Source of the DNA: Raillietiella orientalis
Lineage: Eukaryota
Direction: 5' to 3'
Assembly: GCA_036172245.1 (NCBI GenBank)
Contig: JAYWIR010000001.1
Coordinates: 10,292,001-10,356,000 of the forward strand
DNA length: 64,000 bases
Shown: one piece after another, positions 1 to 64,000 of the stretch
How positions within the stretch are numbered: the stretch's first letter is position 1
Layout: each line of letters begins with the position of its first letter
Made by a program: the position numbers and the translations under genes
The notes under the pieces: model-generated
Databases searched by the model: none
What the model was told of the DNA's origin: nothing
What the model saw: the letters and a program-made list of their open reading frames with translations, nothing else

Positions 1-2596
1 TTTTCCAACGAAATGAGAAAATCTCAGAAGCTTCTGGAATGCTGTCTCTCCCACTGCACCTTGCAAGAGCGAAGACGAGAGTCTCGCTCTGCAGCGTCCC
101 GGTTCAGTTTCCCTTCAAACCGATTCGAAAAGCAAAAGTCGTCTCCTTCGAATCATAGATTCCCCTATTCTTTGAAAAAGAAGTGGATCCTTTTTCTGCT
201 TTTCCTGATCGATTCTGATCCGACCGTCGACTAGAAGACACAGAAAAGGCAAAGAAACAGAAACAGCAAGAAACATCTCTCTGCATTTCACCTGATGGTT
301 TTGGGTAAGCAGAATAAGGAGAGAGCAAGTCTTCTGGAGAAGGAACTTCCTGGAGCTCGCATCATTGCTGAACATGAGTCTTAGTAAAGCGTTCGGATCT
401 TTCGCTGCATCAGATGTTCTGTGCAGCACCAATTCAAAGCTGAGTGGATTGCCCGTTCATTGAATTTTTTCATTTTGATCTTTGATTTGCCGGAAGAACG
501 CAGTGCCTTCGGGATGCGGTTTCCTTATCTTCTGAGTTTCTCCCTCGGCTTTAGCCATTTGCCTGTTGGTCTCTGCCTTGAGGTGAAACAAAAAAAAAAA
601 AAAACTTCCTTATCGCAAGGCAGCGGTGGCTCTGAAGTTTCTTCTTACTTTGACCGGAGAAGGGAATCCGATACTTACCATCGATCCACAGCAAACCACT
701 GCTTACTGCCCATGGAAGATGCTGATGCATTTGCTTTCGTATTTGAAGATTGCCGTTTACGTCGGTAGCTCTAGGCGCTCTCTTCATCACATTAGGTTAC
801 GAGGCAAACAGCTTTTTTTGGAGCAATGACTGCACGGATCGCATCGACAAATGAATAGAGGTGAAGTGCGTCCTCAGTCTTCATGGGTTCCTTACGGAAA
901 GATACATGAGCACTTATTTTTTTATCCTAGTTTTAAGGTGAACACCAGTGCCATACGGCAGCTAGAGAGGGGAGAAAAAACCTGCCAAACATGTCCCTGC
1001 CAATAGTTGCAAGCGTGCTTGGAAATCCCATTAGACGTGTTTGTTGTGGGAAATCTCTGAATCCTGCAGGACAGGACCATTAGCCGTCACATTAAATAAC
1101 CATGCACGTTAACGGATGGATTCTGAGACGATGTGAGACGTTCGTCTCCAGAGTGACACAGTGCTCCCTCTCTTGAAAATGACTGAGCCGCTTGGGTCGT
1201 CGGATCCCACAGCGAGCGTTTGGGAACCCGGAATTTGCTGAAGCGGGCGGGCCTTGCCTTCTTCGCGAGGGAGGTGGGAATTTCCTCGACAAATAACTCG
1301 TCTGTAAACACGTCCGATTTGTTTCTGAGTGTCGGCCTTTTTGTTCCGTGTTTGGACGCCATTTCACCCCCACCCCCTTCGCCCTGTTTGCCGCCATCAT
1401 GCAATTCGAGCGAATTTGCGAGAGGAGCGGAGCAGCGCAGAAGTGGAGAAGGAATTAGCCATCCCTATAAAGAAGACGTTGCTCCCTCCCGTTTCGAAAG
1501 CTACACCTCTGAGATGTACCCTGGATTGACAGTTAAATGCTGAAAAATTGAAATCGGCGCTCTTGGGCATGAATTCGATCATTATGGGAAAAGGAACGGA
1601 ATTCTATTTAATGGAAAGGTTCCTCTACGTTTCCTGCTTTCTCATTGCTTTTTTCCATTGTCTCAACTTTAATTCCTCGGCTTAATGGATGCATCAAGCT
1701 CAATGAAGACAAATGAAATTCTGCATTTTGAAAAAACGTAACCAACCGTGAGAAACTCAACTCCGATCTTTGGCTACAGGACGAAAGCGGCGCTGTTTTT
1801 CTTTTCTGCATCATGCCGGAGTAATTATCTTCGATATCTGTTCTCATGGAATGAGAACGATGATTCGTTTTTGATTCAGGTGTTGAGCGTCACTGCGAGT
1901 TGTCGCGCGTACGTGAATGACAAGGTTATTAATAAAAAGGGAATTAACGGGAATGACGTCCTGAAACTGTTTCTGAATCAGCTGATCGGTATCCGTCACC
2001 TTCAAACTTTGGAGTGCCTCATTTCCAATTCTTTCCATAACTGAGTAAGCATCTAGGCAACCATCCTTGTTGGCGACACCCCGTTCGAAATTCAGGATTA
2101 TTTTATCCTGCAGTTGGGAGTGGTCAGTGAAACTTTTTCCTGAAAGTTTATTCTTGTCATTATAAATTCGTATAAAGTCCTCGCCGATAAAGTTTGCAGA
2201 TGCAATTTCCTGTTTGCAGTTCTTGTGCAAGAATGCTGCAGCATCTCAGGATGTTTAATTTGTATCAGCCGTCACATTTATCTGTCTCTTGTTATTCATC
2301 TAGTGACAAGGAAGCGGATGTTTATTCGTGATTAATTCATCTTTCTTTATGAACAGAGGCAGCGTATGCGTTGTCCGAGTTGACTGTCATAGAAAAATAC
2401 TACAGAAAGTCGCAATCCGCCAGTTAAAAAATATATATATAAAGTTTCATGGAAAGATTTAGTCACCGTAAAGTTGCACTTTTCTGTAGATTCTGTGGTA
2501 TGGAAAAACACCGGGAAAAGACTAAATATTTAAAATTATTAGGTAGTAAACTATTCAGAAGTTGTTCCCGAAAGTTTCCAAGTTCTCCGTTCACTG

Positions 2597-2646
2597 AAGT
2601 TTTCCATTTATTCCCTAACTTCTTCCAAGTCTTCCATTTACTCCCT
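2597..2646. repeat. Short direct duplication, 30-nt period
   Basis: AAGTTTTCCATTTATTCCCT at 2597 and AAGTCTTCCATTTACTCCCT at 2627. Confidence 0.7.
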
Positions 2647-3039
2647 TAATTATCTGAACACGGTATTCTTATTCTTGTAGCACATTAGGTTTCTCACAGG
2701 GTCCATTCACTTGCTGAATCACCTCATTTGCTGCTTTGTGCACTCATATGTGGAATGGGATTTCGTGAATTCGGGCGCTGTCCATGCGATAATGAGTACC
2801 TAATGAGTGCAGAAGCCTTGCGTAGAATCTACATACCGTTCGGAACCATGGTGATGAGCGCATCGAGGATTTCCGTCTTGAAAAGGTGCCGATTCGAGCG
2901 ACCGTTGGAAAACCAAGGAGGTACTGTTGGATCCACGTGGCTTCTCCACGTGTCGCGAACTTGGGAAAACGAGCCGCTTCCTTCAAAATTCATGATGACC
3001 TTACTTGAAAAGACGCAACCTCCGAGGAACACGTGGAAC

Positions 3040-3480
3040 CTCTAGAAAGTGCAACTCATCTTCTCAATCACACTGGCTCCTTTTTGTCTTTCGGGGAATT
3101 GAACTGCGATTGCGGGGACTGCAAACGGGAGGTACAACTCGTCCACGTCCTTGTCTCAGTAGAAGGGAGCAGAAGTGGCATGCAGTCCATCAGACCTCGT
3201 GTCTTCCCCGGCAGAAACACGTGATGAAGAAAGCCTTTGCTTTCTCAGTAACCTGAAGGAACCTTTCCGAGTGCAACTGATTTCCTCGGGACTATGAACG
3301 AATAGTGAGGGAGTTGAGAACAAGTAGATTGCCTTCTGGAAGCCTGGAAGATTGCAGTGGAGCCCACCGGAGAAGTGTTCTTGAAAAAGAGTATGTCTTG
3401 GAAGCGGAATGAGGAGTGAGTGGAAAATGGCAAGCATGAGGACCTTGCAAATCTCTCAAGGAACGGAGGCTGGTTTCCCT
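3040..3480 (-). mobile_element. Decayed non-LTR (LINE) reverse-transcriptase fragment
   Basis: Frameshifted reading ST..FQDI....GSTAIF/GFQKAIY...KGSFRLLRKQRLSSSRVSAG..SDGLHATS resembles the LINE RT stretch AIFLDFQKAFD...YLS.R.Q.V..G..S...TSGVPQG. Boundaries approximate. Confidence 0.42.
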
Positions 3481-5263
3481 AGTTACTGCCTTGTGCCATG
3501 CAGATAACTAATGAAACTACATTGGCCATCACCTTCAGACGTGAACTGCGTTCTTTATTAAGCACGAAGATGAGTAAGATTGCGAGCTATTTGGATTAAT
3601 TGCATGCTCGGCTAGTGGCCATCAATCACTGGTAGTAACCAATCAACAATAAGAAGAGAAATGTGTTGCGAAATGCATCAGGAATCAGGATAGGAGAGAC
3701 AAAATTCAGATTTAGAACACGATAATGAGGCCGAGTCAGACAGCATTGCGAGCAGGAAGTCCACGTCCAAATGAAGAGGAAAGACCTGTGTTCTGGTTGC
3801 TGAATTCCAATGTTCACTGCAGCCGGATCAGGAAAAGGACTGCGGCGAATCCCAGTTTCCCCTTCGCGGGCCTTTCACAAGGAGTTCTGGCAGCCTCCGG
3901 AGTCAAATGCCTCCAACTCTGCTTCTCATGCCAGCGGGTTCTCCACATGCCTCTCTCCGGATCGGCAAAAGTGGATGAATGTGCACGCGGGGACAAACGC
4001 CAGGAGCTAAAGGATCCAGTAGGAAGTCGATCATGTATTCCAAGGAAAACTATGCCTGTGGTTTTCTCATAGAACACTTCCGATAAGTCGCAGAGGAAAC
4101 AGGGAGGAAGGGGAAAGGAGGAGGAGAAAGGGAGGAGGTTGCCCTCTGCTACCGTCTCACATTTCAGCATGTGAGCGTGAAGAGCGTTTTCCAAGAGCGA
4201 ATTCCTTCTCCGAGTGGGTTCGGAGGCTGCGCGATACTCGCCAGATCAACCCCTGGTTGCTGACGAGGTGGAGCACGTTCTCAGCAATCTTGAAGTGCCT
4301 GTACCGCGGCGAAACACATGCAAGGAAAGCATGAAAGACGATGATGAGATATATCGATCCAGAATGCAACGCGCGGGATCACGGCCACCCTCAGCTTCCT
4401 GTCTTTGCCTGAACCTGTAAAATCGGGCAAGTCCCCCAAGGAGGGCACGGAATCGCTTCCTTCTGAGTGACGCAGATGCAGTCGTCAGCATGCGCGCTGG
4501 TGAAGAGGGAGCTACTCCGATTCCTGGGAGGAGGCGAGACGCTCCTCCGTGATTCCCAAAGTTCTCAGAGATAAGATCGCTCGAATTTCCCAGTTCAAAG
4601 GGCTGTATGAGAAACGAGCGTCCCAGGATGGGGTTGTAGCCACTCGCCGCGCTAATGCTTTCCAAAACTCTCGTCTGGAAAAGGGCCTCCGGGACTCTCT
4701 GGCTGTCGCGGAACTTTCCCTACAGTTCGGTGCTCGCTCTTCGCGTGCGTAGAACACTTGGGAAATCCGGGAATTCCGATGTTTCTAAAGTCCCGGGGTA
4801 GACATTGTCGAGATTGAGGGATGTACCAATAGCACGGAAAAGGAACCCGCTGCGTCACTGATGTTCTGATTTCAGGAACCAAGTTCTCACGATTTCCCGA
4901 GCCCTGAAGAGATGCTCCAAAGGACCTCATGCGCAGTCCTCTTCCTTGGTGTGGAAAAAAAAAGCCAGAGGATCGTTCCCAGAGAATTCTTTCCCAAGAA
5001 GCGACATGGAATTTTCGAAAGCCTACCTCTTTGTTGAGTAGGATGGTTTCTTCCATACGCAGCACACCCGCCTCACGCTTCCCTCGCACCAATGAAGGAC
5101 GGTTCCTCAAAGGTGTCCCGTTGCCCTTGGAATTTCAAGAGAAGTGATACAGGTGGAGGGAGTTCCTTCTCTTTACTTTCCTCGACCCCCGATCTCAGTG
5201 GCGCTCAGTGGACACGGTCTGCCGTCCCATCCGAACGATGGATGCCCGGGATGCTTTGAAAAG

Positions 5264-5723
5264 ATGCCATTTCTACGCGACCACGATGAGGACGTTATGA
5301 AATTGCTGTACCTTGTCATCGTGGTCAACTCTTGGCGCCTGGACAGAAATTGGGAAGCCTCGTCCTTTCAGCTAAGCTCCCGGGTAGTCAAGACGAAGTA
5401 CGGTCAACTGCGAGGACTGATACACACCCATGAGCACAAGGCATTGCCCCCCGTGGAGGTATTCCTCGGCATCCCCTTTGCGTCGCCTCCGCTGGGTAGC
5501 CTGCGCTTCATGCCCCCCGTCACGGCGTCAAAGTGGAGCGGGATCAAGATCGCCGACAAATTCAGCTCCGTGTGCCCCCAGAAGTACCCCGACATTCGAA
5601 ACTTGAGCCAATCCCTCAAGCACATGCCTCTGGGAAGGTACAGGTTTCTGAAAAAACTTGTCCCTCATCTGGCGAACCAGAGCGAAGACTGCCTGTACCT
5701 GAACCTCTATGCTCCAGCAAGTG
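5264..5723 (+). CDS. Nlg: Neuroligin coding exon 1 (N-terminus of the cholinesterase-like domain)
   Basis: In-frame ATGs at 5264 (MPFLRD...) and 5297 (MKLLYLVIVV, signal-peptide-like); the true start is uncertain. Encodes VKTKYGQLRG...FLGIPFASPPLGSLRFMPP...VCPQ...NQSEDCLYLNLYAPAS. Donor G|GTAAGT at 5723/5724, phase 1. Confidence 0.93.
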
Positions 5724-6049
5724 GTAAGTCTCCACCACCACATCTTCGAAGGGGGAAGAGGGGAGGCGGGAAAACGCGAGTAATGAATGTGAAGGGGAGG
5801 GGGGGGATGTGCATGACGCTCGCCTCGTTGCGTTCCACGATTTTTCGAATCCCTCCCCGAATCATGGGGGAGCGGACCGTCCGCAGGAGTAACCGTAGGA
5901 GATTTCGAGAAAGATGCCCCTTCCCTTTCGTGCAGTTTTCGCTCCCACATCTTCAAGTAAATTCGCACGATGATGAGAGAGGGCTCCATTCTTCTTTTGA
6001 ATGCTTGAGCAGTACCTTCCGGTTCGCAATAATCGGCAACTCCCCCTGA

Positions 6050-6590
6050 CATGTGGGAGTCAGGTCAATGGGCGATGGATACCCTGCGCATCGAAGCGGA
6101 CATTGTGACCGTCGGGTATGAGGTCAGCCAAAACACTTCGTCGGTCTCTATCGAGATGACGAGGTCCGTGGACCTGGAGAAGCCTTTCGTTGGGGAGAGA
6201 GAGCTGTTCCGGGTCGCGGGCGAGCAATCGCCTCTGGGTAGCGAGCTGGTGCTCCAGACCGTCCGAAGTTCAGTGAGCCCCGTGGGTGCGAGGACCAGGT
6301 CGACGGAACGTGACCTCTACCTGCCAGATCCCGTCTCTCGGAACACCGCTGGCGTTCGCCAGCTAAGCTTGGCACATTGGTGAAGGTGGAGCTTCTGGGA
6401 GAGTTCCATGAGGCGCAGTTGACCACGTCACGTGAAGGTCAGGGGTAGATGCTTTGCGGGATGACACGTACGAACACTTTTCGTCTCCAGTTGTTGGCCT
6501 CTGTAGCAAAATAGTCCTTCAGCAAAGATGCGAGAAAGAATTGGAGTAGTACTCATCTCAGATGTTGACGATAACATCGGCGGCCCGTGC
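6050..6590 (-). mobile_element. Decayed LINE AP-endonuclease fragment
   Basis: Minus-strand reading VIVNI*...RGQLRLMELSQKLHL...TP...RSRSVDLVL...W...GDC resembles the APE motifs IVNIY, RG..L, S.IDL.L and SDH; contains stops. Confidence 0.33.
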
Positions 6591-9197
6591 AGAAGCAATC
6601 GTTTGACGGCGAAAATTGGAATTTTCAGCTCCCGCTGTTATCGATCGGGTGGTGGTCGCCTGGAATGAATCCGAGTGATGACGGGCATCTGGGCATTTGT
6701 GAAGATGAAGCCATGATGGATGCGACGGTGTCCCGATTGCTGCAAACAGCAGTCGTGCTGGGACGGCGGAACGACCTGCTGGAAAAATGGTCGACTGCTT
6801 CTCTTGAACTAGCATCCATCATGCACCGTGCCGCTTCTTTGATAAATGCACATCTCGGTATCTGTCCTCAGATGAGATTCACTCCCTTTCGCTGGGATGA
6901 CCATGCGCTTCTTGAAAAACGACTTTCCTGCCAGCAACCGCATTCGATTCACATTCCAGCACGCTGCGACGCAGACTCCATTTGTCTGTGCCAGATTATT
7001 CTTTCGAGTTTCCAAGAGTGGACGGCGTAGAGGTAAGGAGAACGGGGTGTCCGGCATTTCCCACGTTGAGGCCATTCTTTACGGAGCCCTTGGAAAGTTA
7101 CCTCCTGCTTTCGTGCTGCTGGAAAGCTAGGCTTCCTTCTTTCGGCTTCCCATCTGCTGAGCAACTAGTAGTCGTGCGGCGAGGAAAGTGAAAAGGAATT
7201 CCTCATGCTGCCCAAGGGTTACGTTTTTCATCAGCTTCCTTTCGTTGGTGGACTTTGGTTCGGTCGGGAATGCAGGATAAGTCACTCATCTCGGAGTGCA
7301 TCTCAAGATTCTAGGAAAGCATCCTTCTTTGTCCGTGGCGTCGGTGTGAGGAACAGCAAAGTGCGCTCTCTTGGAAGTCACTCGACCTGTTTGCCCAAGA
7401 GCGCCATTACGCGTGCTCATTGTGCGCAGGCCGTGTTCCGCTTTTCTTTTCTGGACTGTTCCAGACCAACGCGCACGAAAGCTCATCCAAAGAAAACTCG
7501 AAAATTTCACCCTGCAGTCGTTGGCGCCTCCAAGATTCTTCGAACCCCGTTGGCGGTATCTTAGATCTGCGCAAAAAACGCGACGAATATGTGAGCCAAA
7601 GAACGCGATTCTCAGAATCGGGAGGACGCGCACGCACTCCCATATGCACCGAGGACCAGAAACATCGCTAGGAAGACGGACTCATCTTTCATGCTGCTTC
7701 CTTGTTTGCGATGAGCTCTATTTTGGAAAGGGAATGGAGATGTAGTGCATTTTTTTCCTCGTCTATTTATTTGCTCGCCACAATCCTTTGTTTTCAATGC
7801 ATGTAATGGCAGCCAGTCAGTGCTCCTCATCAGCACATGCTTCGGAAGGTAGAAACCGTATTCGGCCTTTTCGTACACATCGTACACACTCCCCCTTGCA
7901 TGTACAACTGTGCACGTGCAATCATCCGGGCTGTCCTTATACGTTTCGGTCATTTCTTTTCTGCGAAGAGTGCGCAAATACGGGAAAGCAGTCTGGAGCA
8001 CTCCTCGTTCCCCAAGAAATCCGTCCGGGAGCGCAGATGATTCCGTTGCCGCCTGAAGGACCTCTGTTTTCGTATCATTTCAACTTAGTAAAAATCTTTA
8101 AGATGCACGTCGCATTTAACAAATGGCTCCGAAATGTTTGTCTCTGCTGGTTGACGACCCCATATATCACATCAAATGATTTCGGAGCTTTTCCATTGAT
8201 TTTTTTTCGGCACCATCATAAAAGTTTCCTATTCATTTGTGCAGCTCTTCCCGAATTACTTCCACTACAAATAAAAAATTTTACTCGGGACTCCGACGCA
8301 GTCTTGCTTTGACTCCAGTGCCGTCTAGCTCTTTCTTCAGCTAACGATCAATTTGTTCACAAGTCTGTAAACGTTCCTGCAGGATATTCAAACTAGAGTT
8401 ATCTTTCTCTGACCGATCTTCGCGAGCTCTTGTAGAATCTGGAGCGCGATTTTTTTTTTTCTTTCTTTCCTTGAGCAGAATGATTCGGACGGCCAGAGGA
8501 AATTCGTGATTTCGTTTCCGTGCACCGAATTCGATCAGACGAATACTTCTGGTCCCTGATCTCGAATCTGGCCAGCTGCGGAATCTCCAACGCGCTGACC
8601 CTCCCTGTGAGCTGATGCTCACGCTGGTTTCTGCATCGGCCGCAAGTTGCACGTTGCACTCATTTTTCCAAGCACTCAGCTGACATCTCAAAAAGGGCGA
8701 ACCCAGCGCTAGTTGAGAGACGGATGGATTCCGCAGTGGATGGATTCAGGCATTTCCGATCCACTGCTGAAGTACGAAAGGGTTGCGAGTTCTCAGTGAG
8801 CGATAGTCGATAATTCGTTGGGACGGCACATTCGGAGAAAGACATGCCCTGGATGCAGGCTGCATCCGTGCAAAGGATACCTTCGTCACCTGACGACGTG
8901 AGGGAAGGCTACCCGTCATCAAAGATCAAGTGAGTTTCTTTGTGGAAACGCGCATCTCTCATACGAAAATGCCGATACCGACACGGTCGTCATCTTGTTG
9001 GTTTCTTCTAACATCACTTTATAAGTAGCTCAACATGATTGCACAGGAGGAAGACGCAGATTGCAGTGCACTGTTTGGAACGTGCTCTTTGCCAACCGGA
9101 ATTCTGGTTGCTGCTTGGTGCTGTCAGCATCATTTTTCGAAATCTCAAAAACCAAGAGCCGTTCTCTTTTTCTCGTTCTTCTCGTGCGGGTTCTCAG

Positions 9198-9206
9198 TTG
9201 AACAAG
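9198..9206 (+). CDS. Candidate 9-nt cassette micro-exon (adds V-E-Q)
   Basis: Pyrimidine tract 9162-9195, then CAG|TTGAACAAG|GTAAGT. Perfect consensus donor, phase 1-1, frame-preserving, with TGC at -13 to -11. Confidence 0.5.
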
Positions 9207-10049
9207 GTAAGTGAAATCTCTCAGTGGAACGAGAAGCGATTAATTCAAGATCAAGAAGCAGTCCATTGGATATCAGAACTGAGGAGCGCTCTCTCTAACA
9301 TGGAAGCTTTTTGCTTTTCCTAACCGAAAATTCAAAATTTTCCAGAATGTTCGCTTGGTTTCATGCTGCTTGGCTTCATAGCGCCCATGAAATTTCATTG
9401 GAAGACGAGCGATTTAGCAATCTGACATGTTTTCTTCAGTTTTTTTTTTTTTTTTCTCACATTGAGGAAAAGAACCCATTTAATGCGAAACCTGAAAATT
9501 AGGGCGTGTCCTCGTTCGTTGAAGATGATATTTTGGGAATTCTTTTTGGTGCTGTTTCGAGTGGATAATACGTACTTCTTTAATGGTCATTAACTTGCTG
9601 TGGCAGTCACCAGCCTCAGCTCCGTAATCCACATGGCAAAGCGACTTCGTCTTTGCGAGAACCGCAGCTGTGGATGGGTTCAGCTTTCTACGTCAAGAAA
9701 GTCTGTTGTTCGGGTGGAATGAGCCACACGTGGTCTTTTGAGTTTTCAGGCCCGAAGGTTTCTTTTCTTTTCTGTTTTTTTCCGTGAAGGAAAGTTTCTC
9801 ATGTCCTTTTTTTGTTTGTTTTCAGTTATCTGCAGCACGCAATTTCGTCACGCACACACGAAAGCAATGAAAGTCTTTAGATTTCGAGACTGCAGCATCA
9901 GTACGGAGTTCACTTAGTCGATGCCGGTATCAGACATGGCATGCTTGTATCAAAATTTGAGCAATCTTAAAGAGCAAAAAGCTGGACCGTTTTCTTTTTT
10001 TACCGACCCTGAAACATTGAATAAGTAGGGCTGTGTATGGCACTGGTCG

Positions 10050-10400
10050 AGCATGGGGACAATCTGAAGGGTTCAATACTCGAAATATACTTTAATAAAT
10101 GGAAGGCTGGTAGATTATTGATACGGTTAATATCATTATCCATATCTCGAAAACCAAGCCCATCAAGGTGCTCCTTGCTCCTCTACCGTGTCCACTCGCT
10201 TGCTCGCAGTGTACGAGAGAACTCCGCTCTCGTTCAACTTTATTCTATGGAAGATGTGGAAATGGGATTTCAGCCGGGTAGTCACCTCTCAGAAGCAAGT
10301 AATGTCAGTGAGTCTCACAACTGAGGTCAATCCTATTCTCGTTATTCATGAAAGGAAGCCCTGCTTCTAGTTGGTTGCGTTATCGCCCTCTTAGGTCCAT
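10050..10400 (+). mobile_element. Decayed LINE (CR1/L2/Jockey-like) AP-endonuclease N-terminal fragment
   Basis: Across frameshifts, in the expected order: FNTRNIL/NK (cf. FNARSI.NK), NIIIHISKTKP (cf. DII.ISETK), RSVR (cf. R.DR), LLVGCV/YRP (cf. LVGCVYRPP). Confidence 0.4.
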
Positions 10401-10684
10401 TTCTGAAGGCTGAAGTACGCAAACATGAGATGTCCTTCAGCTCAATCTTGTTGTGAAAATACAAGAGTACCTTAAGAAACCGAGGCTGACATCGCGTACT
10501 TTTGAGGGAATTTTGTTAAAGTTCCGACGCATTCATTTGTGACCAACCAAACGTCCATTGATTTAAAAAAAAAAAAAAATCCGCTTTGGAGTGTTTTGGT
10601 AGAGGTCACAACGAGATAAACAACGTTTTCTGAAAACGAGATGAGCAGTCGGTTTCGCTTGCATTCCCGTTCTTTTCTTGGCAG

Positions 10685-10720
10685 GTGTTTCTCAAGATCA
10701 TCTGACGGAAGCTGCAAGCA
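10685..10720 (+). CDS. Candidate 36-nt cassette exon (GVSQDHLTEAAS)
   Basis: TTCCCGTTCTTTTCTTGGCAG acceptor, 36 stop-free nt in phase 1-1, donor A|GTAATT. Confidence 0.33.
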
Positions 10721-12978
10721 GTAATTTCCTGTAAGCAATGGTTTTCCACTGTTTACAGGAGGGCAAAGAAAGAGTTGCTGCGCCGCACCGGGAGCCTCAG
10801 TGAAAGACCTCCCATTGAGTTGGGTTGTATAGAGTCCGATCCAATAGATCAAAGCAGTCTAAAAGATATGCATGGGTTGTGAAATACTCAGAGACAGCCC
10901 TCGGGAATCCAATAATTTTGAACGCTGCTTTGATCATCCCCGTATACACATGGAAGTTCGTAAGTACACGTTTTCGCTCTTGCAATTTCTGGCATTACAA
11001 GAAAACTGTATCCGCATATTTCTGATTTTTGATCCATCCTGAGGAAGCGGATTCGGTCGATCGGCCTTCCTTTGATCGAACAAAACGACAAGGCCCTGGG
11101 ACCTCTGGAGGCTCCTTGCTAATTGCAAGTGCGCGTAGCGGTTTCTCCAGTGAAGCAGGATAAAGGCGTAAATCGATAAGGGCCGAAATGAAAGAACCAT
11201 GTAATGCCCTCTCTAGTGCATTTTTTTCCCCTCGATACAGAGATGCAAACGGAAAGCATCCTGGAAACGGCTTGAAAGATCGAGCCTTACAGCTGAGCCA
11301 CGAAGGCTGAGGGCTTGCGAATGCCGCGTGGCAGCTCCCAATTCCCACCGTCTCCGGTCACGCCGGGGCGTTTGTTTTATAAAAGTGGTCTGCTTCAAGT
11401 CGAGCCCTGTGGTTCGAGGGCGTATTTCTGACAGCAGTTCTCTCTTGAAAGAGATTCCGTCTTCGTGAGATTGAATATCTCTGATCATCTCAGAGCACGA
11501 GCGTGCGGAAGTCCCTCAAGTTAGCAACTACTTACTCTCAAGGGCTCGCCGGAGTTGTCGAAGAACGGTGCTTTTCGATGATTCCGTTTCACACGCTGCT
11601 CAGGACACCTAATCGAACGTCCCGAGAGAACAAATCACTGGGCTTTCCGTGAGATTTCTCCGAGAAGACTTTCGCATGATCAGCTGGCGCGACTTTTCGT
11701 CCTGAGTGCATCTTGTTGGAAGCGATAAATTTGGGTGCGGCCCAAGTTCCGGTTTCGTCGGTCACGATAGGTGTTGCTTTCCTCGTGCGTACGTTTATCT
11801 CAAGCTGCATCCTTGGAGTTTCCTCGACTGAGAATAATTGCCGAATGATTGATTTCACGACAGGCACTTCAAGGGAAAATGCAGAGGGCCCCCGTACAAT
11901 GCGGAGGATGCGTTCCACGTCCGTGTTATACGAGCCCTCTGGGTTGGGCATCAATAATACGACAATACAATACTTGCGATTTCAATATAAAACAAGAAGA
12001 AAAGCATTGAAAGTGCTCACTATTTCACCTAAAGTAGAAAGAAGGGTTTGGTGGAATCCACTTCAACTCTGCCGTTCTTCTTGCCGAAAAATCTATCTTC
12101 TTGCGCAGTTTCATTCACCAAAGATGAGGATGAATTCAACCTACTCGAACCCTCTGGAACCTGCACCCTATCCAAAAATTGGTAGTCATCCTCCGCATCA
12201 TCGTACGGCACGGATTCACCGCGTTATACGAAGGCTCGGCTCGCCGCTTTTTGGGGTGGCATTGCACTGGGGTATGCGTGTTCATATGATCCCCTGTATG
12301 CGAGCGCTCCGTGGTGTGCGTGTGCACAACTCGCTTGGCCTTTTATTTTATTTTTTTTCAAGACAAAAGGAAAAGCAACATGCTTACGTCATGGGCCTGC
12401 ATTTTTTTTTTCTTTTTTTTTCCCAAATAACAGCTGAGCCAACGCCGTGCCAGGAAATGAAGCGTCATCGCGTTGTAGGAAGGCGCTCGCAATTTTTCCT
12501 TCGCGTTAGACGATTCCGCGCTGTATCGGGTCCTCTGTGCCTGTCGAGCTCTCCTGGCTACAGAGCTAGTTTGACGCGAAGAAATCGCGTTGCACGGCGA
12601 AGGAAAGGGGAGCACTCGAGCTAGGGATACAAGTTCGGGAGGGCATTTTGTTTTTTCCCCTGTACACGTACCCCGTCCTCGAATTGGCACCACCGTCTTC
12701 CCTCTAATTTCGTCACGAAAATCGATGACCATTGCAAGCACTTGCAGGGCTGGAATTTTTTCTTTTATTGTCCTTCCCGTGCCTGCTCGTTTGCATTTCG
12801 CTCGTCATAAAAGGAGGAAGGGATTGCGCGTGCACGTAATGGCGGGACTTGCGAGCGGCGGGGTTAGCTGCGCCCGCGGTCCGAGACCCCGATCTGGGGG
12901 CGAGGCGGGAATGGGGTTGGAAGCCTCCTGCTCCCCATTCTGCAGTTCTGCGCATTCACCATGTTTCATGTGTTGCAG

Positions 12979-13137
12979 TTGGAACGCGGGAATCCGAACA
13001 CAGGAAGCATCCAGTGTTAATTTTCATTCACGGTGAATCTTACGAGTGGAATTCTGGGAATCCATACGATGCCTCCGTGCTCTCCAGCTTTTCTTCTGTG
13101 GTTGTCATCACGATTAATTATCGTCTCGGAGCATTTG
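12979..13137 (+). CDS. Nlg: Neuroligin coding exon 2
   Basis: TGTTGCAG acceptor; encodes (V)GTRESEHRKHPVLIFIHGESYEWNSGNPYDASVLSSFSSVVVITINYRLGAF; donor G|GTAAAA; phase 1-1. Confidence 0.95.
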
Positions 13138-16100
13138 GTAAAAACACACACACGCAAATACACACGCAAAAAAAAAAATCAAAAACAAAAAAAAGGAAGC
13201 GTGGTTCTTCGAATGAATTCCTGTTATTTATTCCCTCCGAAAATGCCGATGCATCTCAAGAAAACGCGATTTTCAAGCCCTCCCCTTATCTTGATTTCTT
13301 GAAATCCCGGGAACATAAAGTAAATCTATGTCGATTGAATTGATCTTCATGTATGTACCTACTGATGGGCTTGACAGTGAGGCAATGATTTATGAACTCT
13401 CCCTCTCGGCCTTTGTATGCTACAGCGAACGAAGAACGGCGAACCGTGGTCTGCTTCGGTTGATGCCTGACTCGAGTAGGCTTCCGACTTGGGAGAAGTT
13501 CGGACGTTCCCCCGACCCTAGCAACTGCGTCGCGCTGCACACATCCGTCATCGAGATTAAGAAACTCCCAGACAAGTGTCCGTGTGTTCTCGGACATTAG
13601 AAAGTCACCAGCCACGCATATGCTGCTGCGAATGTCCCCTCTATCTGCACCGCATCCGAGTCCCTCGATTGCAGAATTCAGATGAAAGACAAGATCTGGA
13701 ACGTGGATGGGAGTGCAGATTTTTTTTTGGTAGGGAGCTCGAAAAACCCTTTACCCTACTGGGTAGCATCACAAAGTTCCTTCCGGTGCAAGGAAGACTC
13801 GCTTTTCGTCCTTGCCTGCGTTCCCGAAATCCTTGAGAAATTTTCGATTTTGGCAACCCTGAAAAGATTCGAGACATTTCTGCGTTTCCTTGAACAAGGG
13901 AATGCCGGGTCAAATTCGACACTCTGAGGAGCGCGCTCGGAACCACGTGGCCGCAGGCGGAACGTGTGCGCGATTACGTGCGAAGATCAACTTCGGTGCC
14001 TTGCCGCGTCCCAGAATCGAAATGGTACTTGTCTTCAGGGCAGTACAGATCTCCAAAGTATCTTTCATGATTGCAAGCATCTCCTAAATCTGCACTGACA
14101 TCGTGACTCGTACTCGTAGAGTCAGCATATTTCCTTGCGCTGATTTATCCCCTTCTGGTACACTTCAGAGGTCACCAACTTTTCGAAGCTTCTGTGGAGA
14201 TGCTTCAGGGCTTCTTTGTACCCATTTTTTCGAATGCCTCAGGCAGAATTTCGGAATAGTCATTAATGAGGAAAACAAAACAACTTATAGAAGTGATTGC
14301 TGCTGCTGACTTTTCTAACATGTTGGTTTCGACTTTGTCCAGTTTTTCCTTGCTACGATCACTTGTGTGCCTCTGAGTACCTCTTTTTGAAGTCTCACGC
14401 TCTTCTCGCCTCTCAGAATGTGAGCTGAAGATCACACGAGGAACAAACGTTTCTGTTGCTGGTCACTTGATCTGTCAGAGTTGACTCCTTTCCAAATGGA
14501 GCAGAATTCCTGGACACAAATCGAACACTTCCTCGTCGCGCTCATGCAGGCACACTCGAAACTTCTCGAACGATCTGGTATCGAAAAAAAGCGACTCCCA
14601 AATTGCCTTCGTTTCGTCCTCGTCCTTTTCTTTCCGATTTGGCTGCGCTTCCTGAAACGGAAGTGCTCTTTCTCGAAGTATCCCCCCATGCAGAAGTCCT
14701 CCGGGATAGAGATGCATGTGTTGCTTTATAGCTTTCACACTTTCGCATCACGGCAGGGATGCCAGATGCAAAACACCCATCCCGAAAAGTGTTTCCGCGA
14801 ATTTCGTTTGAAAGTTTCGTTTTCAACGTGCAAGGAACGGGAACTGGCGAGGGGAAACGTTTTGAAGAACTTGCACAGATGCACCTCAAGCATTCCTTAC
14901 CCGGAAGCTACCGCGCCTGCTGCCAGTCTCGCAGTCACGGAAACTTCGAGATTGGAGAAGCGCTCCTTAGGTTGCACGCCCTGAACCCGGCTTAAGGACA
15001 ATCCTTGATAAGTTTTCCTTCCTTCCTATTTATCACATCCCGTTTGCTGCTGGAGGGTTCGCATCAGTTTATTTCGGTCAGCCACTTACACAGTTCGGGT
15101 TGTTCCTGCGGAGTGTTTCTCTCGGGCACCCCGGAGTTTCGGCTGAGCCTTCTTCACTTGCTCGTTTGCTATCCCGGGATTTCGACATCTATTTCTGCAG
15201 TTCTCAGGGATGGAAGACAACTGCTGATCCTCCCTTCATTCTCGTTCCAAAAGAAAAGCGCACGTGTAAGTGCCATCCTCCTTCATGGTTTCAGGTTCGT
15301 TAGCGATGCCGCCACAGGGCTGCTGGAATGCGGCATTTGGGACAGTGGGAGATTGTCGCAACGAAACTCTGGGTCAGAGGTTGTTTAGGCAGGAACAAGT
15401 CTTGAGACGGTTTGTTGTCACCGGTTGTTGTTTGGTTCAACTGATATATTTGGGTAATCTATATGAAATTGCTTGCGATCTGAAGTTCTGCGAGAGTGGA
15501 CTCTGAAATCCAATCTCAAAGTAAAGACGTCTAATCCAGGTTACTTCGTCGCAGATTCAACGGACAACGGGCAGCACGTTTACGCTTCACGAACTGCAAA
15601 ACGACGGGTGTAACAAAATTCTAAACCACCTAGAGGTCGATAGGCTTCCTCCCTTCATTCATGTGGAACCAAGGGAAACGGAAAATCTCTCCACGAGAGT
15701 TTGTTCTTCAGTGCTAGGTCCATAATCGAGTCAGGGAGTCCAGCTCCCATTGCACGAAAATGAGTCGCGTCTCAAGAAAGTCGTAAGGATCGCATTCTCA
15801 GGGTACCTGCAGATACCCTGCGGCAACGATAGGAAACGGAAGGAGCTAAGGCTCGATAATGCACTTCCATCGGCCAGGAAATTCTCCCTTTAGGAGTCTC
15901 GGAATGCCGCCTGTAGCTGGCCAGCATGTCATCTCGCATGCTGCGTTGTGATGAAAAACTTGCAATTTAGCAGGAGCTCGTTTTTCTGGGTGCCCGAAGG
16001 GAAGCTTAGTTCATCGTGGATAGGCGTTTTCTTTTCGCGTCATAGATATGCAGAATTCATTCGAGATACTAGTGACAGGATGCTGAAAACAAGGATCGTG

Positions 16101-19049
16101 GACCGCGTGGCAACTCACAGTCTTGCAGAAGTTCGAAAATTCAGAACCAACATTGGAGCTGGTATGAAGCTTCCACCATACGTTGAACACTACGTCTTAT
16201 AGGAAGGTGATCTTGCGATGCTTTGGTTCGGTTCCCAACAGAGATCTCAGGATCTGTGTTGCATCTGAGGATGAATGATTCAAGTTGATTTCGAAAAAGC
16301 ACCCGAGAAGGGTGCAGGAATTCGGAACTTTAGGTGGAAACTTTGGATGCCATAACACGTTCTTTAGCAGAGGCATTCCTTCTAATTTGCTGCATAAGGT
16401 CACCCAAGAATGGAGCACAATCGTGACCCAATGAGAGCAGCGTGCCATGATGTCTTCCGGAGAGACGAAAAATTCCACAGAGTGGCGTCCCCCAAATGAG
16501 AACAGCGGAAAAATCAGTCAGAAATAATTGAAAGGGTCTGGAATTGCCATATTGGAAGAATTTAATGAGCAGCTCTCGAGCTGTGGAATTCGTGCAATGA
16601 GTCGATTTGGCGAAATTTTATCACTGTAGAATTCATCTCGAAACGGAAGAAGGAACCGAGAATGTAGGCAGCTGATTTCCTCTTCTGATCTGGGTAGGTT
16701 TCCTCCTGGAAGTTTCAGCAAATCAGGGCACACCGAATTCAGGAATTCCGTTCCGCTGCGCCTGACATTCAGTAAGAGTCGTTTGATGGATGAGCGCACA
16801 AAATTTTTTAGCTGGAATTCACAGGGCCATGCTGAGGACCGATACGCGGATAGGTCCATCCGTTAACCCATCAACCGGACGGAGCGAATCAATAATTGAC
16901 TCGATTCAAGCAGCCAGGGATTTGTGGATGAACGCAGACAGGACTGGACAGATTTTTTTACACGCACTAATTCTGGAAGCTTTCAAAAACTCCTGAAAGT
17001 TCCCTGGCTGTTGAGAAAATCAATTTGCGGCTCCGCTCGCCCAAAATCAACAGCGTCATCCCAAGATAAGCAAAGGAAGGTGACTGCGAAGGTCGCCTAA
17101 CGAAGCACTCAGAGAAGATGTTCCTATGGGCGCGTGGTTTCGCGCGTGCGTTCTTCTGTCCCCTGTCCTGCGCGTCTCAGCAACGAAGTCACTCTGCAAA
17201 ACACGAGAAAAGAAAAGAGAAATCCGCTCTCTATTCGGAGCACTTCCTCGTTCCCTTGCATAAAAGGACGCCGTGACATATGATGTAATGTGCACCCGGA
17301 AGAGCAGGAAGGCAGGAACGGTTCCCTCGACGTCTTTCCGTAGGTTCGACCTGAAGCGCACCTTTACACCGGATGAGAATCCACGCACAGCTGATGATGG
17401 GGAGAAGACGGCATTGGCCGAAAAATGTGGCGCTCCAGAAGGAAGGAGTAACTGTCCATCTATCTCCCGTTACCAGAACGGGTTTATTAGCTTCCACATG
17501 TGTTCAGCAAACTCTTGCTAGATACAAGAATGTATTCCGGGAACCTCACGAGCTTACTACACGAATCTTCTCGCATGGGTTCTGATAATAGCAGAATTGC
17601 CTGCGTATCCATGACGGCGTACACTTTTTTCTACTGCCTCTCATGGAATTCAGATTCGCATTCAGATTTCCTAGTTAGCTTGGAGGCTTCTTCATTTTGG
17701 ACTCCTGATTAGAAAATCAGACGCATGCCAATGCATCTCAATAGACATGCTGCTGAGCATTTGAGGATTTCGTCCCTGCGTTTTCGTGGCTACCAATTGT
17801 TTTCCATCAGAAAAAGAAACACCAGAATTAGATAGACGGAATTTTCAGTGTGAAAATAGACAGCCTTGAGAGGAACAAAGAAATCCCATCTGAAAACAAC
17901 TGTTTTCTATCCATTTATGTCGTTTCCTGTGCACTGCGTTTTATTGGTTTCTCCATTCTGTTTCACAAAATTCATTCTTCATAACTGTATAAAGGAAGAA
18001 CCAGATAGTCACAAACCATACGCTGCATTAAAAGAAAGGGAGCAAAATTCATGGATACTCCTTGAGAAACTGCAGCATCTCTGCAGCAGAGCCGAGATAT
18101 CCGTGAATCCCTCTCAAAGCTTCACTATTTCGCGTTCTCGGATTCAAAATACGGCAAGTGCCGTAGCTCCAAGATGTCATCTCCGCAGTCTCCTCTCGTC
18201 GTTGTGTCTCTTTTGTTAAGCCGACTGCCCAACGACGAAAGCAGGCAACAAGCAGTCTTTTTCAAGTCTATCTTCACATCGCAGTGGTCATCTAGAAGGT
18301 GCCATCAGTTGTTCGGTGGACAGTTTCACTGTCTAAGAATAGTATCTCGGTTTCCTGTTGATTCAGCAGCTACAGTAAAGTAGGTGTTTTGGTAAGAATG
18401 AAAATGACCATTTTGTCAGTACTTTCATGGTTTACTCTAGGGTGCTTATTAAAAAAAAATGCAGCGAAAAATACAAAATTAAAAGACATTTTAGATCATT
18501 TCTGCAGGTGAGCCGTTTTCACATATTTTTCTCACATAATGGATGTGAAATGAAATAAGGCGATGAGGACTGGGTGTTCGTGGTCAGAATGGCACCCTTT
18601 CCCTTCCTCACGAACTTTCCCTCATACTGAACTTTTTGTAATACGTGTACGTATAGAGATAAATCACTAAGCTACGCGATGTGCGGAAAGCAAGTGTTTC
18701 GACGACCACAACGTTTGTTGGAGTTTATTCTAATCAATGTTTGCAACAGCAAAGAAACCTATTATGAACAGAGGAAGGCTTGGCTTATGAGATGCTGTTC
18801 TCCTGAAGCCATGTATGTTCTCAGCATGCAAACTTGACAAAAGCACACAACGTTTCTCTTTTAAGCACTCAAACTGCATTTATTTGTTTATTTTTCCATT
18901 TCTTGCGGCTGCAAAAGAGCACAGTTCAGTGATAAAAATATCGAGTCCTCGGTGAGCCACAAAGAGATCTCCCACACGCACTTCATCTTTCTCGGTGACT
19001 TGTCGACGCACCGGAAGAAAAGCCTGCATTCCTGGTTGGCAAGCGCCGT

Positions 19050-19430
19050 CCCAAGTCCGTCGACGTCGTTTCTCTCGTGGACTCCGTCACCCTTTGAACT
19101 TCCTTCCGCGAACGGCGTTCTTCATTTTTGAAGCCGAATGGGTCTTCATTGCTGAGGTTGCCTGCAAGCTGGCGTGCGGTGCTGCACTCTCCGGACAACA
19201 CGTTGCACGTGGTCACGTGTTGAGGCCGTCGCGTGGTTCGTGGTGTCTCCGACCCTTCCTGGCAGTTTGCTGTCATATTGGTCCAGGGTTCAAGCTCTCT
19301 TCGTTGCCCAGCGGAGATGGATGGGCACTCTCTAAGGATGGCGGGCTTCTTTAGATGACGCATCATCGAAATCGCCTATTGCATCCAGTAAGTTTGAAGG
19401 AGCTCTTTTAAAAGGGCGGAAGCCACCTTT
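19050..19430 (+). mobile_element. Decayed DIRS/Ngaro-like RT-RNase H fragment
   Basis: GC-rich. LNFLP/NGV..F, then CGAALSGQ...GSW...CHI, then QALFVAQRRWMGTL*GWR match the tyrosine-recombinase retrotransposon pattern FL..WNG..F, G.GA..G.W, HI..LEL.AV..A...W...L.G..V. Confidence 0.5.
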
Positions 19431-22400
19431 GACTCGGCCTGCTTTCGATGGATGTTGGCCCGAGGGAAAGAAAAGGAAACTGAGAGCAAGAACTCAATGA
19501 AGTATTTGGGACCTCTATGTTAAGGTTTTCCTAAAAAATTATCCAAAGCACTGTTACAGAGAGGATGCTTTCATGATTGGAGACATGGACGCCGTTCCAT
19601 GTAACAATCCGAGCACAACATCCAGGAAATGTCATCTGAAAGGTGTCACAGCTAGGAACACACACTCATAAACAACGCGGCCTATTCTGGACGCTTGTGA
19701 TGGTCCAAGTTCATAAACCACTGGAGCATCGGAACTGCATCCTGCGAAGCAGTTCTGTTCCTGGACCAGAGACGAAATCCCCTCAGAACACTTTGAGGGA
19801 ATTTCGCACGAATCAGTGATTCCCACTCAGGCACCTAGCTTTGAAACACGAACAAAAACACACAGCATCCGGAAACATAATTTTCCGTCAATTTACTGAA
19901 GTAGGGATCGAGTGTTGCCTTGGAGACTACTAGAACCCGCTTCACCTCAGACCATGGTTGAGATGTTGGTCACGTGTTCAAGCAGTGTTCTATGCGAATT
20001 GCGCCAGCACGATTCCGCGCTGCTTAATGCTTGAAAAATTTGAGTGTTTTCTATTCCCATTCAGAGAATTTTTGAGATGCTATGTAGCTTGGAGACGGGA
20101 TGCTTAGGTGCAAAACTGATGTCGTGAGCTGTGCACGGAGCCCACGGAGTCTTGTGAATGCAAAGCTTTCTTAGCACAGTTTGTCGCCAAATCTTTACTT
20201 CAACCCGCGATTACGTGCATTCGGATCGATGCTTTTGCAAAGAGAAAATGGCGTGCTTTTGAGCGCCAACCCATTGAAAACTTCGAAAAGGTTTTTTTCG
20301 CGAGTCCGAAACCTATGAGTCATCGGCCACAGTTTGCACAATCCTTCGGCATCTGCTGTGACCTATCCTTTCACTCCTCAGTTAGTTCGATTTTTGGTTC
20401 CTAAACTTTATTAGCCGATCCGCGCTCCTGATTTCCAAGTTTCTGCATGTTTGCATCCACGTAGAAGATCACTAATGCCTGTGAATAAGTAAGCGTTTTG
20501 GCAAAGTATGGGAACCCCGTAATCACCAGAAGAGAGTGCTTTCCGCAGTAAAGCAAGCATGGCTAGCTAGGCAACGCTTTTAACTAATGAAGAGTGCTAC
20601 GTCACTTTTGCAATTTTTGCGCTTTGCTGGAACAGCATATCCCGATTAGTGAAGAGTTTTCCGGGCCATTACCAATGCTTTAGCTGGCCTGCAGTCCGTG
20701 TGAAGAATATGACAATTACGCATTGCAGCAATGGTGACTAAGCAAAGCGAAGTACCTACGGCGTACAGAAAGCTCGCGATCCCTATGAGGAAATTATGAC
20801 ATTTGCGAAGAGACGCTCCATTCGATTCTGCGGCACGGCTTAGAAAACGGTTCCTGTTTCCTATGAATCAGTTCAATCTCTTTTCCCAAACTCATTCCAT
20901 AGCTTACATGCCCTTTTCGTGGACGTCCCCCTACGACAGCGGACCTGAAATCCACAGAACCGATGCAGTCGCTTCGGTGGCATTTGCAAAAACAGTCATC
21001 AAAAGCAAGCTTTGATGAATTAATTACCCTGGTTTGGTATGGCCTTTCGGTCATCTATCGTTCCGGGATGCTTCACTATTTGTTTGGAGAAATTCTGAGA
21101 TTAGACTTTCCCTTTCATCATTCCAATTATGAAAAACATGCTCCATACTCCAGTAAAAGAGAGAGAGGCATTTGTTGTTTCAAGTGCGTTCCGTGAACAT
21201 TTGATGCCATCAACCCACGAAGACGGTTCCAAACTTTGGTCTGCTCACTCCCGATCGTTTCCTCTGGTGATCAAGAATGTTCGCTGGATCCTTACCAAGT
21301 GCTCAAATGGCAAAGAGGCACAACCATTCGTGTTTCGAATGCCTCTCTAATTTCCCATTCTGCTCGCCACAGGAGCGAATGGAAACTCACGGAGGCCGCA
21401 TCCTTAGCTGATTTCGTGCTTTGAACAAGCACAGGAAACTTGGATTGTCTTCTCATTACGGACAGTTCGTTCAATGAGTGATGCCAACATTACATGGCAG
21501 ATGTTTTCCTACTAATTGGATTTTTTTGAAAAAGATTTCCCAGTTCCGGGGTATTCAATTATTAATTCATTATCCCCTTAGATCCAGATCAATGACATTA
21601 TTTCCAAGGGGGACGCAAGCAAGGAGCCGAGAAGCCTTCCACTTTGTCACACACATACGGTTGAATTTCCACGAATCCATAAGTAATGGTCAATTTGTAA
21701 ATGCAGATGATTCGATAAGCTGATTCAAAAAGCACAGGAAATTTCAGAAAAAGGAATTTATTTGAGAGATTTTATTGTTTGCTGCATAATCCTAGGATGA
21801 AAAGATTCAAGTTCTGTAACCTCATCGTTCTCCGACTCTTGGAAAATGCTTAGAGCGCATCGACGGATCACCATCCACTGATGTGTCGATGAAAATTGGT
21901 TCCAAGGGAATAAATTCAAAGTCCAAGCTAGATTTCCACATTCATTAGACCTCATTCACAGACAGAAGCCAAATAAACATTGATTTTCGCAATCTATAAA
22001 AACCCAAGAAGGGAATTAAAGATGTTAACCTCTGAAAGTCTTCTGTCGTATTTACTCCCGTTCCTATCACGGAAGAAGAAAGAGATAACCTCTTTGAAGC
22101 AGGCAGATGAACACACTGATACTTTCAGGAAACCCGTAGTTCCCTCCAGACTGGAAATGAGGCCTGCGAGTGCAAAACAAACCGTCCAGAGCAACGGCAA
22201 ACACTATTAAGGAAATGTGTTTTAAATTGGGCATTAAGCCAATGTCATCAAATGAGTGTTTAGATTGCTCGTGACCAATAGCGTCTGTGTTGCGGGTGGG
22301 AATCGAATCCATGTATGTGAGAAAGAATGACCAGAGCTCTCAAAGGGAAACAGCAGGAATAAGAAAATACAAATTTCTTTCCCTCGGGAGGGCGCACGTT

Positions 22401-25400
22401 CCACGGCTGAGCGGTGAAAACGAGATGAAGCGCAGAATGTGAAGGATGGGAGACAGGAGAAATCGAGAACAAGTTGCACGGTTTGCTGCCAGCTCCACCA
22501 CGCATTCTGGAAGGCGGGTCGAAAGCTTCCTTGGGGGGTGACTGCACCACCTCTGGGCGAGAGCCTCCCTTCCTTTCCTGCCGTGACAGCCACGAAGAGA
22601 CGCGGGGGCTTCAACACCGAATTCCTGGTCCCTCTGGTCTTCCGCAGATTCAGTGGTTACGCAGTTCTGTGGAAAGTTCCTCAAGGAAAACTTCAAGTGG
22701 AACAAATTCGAAAGTACCAGCTTATGATGCCGGACATTCATTTTCTGCTAAAATGGAGGGACAGTGGAAAGTAAACAGGCGCGAAATTCCCAGTCTGGAC
22801 TTTTGTGGATTTTCCCAAATGCACTGTTGGTTTCCGTTTCCTCATGAGAGGAAGTGGTGAATCCTAGAGGCAAGTCCACAAGAATTTTGCCACAGACTTT
22901 CCGCAGATTCAAATATTTGCATATTCCATGAGAAACAAACCATCTTGGGAATGAGCGTCGGAGAAATTGGAAAGTGTCGCATAGGTGACCATTCTTGCAA
23001 AAGCAAGAAGAATGCCATCAAAGCTCGCGTATCTTTTTTTTGGTTCCAAGGATGAAGTGGCTCAGAGGCTTTTGTGCAAGTTTCGGATCCAGCCGGCATG
23101 CTTTGATGCTCAAAAAGAGACCGGAAATCCCATTGCTCTTTTACTAGATTTCAGTACTGCCTCAGTTGACACACGTTGGCTTTTGTTTGTTTCTCAGAGG
23201 CTGCAATGTAGACAGAAGGGGGTCGACATTTCCTAGTACCCCAGGTTACGACACAAGGTTGAAGAACTACCGGAGCCATGATTTCCCCCTTTCCGCAATG
23301 CTTGGAGATGCATAAATTTACGCAAATGAGTGTAAAGTTCCAAGGACCATGTCAATGGCATTTAAAGATTGGGTTATTAAAACTGAGTTATGACCTTCCT
23401 TCACAAGTTGTTGAATGGTTTGCAAAGAAGAGCTCTTAGACCCCTCTGCTTCGCTTTCCAGCTTCGTTAAATTTTTTTGATGTTTCCTAGGAGTTCACGC
23501 TTGTTCCAGATAGTTGCAACTGATCGAGTCTGTTTTACGTTCCTTTGTAAAGTTCCAAATATCTGTTTTAAATGGTGAACAGAGGGGGTCTCGATTGCAC
23601 TCCCCTCTGCAACTCTGGTCGCTTATGTAGGGAAAGAGTGCTGTACCTGCAAAGTGTTCGCAAAAGACGTGGAAACACACGTCATAATGTGCGTGAAGAC
23701 AGAACATTCATCACTCCGACACTGTCCACGTTGGCACTCACAAAGCACATGAGGTCTTGAGTTTGTTTGTTCCTTCCTCAAGTCCAACACATATCATTCG
23801 GCCGTAACGCACCATAATCTTCAAGGATCCCCTCTTCTGAAACATTGCATTTCAAATCTGATGCACCTGGAATTGCCTACAAGATCTAAATGCCCATCTG
23901 TGAAGCGGAAATTTCGTCACGTGACAAATTTGCACGCCCGCCCACCTCAGTCGGTTAAACCGATGAGGACTTTCTACCAGCAGAGCGTCTCGTTTTCCTG
24001 TCAGCACAGGAACGCGCCCTTTTCTTTTCCTTCGTGCTTCGTTTCCCTGATTTCCCCAAATATTTTAGCGGCCAACAGTTCACCTACGGAAACCTGTATT
24101 GATACTCGCCTGCTTCCAATGATACCATCAGTGCGCCCCGGCACCTCAGATCAACTTCCAGTCATGTTGTCCGCTTCTGTTGATGTCAGCTTGGCTTTCC
24201 TTCATTATCGGTGGCTGCTGGCTTGGATTCGAATGTGCTGGGAGCGGATGAATACCTTTGTACAGTTTACGGTTTCCAATGTACCTTTCAGCTGCCTTGG
24301 AACTTGAGTTGAAACAGTCTTAGCCTTTGGTACGTCTTCGCTGATTGGCGTTGGCGGAATGTGAACTGGACTTCTGGTTTGCTGTGTACAAATACGTTCA
24401 GTCATCTCAGCGTCACGGATCAGTCGCATGGATATTTTTATCACTATTAGTAATAATTAAAGAAGGTTATTTTTTACCCTTGCGTGTGGAGTAAATCCGG
24501 AAGTGATTGGAGGTGGAGATCCCTTCTGACAAACTTTCCTTGCTTTTGAACGTGAACCTCTCGTGCTTGTCTGTGGTGCTCGAAACTTTTAGCAGTGGAA
24601 TTTCTCGTGAGTCCGTACTTGCACATTGCACTTCAGCTTCGAATTCCAGTTTTTGTTGCAGCTCAGATGAAACTGCTTCTGTGTTCTTGTTACCTTTGGT
24701 TAGTGAGTACAGTTTAGATGATGCTCTTCTTGGAAACTTAGACCAACCAATGGATACACTCATTCTCCCGAAATAGCTGCAAGTACTGAGGTGCTTTTGA
24801 CTTCTCGGCCTATTGGCTAAGATCGAAGTGTGTTCTGTTTCCGTGTTTCCATGAATATTCTATGATTACTGCCTTCGGTTTAGTAACTAGCTGCTCCGAC
24901 CTCCCCAAAGTGTTCCGAGTTCCTTTTGCGCTACCATCAATTCACAGATGGACTGCTGCAGATAAGGAATCGGAACCTGCATTTCTTACAACCACTTCGA
25001 AAAAAATTCAAGGACTGTTTCCCTTCAAAAAAAACAAAAACGGATTTCTTTTGATATGCAGCAACGGAAGTTCAGGATGTATTCAGCATCCGGTGGTAGA
25101 TTCTACATTCTTCCTGTTTGTGTTTCCTGTTTTTACACCTCCGTGGAGTCCCCATGCAATTCAACCCTTTAAGCAATTCAGACCCTGCGTTGTTTTTGCA
25201 TCCATCGAGAATTTTCTGGAAGCGAAACTGCGGGCCGCTACCGGCGAATGCAGAGGCCTCCTCTCTTGGAAAGAGAAGTGCACCATCGAGACGGAAGCTG
25301 CAGTGAATGAGCGAAGAACTCCCGGAAAAATTCGTCTCGAGAGGTACCCGATCAGGCATCTTCGTAAAGCAGTATGCTGGCATCTGCAGCTGAAGTCTGG

Positions 25401-28169
25401 GGCCACTTGCTCCGTTTGGAGTTTTCTCAGTCACAAGCTGGACCAGCTCTGATATGGGCCCTCAGAAACGGGCTATTGTTTTTGTAACGGACGGATGCAA
25501 TATCATCACCAAGAAATTTAATCTTTGCAACGCTGAGCTTCCCTGACTAAAGTGCGTTTCCTGAATGCTGCAAGCAGCACTTTACAAAGCAGTAAAGCAG
25601 GGTGCGTTGGTATTCCCATTTGCAAGTGCACTGAAGTAGATTTCGGCAGTCGAAAAAGCACTCTTTGCCGGGGTTGCGTCAAGTGAATCTCTGCTGATTG
25701 TCTTTGGAATCAACAGCCTCTCGGAAAGAGATCCAGCAAATTCTAGGATGGACTGGAACCCGACCACTGCGTACGAAAGGAGCTTTCCGTGGATTCAGCA
25801 ACGCATTGAAGACGCTCAGAAGAGTGCTCCAGATTCGTTCATCAGGAATGGAGCTAGCGTCGAAGATCCGGTGCATCAGGAGAACGTGATGGGAATAGGT
25901 GTTACTGCCCAAAACTAAGGATGCCGAATTTGACTCAGTACCGTTGTTTTCCTCAGAAATCCACAAGAAGCACACTGCCATTCCGAGGTGAAGTTTAGAC
26001 TTCTTTTTGGGGGTAAATTCGACCTTGCATGCAGAAGGCTCCAAGAATCTTCACGAAACCTCGCAGTAAACTTTCCGCAGAAGCTGAAGCCGAACTCTTA
26101 CGAACACGAGAAAGCATCGTAAACATCCGAGACGATTTACAAAATCTTGAACACCCTTTTTCAATGGAGCTAGGAAGCCTTGAAAACCTTATCCCATTTT
26201 ACTCCTTCGGAAGGAAGATCATATTATTTTCGGTGCAACGAAACTGATTGATTAAATAGTGTTTGGTGTGCCATTAAGCTACTTGGGAGGATGTCTTTAA
26301 TGACTCAAGCTGTTTAAATCTAAGTTATGACAACTGCAAACCATTTAATCAACCGAAATTTCTCTAACAGTGCACTTAATAATTAGCAGGGCTCTGAAAC
26401 CTATGAGCCGTAGCCGATAGCTGGAAAATAGAAAAGCCATTGCAATGAAGATTCTGATCTTGAGAGTAAACTCTTCAGCATGGGATAGATTAAGCAACTT
26501 TAAGGGACCAGGGTTAACGATAAGTCCTTCAGTGATATTAAGGGGAAATCATATCATGACGATAATGGAAAGAAGGAATAAATCAAAACTGGCCGTTTTC
26601 AGCGAAACGAGTAGATGGCAGTCACGAGAAGTAGGTTTTCAGTGTTTCTCAACGACACTCGATACATTACATTGGATTAGTGATAGGCGTTCCCTTATGC
26701 AAAGTGAAGCTGAGAAAAGCAAGGAAAAGGATAAACAACACTTCACCGGTGTGACCAGCATGAACATGATGCAAAATGGGATCCTACAAAATGGATAATG
26801 CCAAGGATGCTAAGGATGGAGGTGGACAAACCATTATTTTTTCGGTTCTCAGATTTTAAAAAATAAGGCCATTCGTTAGTCATGTAGCTCAGATTGAAGG
26901 AACAAAGCCTTCATCTGAATTCTGAGATGGGTTCGTATGGCAATCCATTGCCATACCCACTGCAGCACAATCACCTTAGAAATTATTTCTTCATTTGCAA
27001 TTCTCATTCTGGAGCTGCATCACAAAGCAGGACTCTTGAAGATAGGGAAAGATGGAGCAGCCCGTCCGAAAGGTCGAGTCTTGTCTGTCTTGTCAGCAAT
27101 GCTGAAAACGGCCCTCGCTGTGTCGCGTGAAACCCCCACGAAGTCAAAAGCAGCAGACTTCAATTCCTCACTGCAAACTTTGATGCGAGTCTGAAGTGTG
27201 AGCCAAAAAAAACAAAAAAACAAAAACATTGCGAGTCCACTCTATTTACACGATTACAAATGGAGCTGAATTTTACTTTACTCGGATCCTTGTAATTCGA
27301 TCAGACAAGAACGACCAGATCTCCAAAGTGGTCGCGAAAATTCTCAGATCATGCCTGAGAATTCTGGCTATCGAATTCTTGGACACTTAGTACGAGGCTA
27401 ACGAAAGAACAACTCAGGTTCTTCATTAGTGAAAGAAGAGCCAGTTCACCGCCTTGTGAATCATCTTGCTCGACAAATCGCAATGCGGGACCATTAGTGC
27501 GTATCCCCTTATCCCTATTTTCCAGAGTCCGGTGAGTGAAATGAGAAACGATTAACAAGGTCTCCATGTCTAATCTTGCATTGCAAGTAATCGCCGTGGC
27601 AGCTTATTCCAGAGAAAACTCATCATTCTGTCCAGTTATTTTGAGTGATCTCTTTATTCTCTTTAATCTCTTTATTCTCTCAAATTGCTCTCTGCGAAAT
27701 TTATCCATTCTTAGGGACGTGGGGGAGTGAAATCAATCTTTGCTCGTCCACACACATTTACTCTTTTATTTAGTGAATGAGAGGAAAGCACGAAGCATTC
27801 ACTTTTTCATTTCTTCATCTGAAAAGGTTGTCTCCGCAATCATCAGTGTTTCGCCTTTATGACGTCACTCCCCCTTAATGAAACTGTCCGGAGTCTCAGA
27901 AACATTGCCAGTTGTATACCAGAATTTTTCCGTTATCCAGCGACAGACACGGAGTATGCAAAACCGAATTCGCTCAAGGGAGAAAAATCCTGTTGATTTT
28001 TTGCAATCTCAAAACTGAGGGATTCCATGTTTAGTGTGAGGACAGCCTCTCCAAACTCTGTACTGTCAGGAGCATGCGGTAACTGACCAAGGCGGACTAA
28101 CTGTTGCTGATGTGACACACAGAATCAACAAGGAAACTAAGAACAGCTCCGAAAAGGAAGATTTGTGAT

Positions 28170-28760
28170 GAATTTCGCTCCTGTTTTGAAACCCACGTTA
28201 GACATCTGGACTGGAAGGTCACTTGTTTCTTCAGACACTCTAATGTCAAGCCATATTGGAATCAGTTGTTCAGTTTTAAGAACCGGGAGCTTCGGAAGCC
28301 CCGAGAGAATTGTTTCATTTTTGATTTTCCAGAAACTTCAGTTGCTTTTTTCTACTGAAGATTAATAAATCTGCTGGAAGATAGAATTCAGATGTGGGTG
28401 CTGACTTTTCTGACCACGTATTACAAGTTCCTGATTTGATGCGTATCTTCTAGACCTCGAATTGACGTTTGGAGAAGCACCGCAATGGAGTGGCTTACCG
28501 ATGCATCATACTCGCAAGGCATTCATTCTGAAGGGCCGAGAAGTTGGGACTTTGAACTCCCTTGCAGCCCACGCAGCATGACGGAGTTGCATCCGCGTCG
28601 TGCATGGGCACAGAGGGATGCAAGGGAACTCATTACAAGCCTTTGAGATTTCCTGATTGCAAGCAGCAAGCGCCAGTGGAGGAATGGAGGGCTTTGGAAT
28701 GGACTTCATTCAGACTGGGACTGGCAAGGTGGCAAAAGTGGTTTCTTGCCCATTTTTCGA
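28170..28760 (+). mobile_element. Decayed LINE reverse-transcriptase fragment
   Basis: Ordered remnants TGRS, IVSFLIFQK (cf. IFLDFQKAFD), WVLTFLT (cf. WI.SFLT.R), GEAPQWSGL (cf. GVPQGS.L) and later W...W; several stops and frameshifts. Confidence 0.4.
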
Positions 28761-29826
28761 ATCAACGGCCATCCTTCAGATTCGTTCCCTCATACGCTTT
28801 TGTCTCTAATTTCTCCTATGGATGACCCTGCGAAAATTTTGTTCTCAAAGCAGCATTGCTCATTGGCAGCATGGAAAAACGAACAAAAAAAAGCGTGAGC
28901 AAGACCCACCTCTCTCATCTTTTCCACAGTGATGAGCTGAAGGGCGCTAACGAAAGCAATACTGTCTATCAGGAAGTGCTTTTGCAGCCGAATTCGGTCA
29001 GAAAGCCATTTTCGAACCTTTGATCTCGAGGCGTGAGGAACACGCCTTTCCCCCCAGAAGCAAAGCATTGAACTTTCGAGGAAAAAGTTTCCCGATCTTA
29101 CCCGGAATGGATTTCATATGAGAGGTGCCCTTAAGAATCTATTTCGACTCCGTTTTTCAGGTTTTCGTCTCCTGCACCGTTATGGTAATTCCAGGAAATA
29201 GGCTGGATGTTATTTACTTGAAAAGGAGGAGTTTGCTCATGTGCTGTGTGGATGCAGACAGCAGCGCGTGCAGTAGCACACTGCGTGTCAGAATATCTGC
29301 CGTCAGAAAAATAGTCTCAAGTTCGTTCCCATGTGCGAATACGGGAAGCGAAAGGTTACCAGCATCATTGGTGCACGTCTCCATCGCCTGGAAGCTACTG
29401 CTGGCATGTTTCCAGAGACTGGACCCATGTGGGTATTCCAGATTTTAAGTGGAAGCTCTCAGAGTTCACATCTTGGTCGGAAGGCGCATCTGACCTGTCG
29501 CTTCCAGTGGAGCGGAGCACGCTTCCTGGAAATCACTGATCATAGGTTCATGTTGCCGAAGGTGAGCGCGGTTAGTACGCCTGCCTCCCGTTTTCGGTGA
29601 TGGCGTCCTTAACCGATAAACGTGTGACAGTCCTGGTTCGTTTCCGATCGCGACTTCGTATGTACCCCGAAGGCGCGTCGCACGACCGCAGTTCGCGAAC
29701 TGACCTTAAATTTCGGGATTCTAGCAAGAGCGAGTGAGGCACTTGGAGAGTATTGTCCCTTGACTTGTTCATTTTTGAAAGCAGATCACTCTTTCGCTCT
29801 TTTTTTCAATATGTGGATGATTCCAG

Positions 29827-30024
29827 GATTTTTGAATATCAACAGGGATGGAGAAGAAAGCTCACCAACTAATTTCGGCCTCATGGACCAGATTGCTGCA
29901 CTTTATTGGGTTAAAGAGAACATCGAAATTTTCGGTGGAGACGCTGACAATGTGACGATTATGGGCCATGGCACGGGGGCAGCCTGTGTAGACTTCCTAA
30001 TGAAGTCACCGGCAATTATTCCAG
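29827..30024 (+). CDS. Nlg: Neuroligin coding exon 3 (nucleophile-elbow region, GHGTG)
   Basis: TTCCAG acceptor; encodes (G)FLNINRDGEESSPTNFGLMDQIAALYWVKENIEIFGGDADNVTIMGHGTGAACVDFLMKSPAIIP; donor G|GTAATG; phase 1-1. Confidence 0.95.
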
Positions 30025-31849
30025 GTAATGAACGCTCGTTTGCCGTCCATTAAATCACGACATGGACATGGGTGGGTCGTTTCTCGGAAATTTCCAAGGC
30101 TCGTTTCTCGAAAGAGGGCTGACGCTTTTGAGGGTTTGCCCAAAGTGGTGGGGTTACGTGCTAGCTGACAACCAGCGTATGGCTCCAACGATCATCGCGT
30201 GCGTCGCCATTGGTATCACGGTCGAAATGGTCCTCACAGTCGAAGTTTCAGGACATGCAGCTATCATACCTCTTTACCGGATAGTCAGTGATGCACGCTG
30301 TTCAAAACCTCGGAACCTCATTGCGAATGGCGTTCATGGAAAGCAGGTTTCTGTTCCTCAGCTCGTTTCCAATCCATCTTTGTAAAGGTTAAAGAAAGAA
30401 AGCTGCCGCGTGTTTGCAGAGCCCATTTCAAAGTTTGTGGCGTCCAAGACTGCAATCAGTCATTCGCAGACGTGTCTGGAGGAGTGTGTGCTTGCGCCTG
30501 ATAACCTGCACTAGTATGCATCGTTTTCTTTTGCGGGAGTCTGTGTGGCAAAGCCATCGAATTTTATAAGGTCTGCTAAGTAAGCAAACAAAAAGCAAAA
30601 GAGCAGAAAAAAGAATCCTCATCCCAAGTGTATGGCAATCTGTTTTCACTAGCTATTGCTCTGCCGTAACGAAAAATGGGATCACGGCGTGGTTTGGACT
30701 ATCCCGAAAACATTTTGGACTCTTTGCAGTTTAGCCCTGTTCTAAATAATGTGCTCCTACTTTTAAACTTTACGTGTCTTCCGGATTTTTGTTTGCTCAG
30801 TGATGCTCAGTTTGGTTTGATCGCGCAACGAGCTGCGCTTTGTATTGAAAAATATTTTTTTCTCGTGCTCAGCACTTTGGACCCGTTCTCTAGCGTCTCC
30901 GTAAGACCCTCAGGGCACCTTCCTTGTCCAGTGAGACAGAAAAGAGGGGTTTTCACAGGCTGCAATGAGTACTTTTAATTTCGTAGAGGATAGTTACAAA
31001 TAGGGCTGCTGTGCTTAACAGCATTGGAAGCAACAAGCACTGATTGCTGTTCAGTTGGAACGGTAGCTGAGTATAAAATCCTTGGTGACTTGCGTGGGTT
31101 CTCTCCAAAATTCTCTGGAAGAATCGTCGGGTGAAGTACTCTGGATGCAACGCAGCACGAAGTCAGCAGCACCGGCCTTGGAACGGAAAGTTGTTCCCAA
31201 GGGCGACGGCTTCCCACAGGAGCCGGAGACAGCATGCTTCAAATTCGTGACGGCTGTCTCCTCGACCACAGTCGCTGTTCAGCTACCAGCCTTTGGTGAG
31301 ACCCCATCCTGTTTGACTGACGCCAGAAGTTCGCAGAAAGGGAATCGACTCTCTGAGAGAACGAAACAGAATGTGTGCTGACGCCTTCCGCATGAAACAG
31401 TGCTGTAAACATTCCAAAAGATGGAAAGGAATTTTCGCCCAGCTGCCTTCCCATTCCGTGGAATCCTAGGGTGCATGATTTCACGCGTTTCCCTATTGCA
31501 AAAACAAACTACAGAACGTCAGTTGTACTACAGAAGACGTTCGTTTGTACATTTCCTGGTCGATTGTGCTTCCCACGTTCAGCTGTACAAAAATTGGAAA
31601 TCAGCATCTTCATGTCTTGAGTTAACGGCAAGTAAATAGCCTCGAAAGCTCACCGATTCTATCCAGAGGATCTCTGCATCTGCTTTCTCCATGGCCATTC
31701 ATCCGTTTCCAATACTGAAAATATGTGCGGAATCTTTACGTAAATGGGGGGAAGGGAAAAGTAGAGAGGGAAGCCTTCTGGTCACGAGGACATATTTCGC
31801 CGTTTTTATTAGTTGTTTATCAGTCATCTTCGGCTAAAAGGCTTTGGGC

Positions 31850-32350
31850 ACGGCGGCACCGGTGGAATCCAGATGCCGGATGTCCCAGCTGACTGTCCGG
31901 GATAGGAAGTTGACCCTCCGAGGTCCTTCTAGGAATCAAGGAGCCGGTTTCCTTCGAGCTTGGCTCCTTCGGTCGGGAAGATGGACCCATTCCATGGAGC
32001 TGGTTGATGCCCTCCTCGGGTGGTTGCCTTTCCACGGTGTCAGAAGAGCGCTGCTCCCTTTGGGAGCACCCTCCAGAGAAAATTGGGAAGCGTCCCTTAG
32101 GGATTCTCTTCAGAGGTTTAAACTAGGAGCAATTTCCTTGTGGGTTCCCTCCTGAGAAGAAATTTCAGAAGCGGATCCTTTCTGAACTCCCTTTGGAGAA
32201 GAAATGAAGAATGACCCTTTCCGGGGATGCCTCCGGAGAGAATACGGAAGATGTACAATTCGGAGACAACCAGGGCGAAAGTTCCGTTAGAGTTTCTCTA
32301 CTAAGCGTAAGAGGAAAGGACTGCTTCCTCAGGAGCCTTCCAAGGTTCAT
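31850..32350 (+). repeat. Interspersed GC-rich repeat family, copy 1
   Basis: Shares GGCACCGGTGG and AGGAATCAAGGAG with copy 2, AGTTGACC.TCCG.GGT.CTTC with copy 3, and GCGGATCCTTTC and TTCGGAGACAACCAGGG with both. Confidence 0.85.
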
Positions 32351-32600
32351 CTTTGGCTATCTAACTGATAAAGAGCGCAGCAGGGGTGGCGGTGTGACAA
32401 TAGGCAAGTCTTCCCTACCTATGTAACTGCCAGATATCCCCACCCACCATATTGCCTGCTACCCATCATCTTTAGCATCTTTCTGGCTCACTTGGTTCTC
32501 AGTTACTCCTGACTGTAGGGGAAATCCTCCTTGTTTTCCCCTGAATTCAATGGTCATTTCCTCCCGCTGGGAATAACTGGACCTCGCTTGTAGCACAGTC
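32345..32600 (+). mobile_element. Decayed LINE (I-group-like) AP-endonuclease fragment
   Basis: GYLTDKERSRGGGVTI, IIFSIFL, SQL and ILLV/EFNGHFLPLG follow the APE order R..GGV, SIY.PP, LLGDFN.H...WG. Confidence 0.45.
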
Positions 32601-33579
32601 TCGTGGCTAGGTGGTCCCTCCACTGGAGGCGGCCGTGCTACTCAGCAATCGTTCTTCTCTCCATCTGAGCTTCTAGCTCGTGCTTCTGCAAACCCAGTCG
32701 GATGTGCGGGAACAGCCGCCTCCAACAGAATATCCTCACGAAACTGGAGGCTTTATTCCAGGAAAGAGTGCTCTAAAGCATGATCCCGGGTCTTAGCTCC
32801 GTCCGCGTATGCAGCCTGAAGATCTCGTCTTCACCAACGCTGTTCACAGTTGCTTCATGAGGACAGGAAATTAATCGAACCGCTTTCAGTCACGTGCTTC
32901 AAAGCCGGTTTCCTGTTTGCAGGCAGAGGCTTTTCCTTGTGGCGGGAGAGGACACCAGAGGCAATGTTTTTCTTCATCGCTCTCGAGGGAAGTTCCTAAG
33001 CTTTTTTTTTTCCTGTCAAGAGACTGCATCGGTGGGAAGACGAAAGCTCACAATGATAATCTGCTTATTCTGAGCCAACATTCCATCAAGAGATACGTGG
33101 AAGACATATGGAAAAAGAAGAGTCTTATTGTTCAAATGCATCTCCGTCTCCTCCCTGAAAAGGTTCCTGTTTATGTCTCCAAACGTAAACAGGAAGTCAG
33201 TACTTCCTGTTTTCCATTGCAGCAAAGGGTACATGATGATCTCTTCAGACAAAAAGACTCTGGGAAAGCTTGCAAATTTCCAAAACATCCCACACTCTCA
33301 CGAAAGCACTCAAACGCCGATTGTCAGTCAGACAGCATGACAGACCCATACTCGAAGTTTCACCTGCATGAGTTGCTCCTCCAGCGCTCCCGTGCTGTTC
33401 CCGATATCTTCGAAGCAAAGGGCGGGACTTTTTTCCGAGCTGGTTTTTCCGAAACGCCTGGCACTTGCCTGGATCGCGGCATCACGCAACATGACACTCC
33501 TTCAAGAGCGTTTCAAATGCAGTCGCGGGACTTCGGCTTCCCCTTTTTCCCATCGGAAAAATACGTATAACATTCCATC

Positions 33580-34345
33580 CAGACAGGCCTTCCATCACGT
33601 CTTACGAACCCTATCCCAGACCTTTCCGGCCTTCCTCCTCACAGGCTGCTTGGAAGCGCTCCAGCGACTGCATCCTTTTTCGTCACGATCTCAGGCCGGA
33701 AGCGTCGGCGGTGGCTCGTGGAGGTACGAGGTGGGGTGCGCACGACGCCCCACACATGCCAGCGCCAAGCAAAGTGCCACTTTGGCTGCCTCCGCCCGCC
33801 GAACGCACCGGCGCCAAGTTCATCTCTCCCGTGCACTTTCGCTGGCCACCAACCGCAACCTCCATCGCCCGTCAGATGAGTGCAATTTGTGGCATCACCT
33901 CCGCCAGCCCGCTGGATCGCTCGCGCCACCTTCCTCTCTTCGTGCGCTCGGTATCAGAGAGCTCTTTTCACGTCCGTGCTACTGCAGCCGTGCACGGTCC
34001 TTGTGCCAGGCTCACGCCCTCCTTCCGCACACGGAACACGTGAGCATGGCAACCGGATGGCTGCCCCTGGCTCCTGGCGTCCCGTCCACCCGGTGGAGGG
34101 CGAAGTGCTCTTGCTGTCCGACGCTCTTCGCAAAGGTTGCGCGGTCCACGGGAAAATGGGTGAGGGAAGGTCGACTCGGTTTGGCACGAAGGATGGGAGA
34201 TGAAGAAGGTTTTTGCAGTTTGCATTCCGACGTGATGGCGGACGACGGGTGGCTTTGCCTCGGCAAACGGCGCGGCTGCTGAGGGGCGCTTGCGCGATGA
34301 CTTGAGCACGAAGTGGCGAAAAGCGGTGTGGTCTCCGACCACCGA
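33580..34345 (+). mobile_element. Decayed tyrosine recombinase (phage-integrase family) of a DIRS/Ngaro-like element
   Basis: GC-rich. Ordered motifs: LSLAT..LHRPSDECNL (Arg codon 33866), PSS..RALG...PCYC.....LCQAHAL, LPLAP, LHS/RRDG (34223), KWR/SGVVSDH with CAC at 34340, one transition from the catalytic Tyr codon TAC. Confidence 0.5.
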
Positions 34346-36989
34346 GCGCTTTCTTCAGTGGTTTCTGTTTGTCGCTTTGTGCAGGCAGTCTTCTTGGGAA
34401 TTCTAATACCTTTCGTGTGGTTAATTGATTGGTTATCCACTTTTGGATGCGATGGGCTACAATGTTTTTGGCACGAAATCGTCAGGGGAGGAGATAGCAA
34501 GCAGGTTAACCTCCCCTGTGTTGGCCATGCCTGCGGATGAAGATGTTCCGTAAATTTCCCTGACGCTTTCTTCAGAAGCACTCTGATGATACCTCGTGAA
34601 AAGTTTATCTTTTTTTTCTTCACGTGAGGCGTAGTAACCGGAAACGTCATTCACATTGGCGGTCTTCTAATTTCTGTGTCTTCTTAGCTACCCCATAGGT
34701 TGTCAGCTAGGAGGCGAGTAAGTCCATCGTCCTACAATTCTCTTGGAACCATATGGATGTCTTTCAGAAGTGTTGGAATCCCGCGTTTTTACTTTGGTTT
34801 TAGCACCAAGCTAGTCAACACGATGGGTCACTCCAAGCTGAATTCAGTCACCGAGTCGGCCGGTTTTATCTTTACCGCACTTCGCTTTAAACAGAGTTCA
34901 CGTACAATCCTTCGAGTACGATTAAAATGTGCTCAGTTTAAAGGAAGCCGACTGGATGAGAAACTGGGATGGCGCCCATGCAAGTCACTCTAACTGGAAC
35001 AGGCGTCTGGGAAGCGAAACAAACAAACGAAGCATCGAAAGGAATCGAAAGTGGAAACGCGCAGAGGGACGTTGCGAAATGTCGCTGCAAAAAGCTGCAG
35101 TTGAATGCCCCAACCCAAATTATGGAATTCCTGCAACGAATTGAGGAATTTGGCTCAAAAGAAACGAGTTGCTGTTATTTGTTTTTTTCGTCGAAACCCC
35201 AGCTGGGCAAACACCAACTTCCGCTGCAGCCCAGGAACAAAAAGTTGAGCTCTTGATATTGCACGGTAAAGGTTAAGTCCTTTTCTTTGGGTGAAAGCTT
35301 TGCTTCCCCTTGGTTAAGGACCAAAAAAAAGTACCGGGGAGCAAGCGAGCCTTCCGTATGCAGGAAATCAATTTGAAGTGCCGAAATGTAAAGCCTCGAA
35401 GGTGGAACTGATGACAAGAGTACTCGTTATGGATAAGAACGCTCGAGCTGAGAAAAATCTTCAGCTGTTCCTCACACTGAATTCCTGCAGCAAAATTTCC
35501 TCATCTGTTAGCAATTGGGGGAAACATCCCTTGCAGTCCATACCTTCCCATTAGGAAAGAAATAAAGAAATGGAAATTTCATTAGGCACACGACACTTCC
35601 CGCTGAAGGCACAAACCAGTTTGCTCCCCGAGCACATTGGGGAACAACTGCATTAAAATTTTCAATAACGAGCTGGGTTCTTTATGCAAGGTCTTCCTTT
35701 TCCTGCTTGTGGACCCATCCACAGGGCAGAAGATTTTGCTTGGTGCATTTCGTTTGAACTCCTGAGAAAAAGAAGATCGCAAAGTTTGGTGTTGAACGTT
35801 GCATCCGGAGGTATGCTCTGAGGACTCGAGAGAATGCATTGCGATCCCTCTGTGTTTCACGAGGAAAGCAAACCGAAGCCTCCACGCCCAAGTACCATTC
35901 ACTGTGACAGAAAAGAGTCTCCGGTTGCAGTGAGCGAAAATTGAATTTCAATTACGATTTCATGATACTTGTCGCTGCTAGGTCGAACGATCCTCATTCC
36001 CCACGAATAGACATATTTGGGGTGGCTTTCCGAAATTCGTTTCTTAATTTCCTTCGCTCTTTGCTTGCTCTACGGGCGTTCTCTCCCCGAAGAATGATGA
36101 AGTAATGAGGACACGACCCACTGCCGTTAGATATTTGAGCCTATGATTTACGCATGCTGCTTACTTTGCTATCACGAAAAAATAAGACTCCGTTGGCATG
36201 TTAGTAGGAAGGTGCCCTGCTTTCTGGTACAAATCCGTTTTGCACCGTGCTCTCATCTCTTGTGCCTCGGAGTCATTCCTTGTGACCTTTGGAAAGAGGT
36301 GCCCATGGAATCGGAATGGAAAAATTAGAAACAAAAACAAGAAAACTTGGAATTTTTCTTTTGTTCCATGCCCTTTTGAAATCGCAAAGCCCACTGCCCT
36401 GAGCACTTTTTTGTGGACTTCATAAACGGGAGTTGCCTTCTGACTTGCGTTATCCTGATGGCGCTTCGTCAAAGGCACGCTTTTGCTGAGATTGGGAAAC
36501 GGAATGAAGTTAGGGCGATCGCATCCATTCAAAGCCTGCACAAAGATGCTTTCGGTTCCCGCAAGACTGATGCTGACGAAATCGGAAGATCCGAAAGTTC
36601 GGGCAACTATGGAAATGGCACAGAATGGAAGCTCCAGAACGCATCTGGTGTGAACCAATTGAAGCACTCTCCCATTTAAGAGCGCAAGCACACCAAGAGT
36701 GACTCCAGTTCTGATGACACTTTTCGCCTTTCCTCCAACCAAGAGGACTCAGTGGATGAATTGTAGTCGATTTTGAATTTCACTTTGCGGGAGCAGATAT
36801 CGCGGATAAGCAGAAACTGATTGATCAATATTGCAAAAGATCCAAAACATGCCTTTAGCACTAAACACGGTCTTCTATCATCATGGTCACTCTTGAGAGT
36901 ATTTTCTAAAGCAGTTGGAAAAGCAAGCTTCATTCAGAAGCAGTGTTTGGGGTACCAGAAAGGTTGCGACCATGAACTACTCGACTGTG

Positions 36990-37450
36990 TTCAAGAATTC
37001 GAAACCTCTTCGGCCAACTCCTCAAGCATCGTCTCCAGCTGCGGAGTACGTTTGGATGAAAAGTTCTAGAAAAAGAGAGCCTCAGGAAACCTCATAACGG
37101 ATGAGTAGGAGGGGGCGAGGAGAAGCATCTGCAGACAGTAGAAGTGTCAGTGGTGTGTACGAAGCACGCAGCGGAAGGGCCGTTGGCCGGAACGTGTGAC
37201 GCGTAACTCCCCGCTGATTAGGCGGAAGAAATGTCCACAAGAAATCATCCATCAGGGAACCCAGAGGTGCTATTCCATCTCTCGTGAGTGCCTTCTTAGC
37301 CATGTGCTGTCGGAGCAAAAGCTCTCGGAATTCGAATTTTCACCACTGGCAACGAGCACCCCATTCCTTTAGAAAGCATTCGAAACTGCCCCTGCACATT
37401 TATAAGAAAGGGTAATAGTTCCCTGATGAGGCACTCAGCATATTTTATGA
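36990..37450 (-). mobile_element. Decayed Ngaro/DIRS-like reverse-transcriptase fragment
   Basis: Minus strand, in order: LSA/RELLP, VQGQF, GMGCS (37353-37364; cf. LPMGCS), DGI..LGSLMDDFL (37238-37252; cf. YLDDFL), PTHPL*GFL (cf. P.T.L.FLG). Confidence 0.5.
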
Positions 37451-38059
37451 AGCTGTTGCGTGCTCGCAGAATATCTTATGTGATAGAGATTGACACAGTT
37501 TTCATTGTTTCATACACAGCTTCTTTGCAAGCTCTCCCTAGAAAGGGGAAGGGAGACGCGGAGATATTATCCTACAGACAAAGGAAATTCACCGTTGAAA
37601 ACGAATCCATGATTGCTGATGTTTAGCATCTTGTTTTTAGCACAGTAATGATTTTTTTTTTTTTGGTCTCGCATCCTTTAATATCGCATCATTCGCTGAT
37701 TTTATCGTGTGACCGGGATCTGGGAAAACTTTCATGCGCGTTTCATCGGTCAGACATAGTTGGTCGCTCTTTTGAGTGAAACTAGGAGACCCTCTACGGA
37801 TGCCTCGTTTCCATGCAAGCCACTGTGCTCCCGCCTCTTCTAAAACAAATTCAGGGAACGATTCTTGACTCATGCTCTGATGGGTTCTTTAAAGTAGGAT
37901 CCTAAATAGTGTAAGTGGATAGCAGCTGGGAAGCATTCGGGAGGATGAAACCCATCACTAGCAAAAAAGTCGAGCAGGGTGAAATTGGGCAGCTTCGTCC
38001 TTCTAGGTCTAGAGCGCTTGTGAGTGCACTGGGAACAGATGTGTAGATCATCTTTAGTC

Positions 38060-38850
38060 GGAGTCCACGTCGGATGCTTTGTGGTTAAGGCTTCCGCGTG
38101 TGGTACCACGAGTCGCGGTGGCGCTTCGAATACTCCGGCAGAAACTGATGCCACTGCGCCGAGTTTCTCCTGCAATGGCGCTGGTCGGCCGAGACATTCG
38201 GGCGTGGCACCGGTGGTCGTTTAAGCCAGAGGCCCCCGATGAAGGTCGGAACAATGGGAGTCGACTTTCGGGTCCTTCCAGGAATCAAGGAGTGGGGAGT
38301 TCCCCCTCCTGTCGTAGAAGAAGAGAGCGCACCCCCACACCGAGGGGACCCCTTTGGTTTCAAGATGAAGCAGGAGCCTTCACGGGCAGTTGTTCAAAGG
38401 AGCGGATCCCCCTGTTGCAGGCGGGACCCTCCGAGTCGCCTCCTCTCCAGAAGAGTGCAAGGAAGCAAGCGAGAGCGATCCCCCTGCGGAAAGCTACAGC
38501 GCCCCTTCGGGGTTCTCTTCAGAGGAGTGAACAGGAGCGGTTCCCTTGCGGGTTCCCTCCGGAGAAGAAATTCCTACTAGCGGATCCTTTCCGGATTCCC
38601 TTCGGAGAAGATGAAATGGAGAGGACCACTCCCCTTCCGGGGAGTCCCTCCGGAGAGAATGAGGAAGGAGATTCCTTTCTGGGTTCCCCTTCGGAGACAA
38701 CCAGGGTGGGAGGTGCTATCCCTTCCTCCCCAAACGTGAGAGTAACGGACTCCGAGCCTTTCTGGATTCATAGGGCGGACCCCCTTCCGGGGTGCCGCTC
38801 CTATCTTGAAGAATAGCACGCACCCTCCGCAGGTGGCGTGGAACAGCATC
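38060..38850 (+). repeat. Interspersed GC-rich repeat family, copy 2
   Basis: Collinear with copy 3, including the end motif CTATCTTGAA.AAT..CAC.CACCCTC...GGCGTGGAAC; contains an internal array with ~43-nt period at 38500-38700. Confidence 0.88.
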
Positions 38851-41096
38851 TCTCGCTTGTAGTCGATTCCCCAACGTCAAGATGGCGTGCAACCCAGACC
38901 AAGCAGTGCCATAGCATTCCATTGACATTTTGCTTCGTCTCGCAATATCAATGAAATGGTTTTACGCGCGCAGTTCTTGGACATTATATTATGATAAAAG
39001 TAGTGATAACATCGTTGTAATGTTCAAGAATTGTCCTCCCTTGCTCTGGGATTTCATCTGGCTAGTGCTTTTGCATCTCGAGATCCACAGATCCACAAAC
39101 TAGAATCTCTATGCACCTCATCCATACAGGTATAATTATTTGAGTAGAGAGTCCATATGGATTGGATGTTAATAAATAAGTGAAGTCAGTTGATCTCCAT
39201 GGGGACCAAGCTTTACTTGCCACAGTTTGGTGGCCGCAAAGAGGTTTTCGAGTGTTCAGCACGCGGTACATTTTTTTCATTCTCCGCCTCTCCCGAAAGT
39301 TAATTCCCAGGTTTCTTAACGGAGAAGGGTTCGCGTTCTCGGACTTTCCTAGAAGTACACAAAAAAGTCATCCTTTCCCCTTTTCGCTCCTGCAAAAATT
39401 CGAAGCAAAAAATTCAAAGTTACAGAGACCATCTGCACTTTGCCTCCCATCACCAGGATTCCGAAATTCTATTCCCCTAAGAATCGAGCGTCAGCGAATA
39501 GAGGCCTCTCACTCTCCATTCTCGTGGATGACTTTTGCTCCGAGAAGCCGTCAAATGACATAGTGACGACAGTCAGGTCACATGCCCCGGAAGGCAAGTT
39601 TCCAGTAGAACTGTACTGACCCCTAGAAAATCCTGTAAGCACGCCTGATTCTCACGCAAGAATTTCCATGATCTAAGACTCTGTCGCACCAAGCAACTTG
39701 TGTCCGCGTTAGTTCCGAATGGTTTTTGCAAGTACCGAAGTCTGGAAAACTGAAATATCCTTGAATTTTGCTCAAGTTCGAGGACCCAGTGAGTTAGGTG
39801 GAGTTGTGATTGAAGAGATTTACGTGTCCGTCACCATTTCCGGAGTTCTGGATATTCCACCTTCCTCGAATTTCCTAATCGTGTTCTCCTTGACAATGGA
39901 CCCTTCACCATGTAAAGAGAAATGAATGTATAAGCGGACGTCGTGCTTTTCTTTCTGGATGGATGCTTTTTTTCTCCTTGACGCCTGTGACGGGAGCAGG
40001 AGTCACTTTCCATTGCAGCTCTAAATACAAAAGTAATGATCGTGATGAAAGTTTAGTTGGCTTTTCATTAAGTGGAAGTCGGTGCGAATTAATCGAGAGG
40101 AGTACCTCAGCACCGCGGTACTGTGGGCCCATTGATCATTCAGAGGCTGATTCGCCAAGGTTTCATTTTCTCCGCTGAATTTCTCTACAGAAGCAGGACC
40201 AGAAATCAAACTGCCCGTTTTCTCGATCCCGCGAAGTGATGCTGCATATATAGATTTTGCGTGCGCACCTAAATGAAACATCCTCCTTTGATGTGATTTC
40301 ATTTTGTGGGTTTCCGGATCGTTAGGCTGGGATGCTGGCCGAGGAAAGATGGCACCGTAATCTCAAAGATTTTAGAGTGAAGGAACCAGTTTTTTCCCCA
40401 AAATAAAGACATTACCTACGATAAGCATAGATGTGATAATGGTACCAGTTGCAAAGTTTCACGCGTGAGGACGGAACGAGGAACGAAAATCACAAAAGCA
40501 ACAAAATTGAGGGATAGGAATCTCAGCAACGGACCAAAATGCAGATTTCTCACTAATTTCACATGGAATTGACGAAAGGAAAATCACGGGTCCGGTTCGG
40601 ATTTCCATATTCAGGAAAGTTCCGATCATTTCCGTGGTTTCTGCATGTCATTTCTGTCATTTTCGCCAGCTACATGAATGGAAATGCACCAATGAAAGCA
40701 TAAAAGACTTGAGAAGCGTTGACGACGAAGAAGAAAGCTACACAGTCATTTCGCAAGGATAAATCGATGGAATGAGCAATTAAGCATTGCACCATGCGTC
40801 TCCAAAGTACAGTCGCAGTTTGAATTGATCTGTTTGTGCTCCGCACTTTTGCTTCCTTGTACAAGTTAGTCTGGATTCTTCCTTACTTTCCAGTTCTTCT
40901 GATAAAAACAAATAGAAAAAAAAAAAACAAAGCCCATTTCAGTATACCCCTGTTGGCAATTTTTAGCAACGTGTTTATAATCCAAGGTAGCTAGGAAGCC
41001 TTCAAGCAGTGTCTCCTTCGACTTTGCTGGAAGGAAGCATTTTTTTTTGTAAGTGATCTGTGATCAGCAGAAAGTGTAATTCCTGTAAGCAAATAG

Positions 41097-41430
41097 CTCG
41101 GTCGTACCTCGGTATCCCACAGGTTCGGAACTCGCCAAATTCGCCGCATTTTGACGAGAAAGCGTGTTTCGGCACTCGGCTCCCGCTCGGAACTCGACAC
41201 TCCACCATCACGATGAAACGAATGAACGCTTTCGGTCCCATGGTGGCTCGCGAACAGTGCCGAGAACTTCCACAGAGTGCCTCCTGAATCGCTCCTTTCT
41301 TTGTGCTTTCTGTACATTCCAAGAGTTAATCACGGATCTTAAAATCGTTAAATTAAAATTCGCTCGGTACTCGTCGGTTTCGACACTCGTCACGAGCTCC
41401 GGAACAAATTACCGACGAGTGCCGAGGTAC
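41097..41430. repeat. MITE-like segment with repeated YTCGGNACTCG motifs and a 16-bp hairpin
   Basis: Motif copies at 41124, 41168, 41186, 41363 and 41379, inverted at 41416. Imperfect inverted ends GTACCTCGG (41104) and CCGAGGTAC (41422-41430). Confidence 0.5.
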
Positions 41431-42349
41431 CACTGGATGTTATACCACGTGCAAGAGGAAATATATTACAGCATCCTAGAATCCATGATAGGCAATCCAA
41501 CAAGAAAGCAAACATTCCAGCTGGCCAGCACTTCTCGAGACAGGAGTGTCACGGATGCTAGGGATGAATCATTTATCTTTTTTTTTTTTCAAGTGTGAAT
41601 TTATGTCAATTGGGATTATTTATTCAAGGAAAAAAAGTAGTTAATAAGGAGGCAACTGATGTTCGATGATTTGTTTAGGTGATTAGAATAGTTTCAAGGG
41701 CACTAACAAAGTTAAGGATCAGGATGCCATTGCCTCATCTGCGAAAAAAGTGCTCTCGAGCATTATTATACCATCTGTCCTCGTAGACAAGAGGACTCAA
41801 AGAAGTCATGACATCCATGAACCTATCTATAGATGTCACGACCTCTCTGAATCCTCCAGACCGAAGCTTATTTTAAGAATGCCGCAAGACGAGGGTACTG
41901 CTTGACTTGCCTCTGGCACAATGGTTCTGAGATACCTCAAGCGTTCTTGACCTATATGAGAAATGTCAAATGCTATTGGGGTTAAGTCAGTTGCAATTAG
42001 GAGTGGTTATGGTCACACTTAGCGAGTTGATAGAACGGAGCAACATCGCAATATGCTCGAGGCATTTCGTTTCGAACATCTTCTCCATCTGCTCGTACGT
42101 GAGGGACCCAGAAGTAGCGTTGAATCGCACTGCCCTGCAATTCATCGTCTTAGGAAGAAATGATCAGTAAATCGGGCAGGCTATCTGGATGGAGCGATGC
42201 AGCTGTATCTGTCTGCAAGGGGGATTTCAAGCCTTGCAATTCCTTGGAGCAACGGATGAATGCATTTTTGAGCAATTTTTTTTCCGACTCCCCTCCCCTC
42301 CTTCCTCCCCAAAAGCGAAATTTTCAAAGACGCAGCGAAAAATCCAGGG

Positions 42350-42690
42350 CGAAGTTTTTCCGAGTGCACCCGAGCTTCGAGAGCTAAGACGCCAGGGGTG
42401 CCAGCTCTCGTGAATGGAGGATTGCCCAGCGGGGACAGAAGCGTAGCAACGCGGACATGGTGAAATCGACACCCTTTTCGGCCCCGTTCGAGAAACACGA
42501 CACGGATCTGAGGCGCAAGGCTGGACTCAAGCTGGTTTCCCTTGAAATTGGTCTCTTGCAAGCTCAAGAAGCCAGCCTCGGGCGAAGCTACAGCTGGAGG
42601 TTTGAGATCCGTGGACAAGGTTTCCCAAAACTGCTGCGTGCGTCCCTCGGAAGCTGCGAGAATTCTAGGAGATGCCTAGCAGTTTGGAAA
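42350..42690 (+). mobile_element. Decayed Ty3/Gypsy reverse-transcriptase fragment
   Basis: FSAPFEKH..LRRKAGLKL....LLQAQEASLG..S...KLLRASLGSCENSRRCL parallels Gypsy FS.TFEEH...LR.AGLKL..KC.F.Q.EV.YLG...KELRSFLG.C.YYRRFI. Confidence 0.6.
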
Positions 42691-45600
42691 GCCGCTGCAA
42701 TAGGAATCTAAGCTTGACCTCTGATTCGTGGTAGCAAGCATGCAGTTCTGAACATCACCTTGCAGCATCCTAGATGGATTTTAGAAAACTGCAACCAAAT
42801 TCCAGTATGGGATTGCAGGACGCAGAACGGCACACAAGGATCGATTTTTATCGGAAGAAGGCAGCGTAGAGCAGAGTAGTCGGGAAGCACTGACTCTGGT
42901 CAATGACTTTGGAATGCGGGGCCCTATTTCGCGCAAACGTGCAGATTTTCTGGAAGATGCTTTGATAGCATCCAAGAGCTGGAGGAGCTCTTAAAATCGA
43001 AAAAAGAAAAACAAAACCATTGCGACAAAACGGCATCCGTTTCAATTTCATCGCGTTCCACCAAAAAGAGCATAAAGAGGCTGTGTAAATGATGAGTTTT
43101 CTTGCTGGAACGGTTACCACGGCTACTATTAGTAGAAAACCTGTTCATTTATTAGAAAACCGGAAAATTTAATTTTCAAGCATCTGTTGTACTGGAAAGG
43201 AGATGATGGGAACGTGTAATTCTTACGCACCAACTGATGGGAAATGCCGTCATGATTTCTGGAGCTGGCATCACATTGAATTTGAAATGAGGAAGCCATG
43301 CCTTCAAAAAGAACAGGTAGCCCTACAGACGAAAAATGGCTGCTCCTCCGCCGGTTGGAAGTTCGAGAGACAACGACCATAGCAAAAAATTTAATGAGAT
43401 CGGATGCCGCAGAACAAACTGAGCTTCCAGAAGGCATCTTTTCGAAGATGCTCTTCGTGGAAGAAGATTCACTTCCTCTTCATGCTGCTGTTTGGACCAA
43501 CCACTCCTCAATCTAAATCCATGAAAATTATCAATGTCAGTTGTGCGAAGTTCATTTCAACCTGAATTTTGTTCGATTGATCCAATTATTACGGACGAAA
43601 GGATGAGGCCATGACTCCACCTTCGAGAAACAGATGAAACCGCACTTACCACTGATTTTGCAGCCTGTGGCTCATTTTGCGGAAGCAAGACGATCCGGAG
43701 GAACTCAGTTTCGGCATCTTGAAAGAGGATGACGTGATGTTGGTGTACGTAAAGTCTGCTAAAGAGATCCAGATTACATTTCTGACCGGGGGCATTCAAG
43801 AGTCAGCAAATGGGGCGCTAGGTGAAACGATGATGCAAACGCAGCCCACGAAAGGTCAAAGGGAATTCAGTTGAGCAATTCAGATACACCGAATTCTTTG
43901 AAGAAACAAAGGGACACTCAAAAAAGAAAAATGTGGAAAAAAGGATTCTTTGGTTTTAAGAAATTGTCACTTTTCTTGGAATAGGTGAGGGTGATTGAGA
44001 TGGGTTGCCATAAGATACCATCGATATTGCGGCGACAGCACAATGCTGGATTCACCTTTGCTCGTTTCATTTTGAAGAGATGATGCTCCGCTGGCACTAA
44101 GAAGATTACCGCCCTTTTTTGCTGAGCACTTGCAAGATATTTGTACCATTCACACGAAAGTGGTGCTGCCAGGGATGCGTGGGTAGGAAAAGAAATGATC
44201 AGACAACACTCACGGCATCCGATCCAGGAAATTGTCTCGTGCTTACAACAGTTGCTCTTCCCATAAAAGAATCTTCATTTCAAGTTCAAGTCATGACTGT
44301 CTTCGAATGGCAGTCACAAACGGATTTATCTCTATGGAAACTCAGGTCAACATTCCAAGATTAAAACTCACTGATATAAGCCGTCTGTTTATGATAACTT
44401 TTATTGTCTGATATTATTAAGCCTTATTAGCTTTGAACCCAATAATAATTTATCCAGCACCCCAATTTATTTGATCAGCATATCGCAAACACAAATCAGC
44501 ATCAACCAATAAGAAGTAAAAGACTGCACTAAAAGTCCGTGGCGCTGAAGTTCCAAGGCATTCTGGAATAGAGAGCATCGGATAATTCCGAAGACCTTGA
44601 GCATACGCGTTCCTGAATTCCTTCAACCTGATTCCGTTTTTCCCATTTTTTTTTTTTTTGGTTCATTTTTCGAGAGGTGCCAGAAACAGGTCGCAAGATC
44701 CGTGTTCCTTACCAGTCACGAAGGGCTTTAGGGGCCTTTTGAGCTCACCTGTACCACATCTCTGATTCAGACGCAATTTCAAAGACGTAGTCGACAGCTA
44801 TGAGCGACGAAATGTGGAAGTCCGGCTGGAATTCGAACGGTGTCGGCTGGCAAAAACCAACTGCACACTGGTGGGAGGAGTTGAAGAGTGCCGTTCCCTA
44901 TCTGTAGGTAATGAAAACAAATGGGTTCCATGCGTGCGTGCGTGTTTCACATTTATCTTCCGCCAATCTTTTTTATCCTCCGCGTTTTGTTTAATGAACG
45001 TCGAACATGAAAAATCAATGACGTCGAGATTTGGGAACACGAGCGGATTTCCTGGTCTGGCGTTGCGCATGGGTTTTTCAGCTGATTGATTTTAAAGAAC
45101 ATCCATCTTGCAAGCAAAAAAGATCGATCCGGCTGACCCAGCAGTCAAATACATCAGTTTCTCGATTGCCTCAGTGCTGTGCGTAGGGCCGAAGGTGTTC
45201 CTTCCTTCCGCGGAAACTGCACGCGAAGCGGGATAGCAGCCCTGGATGGCTCCCAGACAGACCGAGAGCCAAGCTAGTGGACAGACACCGCGTAGACATT
45301 ACACGCCTGCCAATGTCCGTCTTTCTCTGTTTAAAACCTTGCTCTTTCCGAGTGTGGCTGTTCCCATTTTCAATCGGAAAATCCAAGAAACAGCTCTTCG
45401 GCGACTTGACTAGGGGTGGAATTCAATCTGTGAAAATTTTCCCCATGCACTCTGCCGTCTGTGGCTCACTGGCTGCAACACTGAACAGCCCGCTTGGTTC
45501 ACGTTAGAGTGTTCAGCAAATTTTTGCACCAGGACGCCGGTGCCGCCTCCCAATGTCGGACCTAAGGGTGCGGATGCGACTCCGAATCAGATCAGATCAG

Positions 45601-46441
45601 GAAAGACGGCGAACCGCTGTTTCCTGCACAGTGGGGACCACCATTCCTTGAAAGCGCACTTGGCTCAACTACCCCCTGTGGGGTGCGGCGATCGGAAGGA
45701 GTATGGCGAGGAGGGTTCGATGCTTAGCATTTCTTGGGAATCCGTTTCGGAAAAAAGTATCCGAGGGGTTCCGTGGGAAACAGGGTCGCTACTTAGCTGC
45801 TGCATCAACATTTTTATGGAACGGCAAGAAAGAATGAAATTTTAATTAACTGATGAGATTTTCCAAGGAGGGTAGCCGAACTGAAGATAAAAGAAATGGA
45901 GGAAATGATGACAATACAAAGTTATGATTCTAATAAAGAGGGTCCTTTAGAAATCCTCCACGCAGTTTCCACGAATTTGGATCCTACGCTTCGTTTTCCT
46001 TGAGAGATCTTTCCGTTTTCTTCAGGAAATGCTTATGGCCCTTCTGAATATTTAAGGCAACAATAATGATGGGATGTTTTACAGGATAGGAGGAAGGCAA
46101 CGTCCATCGTTCTTCATCTTTCCGACTCCGCCTTGAGCTGGTAATGAAGTAACTTACAGGGATTTGTGGAATGAGTTCCGTCTTTCTGTGACGAACTGAC
46201 TTAGGATTGTCCACTCTAAAGTCCCCAGTCCAATTAGTTAAGGTCCTCAGTTTACACAGCGCTTTCACGACATCTGGACCACCTTCTGTATCAGTTTGCG
46301 TGTGTATTGTTTTTTCGTTTCCGGTCGAATAAGATGTGTTCTTTCAAGAAAATAAGCATTTAAGGATGACTGAGACTGTCGACTTTATTTTGAGAAGGAA
46401 GAAAGTATGATTTTTTTTTCTGTGTGTGTTTTGTTTCGCAG

Positions 46442-47088
46442 GATTTCTGTTTAAACGAGCAATTCTGATGAGCGGCTCTTCCTACGCACCGTGGGCATTG
46501 GTGAAAAACCCATACGAGATGGCTAACCGCCTCTGTAATGACCTTCAGTGCTTGAAACCCTTCGAGAACACGATAAACGTAGGATGCTTGAAAGAAAAAC
46601 CTATCAAACATCTGATCAAAGCAATGGGAGATTCAAATGCCTACACGTACTCCTTTGGACCCAGCGCTGATGATGTGATAATCTCTCAAGATGCTGCCAA
46701 AAGTGATGATGACGTCAACCAAAACGCATACAGCACGTACGACGTGATGTATGGTTCGACCACAGCGGATGCTGCCCACATGTTCTCATCTAATGATATC
46801 GCTCTCGGCTTCGATGTTTTCAGGAAAAGGCAGATTTTTCAAGATTTCATCACCAGCTGCTACAGCTACCATCAGAACGAAATATTCGCCACAATCATAA
46901 ACGAATATACCACCTGGGAAAGCTCTAAATGGCACCCAATCAGTGTCAGGGAAGAAACACTTGATGCTTTAACTGATGGGATGTTTTCATCTCCCGTAGT
47001 GCGTTTTGGTGACATCCATTCTAGTTTAAACCCGAAGTCATTCTTTTATGTGTTCGAATACCAGTCCACATTCGAGGACTACTCTCAG
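46442..47088 (+). CDS. Nlg: Neuroligin coding exon 4
   Basis: TTTTGTTTCGCAG acceptor; encodes (G)FLFKRAILMSGSSYAPWALV...YHQNEIFATIINEYTTWE...FYVFEYQSTFEDYSQ; donor CAG|GTAAGT; phase 1-0. Confidence 0.95.
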
Positions 47089-49046
47089 GTAAGTAATAGC
47101 CATTGGACTATGATGTTCTTGTTTAAGGTCCCCCCGATAACTGTAATAATGCTAAAAGAAATCTTTATCGCCGCATATAAAGATTGGTGCTGCTAATTCA
47201 TGGAGTAGTCGTATCGCTTAAATGTCGAAAATTCATTTTGAATGATCATGAGAGTCTCTGAGAGTTTTTTTTTTTGTTGTTACTTCTTTTAGAAGCGAAA
47301 GGTATGAAGGCTTAAATGTGGTTGCGCTGTCCCCTAGCATCATCAAAATCACTCGAGTCAAAGCTCACAGCCACTTTTCCTTTCCTTATCAACAAAAAGC
47401 CAATTCGGGGCCCATTCCAGAGCAATGCGTGGGGTAGCATTGGAATTCTCAGTGAAGATCGCCAAAAGTTTGCTACGCTGGTGGAGCAAAGGGACACTGG
47501 AATCGCCATGATGAAAACTGAAGATTTACGAAGACTGAGTCAAATTCGTGGCAATCTTTTATCAATCCGACGGAACGCAAACCTCACATGGACTGCAGAT
47601 CGGAAACATCTGAGGCAATCAGTTCTCGAAATTATCAATGATGGTCAGCATTCAGAATCTGACGAACGAATGAACGAAATCAAAAAGGGTGTGGCTGCAT
47701 GCTCTGTCGGCAGAATCATGCATTCACTAATCACTGCAACTAGCTGTGGATGGCTGACACGCACCAAGGAGACCTTTATGAGACGGATGACAGCGGCACA
47801 GCACAACATGGCGCCTTCTTTTTTACGCAACACTTTGAATGGGCGGCGGAATAATGTAGGATGAAGCATTTCTATCATTCCTTGTGATAGCGACACCTGA
47901 AAGAGCTTCGCCCATCCTTTAATTTCCCTTCTGGATTTTCCGCATTGCAAAGGGTTCATCTAGCTGGTTTTTCACCTTCTTGGATATCTGTAACCTCGGA
48001 TTGAACGTTCTAATCAGGGAAGCATTTCCTGATGGAGATGGGAATGCACTGTTGTTTCTCGTAGAGACAGTACAGTGGCAAACCTACGAGGCTGCGGAAA
48101 AAGAAAATTAGTGTGCAAATTTCGAGGGTCCAACACTTTCTGCAAACTGCACATTCCTTTTTGGTTGAGCTGCTGCCAGCGTTGGTACACACACACACGT
48201 TTGCAGACTGCAGCCGCTTACATTCGATTTATTTGCATTGGCAGTCACCTGTGCTCTTGGTTCAAGCGCAAATGGAATCTGCATGCAGAAGATGTAACGC
48301 GCTCCTCGAAGGTATCGCTCTTTTCCGATTGCATCTCTTCCATTGGATAAACACTCCGAATGGGTGTTTACGAAACCTCCAATACTGATTGCTAAGATTT
48401 TCAACTTCCACATCCATTAGGTCTTTCAATTCCTCTGCATATGCCAAAATAAACGCACACGCTCGTGTGTATCGGAAGACCATGTTAAAAAAATAGGAAA
48501 ACACAGCGTTAGGATGGGGATTTTCTTTGATGAGATATTCACGAAACATTTTCTAAGGGGATGTGTACAAGTGACTTCATGAGGATGGAAACCTGGAACG
48601 ATTCCAATGGCAAAAACACCTCCGTCAAGCGAGGGAACAACAACATACGATGCTCTTTTCAGGTCTTCAGAGCTCCTAAGAGGTGGCAGTTGCGAAACCC
48701 ATTAACCAAGCATGAGAAACGCAGAGGGCATTTAAAAGTCGATTTCTAGTCAGATATCCAGACTCAGTTAGATGTGTGTCAGGGAGCAATGGTTTTGTTA
48801 GAGGAATGTTAATAGAGAAGCGTAGTGGCAAATCAAAAAGCTAATCGTTGTCTGAAGGTCAGTCTGCAATGAGAAAAGCATGCAGCAAGTCTGGGCCTAG
48901 CAGGGAAACCGAGAGCAAGCAAAGAGAGAAGCTGAGAGAAATGCCTCAATTAAGAATTGAATGAAGAACGAAAAGAGTTGCGTGCACGCTCACATTGCCG
49001 CGGGGTGACGCCAGATGAAAGAACTGTTCCAAAATAATCATTATCA

Positions 49047-49470
49047 TTACCCTGAGAAACCTTCAGCTGCATTTTTATGGCATTCCTTGAGAGCGAAATC
49101 CTGCTGATCTTCTAAATAAGCTTTTTTTGTCCATCTAAGAATGGTGAACGAAGAAGGCCTTCGGTTAGACTTCGTGTAGATGACTCCTGCAAAAATCCCA
49201 AGTACCATCACCAAAGGTGCACGTGCCACATAGGTCTTTACGTGCTTCCAGCACATTGAAAGAAATGCCGGCTTTCCGTCTTCCTTTGTGAAATGGGAGT
49301 CCATGCTTTCGTAGAGTGTGGATGTCTCCGATGAGATCACAAGTCTGGGGGTAACAATCATTCCGATCTCTTGCCTCTCAATATATCGCAATCCTCTTGC
49401 AGCCGTTAGCACCGTATCTAGAATGTAAGACTAACTAGAAGTGAGTCGCCGGCAATTCCGCCGACTTTTG
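49047..49470 (-). mobile_element. Possible decayed MULE (Mutator-like) transposase fragment
   Basis: IG..VTPRLVISSETSTLYES..SHF.......LSMCWKHV resembles MULE G.I.P.VFMSD.A.AFYNA...F....LC.WHV (CxxH); the second catalytic Asp is missing. Confidence 0.33.
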
Positions 49471-49885
49471 TGTCGGCATTTCCGTTCCTGAAATCTCCAG
49501 CGCGGCCTCTGTACGTCCTCACTGTTGATCACGTTTACAACCTTTTTTTTTTTTTCTCCGCCCCTTTTTGGATGTTTGGAGAGTCATTTGCACGAGATTT
49601 ATTCAAAGAGCATAGAACTCGAATAATCCAGCATCAGCGTGGCTGAGAGTTGAACTCGGCGTTCGCCGTGGCCGAACCTTCAATGAAGATAAAACTGGCA
49701 CCATTGCTTTCAACTTCACGGGCTCCGAGGGTAATGGACCACATCTTTCCGAGATTGCTTTGCGTCGCTTCACTGGTTTGCCTAGAAGCACTCTATTTGC
49801 TTCCGTGATTTGTAAGAAGCACTGCAAGTGGTTCCACCTACATGCTGCCCTATGAGTGAACGCATGAGGCAGCATGTACGCATCC

Positions 49886-49946
49886 TAGTAACATCTGCAG
49901 GAGTCATAGTGACATCTGCAGGAGTCATGGTAGCATCTCAGAGTCA
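49886..49946. repeat. Minisatellite, 21-nt unit x about 3
   Basis: TAGTAACATCTGCAGGAGTCA / TAGTGACATCTGCAGGAGTCA / TGGTAGCATCTCAGAGTCA. Confidence 0.85.
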
Positions 49947-50125
49947 CTGACCACAAGATGAAATTTATATCGATATTTGCGGGTGTGAAACACTTGGAAG
50001 AATTGCGTTTGGTTCCACCGGTCCAGTTGATGGGACACGCCCATCAACTTCTTCTCTGCTTCTGTGTTCTCCAAGCGAGCTCCCTCATAACTGTCACGCA
50101 AAGTAGCTGCGTTTCAAGAGGGGCA

Positions 50126-50195
50126 GTATCAATTCCTTCCGTAGATGACATCGAATGCGCTGTGGTCTATGCAATGCACTATGAAGGAAAGAAAC
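50126..50195 (+). ncRNA. Candidate intronic pre-miRNA-sized hairpin with miR-932 resemblance
   Basis: TTCCTTCCGTAGATGACATCGAAT pairs imperfectly (about 19 bp by hand) with ATGCAATGCACTATGAAGGAA; the 5' arm begins TCAATTCC. Confidence 0.22.
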
Positions 50196-50229
50196 AAATA
50201 AATAGATGAGAAACCTCCAAAATTTGACC

Positions 50230-51230
50230 TTCCCACGTGGGTCCCTGCGTGTGGGACCAAGGCTGGGCACTGGTTCGACTCCCTCCCGGGGAAAAGGTTG
50301 TCGCCGGGAAATGGGAGTCATGCGTTTCGAGTAACCCCGGCGGGATGATGCTGGTTGGCCTGTAGGCTTCGAGCGGGGCACTGCTGGAAGCGGCATGTCC
50401 CTATTGACTGGCCGGGATTGGGAGTTGACCGTCCGGGGTACTTCCATGAAACAGGAAGCTGGTTCGCTTCGGGGTTACCCTCCTCTTGAGAAGACGGAGC
50501 CGTCCCCTTCTTGGGAGGGACATTCCATCGCGTTCCACGGAGCTGTTTGATACCTCGCCAGAGTGTGGGAATTGCGTGGCTCCCTTCTGGGAGCGCCCCT
50601 CGGAGGAAACTGGAAGCGACAATTCAGAAGAAACTCCTTTGGAATTCCCTTCAGAATAGGGAACAAGGAGAGGCTCCCTTGCGGATTCCGTCCGGAGAAG
50701 AAATTCCAGGAGCGGATCCTTTCCGGGCTTTCTTTCGGAGGAGAAAGGAGAATAAGGAAGGAGAGATTCTCGTCCAGGTTCCCCTTCGGAGACAACCAGG
50801 GAGAGCGTTCCCTCCGGACTCTCCTGCCAAGAGTAAGGGGAACGGACTCCTTCCCCCGGATCCCTTCCGGGATTCATACGGTGGTCCCTCCAATAACTCG
50901 AAGGGTTGCAGACACCCTCTTGTGGTGTGGACGGTGTCCAGGAGCTTTGTGAGCCCATCTGGAAGAGGAGAATGGCCCTTCGGCACTTGGCGAACCAAAA
51001 AAAAACAAAAACAAAAAGAAGCCGGAAGGAAAACAGCGAACACACAAAAACAGGAGGGGGTTTCCCCTCCGGTTATCAAGGAGCGGATCTCCCATTCCGG
51101 GGATCCCCTCCCCAGGCGTGAGAAGAACGGACTCCGAGCACTTCCTGGGCCCATAGGGCGGATCGCTCCCTTGGCACCCCCCTATCTTGAATAATTCACA
51201 CACCCTCAGGTGGAGGCGTGGAACGGTGTC
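50230..51230 (+). repeat. Interspersed GC-rich repeat family, copy 3 (longest, with a duplicated terminal block)
   Basis: Collinear with copies 1 and 2. The block ...AACGGACTCC...CATA.GG.GG...CACCCTC...TGG(A)ACGGTGTC occurs twice (about 50820-50940 and 51105-51230). Confidence 0.88.
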
Positions 51231-52859
51231 AAAGATATGCGTGAACCACCGACAGGGGCGCGACGGTTCCTGAGCTCGACGGAAAAGGAGGATTTCCCAT
51301 CATCCTCACTCACTCAAATGAAGGAGCGATACGCTACCAATTGGATGCATGAGTGCTGTCGGTACCATTGAATTCGATGTCTTAGATAGTCTTCCGCAAG
51401 ATTACCATTTATTGTCACGATTGCCTCTATTACAATCCACAAAGCTGGTCCATACGCTGTGCTGATATTCACTGTCTGCCAAGGTCAAGCCACTTCTCGT
51501 TCATGCTCCGACTCGGTTTGGACGTCATTCTGGAGTCACCTGCCAAAATGGCAAGAAGTAGTAAAAGAACTCTGTTTACGCCGGATGGTGGTGACTGAAC
51601 CAACCGAAAGATCCTCGACTTCACTCCGAGAAGATGAAGTCTTCCGTGACACTGAACTGTATGTTGCAACACATCGGCCCCATTTCCGAGCTCAAAGAGG
51701 CGCTCCTTGGGGACTGAAGCAAGATGCGAGCATATTATACATGCAAGAGGGATATGAGAGATAATCGTCACTTCCGTCGAGGCAGATGAGAACGACTTTA
51801 AAAATAAAAACTCCTCACCGCCAATATGTCGGTTAAATATCTAAAAAATCCTCTATAGAACCAATATACTCGTAAACAATGTGGACGGCACAGTATAGAA
51901 TTCCCCCCTGGAGAATTATTGTGGGCCAGGAATGACCGATTGAACATTTTTAATGTACTTAATATTATGAAGTGACATGAAGCTGACAGTGGTGCAAAAG
52001 AGTGACTGCTAAATACGCCTTGACCTTTAGTGATGTCGACCAAGGCTTCGTGGCGGAATGGCACTCATAACACAAAGGGATCGGAAAAACTGGCTCCAAA
52101 TGTTCTGGTTGCAACCCAGCACGGGATACCACGACTGGTTTCCATGTTTCCGACTCCACAAGTGATTTCAATGCATTTCGATCGAACGATCGGAGTCACG
52201 CGTACTCTTGGCCACTACAAACTGGACTTGTCCAAGGTAATTGGGGTGGAGCAGCGTCGGGCGAGGAATGCAGAATGTGGAACTTTTTTTAAACCTATTT
52301 TCAAAATACGTCTCTGCGGTTGATGATTTGAAAGCACTATAGGGCGAAAAGAATGCCTAGAAGACTTTTCGGACAGAGTCCATATGTTCGAGACGGGGAA
52401 CACCCTCGTGTTTCGGCACGAGTTGCTTAAGGAAGAGAGTGCTCTTGCGAGCTTCTCTTCCCTACTCAAGCCAGAAGCAAGCAAAACAATTGGTAGCAAG
52501 AGCGTGTCTCCCTCCCTGAGGAATGACCCATTGTGACTAGAGGCTCCTTCAGTCGATGGCAGCGAGGGACCAGTCCGAGATGGACAGATTCAGCGATTCA
52601 GAGATACAAAACAAGGATTGCCCGACGCAATCGACGCAGTTGTCGACAAACTGTGCGCTTCTGGTCCACAGTTTCGCAGAAACGTACCACCATCGATGCT
52701 CGCATACTACGCAGTGGCTCACTTTCGGACCGGCCTGCGGCATTGTATGGGCGAGGATTAATTAGGTGCTGTCTTATCAGGGAAGGTCTATTGGTGGCAG
52801 TTCAACCTTTTTCAGAGACACTGTCACATGACTGGAATTATCAGAAAAATAATGGATAT

Positions 52860-53080
52860 CCTTTGGGGATTTTCTGCTTTCGCTGCCTTCCCTCCTGCTT
52901 TATTTTTCGGGTTTTTCTTTTTTTTGGTTCGCCAAGTACTGGAGTACCGTTCGCCTCCTTAAGGAAAGCTCATAAAGCTCTTTAATACTGTCCCGGGGGT
53001 GCGTGCAACTCTTCAAGTTAGGCCACCCTATGAATCCAAGAAGGCTTTGGAAGGAGTGCGTTCCTCTTACGCTTGGTAGG
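52860..53080 (-). repeat. Interspersed GC-rich repeat family, copy 4 (inverted, partial)
   Basis: The reverse complement contains CCAAGCGTAAGAGGAACGCACTCCTTC, GGATTCATAGGGTGG and ACTTGGCGAACCAAAAAAAA, matching 50820-51050. Confidence 0.85.
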
Positions 53081-56000
53081 GAGCCGCGAACCCGCTTCTC
53101 GCCATCACTGTATCCGAACGTCGGTAACGTTAGACGTCGATTCGGACGGTGAATCCATCGATGCGTGGCCTCCATTATCTGTTCGTAGAATGGTAAGGAA
53201 TTCACCTTTTTCTCGAACGGAAGCAGAGCATTTAAGGCGTTTCTTGTCAGCATTTTGCCCGAGGCTGTTCGATTGACTTCTTTTGGCCATCGATGCAAAT
53301 CCTACTTCAATTCTAGAGTGCAGAGCTCCGTTGCCACGAGAATGAAACCATCAGCTTCGTACCTTACAGTTCAATGGGAATTCATGAGACTCTGAGACTG
53401 TAATGGAAGCTGTCGTGCCCCATCCGCGAAGAAGGAAGCATTTTATTATTTCTGCATCCACTGGAGAGCACACATTCGTCATGCATGCTTCCCAAGCGTG
53501 TTTAGTTTCGAAACCACAAGGATGCCCTCAGAAAGTTGGTCACGAAGCCACACACAAATGTTCCTCCGGCGTGAATACCCAGTTCGAAGGATTCCGTCAT
53601 CTGCGAGCGGCGCGCCACACTCGGATGACGCAATCTTCGAATGGTCTGCTTCTGGGGATGCAGTGCAGACGAAACCCAATATCACTCTTTATCCGTCACG
53701 ATTTCAGCAACGTTTCTGATTGGCCATCGATTTCCGCCGGTTGCCTGGGAAGCAAATCTTCTAAGGTGCAAACCTGGTCACTTTCGAATGCCTTGCACCC
53801 TAACTTCCATTTTCTTACATCATCTCTTTCGGACGGGAAAAGCACTCTTCTTGGACTTCAGCACAGACGCGGTTTCAGTAGCGCACGTCCGGGTGAGCGG
53901 TTAGGTGGGCTCCGAAATATTCATCACTTTGGACGCCTTCGAATCTTGGATCCAATCTAGAGTCGGGGGAGGAGAATCAGAAAGAAGCGTAGCTCGCGCT
54001 CACTGAAAGGAGTTTTCTGTCGTTTCTTGGGGATGAAGGCTGCATGGCCTCCCTTCATTCGTTTCGTGCTGTGGAAGGGGAGGGGTTTGCGCACCTCTCG
54101 TTGTGATCAGACCATCATCCGTTCAAAGAAAATTGTGTGCCATGCGGAACAAAGGAGAAGAATGGAAGACGTTAGCAGCATGGGAGAGAGTGGCAAGCTA
54201 CCTTTGGTGGAAGAACACTTTTCCACGTGTAAAGTGGCTATGGCATCGAAGTGGAGTTCCGAAGGATGGCGAAGGGCCGTGAATGCCCTGCCATCGAAAT
54301 GAAAGAGAAGCCAGAAAGATCGAAAAGCTACTGGGAAACTGACCTTCCTACTTTGTGGCCCACCCCCTCCTTGCCGTCCGCAGCTCTGTGTACTCGGCCC
54401 TTCCGCTTCCTGAATTCCTCTTAGGGAAAACATTATAACCCGAGACTGCACAGGTATGGGTTTTCGGGCAGAAGCTGAATGAGGGTCTCACGAGTGCAGA
54501 AAGGCTTTGGGGCTGAGGGTCCTGCGCGAACTGCGGGAAACTGCAGATGAGTGCCCTCCTCAAAGGGAATGAACTGAAGATGACGTGGAAGAATGATTAT
54601 GAGAATTATGCGCGAACCGATCTCCCGAACTGCTCGAAGAGAACGACGAAATCGCCTTGGAAGAAAGCAGAAATCTTGCAGACTAGGCGAAAGGGAAGCA
54701 TGATTGATCTCTTAGAACGTGAGCCGAATCGGTCCGAAGCCAATCAAAGCGTGCATCTCGACGATTCGAGAGAAGATGGGGTTCACTACAGTGCTCTCCA
54801 GTGCCAATCAAAGCGGGCAGAGGAACATCATGATGAAAGACTTGCGGAATCTGTCACAGTGGCTTCGTTTCAGAAAGCTGTTTAAGGAACACCCCTAGTG
54901 AGCAAACGAGTCACAGCCGTTGGTTTTGCGAAGCGGATCAAAACACAAAAGGGATTTCTCAGCAAAGTTCTACTCCTCCTAAATTCCGCTTCCTCGGACA
55001 TCCATAACGAGCCCAGGAGCTTGAACTACCAGCCTGCGTTCTCAGAAGTCTTTACTTGCCCCTCGGAGCAAAGGCCCACAAGTGCAAGAGGCGCAGAAGG
55101 AAGCGAACCTTCTCGAAGTTCTCACCAGGCAATTCGACTCCGGAGGAGCTGGTTTCCCAAAGACCAAAAGTTGTATCCTTGGGTGGTCCATGAGCTACCT
55201 CGACCCATACAAAGAGACTGTTGCCTGTGTTACAGGAATTCCAAAGGCGGTTTCATCAATCCTGTAGCTTTCAAAAAAAAAAAAAACAGAATTTCCTTCG
55301 TACAATTGGAAAATTAAAAGTCAGAAGTCAAAAAATTACTAAAAACGAGCACTTGGAAATTTTTGAAATCGGAAAACGACCACGAGAGAAATGAAGGGCT
55401 TAGAAATACATGAAACTTAAATGAGCGTAACAGTGTTCTGATAAATCGCGTATGATGGATGGCAGTGTCGATTCCAGAGCTCTGGACCACGAAGCGACTG
55501 AAAAAAATCACAAGGAGGAGGTTCTCTGTTTGGAAAATACGTATTTTCTGGCATCCAAGGGACAAACAAACCTGAGGATGTATATCTTCTTGAAGGCACT
55601 GGATCTGATGAGAATGTGGTGAATCCTGGAAAATAAAGAAAGAATTTCGGAAGAACAAAGGATTCCCTCAAAAATATCGCGAATCTGTTTAAGAATGTTC
55701 CCTCCTAAGAAGGTGCACAGCTGCAAAGAGCTCGGTTATTTATCCACAGTATGTACCGGATTTGAACAAATAGCAAAGTTTATCCCGAAGAAGAAATCGC
55801 GCATGCTTACAGCGGAGGATTCAATAGAAGTTTCGTACATAAATCGAAGTGCTTGCATGATGAATCAGAGACTGAAGAGCTCTTCAGAAACTTCTGCGGA
55901 CTCTTTCAAAACGCCTAATGGCTTTCGCTTCACGTTCGAAGTTTCATTTGGACGGCGGTTCGTGCGGAGAACTCTTCGTTTGAGGTGATTCCCCGTGCTG

Positions 56001-58607
56001 GTCCGACGCTTTCTCGTAAGAAGCGACGGCTTTAAGCTTTCCTGTAGTCTTGGAAGAGTTTGAGGACGAAACGTGAGTTCCCAGAAACGCTCGTTTCGAT
56101 TGCCTCGCATCCCGCATGCCACGCATCTCTAGGAGCGCACGCTGCACGTATCACACGGTGCGCACCGTGCAAAGGTGTTGCTGCCGCTGTGGATCTTCTA
56201 CAGCCAAACGCAGGTTTCCGACCGCTTTCTGAGATCGGAAATCGTGAGCGGCTCTGGAGCTTCGGCAATGGATTTCCTCTTGACAGCAGGGGGCTGTTTA
56301 AATGCAAATTAGGGAATTTAGAAGGCGAGTGGAAATGTTTTATCAGTTTTATTATTTGATGCGAAACCGATGGAATTCGAATGGAAGTTTTTTCCGATTC
56401 CAGCGGGAGAGCATTTCAATCTAAACAGATTTCACCTCCGTACCCAAAGAAGGGAGTGCTCCCACCTGCCTGGGCAAAAAGAGCGTCATTCGAATCCTTG
56501 CAAATGAGCTGCATGCACGGTTTGAGGATCGTAGGGAGCCGTTCTCTCCCTAGGCGGTTCGATTGCTCGCGAACGTTCTTCTAACATCCCGAAATTGTTC
56601 TTGCACTTTCTGATCTTGGAGATCCATCAGCTTTTTTCCTGTCTGCCATTGATTTTCAGGGTTTGAGTAATTCTTGTCTTTGACAGCCTTATAATGTTAC
56701 CCTGGGAGACTTGACCATTCAAACCCTTCTTTCTTCCTCAGAACGTCATTAAAGGCTTTTGGTTGCGAACTTCCACAAAGAACACCGTTTAGCTTCTAGA
56801 TGTGTCTACACCAGGAATGATTCCATACACCCTGATCATCATCCTTTCTTTAGCTGCCAGGTCCCCCTGAATTTCTCACGCCAGGGTTGTGTTACGCGTG
56901 CTCCTGACTTTGCGCATTCCATCTCTTCATTAAGAATAACGAGGGTTTTGTTCTTTGCAAATCAACAGATCTTCCGAACTAAGTCCGCGTGCAGGCCAAC
57001 ACGATGGCGCTCCTCGTGCTTCCTTTTTCCTCGTGCTGCTGTGCTCTCGAGGTTGAAACCAAACTGCAACAGGACGCGCAGAAGGCATTACAGAGAGTTT
57101 AAAAAAAAATTCGAAAGTTGGGAATTTCGAGGAAATTCGCTTTCATAGAAGAATTTGCACAGAGATGAACACGCTGGAAGCGGAGAAGGCATAAAGACAA
57201 CAAGCAAACCGAAAACTACAAGCCGGTCATTACTATGGTCATTCGCAGCACGAAAGGATTCCTACGAAGGATCTCTAGTCAACTTCAACTACCGAAGGAC
57301 CTGGTCAACGAGGATCTTCGTGTTCCTGCTCTCATCTTTTAATGAAGCATTCCAACAGTTTTGCGTCTGAAACGACTGCTAAAAAGAGGAAGGATGAAAG
57401 AAGAAGAGCAAACATCAGGAACACTTCCTCGGATGGTTTCCCGCATCTCTGAACTCGAGGTCTGCGACTGCAGAAAGAACGCTCACCTCGAATGAGTTGG
57501 AAAGACTGAGCCTCCAGCGTCTCTTGCAAATGTAGCCTACAATCAGGTTGTGGAACTCGTGCTCTCTTCCAGCAGCTTCAGCCGAGTCTCGACCTCTCTT
57601 CCCTGTTGTTTCTAAGTGAGAACAGGAATGATCTGGAACCGATGGAACACGAATCCTACTAACTCGTTTCTTTATGAATCTGGCAACCCCCACATCAGCA
57701 CTTTCGATTTGCTCAACAGCTGAATTCGAACCGAATGTGGACAGCATGGAGCAGAGGTTCCACCAATTCACTGCTTTGGTGCTTCACTGTTAGCACAGTT
57801 TGATGGAGAACGTTGGCTTGAGATCGTTTCTCTTTGTTTTCGAAAGCTCAAGCGAGTTCTTTTTAGCTCGTGCCATTTAGGAACTCTGCATAACCGAAGG
57901 AAATTTTCATCCAAGTTTGAAAACCAGGGAAATCAAAGAGTTTTTGGAGAACAAGCGCGCATCATGAACCTGTTGCCACCGACAACCCAAGCTGCAATCC
58001 TGCTGCGATCATAAGTGGCACTGATTTCTTGATCCTTGACTTGGACCAACAGATTGCACCTGACCTCCGATCCTGACTCCGTAACTCCTTACCTTGCGCT
58101 CAAGAGAGATGTCCTAGTGATGATTGAAGCCCAGTAGCAATCCTGAGAACTAGATCGAAGCAGGCTGAATGCCCCTAGAAATTCTCATACCACCGATACC
58201 AATGAGGGTAAACCTGCAACAGCAGCTGGAAATGGTTCACGTCTTTCCATTGATCTCATGAGTTTCCCTCAGAACAAGGAAGCGATCGCGTCTGCCCATT
58301 AGCATGATCTACCATTCTCTTTGAGATAGACAGGAGCATCAGTTCTTTCTCCCTTGTGTTTTCGAAAGAGGGCTAGTCTCCCTTATAACTTAATTCCGGT
58401 GGAGTTCGCCAAGGGTCAGTGAAAGATTAAGATCTGTTTAGCTTAGTAAACTTGGATAATGAAACCACGACAACGAAATTTTTCTCAGCAACGTTATAAG
58501 ATATCAAAGGAGTGTAGCGTGTACTACAGGTCGCAAGCAAGGAGCATGCTGAGCCCAGACGACTGGAGGCAAAAAATGTGTCGAGGAAATGAAGAAGAAC
58601 ACATGAA

Positions 58608-58642
58608 CATATGTATACACATATATGTATACATATATATAT
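58608..58642. repeat. Imperfect (AT)n/(RY)n microsatellite
   Basis: CATATGTATACACATATATGTATACATATATATAT. Confidence 0.8.
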
Positions 58643-58759
58643 TTTGCGAGCATCATGAGGGAACTTTGTTGACCGAAGGAACTGTTCTCTGAGCTTACGG
58701 AGGATTCTTCACTGAACGCCTTTCTTAGTTGGCCTTAGTTCTGACGCCACTTGGTTGCT

Positions 58760-59100
58760 TCACATAACAAGACACGTGTTTGACTGACTCAGAAAGACCG
58801 TCCAACATGTTCCAGAATCTAGGAAAAGATTCGCATCCTACACCTGCGCCCGTTGACACTGCTTATGCAAAACTCGTTCTGGACGAAGATAAACGCTAAC
58901 GGTTTTGGATTAATCCCACCAATAGGTCACAATTTTCCATAATGGACGATTTCTTTATTGGTTTCCTATAGCTTTAAGCGAGCTTGCGAGAGAGTGCATA
59001 ATCCACAGTTTTTTAGAATTCGCTTCCAATTGGTTAGTTATCGACTTCCTTCTTAGATGTCACTGATTGCTTCCGACACCTAAAGTTTCGATTTGAAAGC
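58760..59100 (-). mobile_element. Possible decayed CR1/L2-type ORF2 C-terminal fragment
   Basis: KSITNQL/ILKNCGLCTLSQARLKL*ETNK and SFPRFWNML resemble SVT.ML..L...L..RR and SFFPR...WN.LP. Confidence 0.33.
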
Positions 59101-61096
59101 TGCTTTCTTTTGAGAAATGAGAAACAAAACATCGTATGTGACCAGTCCAACGTACAGAATGTTAGCACCTAGAAACAGTACCATGTGCAATTATAGTTGA
59201 GGTACATTTCCGTCAAGGATAGCGAATTTTGGCCTTTTGGCCTTTACACTGTCGTCTCTGAAACACACCCCAGCAGCACTGTACATATCTTCACAACAGC
59301 AGCACATTTGATGAACGTTCGTACAGGACGTACGAAAAAAAAGTTCATTGCACCCTTAGGACGACGTGCAAGTTCTGTAGCTTTTTCCCGTTTCTCGATG
59401 GTTCTTTTTCTGGAAATTTTAATCCCAGCAGATAGGATACGTATTTCTTTCTTCAAACGAACTTTTTCCTCATAAAAAGAACTCCATGAATAGTCAAAAA
59501 CGGTTCAAAGGTGAGTGAGGTCAAAGATCGATCACGCAATTTTGCAAATAAGAAATGGCAAATCAATGAGCCCTTTTTCATCCTTCCTGATTCTAATATT
59601 CTCGTCCTCGTTTCATCTTGGACACTCCATAGTTCCCTTAGCTTCCATGAGGGATGGAGTTAGAAAGCCTGGCAAAACAGTCTGAATTTGTTTTCTGTTG
59701 CATCAGCTTTCGATGGGTTATCTCCACCCCATACTCATCTCCATCCTCTGCTTTGAGATCCTGTTATTTATTCTCCTTCGTTGCCACCCACGAAGCTCGT
59801 TAAAAATTTTCGTCTTCCCTAGAAAGACCAGCGGAAAAAAATATCTCGAGGCTGTGATGCATGCGGTAGAGGAAATAATAAGTGCACTGCAACTTTCGTT
59901 GGTTCCTCTAGCCATCAGGAGGACAGATCTCCAAAGCTGAATTCTTCCCGAGATGCCATGTAGCCTAACCTCTTCCAAAATGCAGATGGCTTTACATTTT
60001 TAGGTTCCTAGTCCCGCTTGCATCTTACGTCAACCCAGTCCGTCAATCTTCCTGTGGCATGACTACGGCTGCTTCAGCTGTAGCCTTTCAGCTTCCCGCC
60101 GTAGAGGACTATCGGCAGGCAGAAAAATAAGGGACTCTCCGGCGCGTCAGCACTGTGCTCTGTCTTGAATGCACCAAGGCTCTCCTCAACTGGAGACCAA
60201 ACACCTTTGTTCACCTTTGCGAAACCCTGCAATGTCTTTGCTGTTGACGACGAGCGTTTTCTAGACTCAACCAAGAAAACTGCGTGTTGAATTTCGTGCG
60301 AAAGTGCTTCCAAGGATGCCGCATGTTGATCCGTATATCTTAAAATTGCTGTTCCTCGTCCCCTTTAGTCTTTCATTGATAGAGATGGTTCATTCCATTG
60401 ACTAGTGTAGTGCTCAGATGCTGTCTTGGAAACCACTTTCCTAACCCTAATGCACGAAGTACTTCATTAGCGTTTTCCAGCTCTTATCTCATCCCGAATT
60501 TTCTTCTTTTAACTCGGAATCCAAATCGGAACTTGGTGATTTGCGGGTTCACACAGGAACAATCCGGTGGCCATTGGGTTTTTGTTCAACAGCTGTACCA
60601 AAAGCCCCTGGGTTACTTGTAACGTTGGTGGAAGACCCTGCCGTCTTCTCGTTGCTCTTTTGAGTGAACGACTTTCATCACGCTTTCCAGAACGAATGCG
60701 CACCGTTTGCTTTGGGGCGTGGTCGCCACTGCGAGTTCCGAGGTGTGCACTCTCGTGATAACACCAGCAACCGGTGTGCTGAGAACAGCACTGCCTTGCC
60801 GTGTTTCAGTTTCATTTGATAAAGGCTCAGATCACCACTGACTAGTGAGTTTCTGGTTTAAGGTGTGCCTTTAGCCGATTTCCGACGTCATCATTGCAGA
60901 TGCAGCAATGGTGGCGCTCGACTCGGAGGAATACGCGAGGATCTCGGCTTCGGTTTGAGTTTTTCGGCACTACGAATTTTTCGCTATTCGCTAAAACATT
61001 TTTTTCTTGTTTTTTGGAATTCGCTATTCGGATTGATTTGTGCGGATGCATCTTGATACCTGTTGGCTTCAGTATGTGAATTTTTAACATTCCTAG

Positions 61097-61248
61097 AGAT
61101 TAGGTTGTGTCCACGGTGAGGAGCTGTCCTATGTGTTTGGCACTCCGCTTCTGACTAACGGAGAAGACCACAGTAGGAACTTCACCCGTGCAGAGATGAT
61201 GCTCTCCGAAACAGTCATGTCAATGTGGGCGAACTTTGCCAGATACGG
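61097..61248 (+). CDS. Nlg: Neuroligin coding exon 5 (absent from the ORF track)
   Basis: TTCCTAG acceptor; hand translation RLGCVHGEELSYVFGTPLLTNGEDHSRNFTRAEMMLSETVMSMWANFARYG; donor GG|GTAAGA; phase 0-2. Confidence 0.93.
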
Positions 61249-64000
61249 GTAAGAAGATGCTCTTGCCTCGTGGACTGTTTGTAAAGTGCGATCAATTTCC
61301 ATGTTTGTAAAGACGCGTGATTTCTGTCCCGTCCTTCCATGTTATCCTCTATCGGCACTCTTCCCTCGCCGTTGATTGCCACATTCCAAATTTAAAACAA
61401 TTTTTATTTTTCCGTGACTTCCTAGAAACAGAAGAGCACGTCAGAACTTACCAACGCGGTTTTCTGTGGAGATTTCGTGATTTCTGTTGTCTTGGGAAAG
61501 ATCGTAGGAAATGCCCTTTCCTCGCAGCATCCATCTTATCCTAAGCATTCGAGATGCTGCGCTTACTGAAGGAGTATTTCTAAGAAAGATGGAGGACACA
61601 CAGATGAACAAAGTTGCGAGGGGATGGAATGGCTAAAACGCAAGTTGCCAGGAAAGATCTCCGAACTGTCAAAACGAGGTTCCATTGAAAGGTTAAATTC
61701 GGAAAATGACTTCTGTTAGGATGCCAGTGATGGAAAGAGCGCGTCAGATAAGGGAGGTTATCTTCAGCCAAAAACGTCTTCACCCAGCATTGAAATGGTT
61801 TGAAGATGGAATTAAGCTAATCCGTTGCACCGAGTGCAGTGGAATGGCCAGACTCATCATTGAACTGAATCAAAAACCAAATTCTTGTGAAACTTACGTT
61901 CTCTGGCTGCAACCCATGGTCATGTGAGACTTGCGAAAGAAATGAAAGAATCATTGGGATGCAAGAATTTACCGGTCAGTTGAAGGAACCCGACACTGCC
62001 AAGTTGATTGGAAAGATGACGTGGAAATTTTGAATTTATGAGCACAGACGTTCCTGGGAGATGCAGTGGATTCCTTCACTTCTGCTCAACAGAAAAAGCG
62101 ACTTCACTCATTGGAGAATACAAGCAGCAGCATTTATCTTCAGGCAGTTCCAAGAACTGGTAATGAAAACGATACTCCAGGGAAGCGAGTAGGTCTCGAT
62201 GTCTTTGATAAAGTCACAATGTTAGATAGTAATTTCCATGAACTGTCTGCGAGTCGAGCCAAGTTCCGGAATACTCTTCAAGTAGAGGAGGAGTCTGAGT
62301 TGAAACTCCAAAAGATGTTCGAGATGATCCTGCAACGGCCCTCAACACGCTCACTGCAAGAGCAAGAGTTTTGTTTTCGCGCCTCGATATAATTTCACCT
62401 GATGGTGGGATGAGAGAGAATCCAGGGCAATCCATCAGGTGTGAAATTGCGCTTCGCTTCCGATCGAAGAACCAACCGGCGAAGCCATCCTGCCGTTCTG
62501 AAAGCAAGGAGAATCCCATCGAGGCTGCGTTGATGATGCGAGTAAAGAGGCAGATGGAGCAGCGATGTGATTGGTAAGGGAATTTCTCAGAGTCCGTCTG
62601 GAAGGCGCTGCAGCGCTGTGGCTCACCACGGTGCGTTGCTCACGTGTGGAAACGAACGCTTTCCCGGTATTCACATATGCGATTCCCTTTATCGCTCTTG
62701 GAAACCTCGTTAACGATTTTCGCGGTCATGGAGTCACGTGATATCCTATTGGAAAGGGGGATGGGATGGACCCATATTAAGGTAATCTAATCCAAGGATT
62801 CCCGATGGAAGCGTTCTTCCATAACTGTGATGCATAACTGTTACAAGCTTCCTTATGGCTTCAAGAGAAGCATCTGCCCCATCTTCGAACCTGGTAAATT
62901 TTGGATGCCCTTCTTGCTTCCTGCACCGGGCCTTGTTAATGGTTTTCGGAGATTATGCGGTCCAGAAGCACAACAGGAAAACGCGAAGTTCAGAATGCAG
63001 CCTTCCTCAACGTGACCTGAAGGAGGGGATCGTGGATTCCTCCAAAACATGGAACAGAAGGGCAAATGAATCTCCAAGAGGCGAAATTTCTCAATTCCAA
63101 GAAGTTGCTTCTGCTTCAGATCAGTTCCGTTGACCTCTTGCATATGCTGACCTCTCTGCCTTGCGTTTTCGGGTTTCGTACTTCCATTGGTTTGCTGACG
63201 TGTTGCACGATCACGACACATCCTCGTACGTCGGACGCTTGAAGATGCGACCCTCACCAAGCAGCCGCCGTTCATTTTCGGATCTCTTTCGGTTCTTATT
63301 AATTGATTGTGCTCAGAGAATGAATTAGCGGAGGTTTAATTCACAAGTGGTTACGAACCACTTCTATTAATCGAGTTCGAGGAAATTATTACATCCAAAA
63401 AATTCTGTTTCAGTGATCCGAATTTCGAAACCTTAAGTCCACTAAAGCAAGATGGAGGAGGGGCTCCAGCAAAGAGCGTAAGATGGGAACCGTACGAAAA
63501 CGTTCACAAAAAGTACCTCAGCATAGGTAATTTTCCAAATTAATCTTTCAGCATCTCATTTGAGTAACATTTGCCAACTTTTCACGCATCATCTTTGAAA
63601 ATGTCCTCGCAAAAGAGTATTTTCAAGCATGTAGCATATCGATGTATCAGACATTCCGACGAAACCTTGGTAACCAGGAATCGAAATTTTGGTTACAAGG
63701 AAAAGCCAACTGTGGGAGTGCCTTCTGCAGACTGCTTGCAGGGTACCCAAAATTGGAAACTGTAATTTTCTATTTGTGGAAACTCAAATTTCCTGACACT
63801 TGCATCGCAGACACATGAAACACCTAAAGTGCCTCAGGAACTCGTGTTGAAAAATGGTTTCAGATGACCTTGGACAGGCTTTCTTGGTGACTCCTCGGAA
63901 TGTCGCCCTGGCAATTTCTAAAACAATTCTTCGACACTTTTCCTCGAAACACTCTTTTCTTTTTCCTCTTGCAATCACCACTTCCAGCAACAGATTCCCG

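Follow-up and report, generated by a model that had tools for sequence, protein, structure and literature searches.

Does the first intron of the neuroligin gene in this stretch of DNA hide a coding exon of only nine nucleotides, and would such an exon be used in neurons? The original prediction placed a neural-type micro-exon inside that intron, at the position of splice site A of the vertebrate neuroligins. Here I follow up this proposal in the window (the whole 64,000-nt stretch that was analysed), in homologous proteins and their isoforms, in metagenome loci and in the literature. The best explanation is that positions 9198-9206 are a real micro-exon in an arthropod neuroligin gene, alternatively spliced and probably under neuronal regulation, a reading that I hold tentatively and at just under even confidence. 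The candidate is a well-founded prediction from sequence rather than a demonstrated exon.

The neuroligin gene and its first intron

By homology, the host gene of the candidate is an arthropod-type neuroligin, a synaptic adhesion protein. Coding exons 1 and 2 match the Pfam family PF00135 (COesterase; E=2.8e-29 and E=6e-14, respectively), the PDB matches at the top for both exons are NLGN4X, NLGN1, NLGN2 and NLGN3, and the best database matches of the exon 1 protein are arthropod neuroligins at 60-69% identity. Esterases carry the motif G-E-S-A-G around the nucleophile serine; at the putatively corresponding place the translation of exon 3 reads ...MGHGTGAAC.... The transmembrane and cytoplasmic parts of the neuroligin lie outside the window.

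Exon 1 opens with an ATG at 5297 and closes with ...AGTG (...CCAGCAAGTG, ending at 5723), whose final base already belongs to the following codon (phase 1), and GTAAGT follows directly, which gives the donor GTG/GTAAGT. Exon 2, in phase 1 at both ends, begins TTGGAACGCG at 12979 and is preceded by TTGCAG (...TGTTGCAG). The intron between them had been described as a 7.3-kb phase-1 intron, and it is indeed in phase 1 and spans 7,255 nt. Judged from its homologues, the position of this intron is ancient, and a phase-1 G/GTAAG donor occurs at the same codon in many arthropod homologues. Coordinates of all features are collected in Table 1.

Table 1. Features of the neuroligin locus, in positions of the window.
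Feature	Position	Strand	Basis or remark
Neuroligin coding exon 1	5297..5723	+	ORF, PF00135, arthropod neuroligin identity, tblastn
Would-be intron 1a (if the micro-exon is used)	5724..9197	+	3,474 nt, upstream half of the intron
CTCAA, nearest branch-point-like word	9144..9148	+	TNA core, not YTNAY; putative branch role
AG-free, A-free pyrimidine-rich tract	9159..9195	+	37 nt, repeated TTCTC units; sequence
TGC (UGC) at -13	9185..9187	+	Sequence; position class of the SRRM3/4/Srrm234-responsive motif, a role described in the literature consulted
Candidate 3' splice site CAG	9195..9197	+	Sequence
Candidate 9-nt micro-exon TTGAACAAG	9198..9206	+	Sequence, frame, rank among AG...GT pairs
Candidate 5' splice site GTAAGT	9207..9212	+	With the preceding AAG, 9/9 to consensus
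Would-be intron 1b (if the micro-exon is used)	9207..12978	+	3,772 nt, downstream half of the intron
Neuroligin coding exon 2	12979..13137	+	159 nt; PF00135, tblastn, PDB neuroligins

A nine-nucleotide candidate and its signals

On re-reading the sequence, every base and coordinate that had been given for the candidate proved correct. The arrangement CAG/TTGAACAAG/GTAAGT, with its perfect donor, stands at 9195-9212; the pyrimidine-rich tract is free of AG over the whole proposed length, the last AG upstream lying at 9157-9158; and the TGC sits 13 nt before the exon start as described. The A-free run around the tract extends to 38 nt (9158-9195) and is 79% pyrimidine, and six UCUC or CUCU words fall within the final 60 nt before the candidate exon. 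The claim that the 9 nt would keep the frame and insert V-E-Q between ...LYAPAS and VGTRE... was borne out by translating the joined exons: the product reads ...LYAPAS-V-GTRE... if the candidate is skipped and ...LYAPAS-VEQ-V-GTRE... if it is included, with zero stops either way. Read in phase 1, TTGAACAAG contributes Val-Glu-Gln and restores the Val codon.

Scored on the same scale as the rest of the gene, the candidate has a donor of 9/9, a pyrimidine content of 0.70 and an AG-free zone of 37 nt. The five homology-supported exons have donor scores of 5-9, and exons 2-5 have pyrimidine contents of 0.55-0.70 and AG-free zones of 22-40 nt.

The branch point is less clear. The 100 nt upstream of the candidate acceptor (9098-9197) contain no YTNAY word; such words precede all four homology-supported acceptors of the gene, and they are missing from 27% of 100-nt windows taken at random. 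CTAAY is likewise absent from 9098-9197, its nearest occurrence being at 9008. Since there is no A from 9158 onward, a branch A must be at or before 9157, and the A of the CTCAA word, at 9147 and about 50 nt upstream of the acceptor, might serve. The Rbfox motif GCATG is absent from the plus strand between 7898 and 9939.

Two other origins of these signals were considered and rejected. A recursive-splicing site would regenerate a donor, but the candidate starts with TTGAAC, so that joining exon 1 to it regenerates no 5' splice site, and the sole intronic AGGTAAGT is the candidate's own donor. An origin from a repeat or mobile element was set aside, the candidate region being unique within the window. 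An Rfam search of the intron and a Pfam search of the ORFs around the candidate site matched no family. As to a duplicated acceptor, the candidate and exon 2 both begin with TTG after CAG, and no further likeness is seen by eye.

The loop in other neuroligins

Does the intron fall where the vertebrate genes carry site A, as had been claimed? The PDB neuroligin matches support this. The last chain residue matched by exon 1 and the first matched by exon 2 are 119/130 in 5oj6, 120/131 in 3biw and 133/144 in 3b3q, leaving 10 residues between them in each. In 3vkf they are 118/149 (exon 2 matching from its residue 10), which leaves 30, or 20 residues more. According to the consulted part of Oku et al. 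(PMC7486126), 3vkf is the structure with the 20-residue A1 insert; the additional residues thus equal the length of A1 and place the candidate's intron in the site-A loop. Biswas et al. (2008; PMC2570956) report, in the section drawn on here, that site A coincides with an exon junction of honeybee NLG3.

The closest relative found with the exon 1 protein is 69% identical (searches of longer and of near-length proteins), and the best of 80 metagenome loci reaches 66%. There is some redundancy among these loci (L001-L005 seem to come from a single species), and L070-L080 are bacterial-esterase-like and were used solely as control DNA. The loop can be delimited in 168 arthropod neuroligin models, and a [VIL][ED]Q tripeptide occurs in none of these loops; they range from 6 to 50 residues, so that three additional residues should be tolerable. 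None of 120 short protein fragments spans the loop. Four regular expressions for an exon-like word near TTGAACAAG gave no match in the 80 metagenome loci, and no similar exon was found downstream of the exon 1 homologues (42 loci, 153,178 nt) apart from one loose, unrelated candidate in L033. A blastn comparison of the intron with the metagenome loci returned no match and no conserved intronic island. Across the 168 models, 42 intron stretches and 80 loci, no similar insert or exon was seen in distant relatives.

The junction itself is variable in 5 of the 26 arthropod isoform pairs compared. These differences are taken from NCBI database gene models, and none is of three residues or resembles V-E-Q. 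In the halictid bee Lasioglossum baleicum, NLG3 isoforms X1 and X2 (P0198/P0199) differ by a 13-residue basic cassette between ...APTQ and AGARD...; the beetle Zophobas morio and two Diorhabda species have isoforms that differ by one Ala at the same junction; and two annotation releases of a model from the spider Parasteatoda disagree by the two residues Asn-Phe. The bee cassette is absent from the loops examined in 21 other cluster representatives and 39 further cluster members, and the arthropod loops inspected hold no other extra inserts beyond these bee, beetle and spider differences. The honeybee study stated in 2008 that no alternative splicing had yet been reported for invertebrate neuroligins and, in the part consulted, describes only whole-exon skipping variants of NLG3 (PMC2570956). 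I found no report of an arthropod neuroligin micro-exon in titles and abstract openings.

Chance, another transcript or a regulated exon

Could the candidate be a chance pseudo-exon, a common (TTCTC)n-like tract ending in CAG that happens to lie 9 nt before a chance GTAAGT and is ignored by the spliceosome or used at noise level? A-free tracts of at least 30 nt occur 20 times on the two strands of the window and AG follows in five of them, so the acceptor half by itself is not rare, and GTAAGT is found three times in the intron stretch (1.8 expected), one of these being the exon 1 donor. The full combination, however, is rare. The intron contains 701 AG...GT pairs spaced 3-30 nt apart, 225 of them in frame and without a stop, and the candidate ranks first. 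Under strict cut-offs (a donor of 9/9 to MAG/GTRAGT, pyrimidines making up 70% or more of -23..-4, 20 nt or more free of AG, and YAG) it is the sole match on both strands of the window, 2000 dinucleotide-shuffled versions of the intron include 3 with an in-frame equal, and 900,004 bases of control DNA (the 80 metagenome loci, both strands) hold one strict match. Even among looser look-alikes in the control DNA, the UGC with at least four UCUC words that the candidate has is common to only 1 of 34. These cut-offs were fixed after the candidate was known, so that the true chance level lies somewhat above the computed figures, and once donors of 8/9 are also accepted, 41 of the 2000 shuffles yield an in-frame match; the chance level of such a candidate in this intron is roughly 0.3-3%. 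The pseudo-exon also accords with the missing consensus branch word, with the absence of the insert from all homologues examined, and with the special help that 9-nt exons require for recognition (bioRxiv 2024.09.17.613571, in the part consulted, and general knowledge). It is opposed by the candidate being in frame and by the alternative splicing described at this loop and junction in vertebrates and some arthropods. On these grounds I rate a pseudo-exon as a serious prospect, somewhat short of even.

Two further explanations take the signals to be functional in another way. The donor at 9207 may serve a different transcript, either an alternative first exon that starts within the intron, where the ATG at 9035 opens a reading frame that crosses the 9 nt in the neuroligin frame and reaches the donor, or an unrelated non-coding RNA. 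The donor is perfect and the ORF at 9029-9214 is open in the micro-exon's frame with its Met at 9035, but an open frame of 57 codons is nothing unusual, being expected by chance in about 6-7% of cases (own arithmetic), and a protein begun there would lack the part of the esterase-like fold that exon 1 encodes, 142 residues at the N-terminus, and would probably not fold. Add to this the empty Pfam and Rfam searches and an acceptor-type architecture directly before the 9 nt that another transcript leaves unexplained, and this explanation becomes very improbable. Alternatively, the exon may be real and not neuron-specific: it may be constitutive in this species, or every tissue may include it at a low level without any need for Srrm234. 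Its two splice sites equal the scores of the constitutive exons of the gene, and the loop is free to vary in length among homologues, yet exons this short are seldom recognised without a dedicated activator (bioRxiv 2024.09.17.613571, as far as consulted, and general knowledge), and an acceptor with a distant branch and a UGC is described as typical of regulated micro-exons and not of constitutive exons. I consider such unregulated use improbable.

A possible mechanism and what it would mean

If 9198-9206 is indeed a neuron-regulated micro-exon, I infer the following. Because 9 nt are too short for ordinary cross-exon recognition, most cells would skip it, perhaps helped by PTB-type repressors bound to the UCUC-rich tract. 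In neurons, Srrm234 with its eMIC domain would bind near the UGC at -13 and aid early spliceosome factors in using the CAG together with the pyrimidine tract and the distant branch region, while U1 would pair with the near-perfect donor AAG/GTAAGT. Inclusion would then place Val-Glu-Gln in the surface loop between the ...LNLYAP and PVLIFIHG strands, the vertebrate site-A loop, and would slightly alter the surface shown to extracellular partners. That the Srrm234/eMIC machinery, an ancient bilaterian system, serves an arthropod neuroligin for a three-residue insert at this loop seems to me possible, if doubtful.

If the Srrm234/eMIC reading is true, this patch of the neuroligin surface came under alternative splicing on more than one occasion. 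Taken with the bee cassette and with the variants in beetles and the spider, the loop would then be an evolutionary "tuning knob" to which the neurexin-neuroligin synapse code has returned repeatedly. A neuronal exon of 9 nt at this loop in an arthropod would provide a simple and testable example of parallel evolution in a synaptic splice code, along with a minimal three-residue insert for probing the function of the loop, and it would show that regulated coding sequence is missing from the gene models of synaptic adhesion genes in arthropod genomes with large introns. Should the candidate be merely a pseudo-exon, it would be a cautionary example of a near-perfect signal pair arising from a common pyrimidine-rich tract.

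Comparison with known splicing systems

How closely does the candidate resemble the micro-exons that depend on the eMIC domain? In the consulted text of PMC8797185, eMIC exons have long AG-free zones, a UGC close to the 3' splice site and UCUC-rich tracts, and those of flies have weak 5' splice sites; a strong CUAAY branch site is also described for the fly exons. The part of bioRxiv 2024.09.17.613571 used here gives the enhancer as bipartite, UCU_CUC[N1-50]_UGC, with the UGC in 74-79% of tested micro-exons, a branch point and pyrimidine tract distant from the AG, and a strong 5' splice site. The original prediction had ascribed to this class strong splice sites and a UGC just upstream of the 3' splice site. 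The UGC part stands, at -13 in the candidate; the strong sites are half right, as a strong 5' site agrees with the mammalian description, but these sources report that the context of the 3' splice site is weak and that the 5' site of the fly exons is weak as well.

With the exons of SRRM3 and SRRM4 in vertebrates and of Srrm234-eMIC in Drosophila, as these sources describe them, the candidate shares its small in-frame size (9 nt in an open frame, where the class spans 3-27 nt in multiples of three) and its setting in a synaptic adhesion gene. It also has the 37-nt AG-free zone, the UGC at -13 following a UCUC-type tract with its six words, and, as in the mammalian description, a strong 5' site. 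It differs from them in having no strong branch-point word. With no YTNAY before the acceptor, the strong CUAAY of fly eMIC exons has no counterpart here, and the 9/9 donor, set against the weak fly sites, brings the candidate nearer to the mammalian class in that respect. A functional analogy only is offered by micro-exons meA and meB of PTPRD (PTP-delta), which belongs to a different family and fold: in the accounts consulted, these add a few extracellular residues to a synaptic organiser and set its choice of partner.

Finally, the closest comparison by position is vertebrate site A itself, which the consulted part of Oku et al. describes as far less understood than site B (PMC7486126). In that account A1 has 20 residues and is basic and disulfide-bonded, and A2 is acidic; the three residues V-E-Q of the candidate have no sequence likeness to either. 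Rbfox1-3 are named there as potential regulators of A1, whereas the layout of the candidate points to an activator of the eMIC type. Common descent of the candidate and the vertebrate site-A exons seems unlikely. What they have in common is the place: A1 and A2 of NLGN1-3 enter the same surface loop, from the ...EDCLYLN(I/L)Y.P to the PV..(Y/F)IHG strand, and the vertebrate cassettes, like the putative arthropod one, lie inside an intron that splits this loop.

The neuroligin gene and its first intron

An arthropod-type neuroligin gene lies on the forward strand of the window and extends past the window end after exon 5. Its introns are very long: those separating the first five coding exons (5724-61096) measure 7.3, 16.7, 16.4 and 14.0 kb. 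Exons 1 and 2 match Pfam PF00135, the closest database proteins are neuroligins of beetles, spiders and horseshoe crab (60-69% identity), and the top solved structures for these two exons are NLGN4X and NLGN1-3. The exon 3 translation has ...MGHGTGAAC... at the position of what I take to be the nucleophile-serine motif of active esterases, which would fit a non-catalytic neuroligin. The exon 2 donor is weak (TTG/GTAAAA, 5/9), with an A/CA-rich low-complexity run directly 3' of it (13138-13200). Intron 1 is 7,255 nt long and in phase 1; because a phase-1 donor recurs at the same codon in many arthropod homologues (read-through models; G/GTAAG or G/GTGAG contexts), its position is old.

Coding exons of the neuroligin gene and elements of the candidate micro-exon in intron 1
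Feature	Position	Strand	Remark
Exon 1	5297-5723	+	donor GTG/GTAAGT
TGC	9185-9187	+	-13 from candidate exon
CAG (candidate acceptor)	9195-9197	+	
TTGAACAAG (candidate micro-exon)	9198-9206	+	
GTAAGT (candidate donor)	9207-9212	+	
Exon 2	12979-13137	+	
Exon 3	29827-30024	+	
Exon 4	46442-47088	+	
Exon 5	61097-61248	+	

The bases and coordinates given for the candidate in the original prediction proved exact on re-reading of the sequence. The nearest AG upstream of the acceptor is at 9157-9158, leaving 9159-9195 without AG, and an A-free run of 38 nt (9158-9195) is 79% pyrimidine. Script translation of exons 1 and 2 joined directly gives ...LYAPAS-V-GTRE..., and with the candidate ...LYAPAS-VEQ-V-GTRE..., free of stops; this is the in-frame V-E-Q insertion that had been proposed. 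The candidate stretch occurs once in the window. No family was matched in an Rfam search of intron 1 or a Pfam search of ORFs around the candidate, and no Rbfox-type GCATG occurs on the forward strand at 7898-9939. A recursive splice site is ruled out, the candidate exon start not being GT.

A second, weaker in-frame candidate lies in intron 2 (27526-27531, forward strand, ...tattttccag/AGTCCG/gtgagt; 6 nt, donor 8/9, pyrimidine 0.85, AG-free zone 26 nt) and would insert Glu-Ser ahead of the Gly codon spanning the exon 2/3 junction.

Rarity of the splice signals

Intron 1 contains 701 AG...GT pairs 3-30 nt apart, and the candidate ranks top of the 225 that leave the frame open. Under strict cut-offs, chosen post hoc with the candidate already known (donor 9/9 to MAG/GTRAGT, pyrimidine at least 70% at -23..-4, AG-free zone at least 20 nt, YAG), it is the sole match in the 64-kb window on both strands. 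Among 2000 dinucleotide-preserving shuffles of intron 1, a strict equal appeared in frame in 3 and in any frame in 7, and relaxing the donor to at least 8/9 gave an in-frame match in 41. My estimate for such a pair arising by chance in intron 1 is roughly 0.3-3%. The acceptor half on its own is not rare, since the two strands of the window hold 20 A-free runs of at least 30 nt, five of them followed by AG.

Control DNA from 80 metagenome loci (both strands, 900,004 bases) yielded one strict and 29 loose matches. UGC together with at least four UCUC words, as in the candidate, was found in one of 34 loose controls (the 29 from these loci and five elsewhere in the window). The only strict control match, a 26-nt AG...GT pair in locus L033 (6475-6500, forward strand; donor 9/9, UGC, five UCUC words), sits some 400 nt before the exon-1 homologue of its locus and may belong to a genuine small upstream exon rather than being noise. 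The candidate's signals match or surpass those of the five homology-supported exons: donor 9/9 versus 5-9, acceptor pyrimidine content 0.70 versus 0.55-0.70 in exons 2-5, and AG-free zone 37 nt versus 22-40 nt in exons 2-5.

Homologues and isoforms

The relatives available are distant, with at most 69% identity for the best protein and at most 66% for the best metagenome locus. No similar exon turned up in them: intron 1 has no nucleotide similarity to the metagenome loci, a candidate-like exon word occurs in 0 of the 80, the homologous introns of 42 loci (153,178 nt) hold one loose, unrelated candidate, and the tripeptide [VIL][ED]Q is absent from all 168 loops of 6-50 residues that could be delimited among 440 fetched proteins. 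Exons of 9 nt or less tend to escape automatic annotation, which weakens the negative result in homologous models.

According to database gene models, the exon 1/2 junction differs between isoforms in 5 of 26 arthropod isoform pairs compared. Three beetles (Zophobas morio and two Diorhabda species) differ there by one Ala, which looks like the use of tandem acceptors, and a Parasteatoda model has an extra Asn-Phe in the older of two annotation releases (beetle and spider proteins P0131/P0129, P0159/P0009, P0158/P0151, P0015/P0005). The X1 and X2 isoforms of Lasioglossum baleicum NLG3 (P0198/P0199) differ solely by a strongly basic 13-residue cassette. Its place, with ...APTQ on one side and AGARD... 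on the other, is exactly the homologue of the 5723/12979 junction; the cassette is absent from the 21 other representatives and 39 cluster members examined.

Weighing the readings

That the candidate is a real, probably neuron-regulated micro-exon is a well-supported prediction from sequence, not a finding, and I place it just short of an even chance. The rare signal pair, the eMIC-type layout (that of exons driven by SRRM3/4 in vertebrates and Srrm234 in flies) and the open frame count for an exon, as do the synaptic adhesion gene and the alternative splicing on record for this loop and junction. Counted against it, and in favour of a chance pseudo-exon, which I consider somewhat below an even chance, are the lack of similar sequence in distant homologues and of a branch consensus. 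The 100 nt upstream of the candidate acceptor contain no YTNAY; all four real acceptors are preceded by one or more, and among random 100-nt windows 27% are without it. The sole TNA core in the stretch before the candidate is CTCAA (9144-9148), some 50 nt ahead of the AG. The missing branch word is a genuine but modest objection. My own estimates put the prior for a neural micro-exon in an intron of this kind at 1-3%, the share of real micro-exons that meet the cut-offs at 5-8% and the chance expectation at 0.2-0.3%; moved up for the UGC/UCUC layout and down for the branch site and negative homologues, they leave the odds of real exon to chance roughly near even.

A real exon that is not neuron-specific is improbable, and use of the donor at 9207 by another transcript more improbable still. 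An alternative first exon starting in intron 1 has a small chance: an open frame (9029-9214, forward strand, ATG 9035) runs in the neuroligin frame through the 9 nt to the donor. The resulting protein, however, would be without the 142 N-terminal residues of the fold, and the frame has no Pfam match.

Comparison with known systems

bioRxiv 2024.09.17.613571 describes SRRM3/4 micro-exons as having strong 5' splice sites, branch and pyrimidine signals distant from the AG, and a bipartite enhancer, UCU_CUC[N1-50]_UGC, with UGC present in 74-79% of tested exons. For fly eMIC-dependent exons, Torres-Mendez et al. 2022 (PMC8797185) give long AG-free zones, UCUC-rich tracts, UGC close to the 3' splice site, a strong CUAAY branch site and weak 5' splice sites. 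The candidate shares with such exons its AG-free zone, six UCUC words and UGC at -13; its perfect donor fits the SRRM3/4 description but not the fly one, and it has no consensus branch word.

The original placement at the vertebrate alternative splice site A is right at the level of the loop. On neuroligin-1 chains from the PDB, the last residue matched by exon 1 and the first matched by exon 2 (residue 10 of that exon onward) are 119/130 in 5oj6, 120/131 in 3biw, 133/144 in 3b3q and 118/149 in 3vkf. In Oku et al. 2020 (PMC7486126), 3vkf serves as the structure of the A1 insert, 20 residues long, so the 20 extra residues of 3vkf lie in the loop split by intron 1; in Biswas et al. 2008 (PMC2570956), site A coincides with a honeybee NLG3 exon junction. 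The L. baleicum cassette recalls A1 in charge, whereas V-E-Q resembles neither A1 (basic, disulfide-bonded) nor the other insert, A2 (acidic). Neuronal micro-exons are known already, as are alternatively spliced inserts in the site-A loop of neuroligins; the literature titles and abstract openings searched mention no arthropod neuroligin micro-exon. If real, the candidate would be a likely case of arthropods having acquired site-A-type regulation independently.
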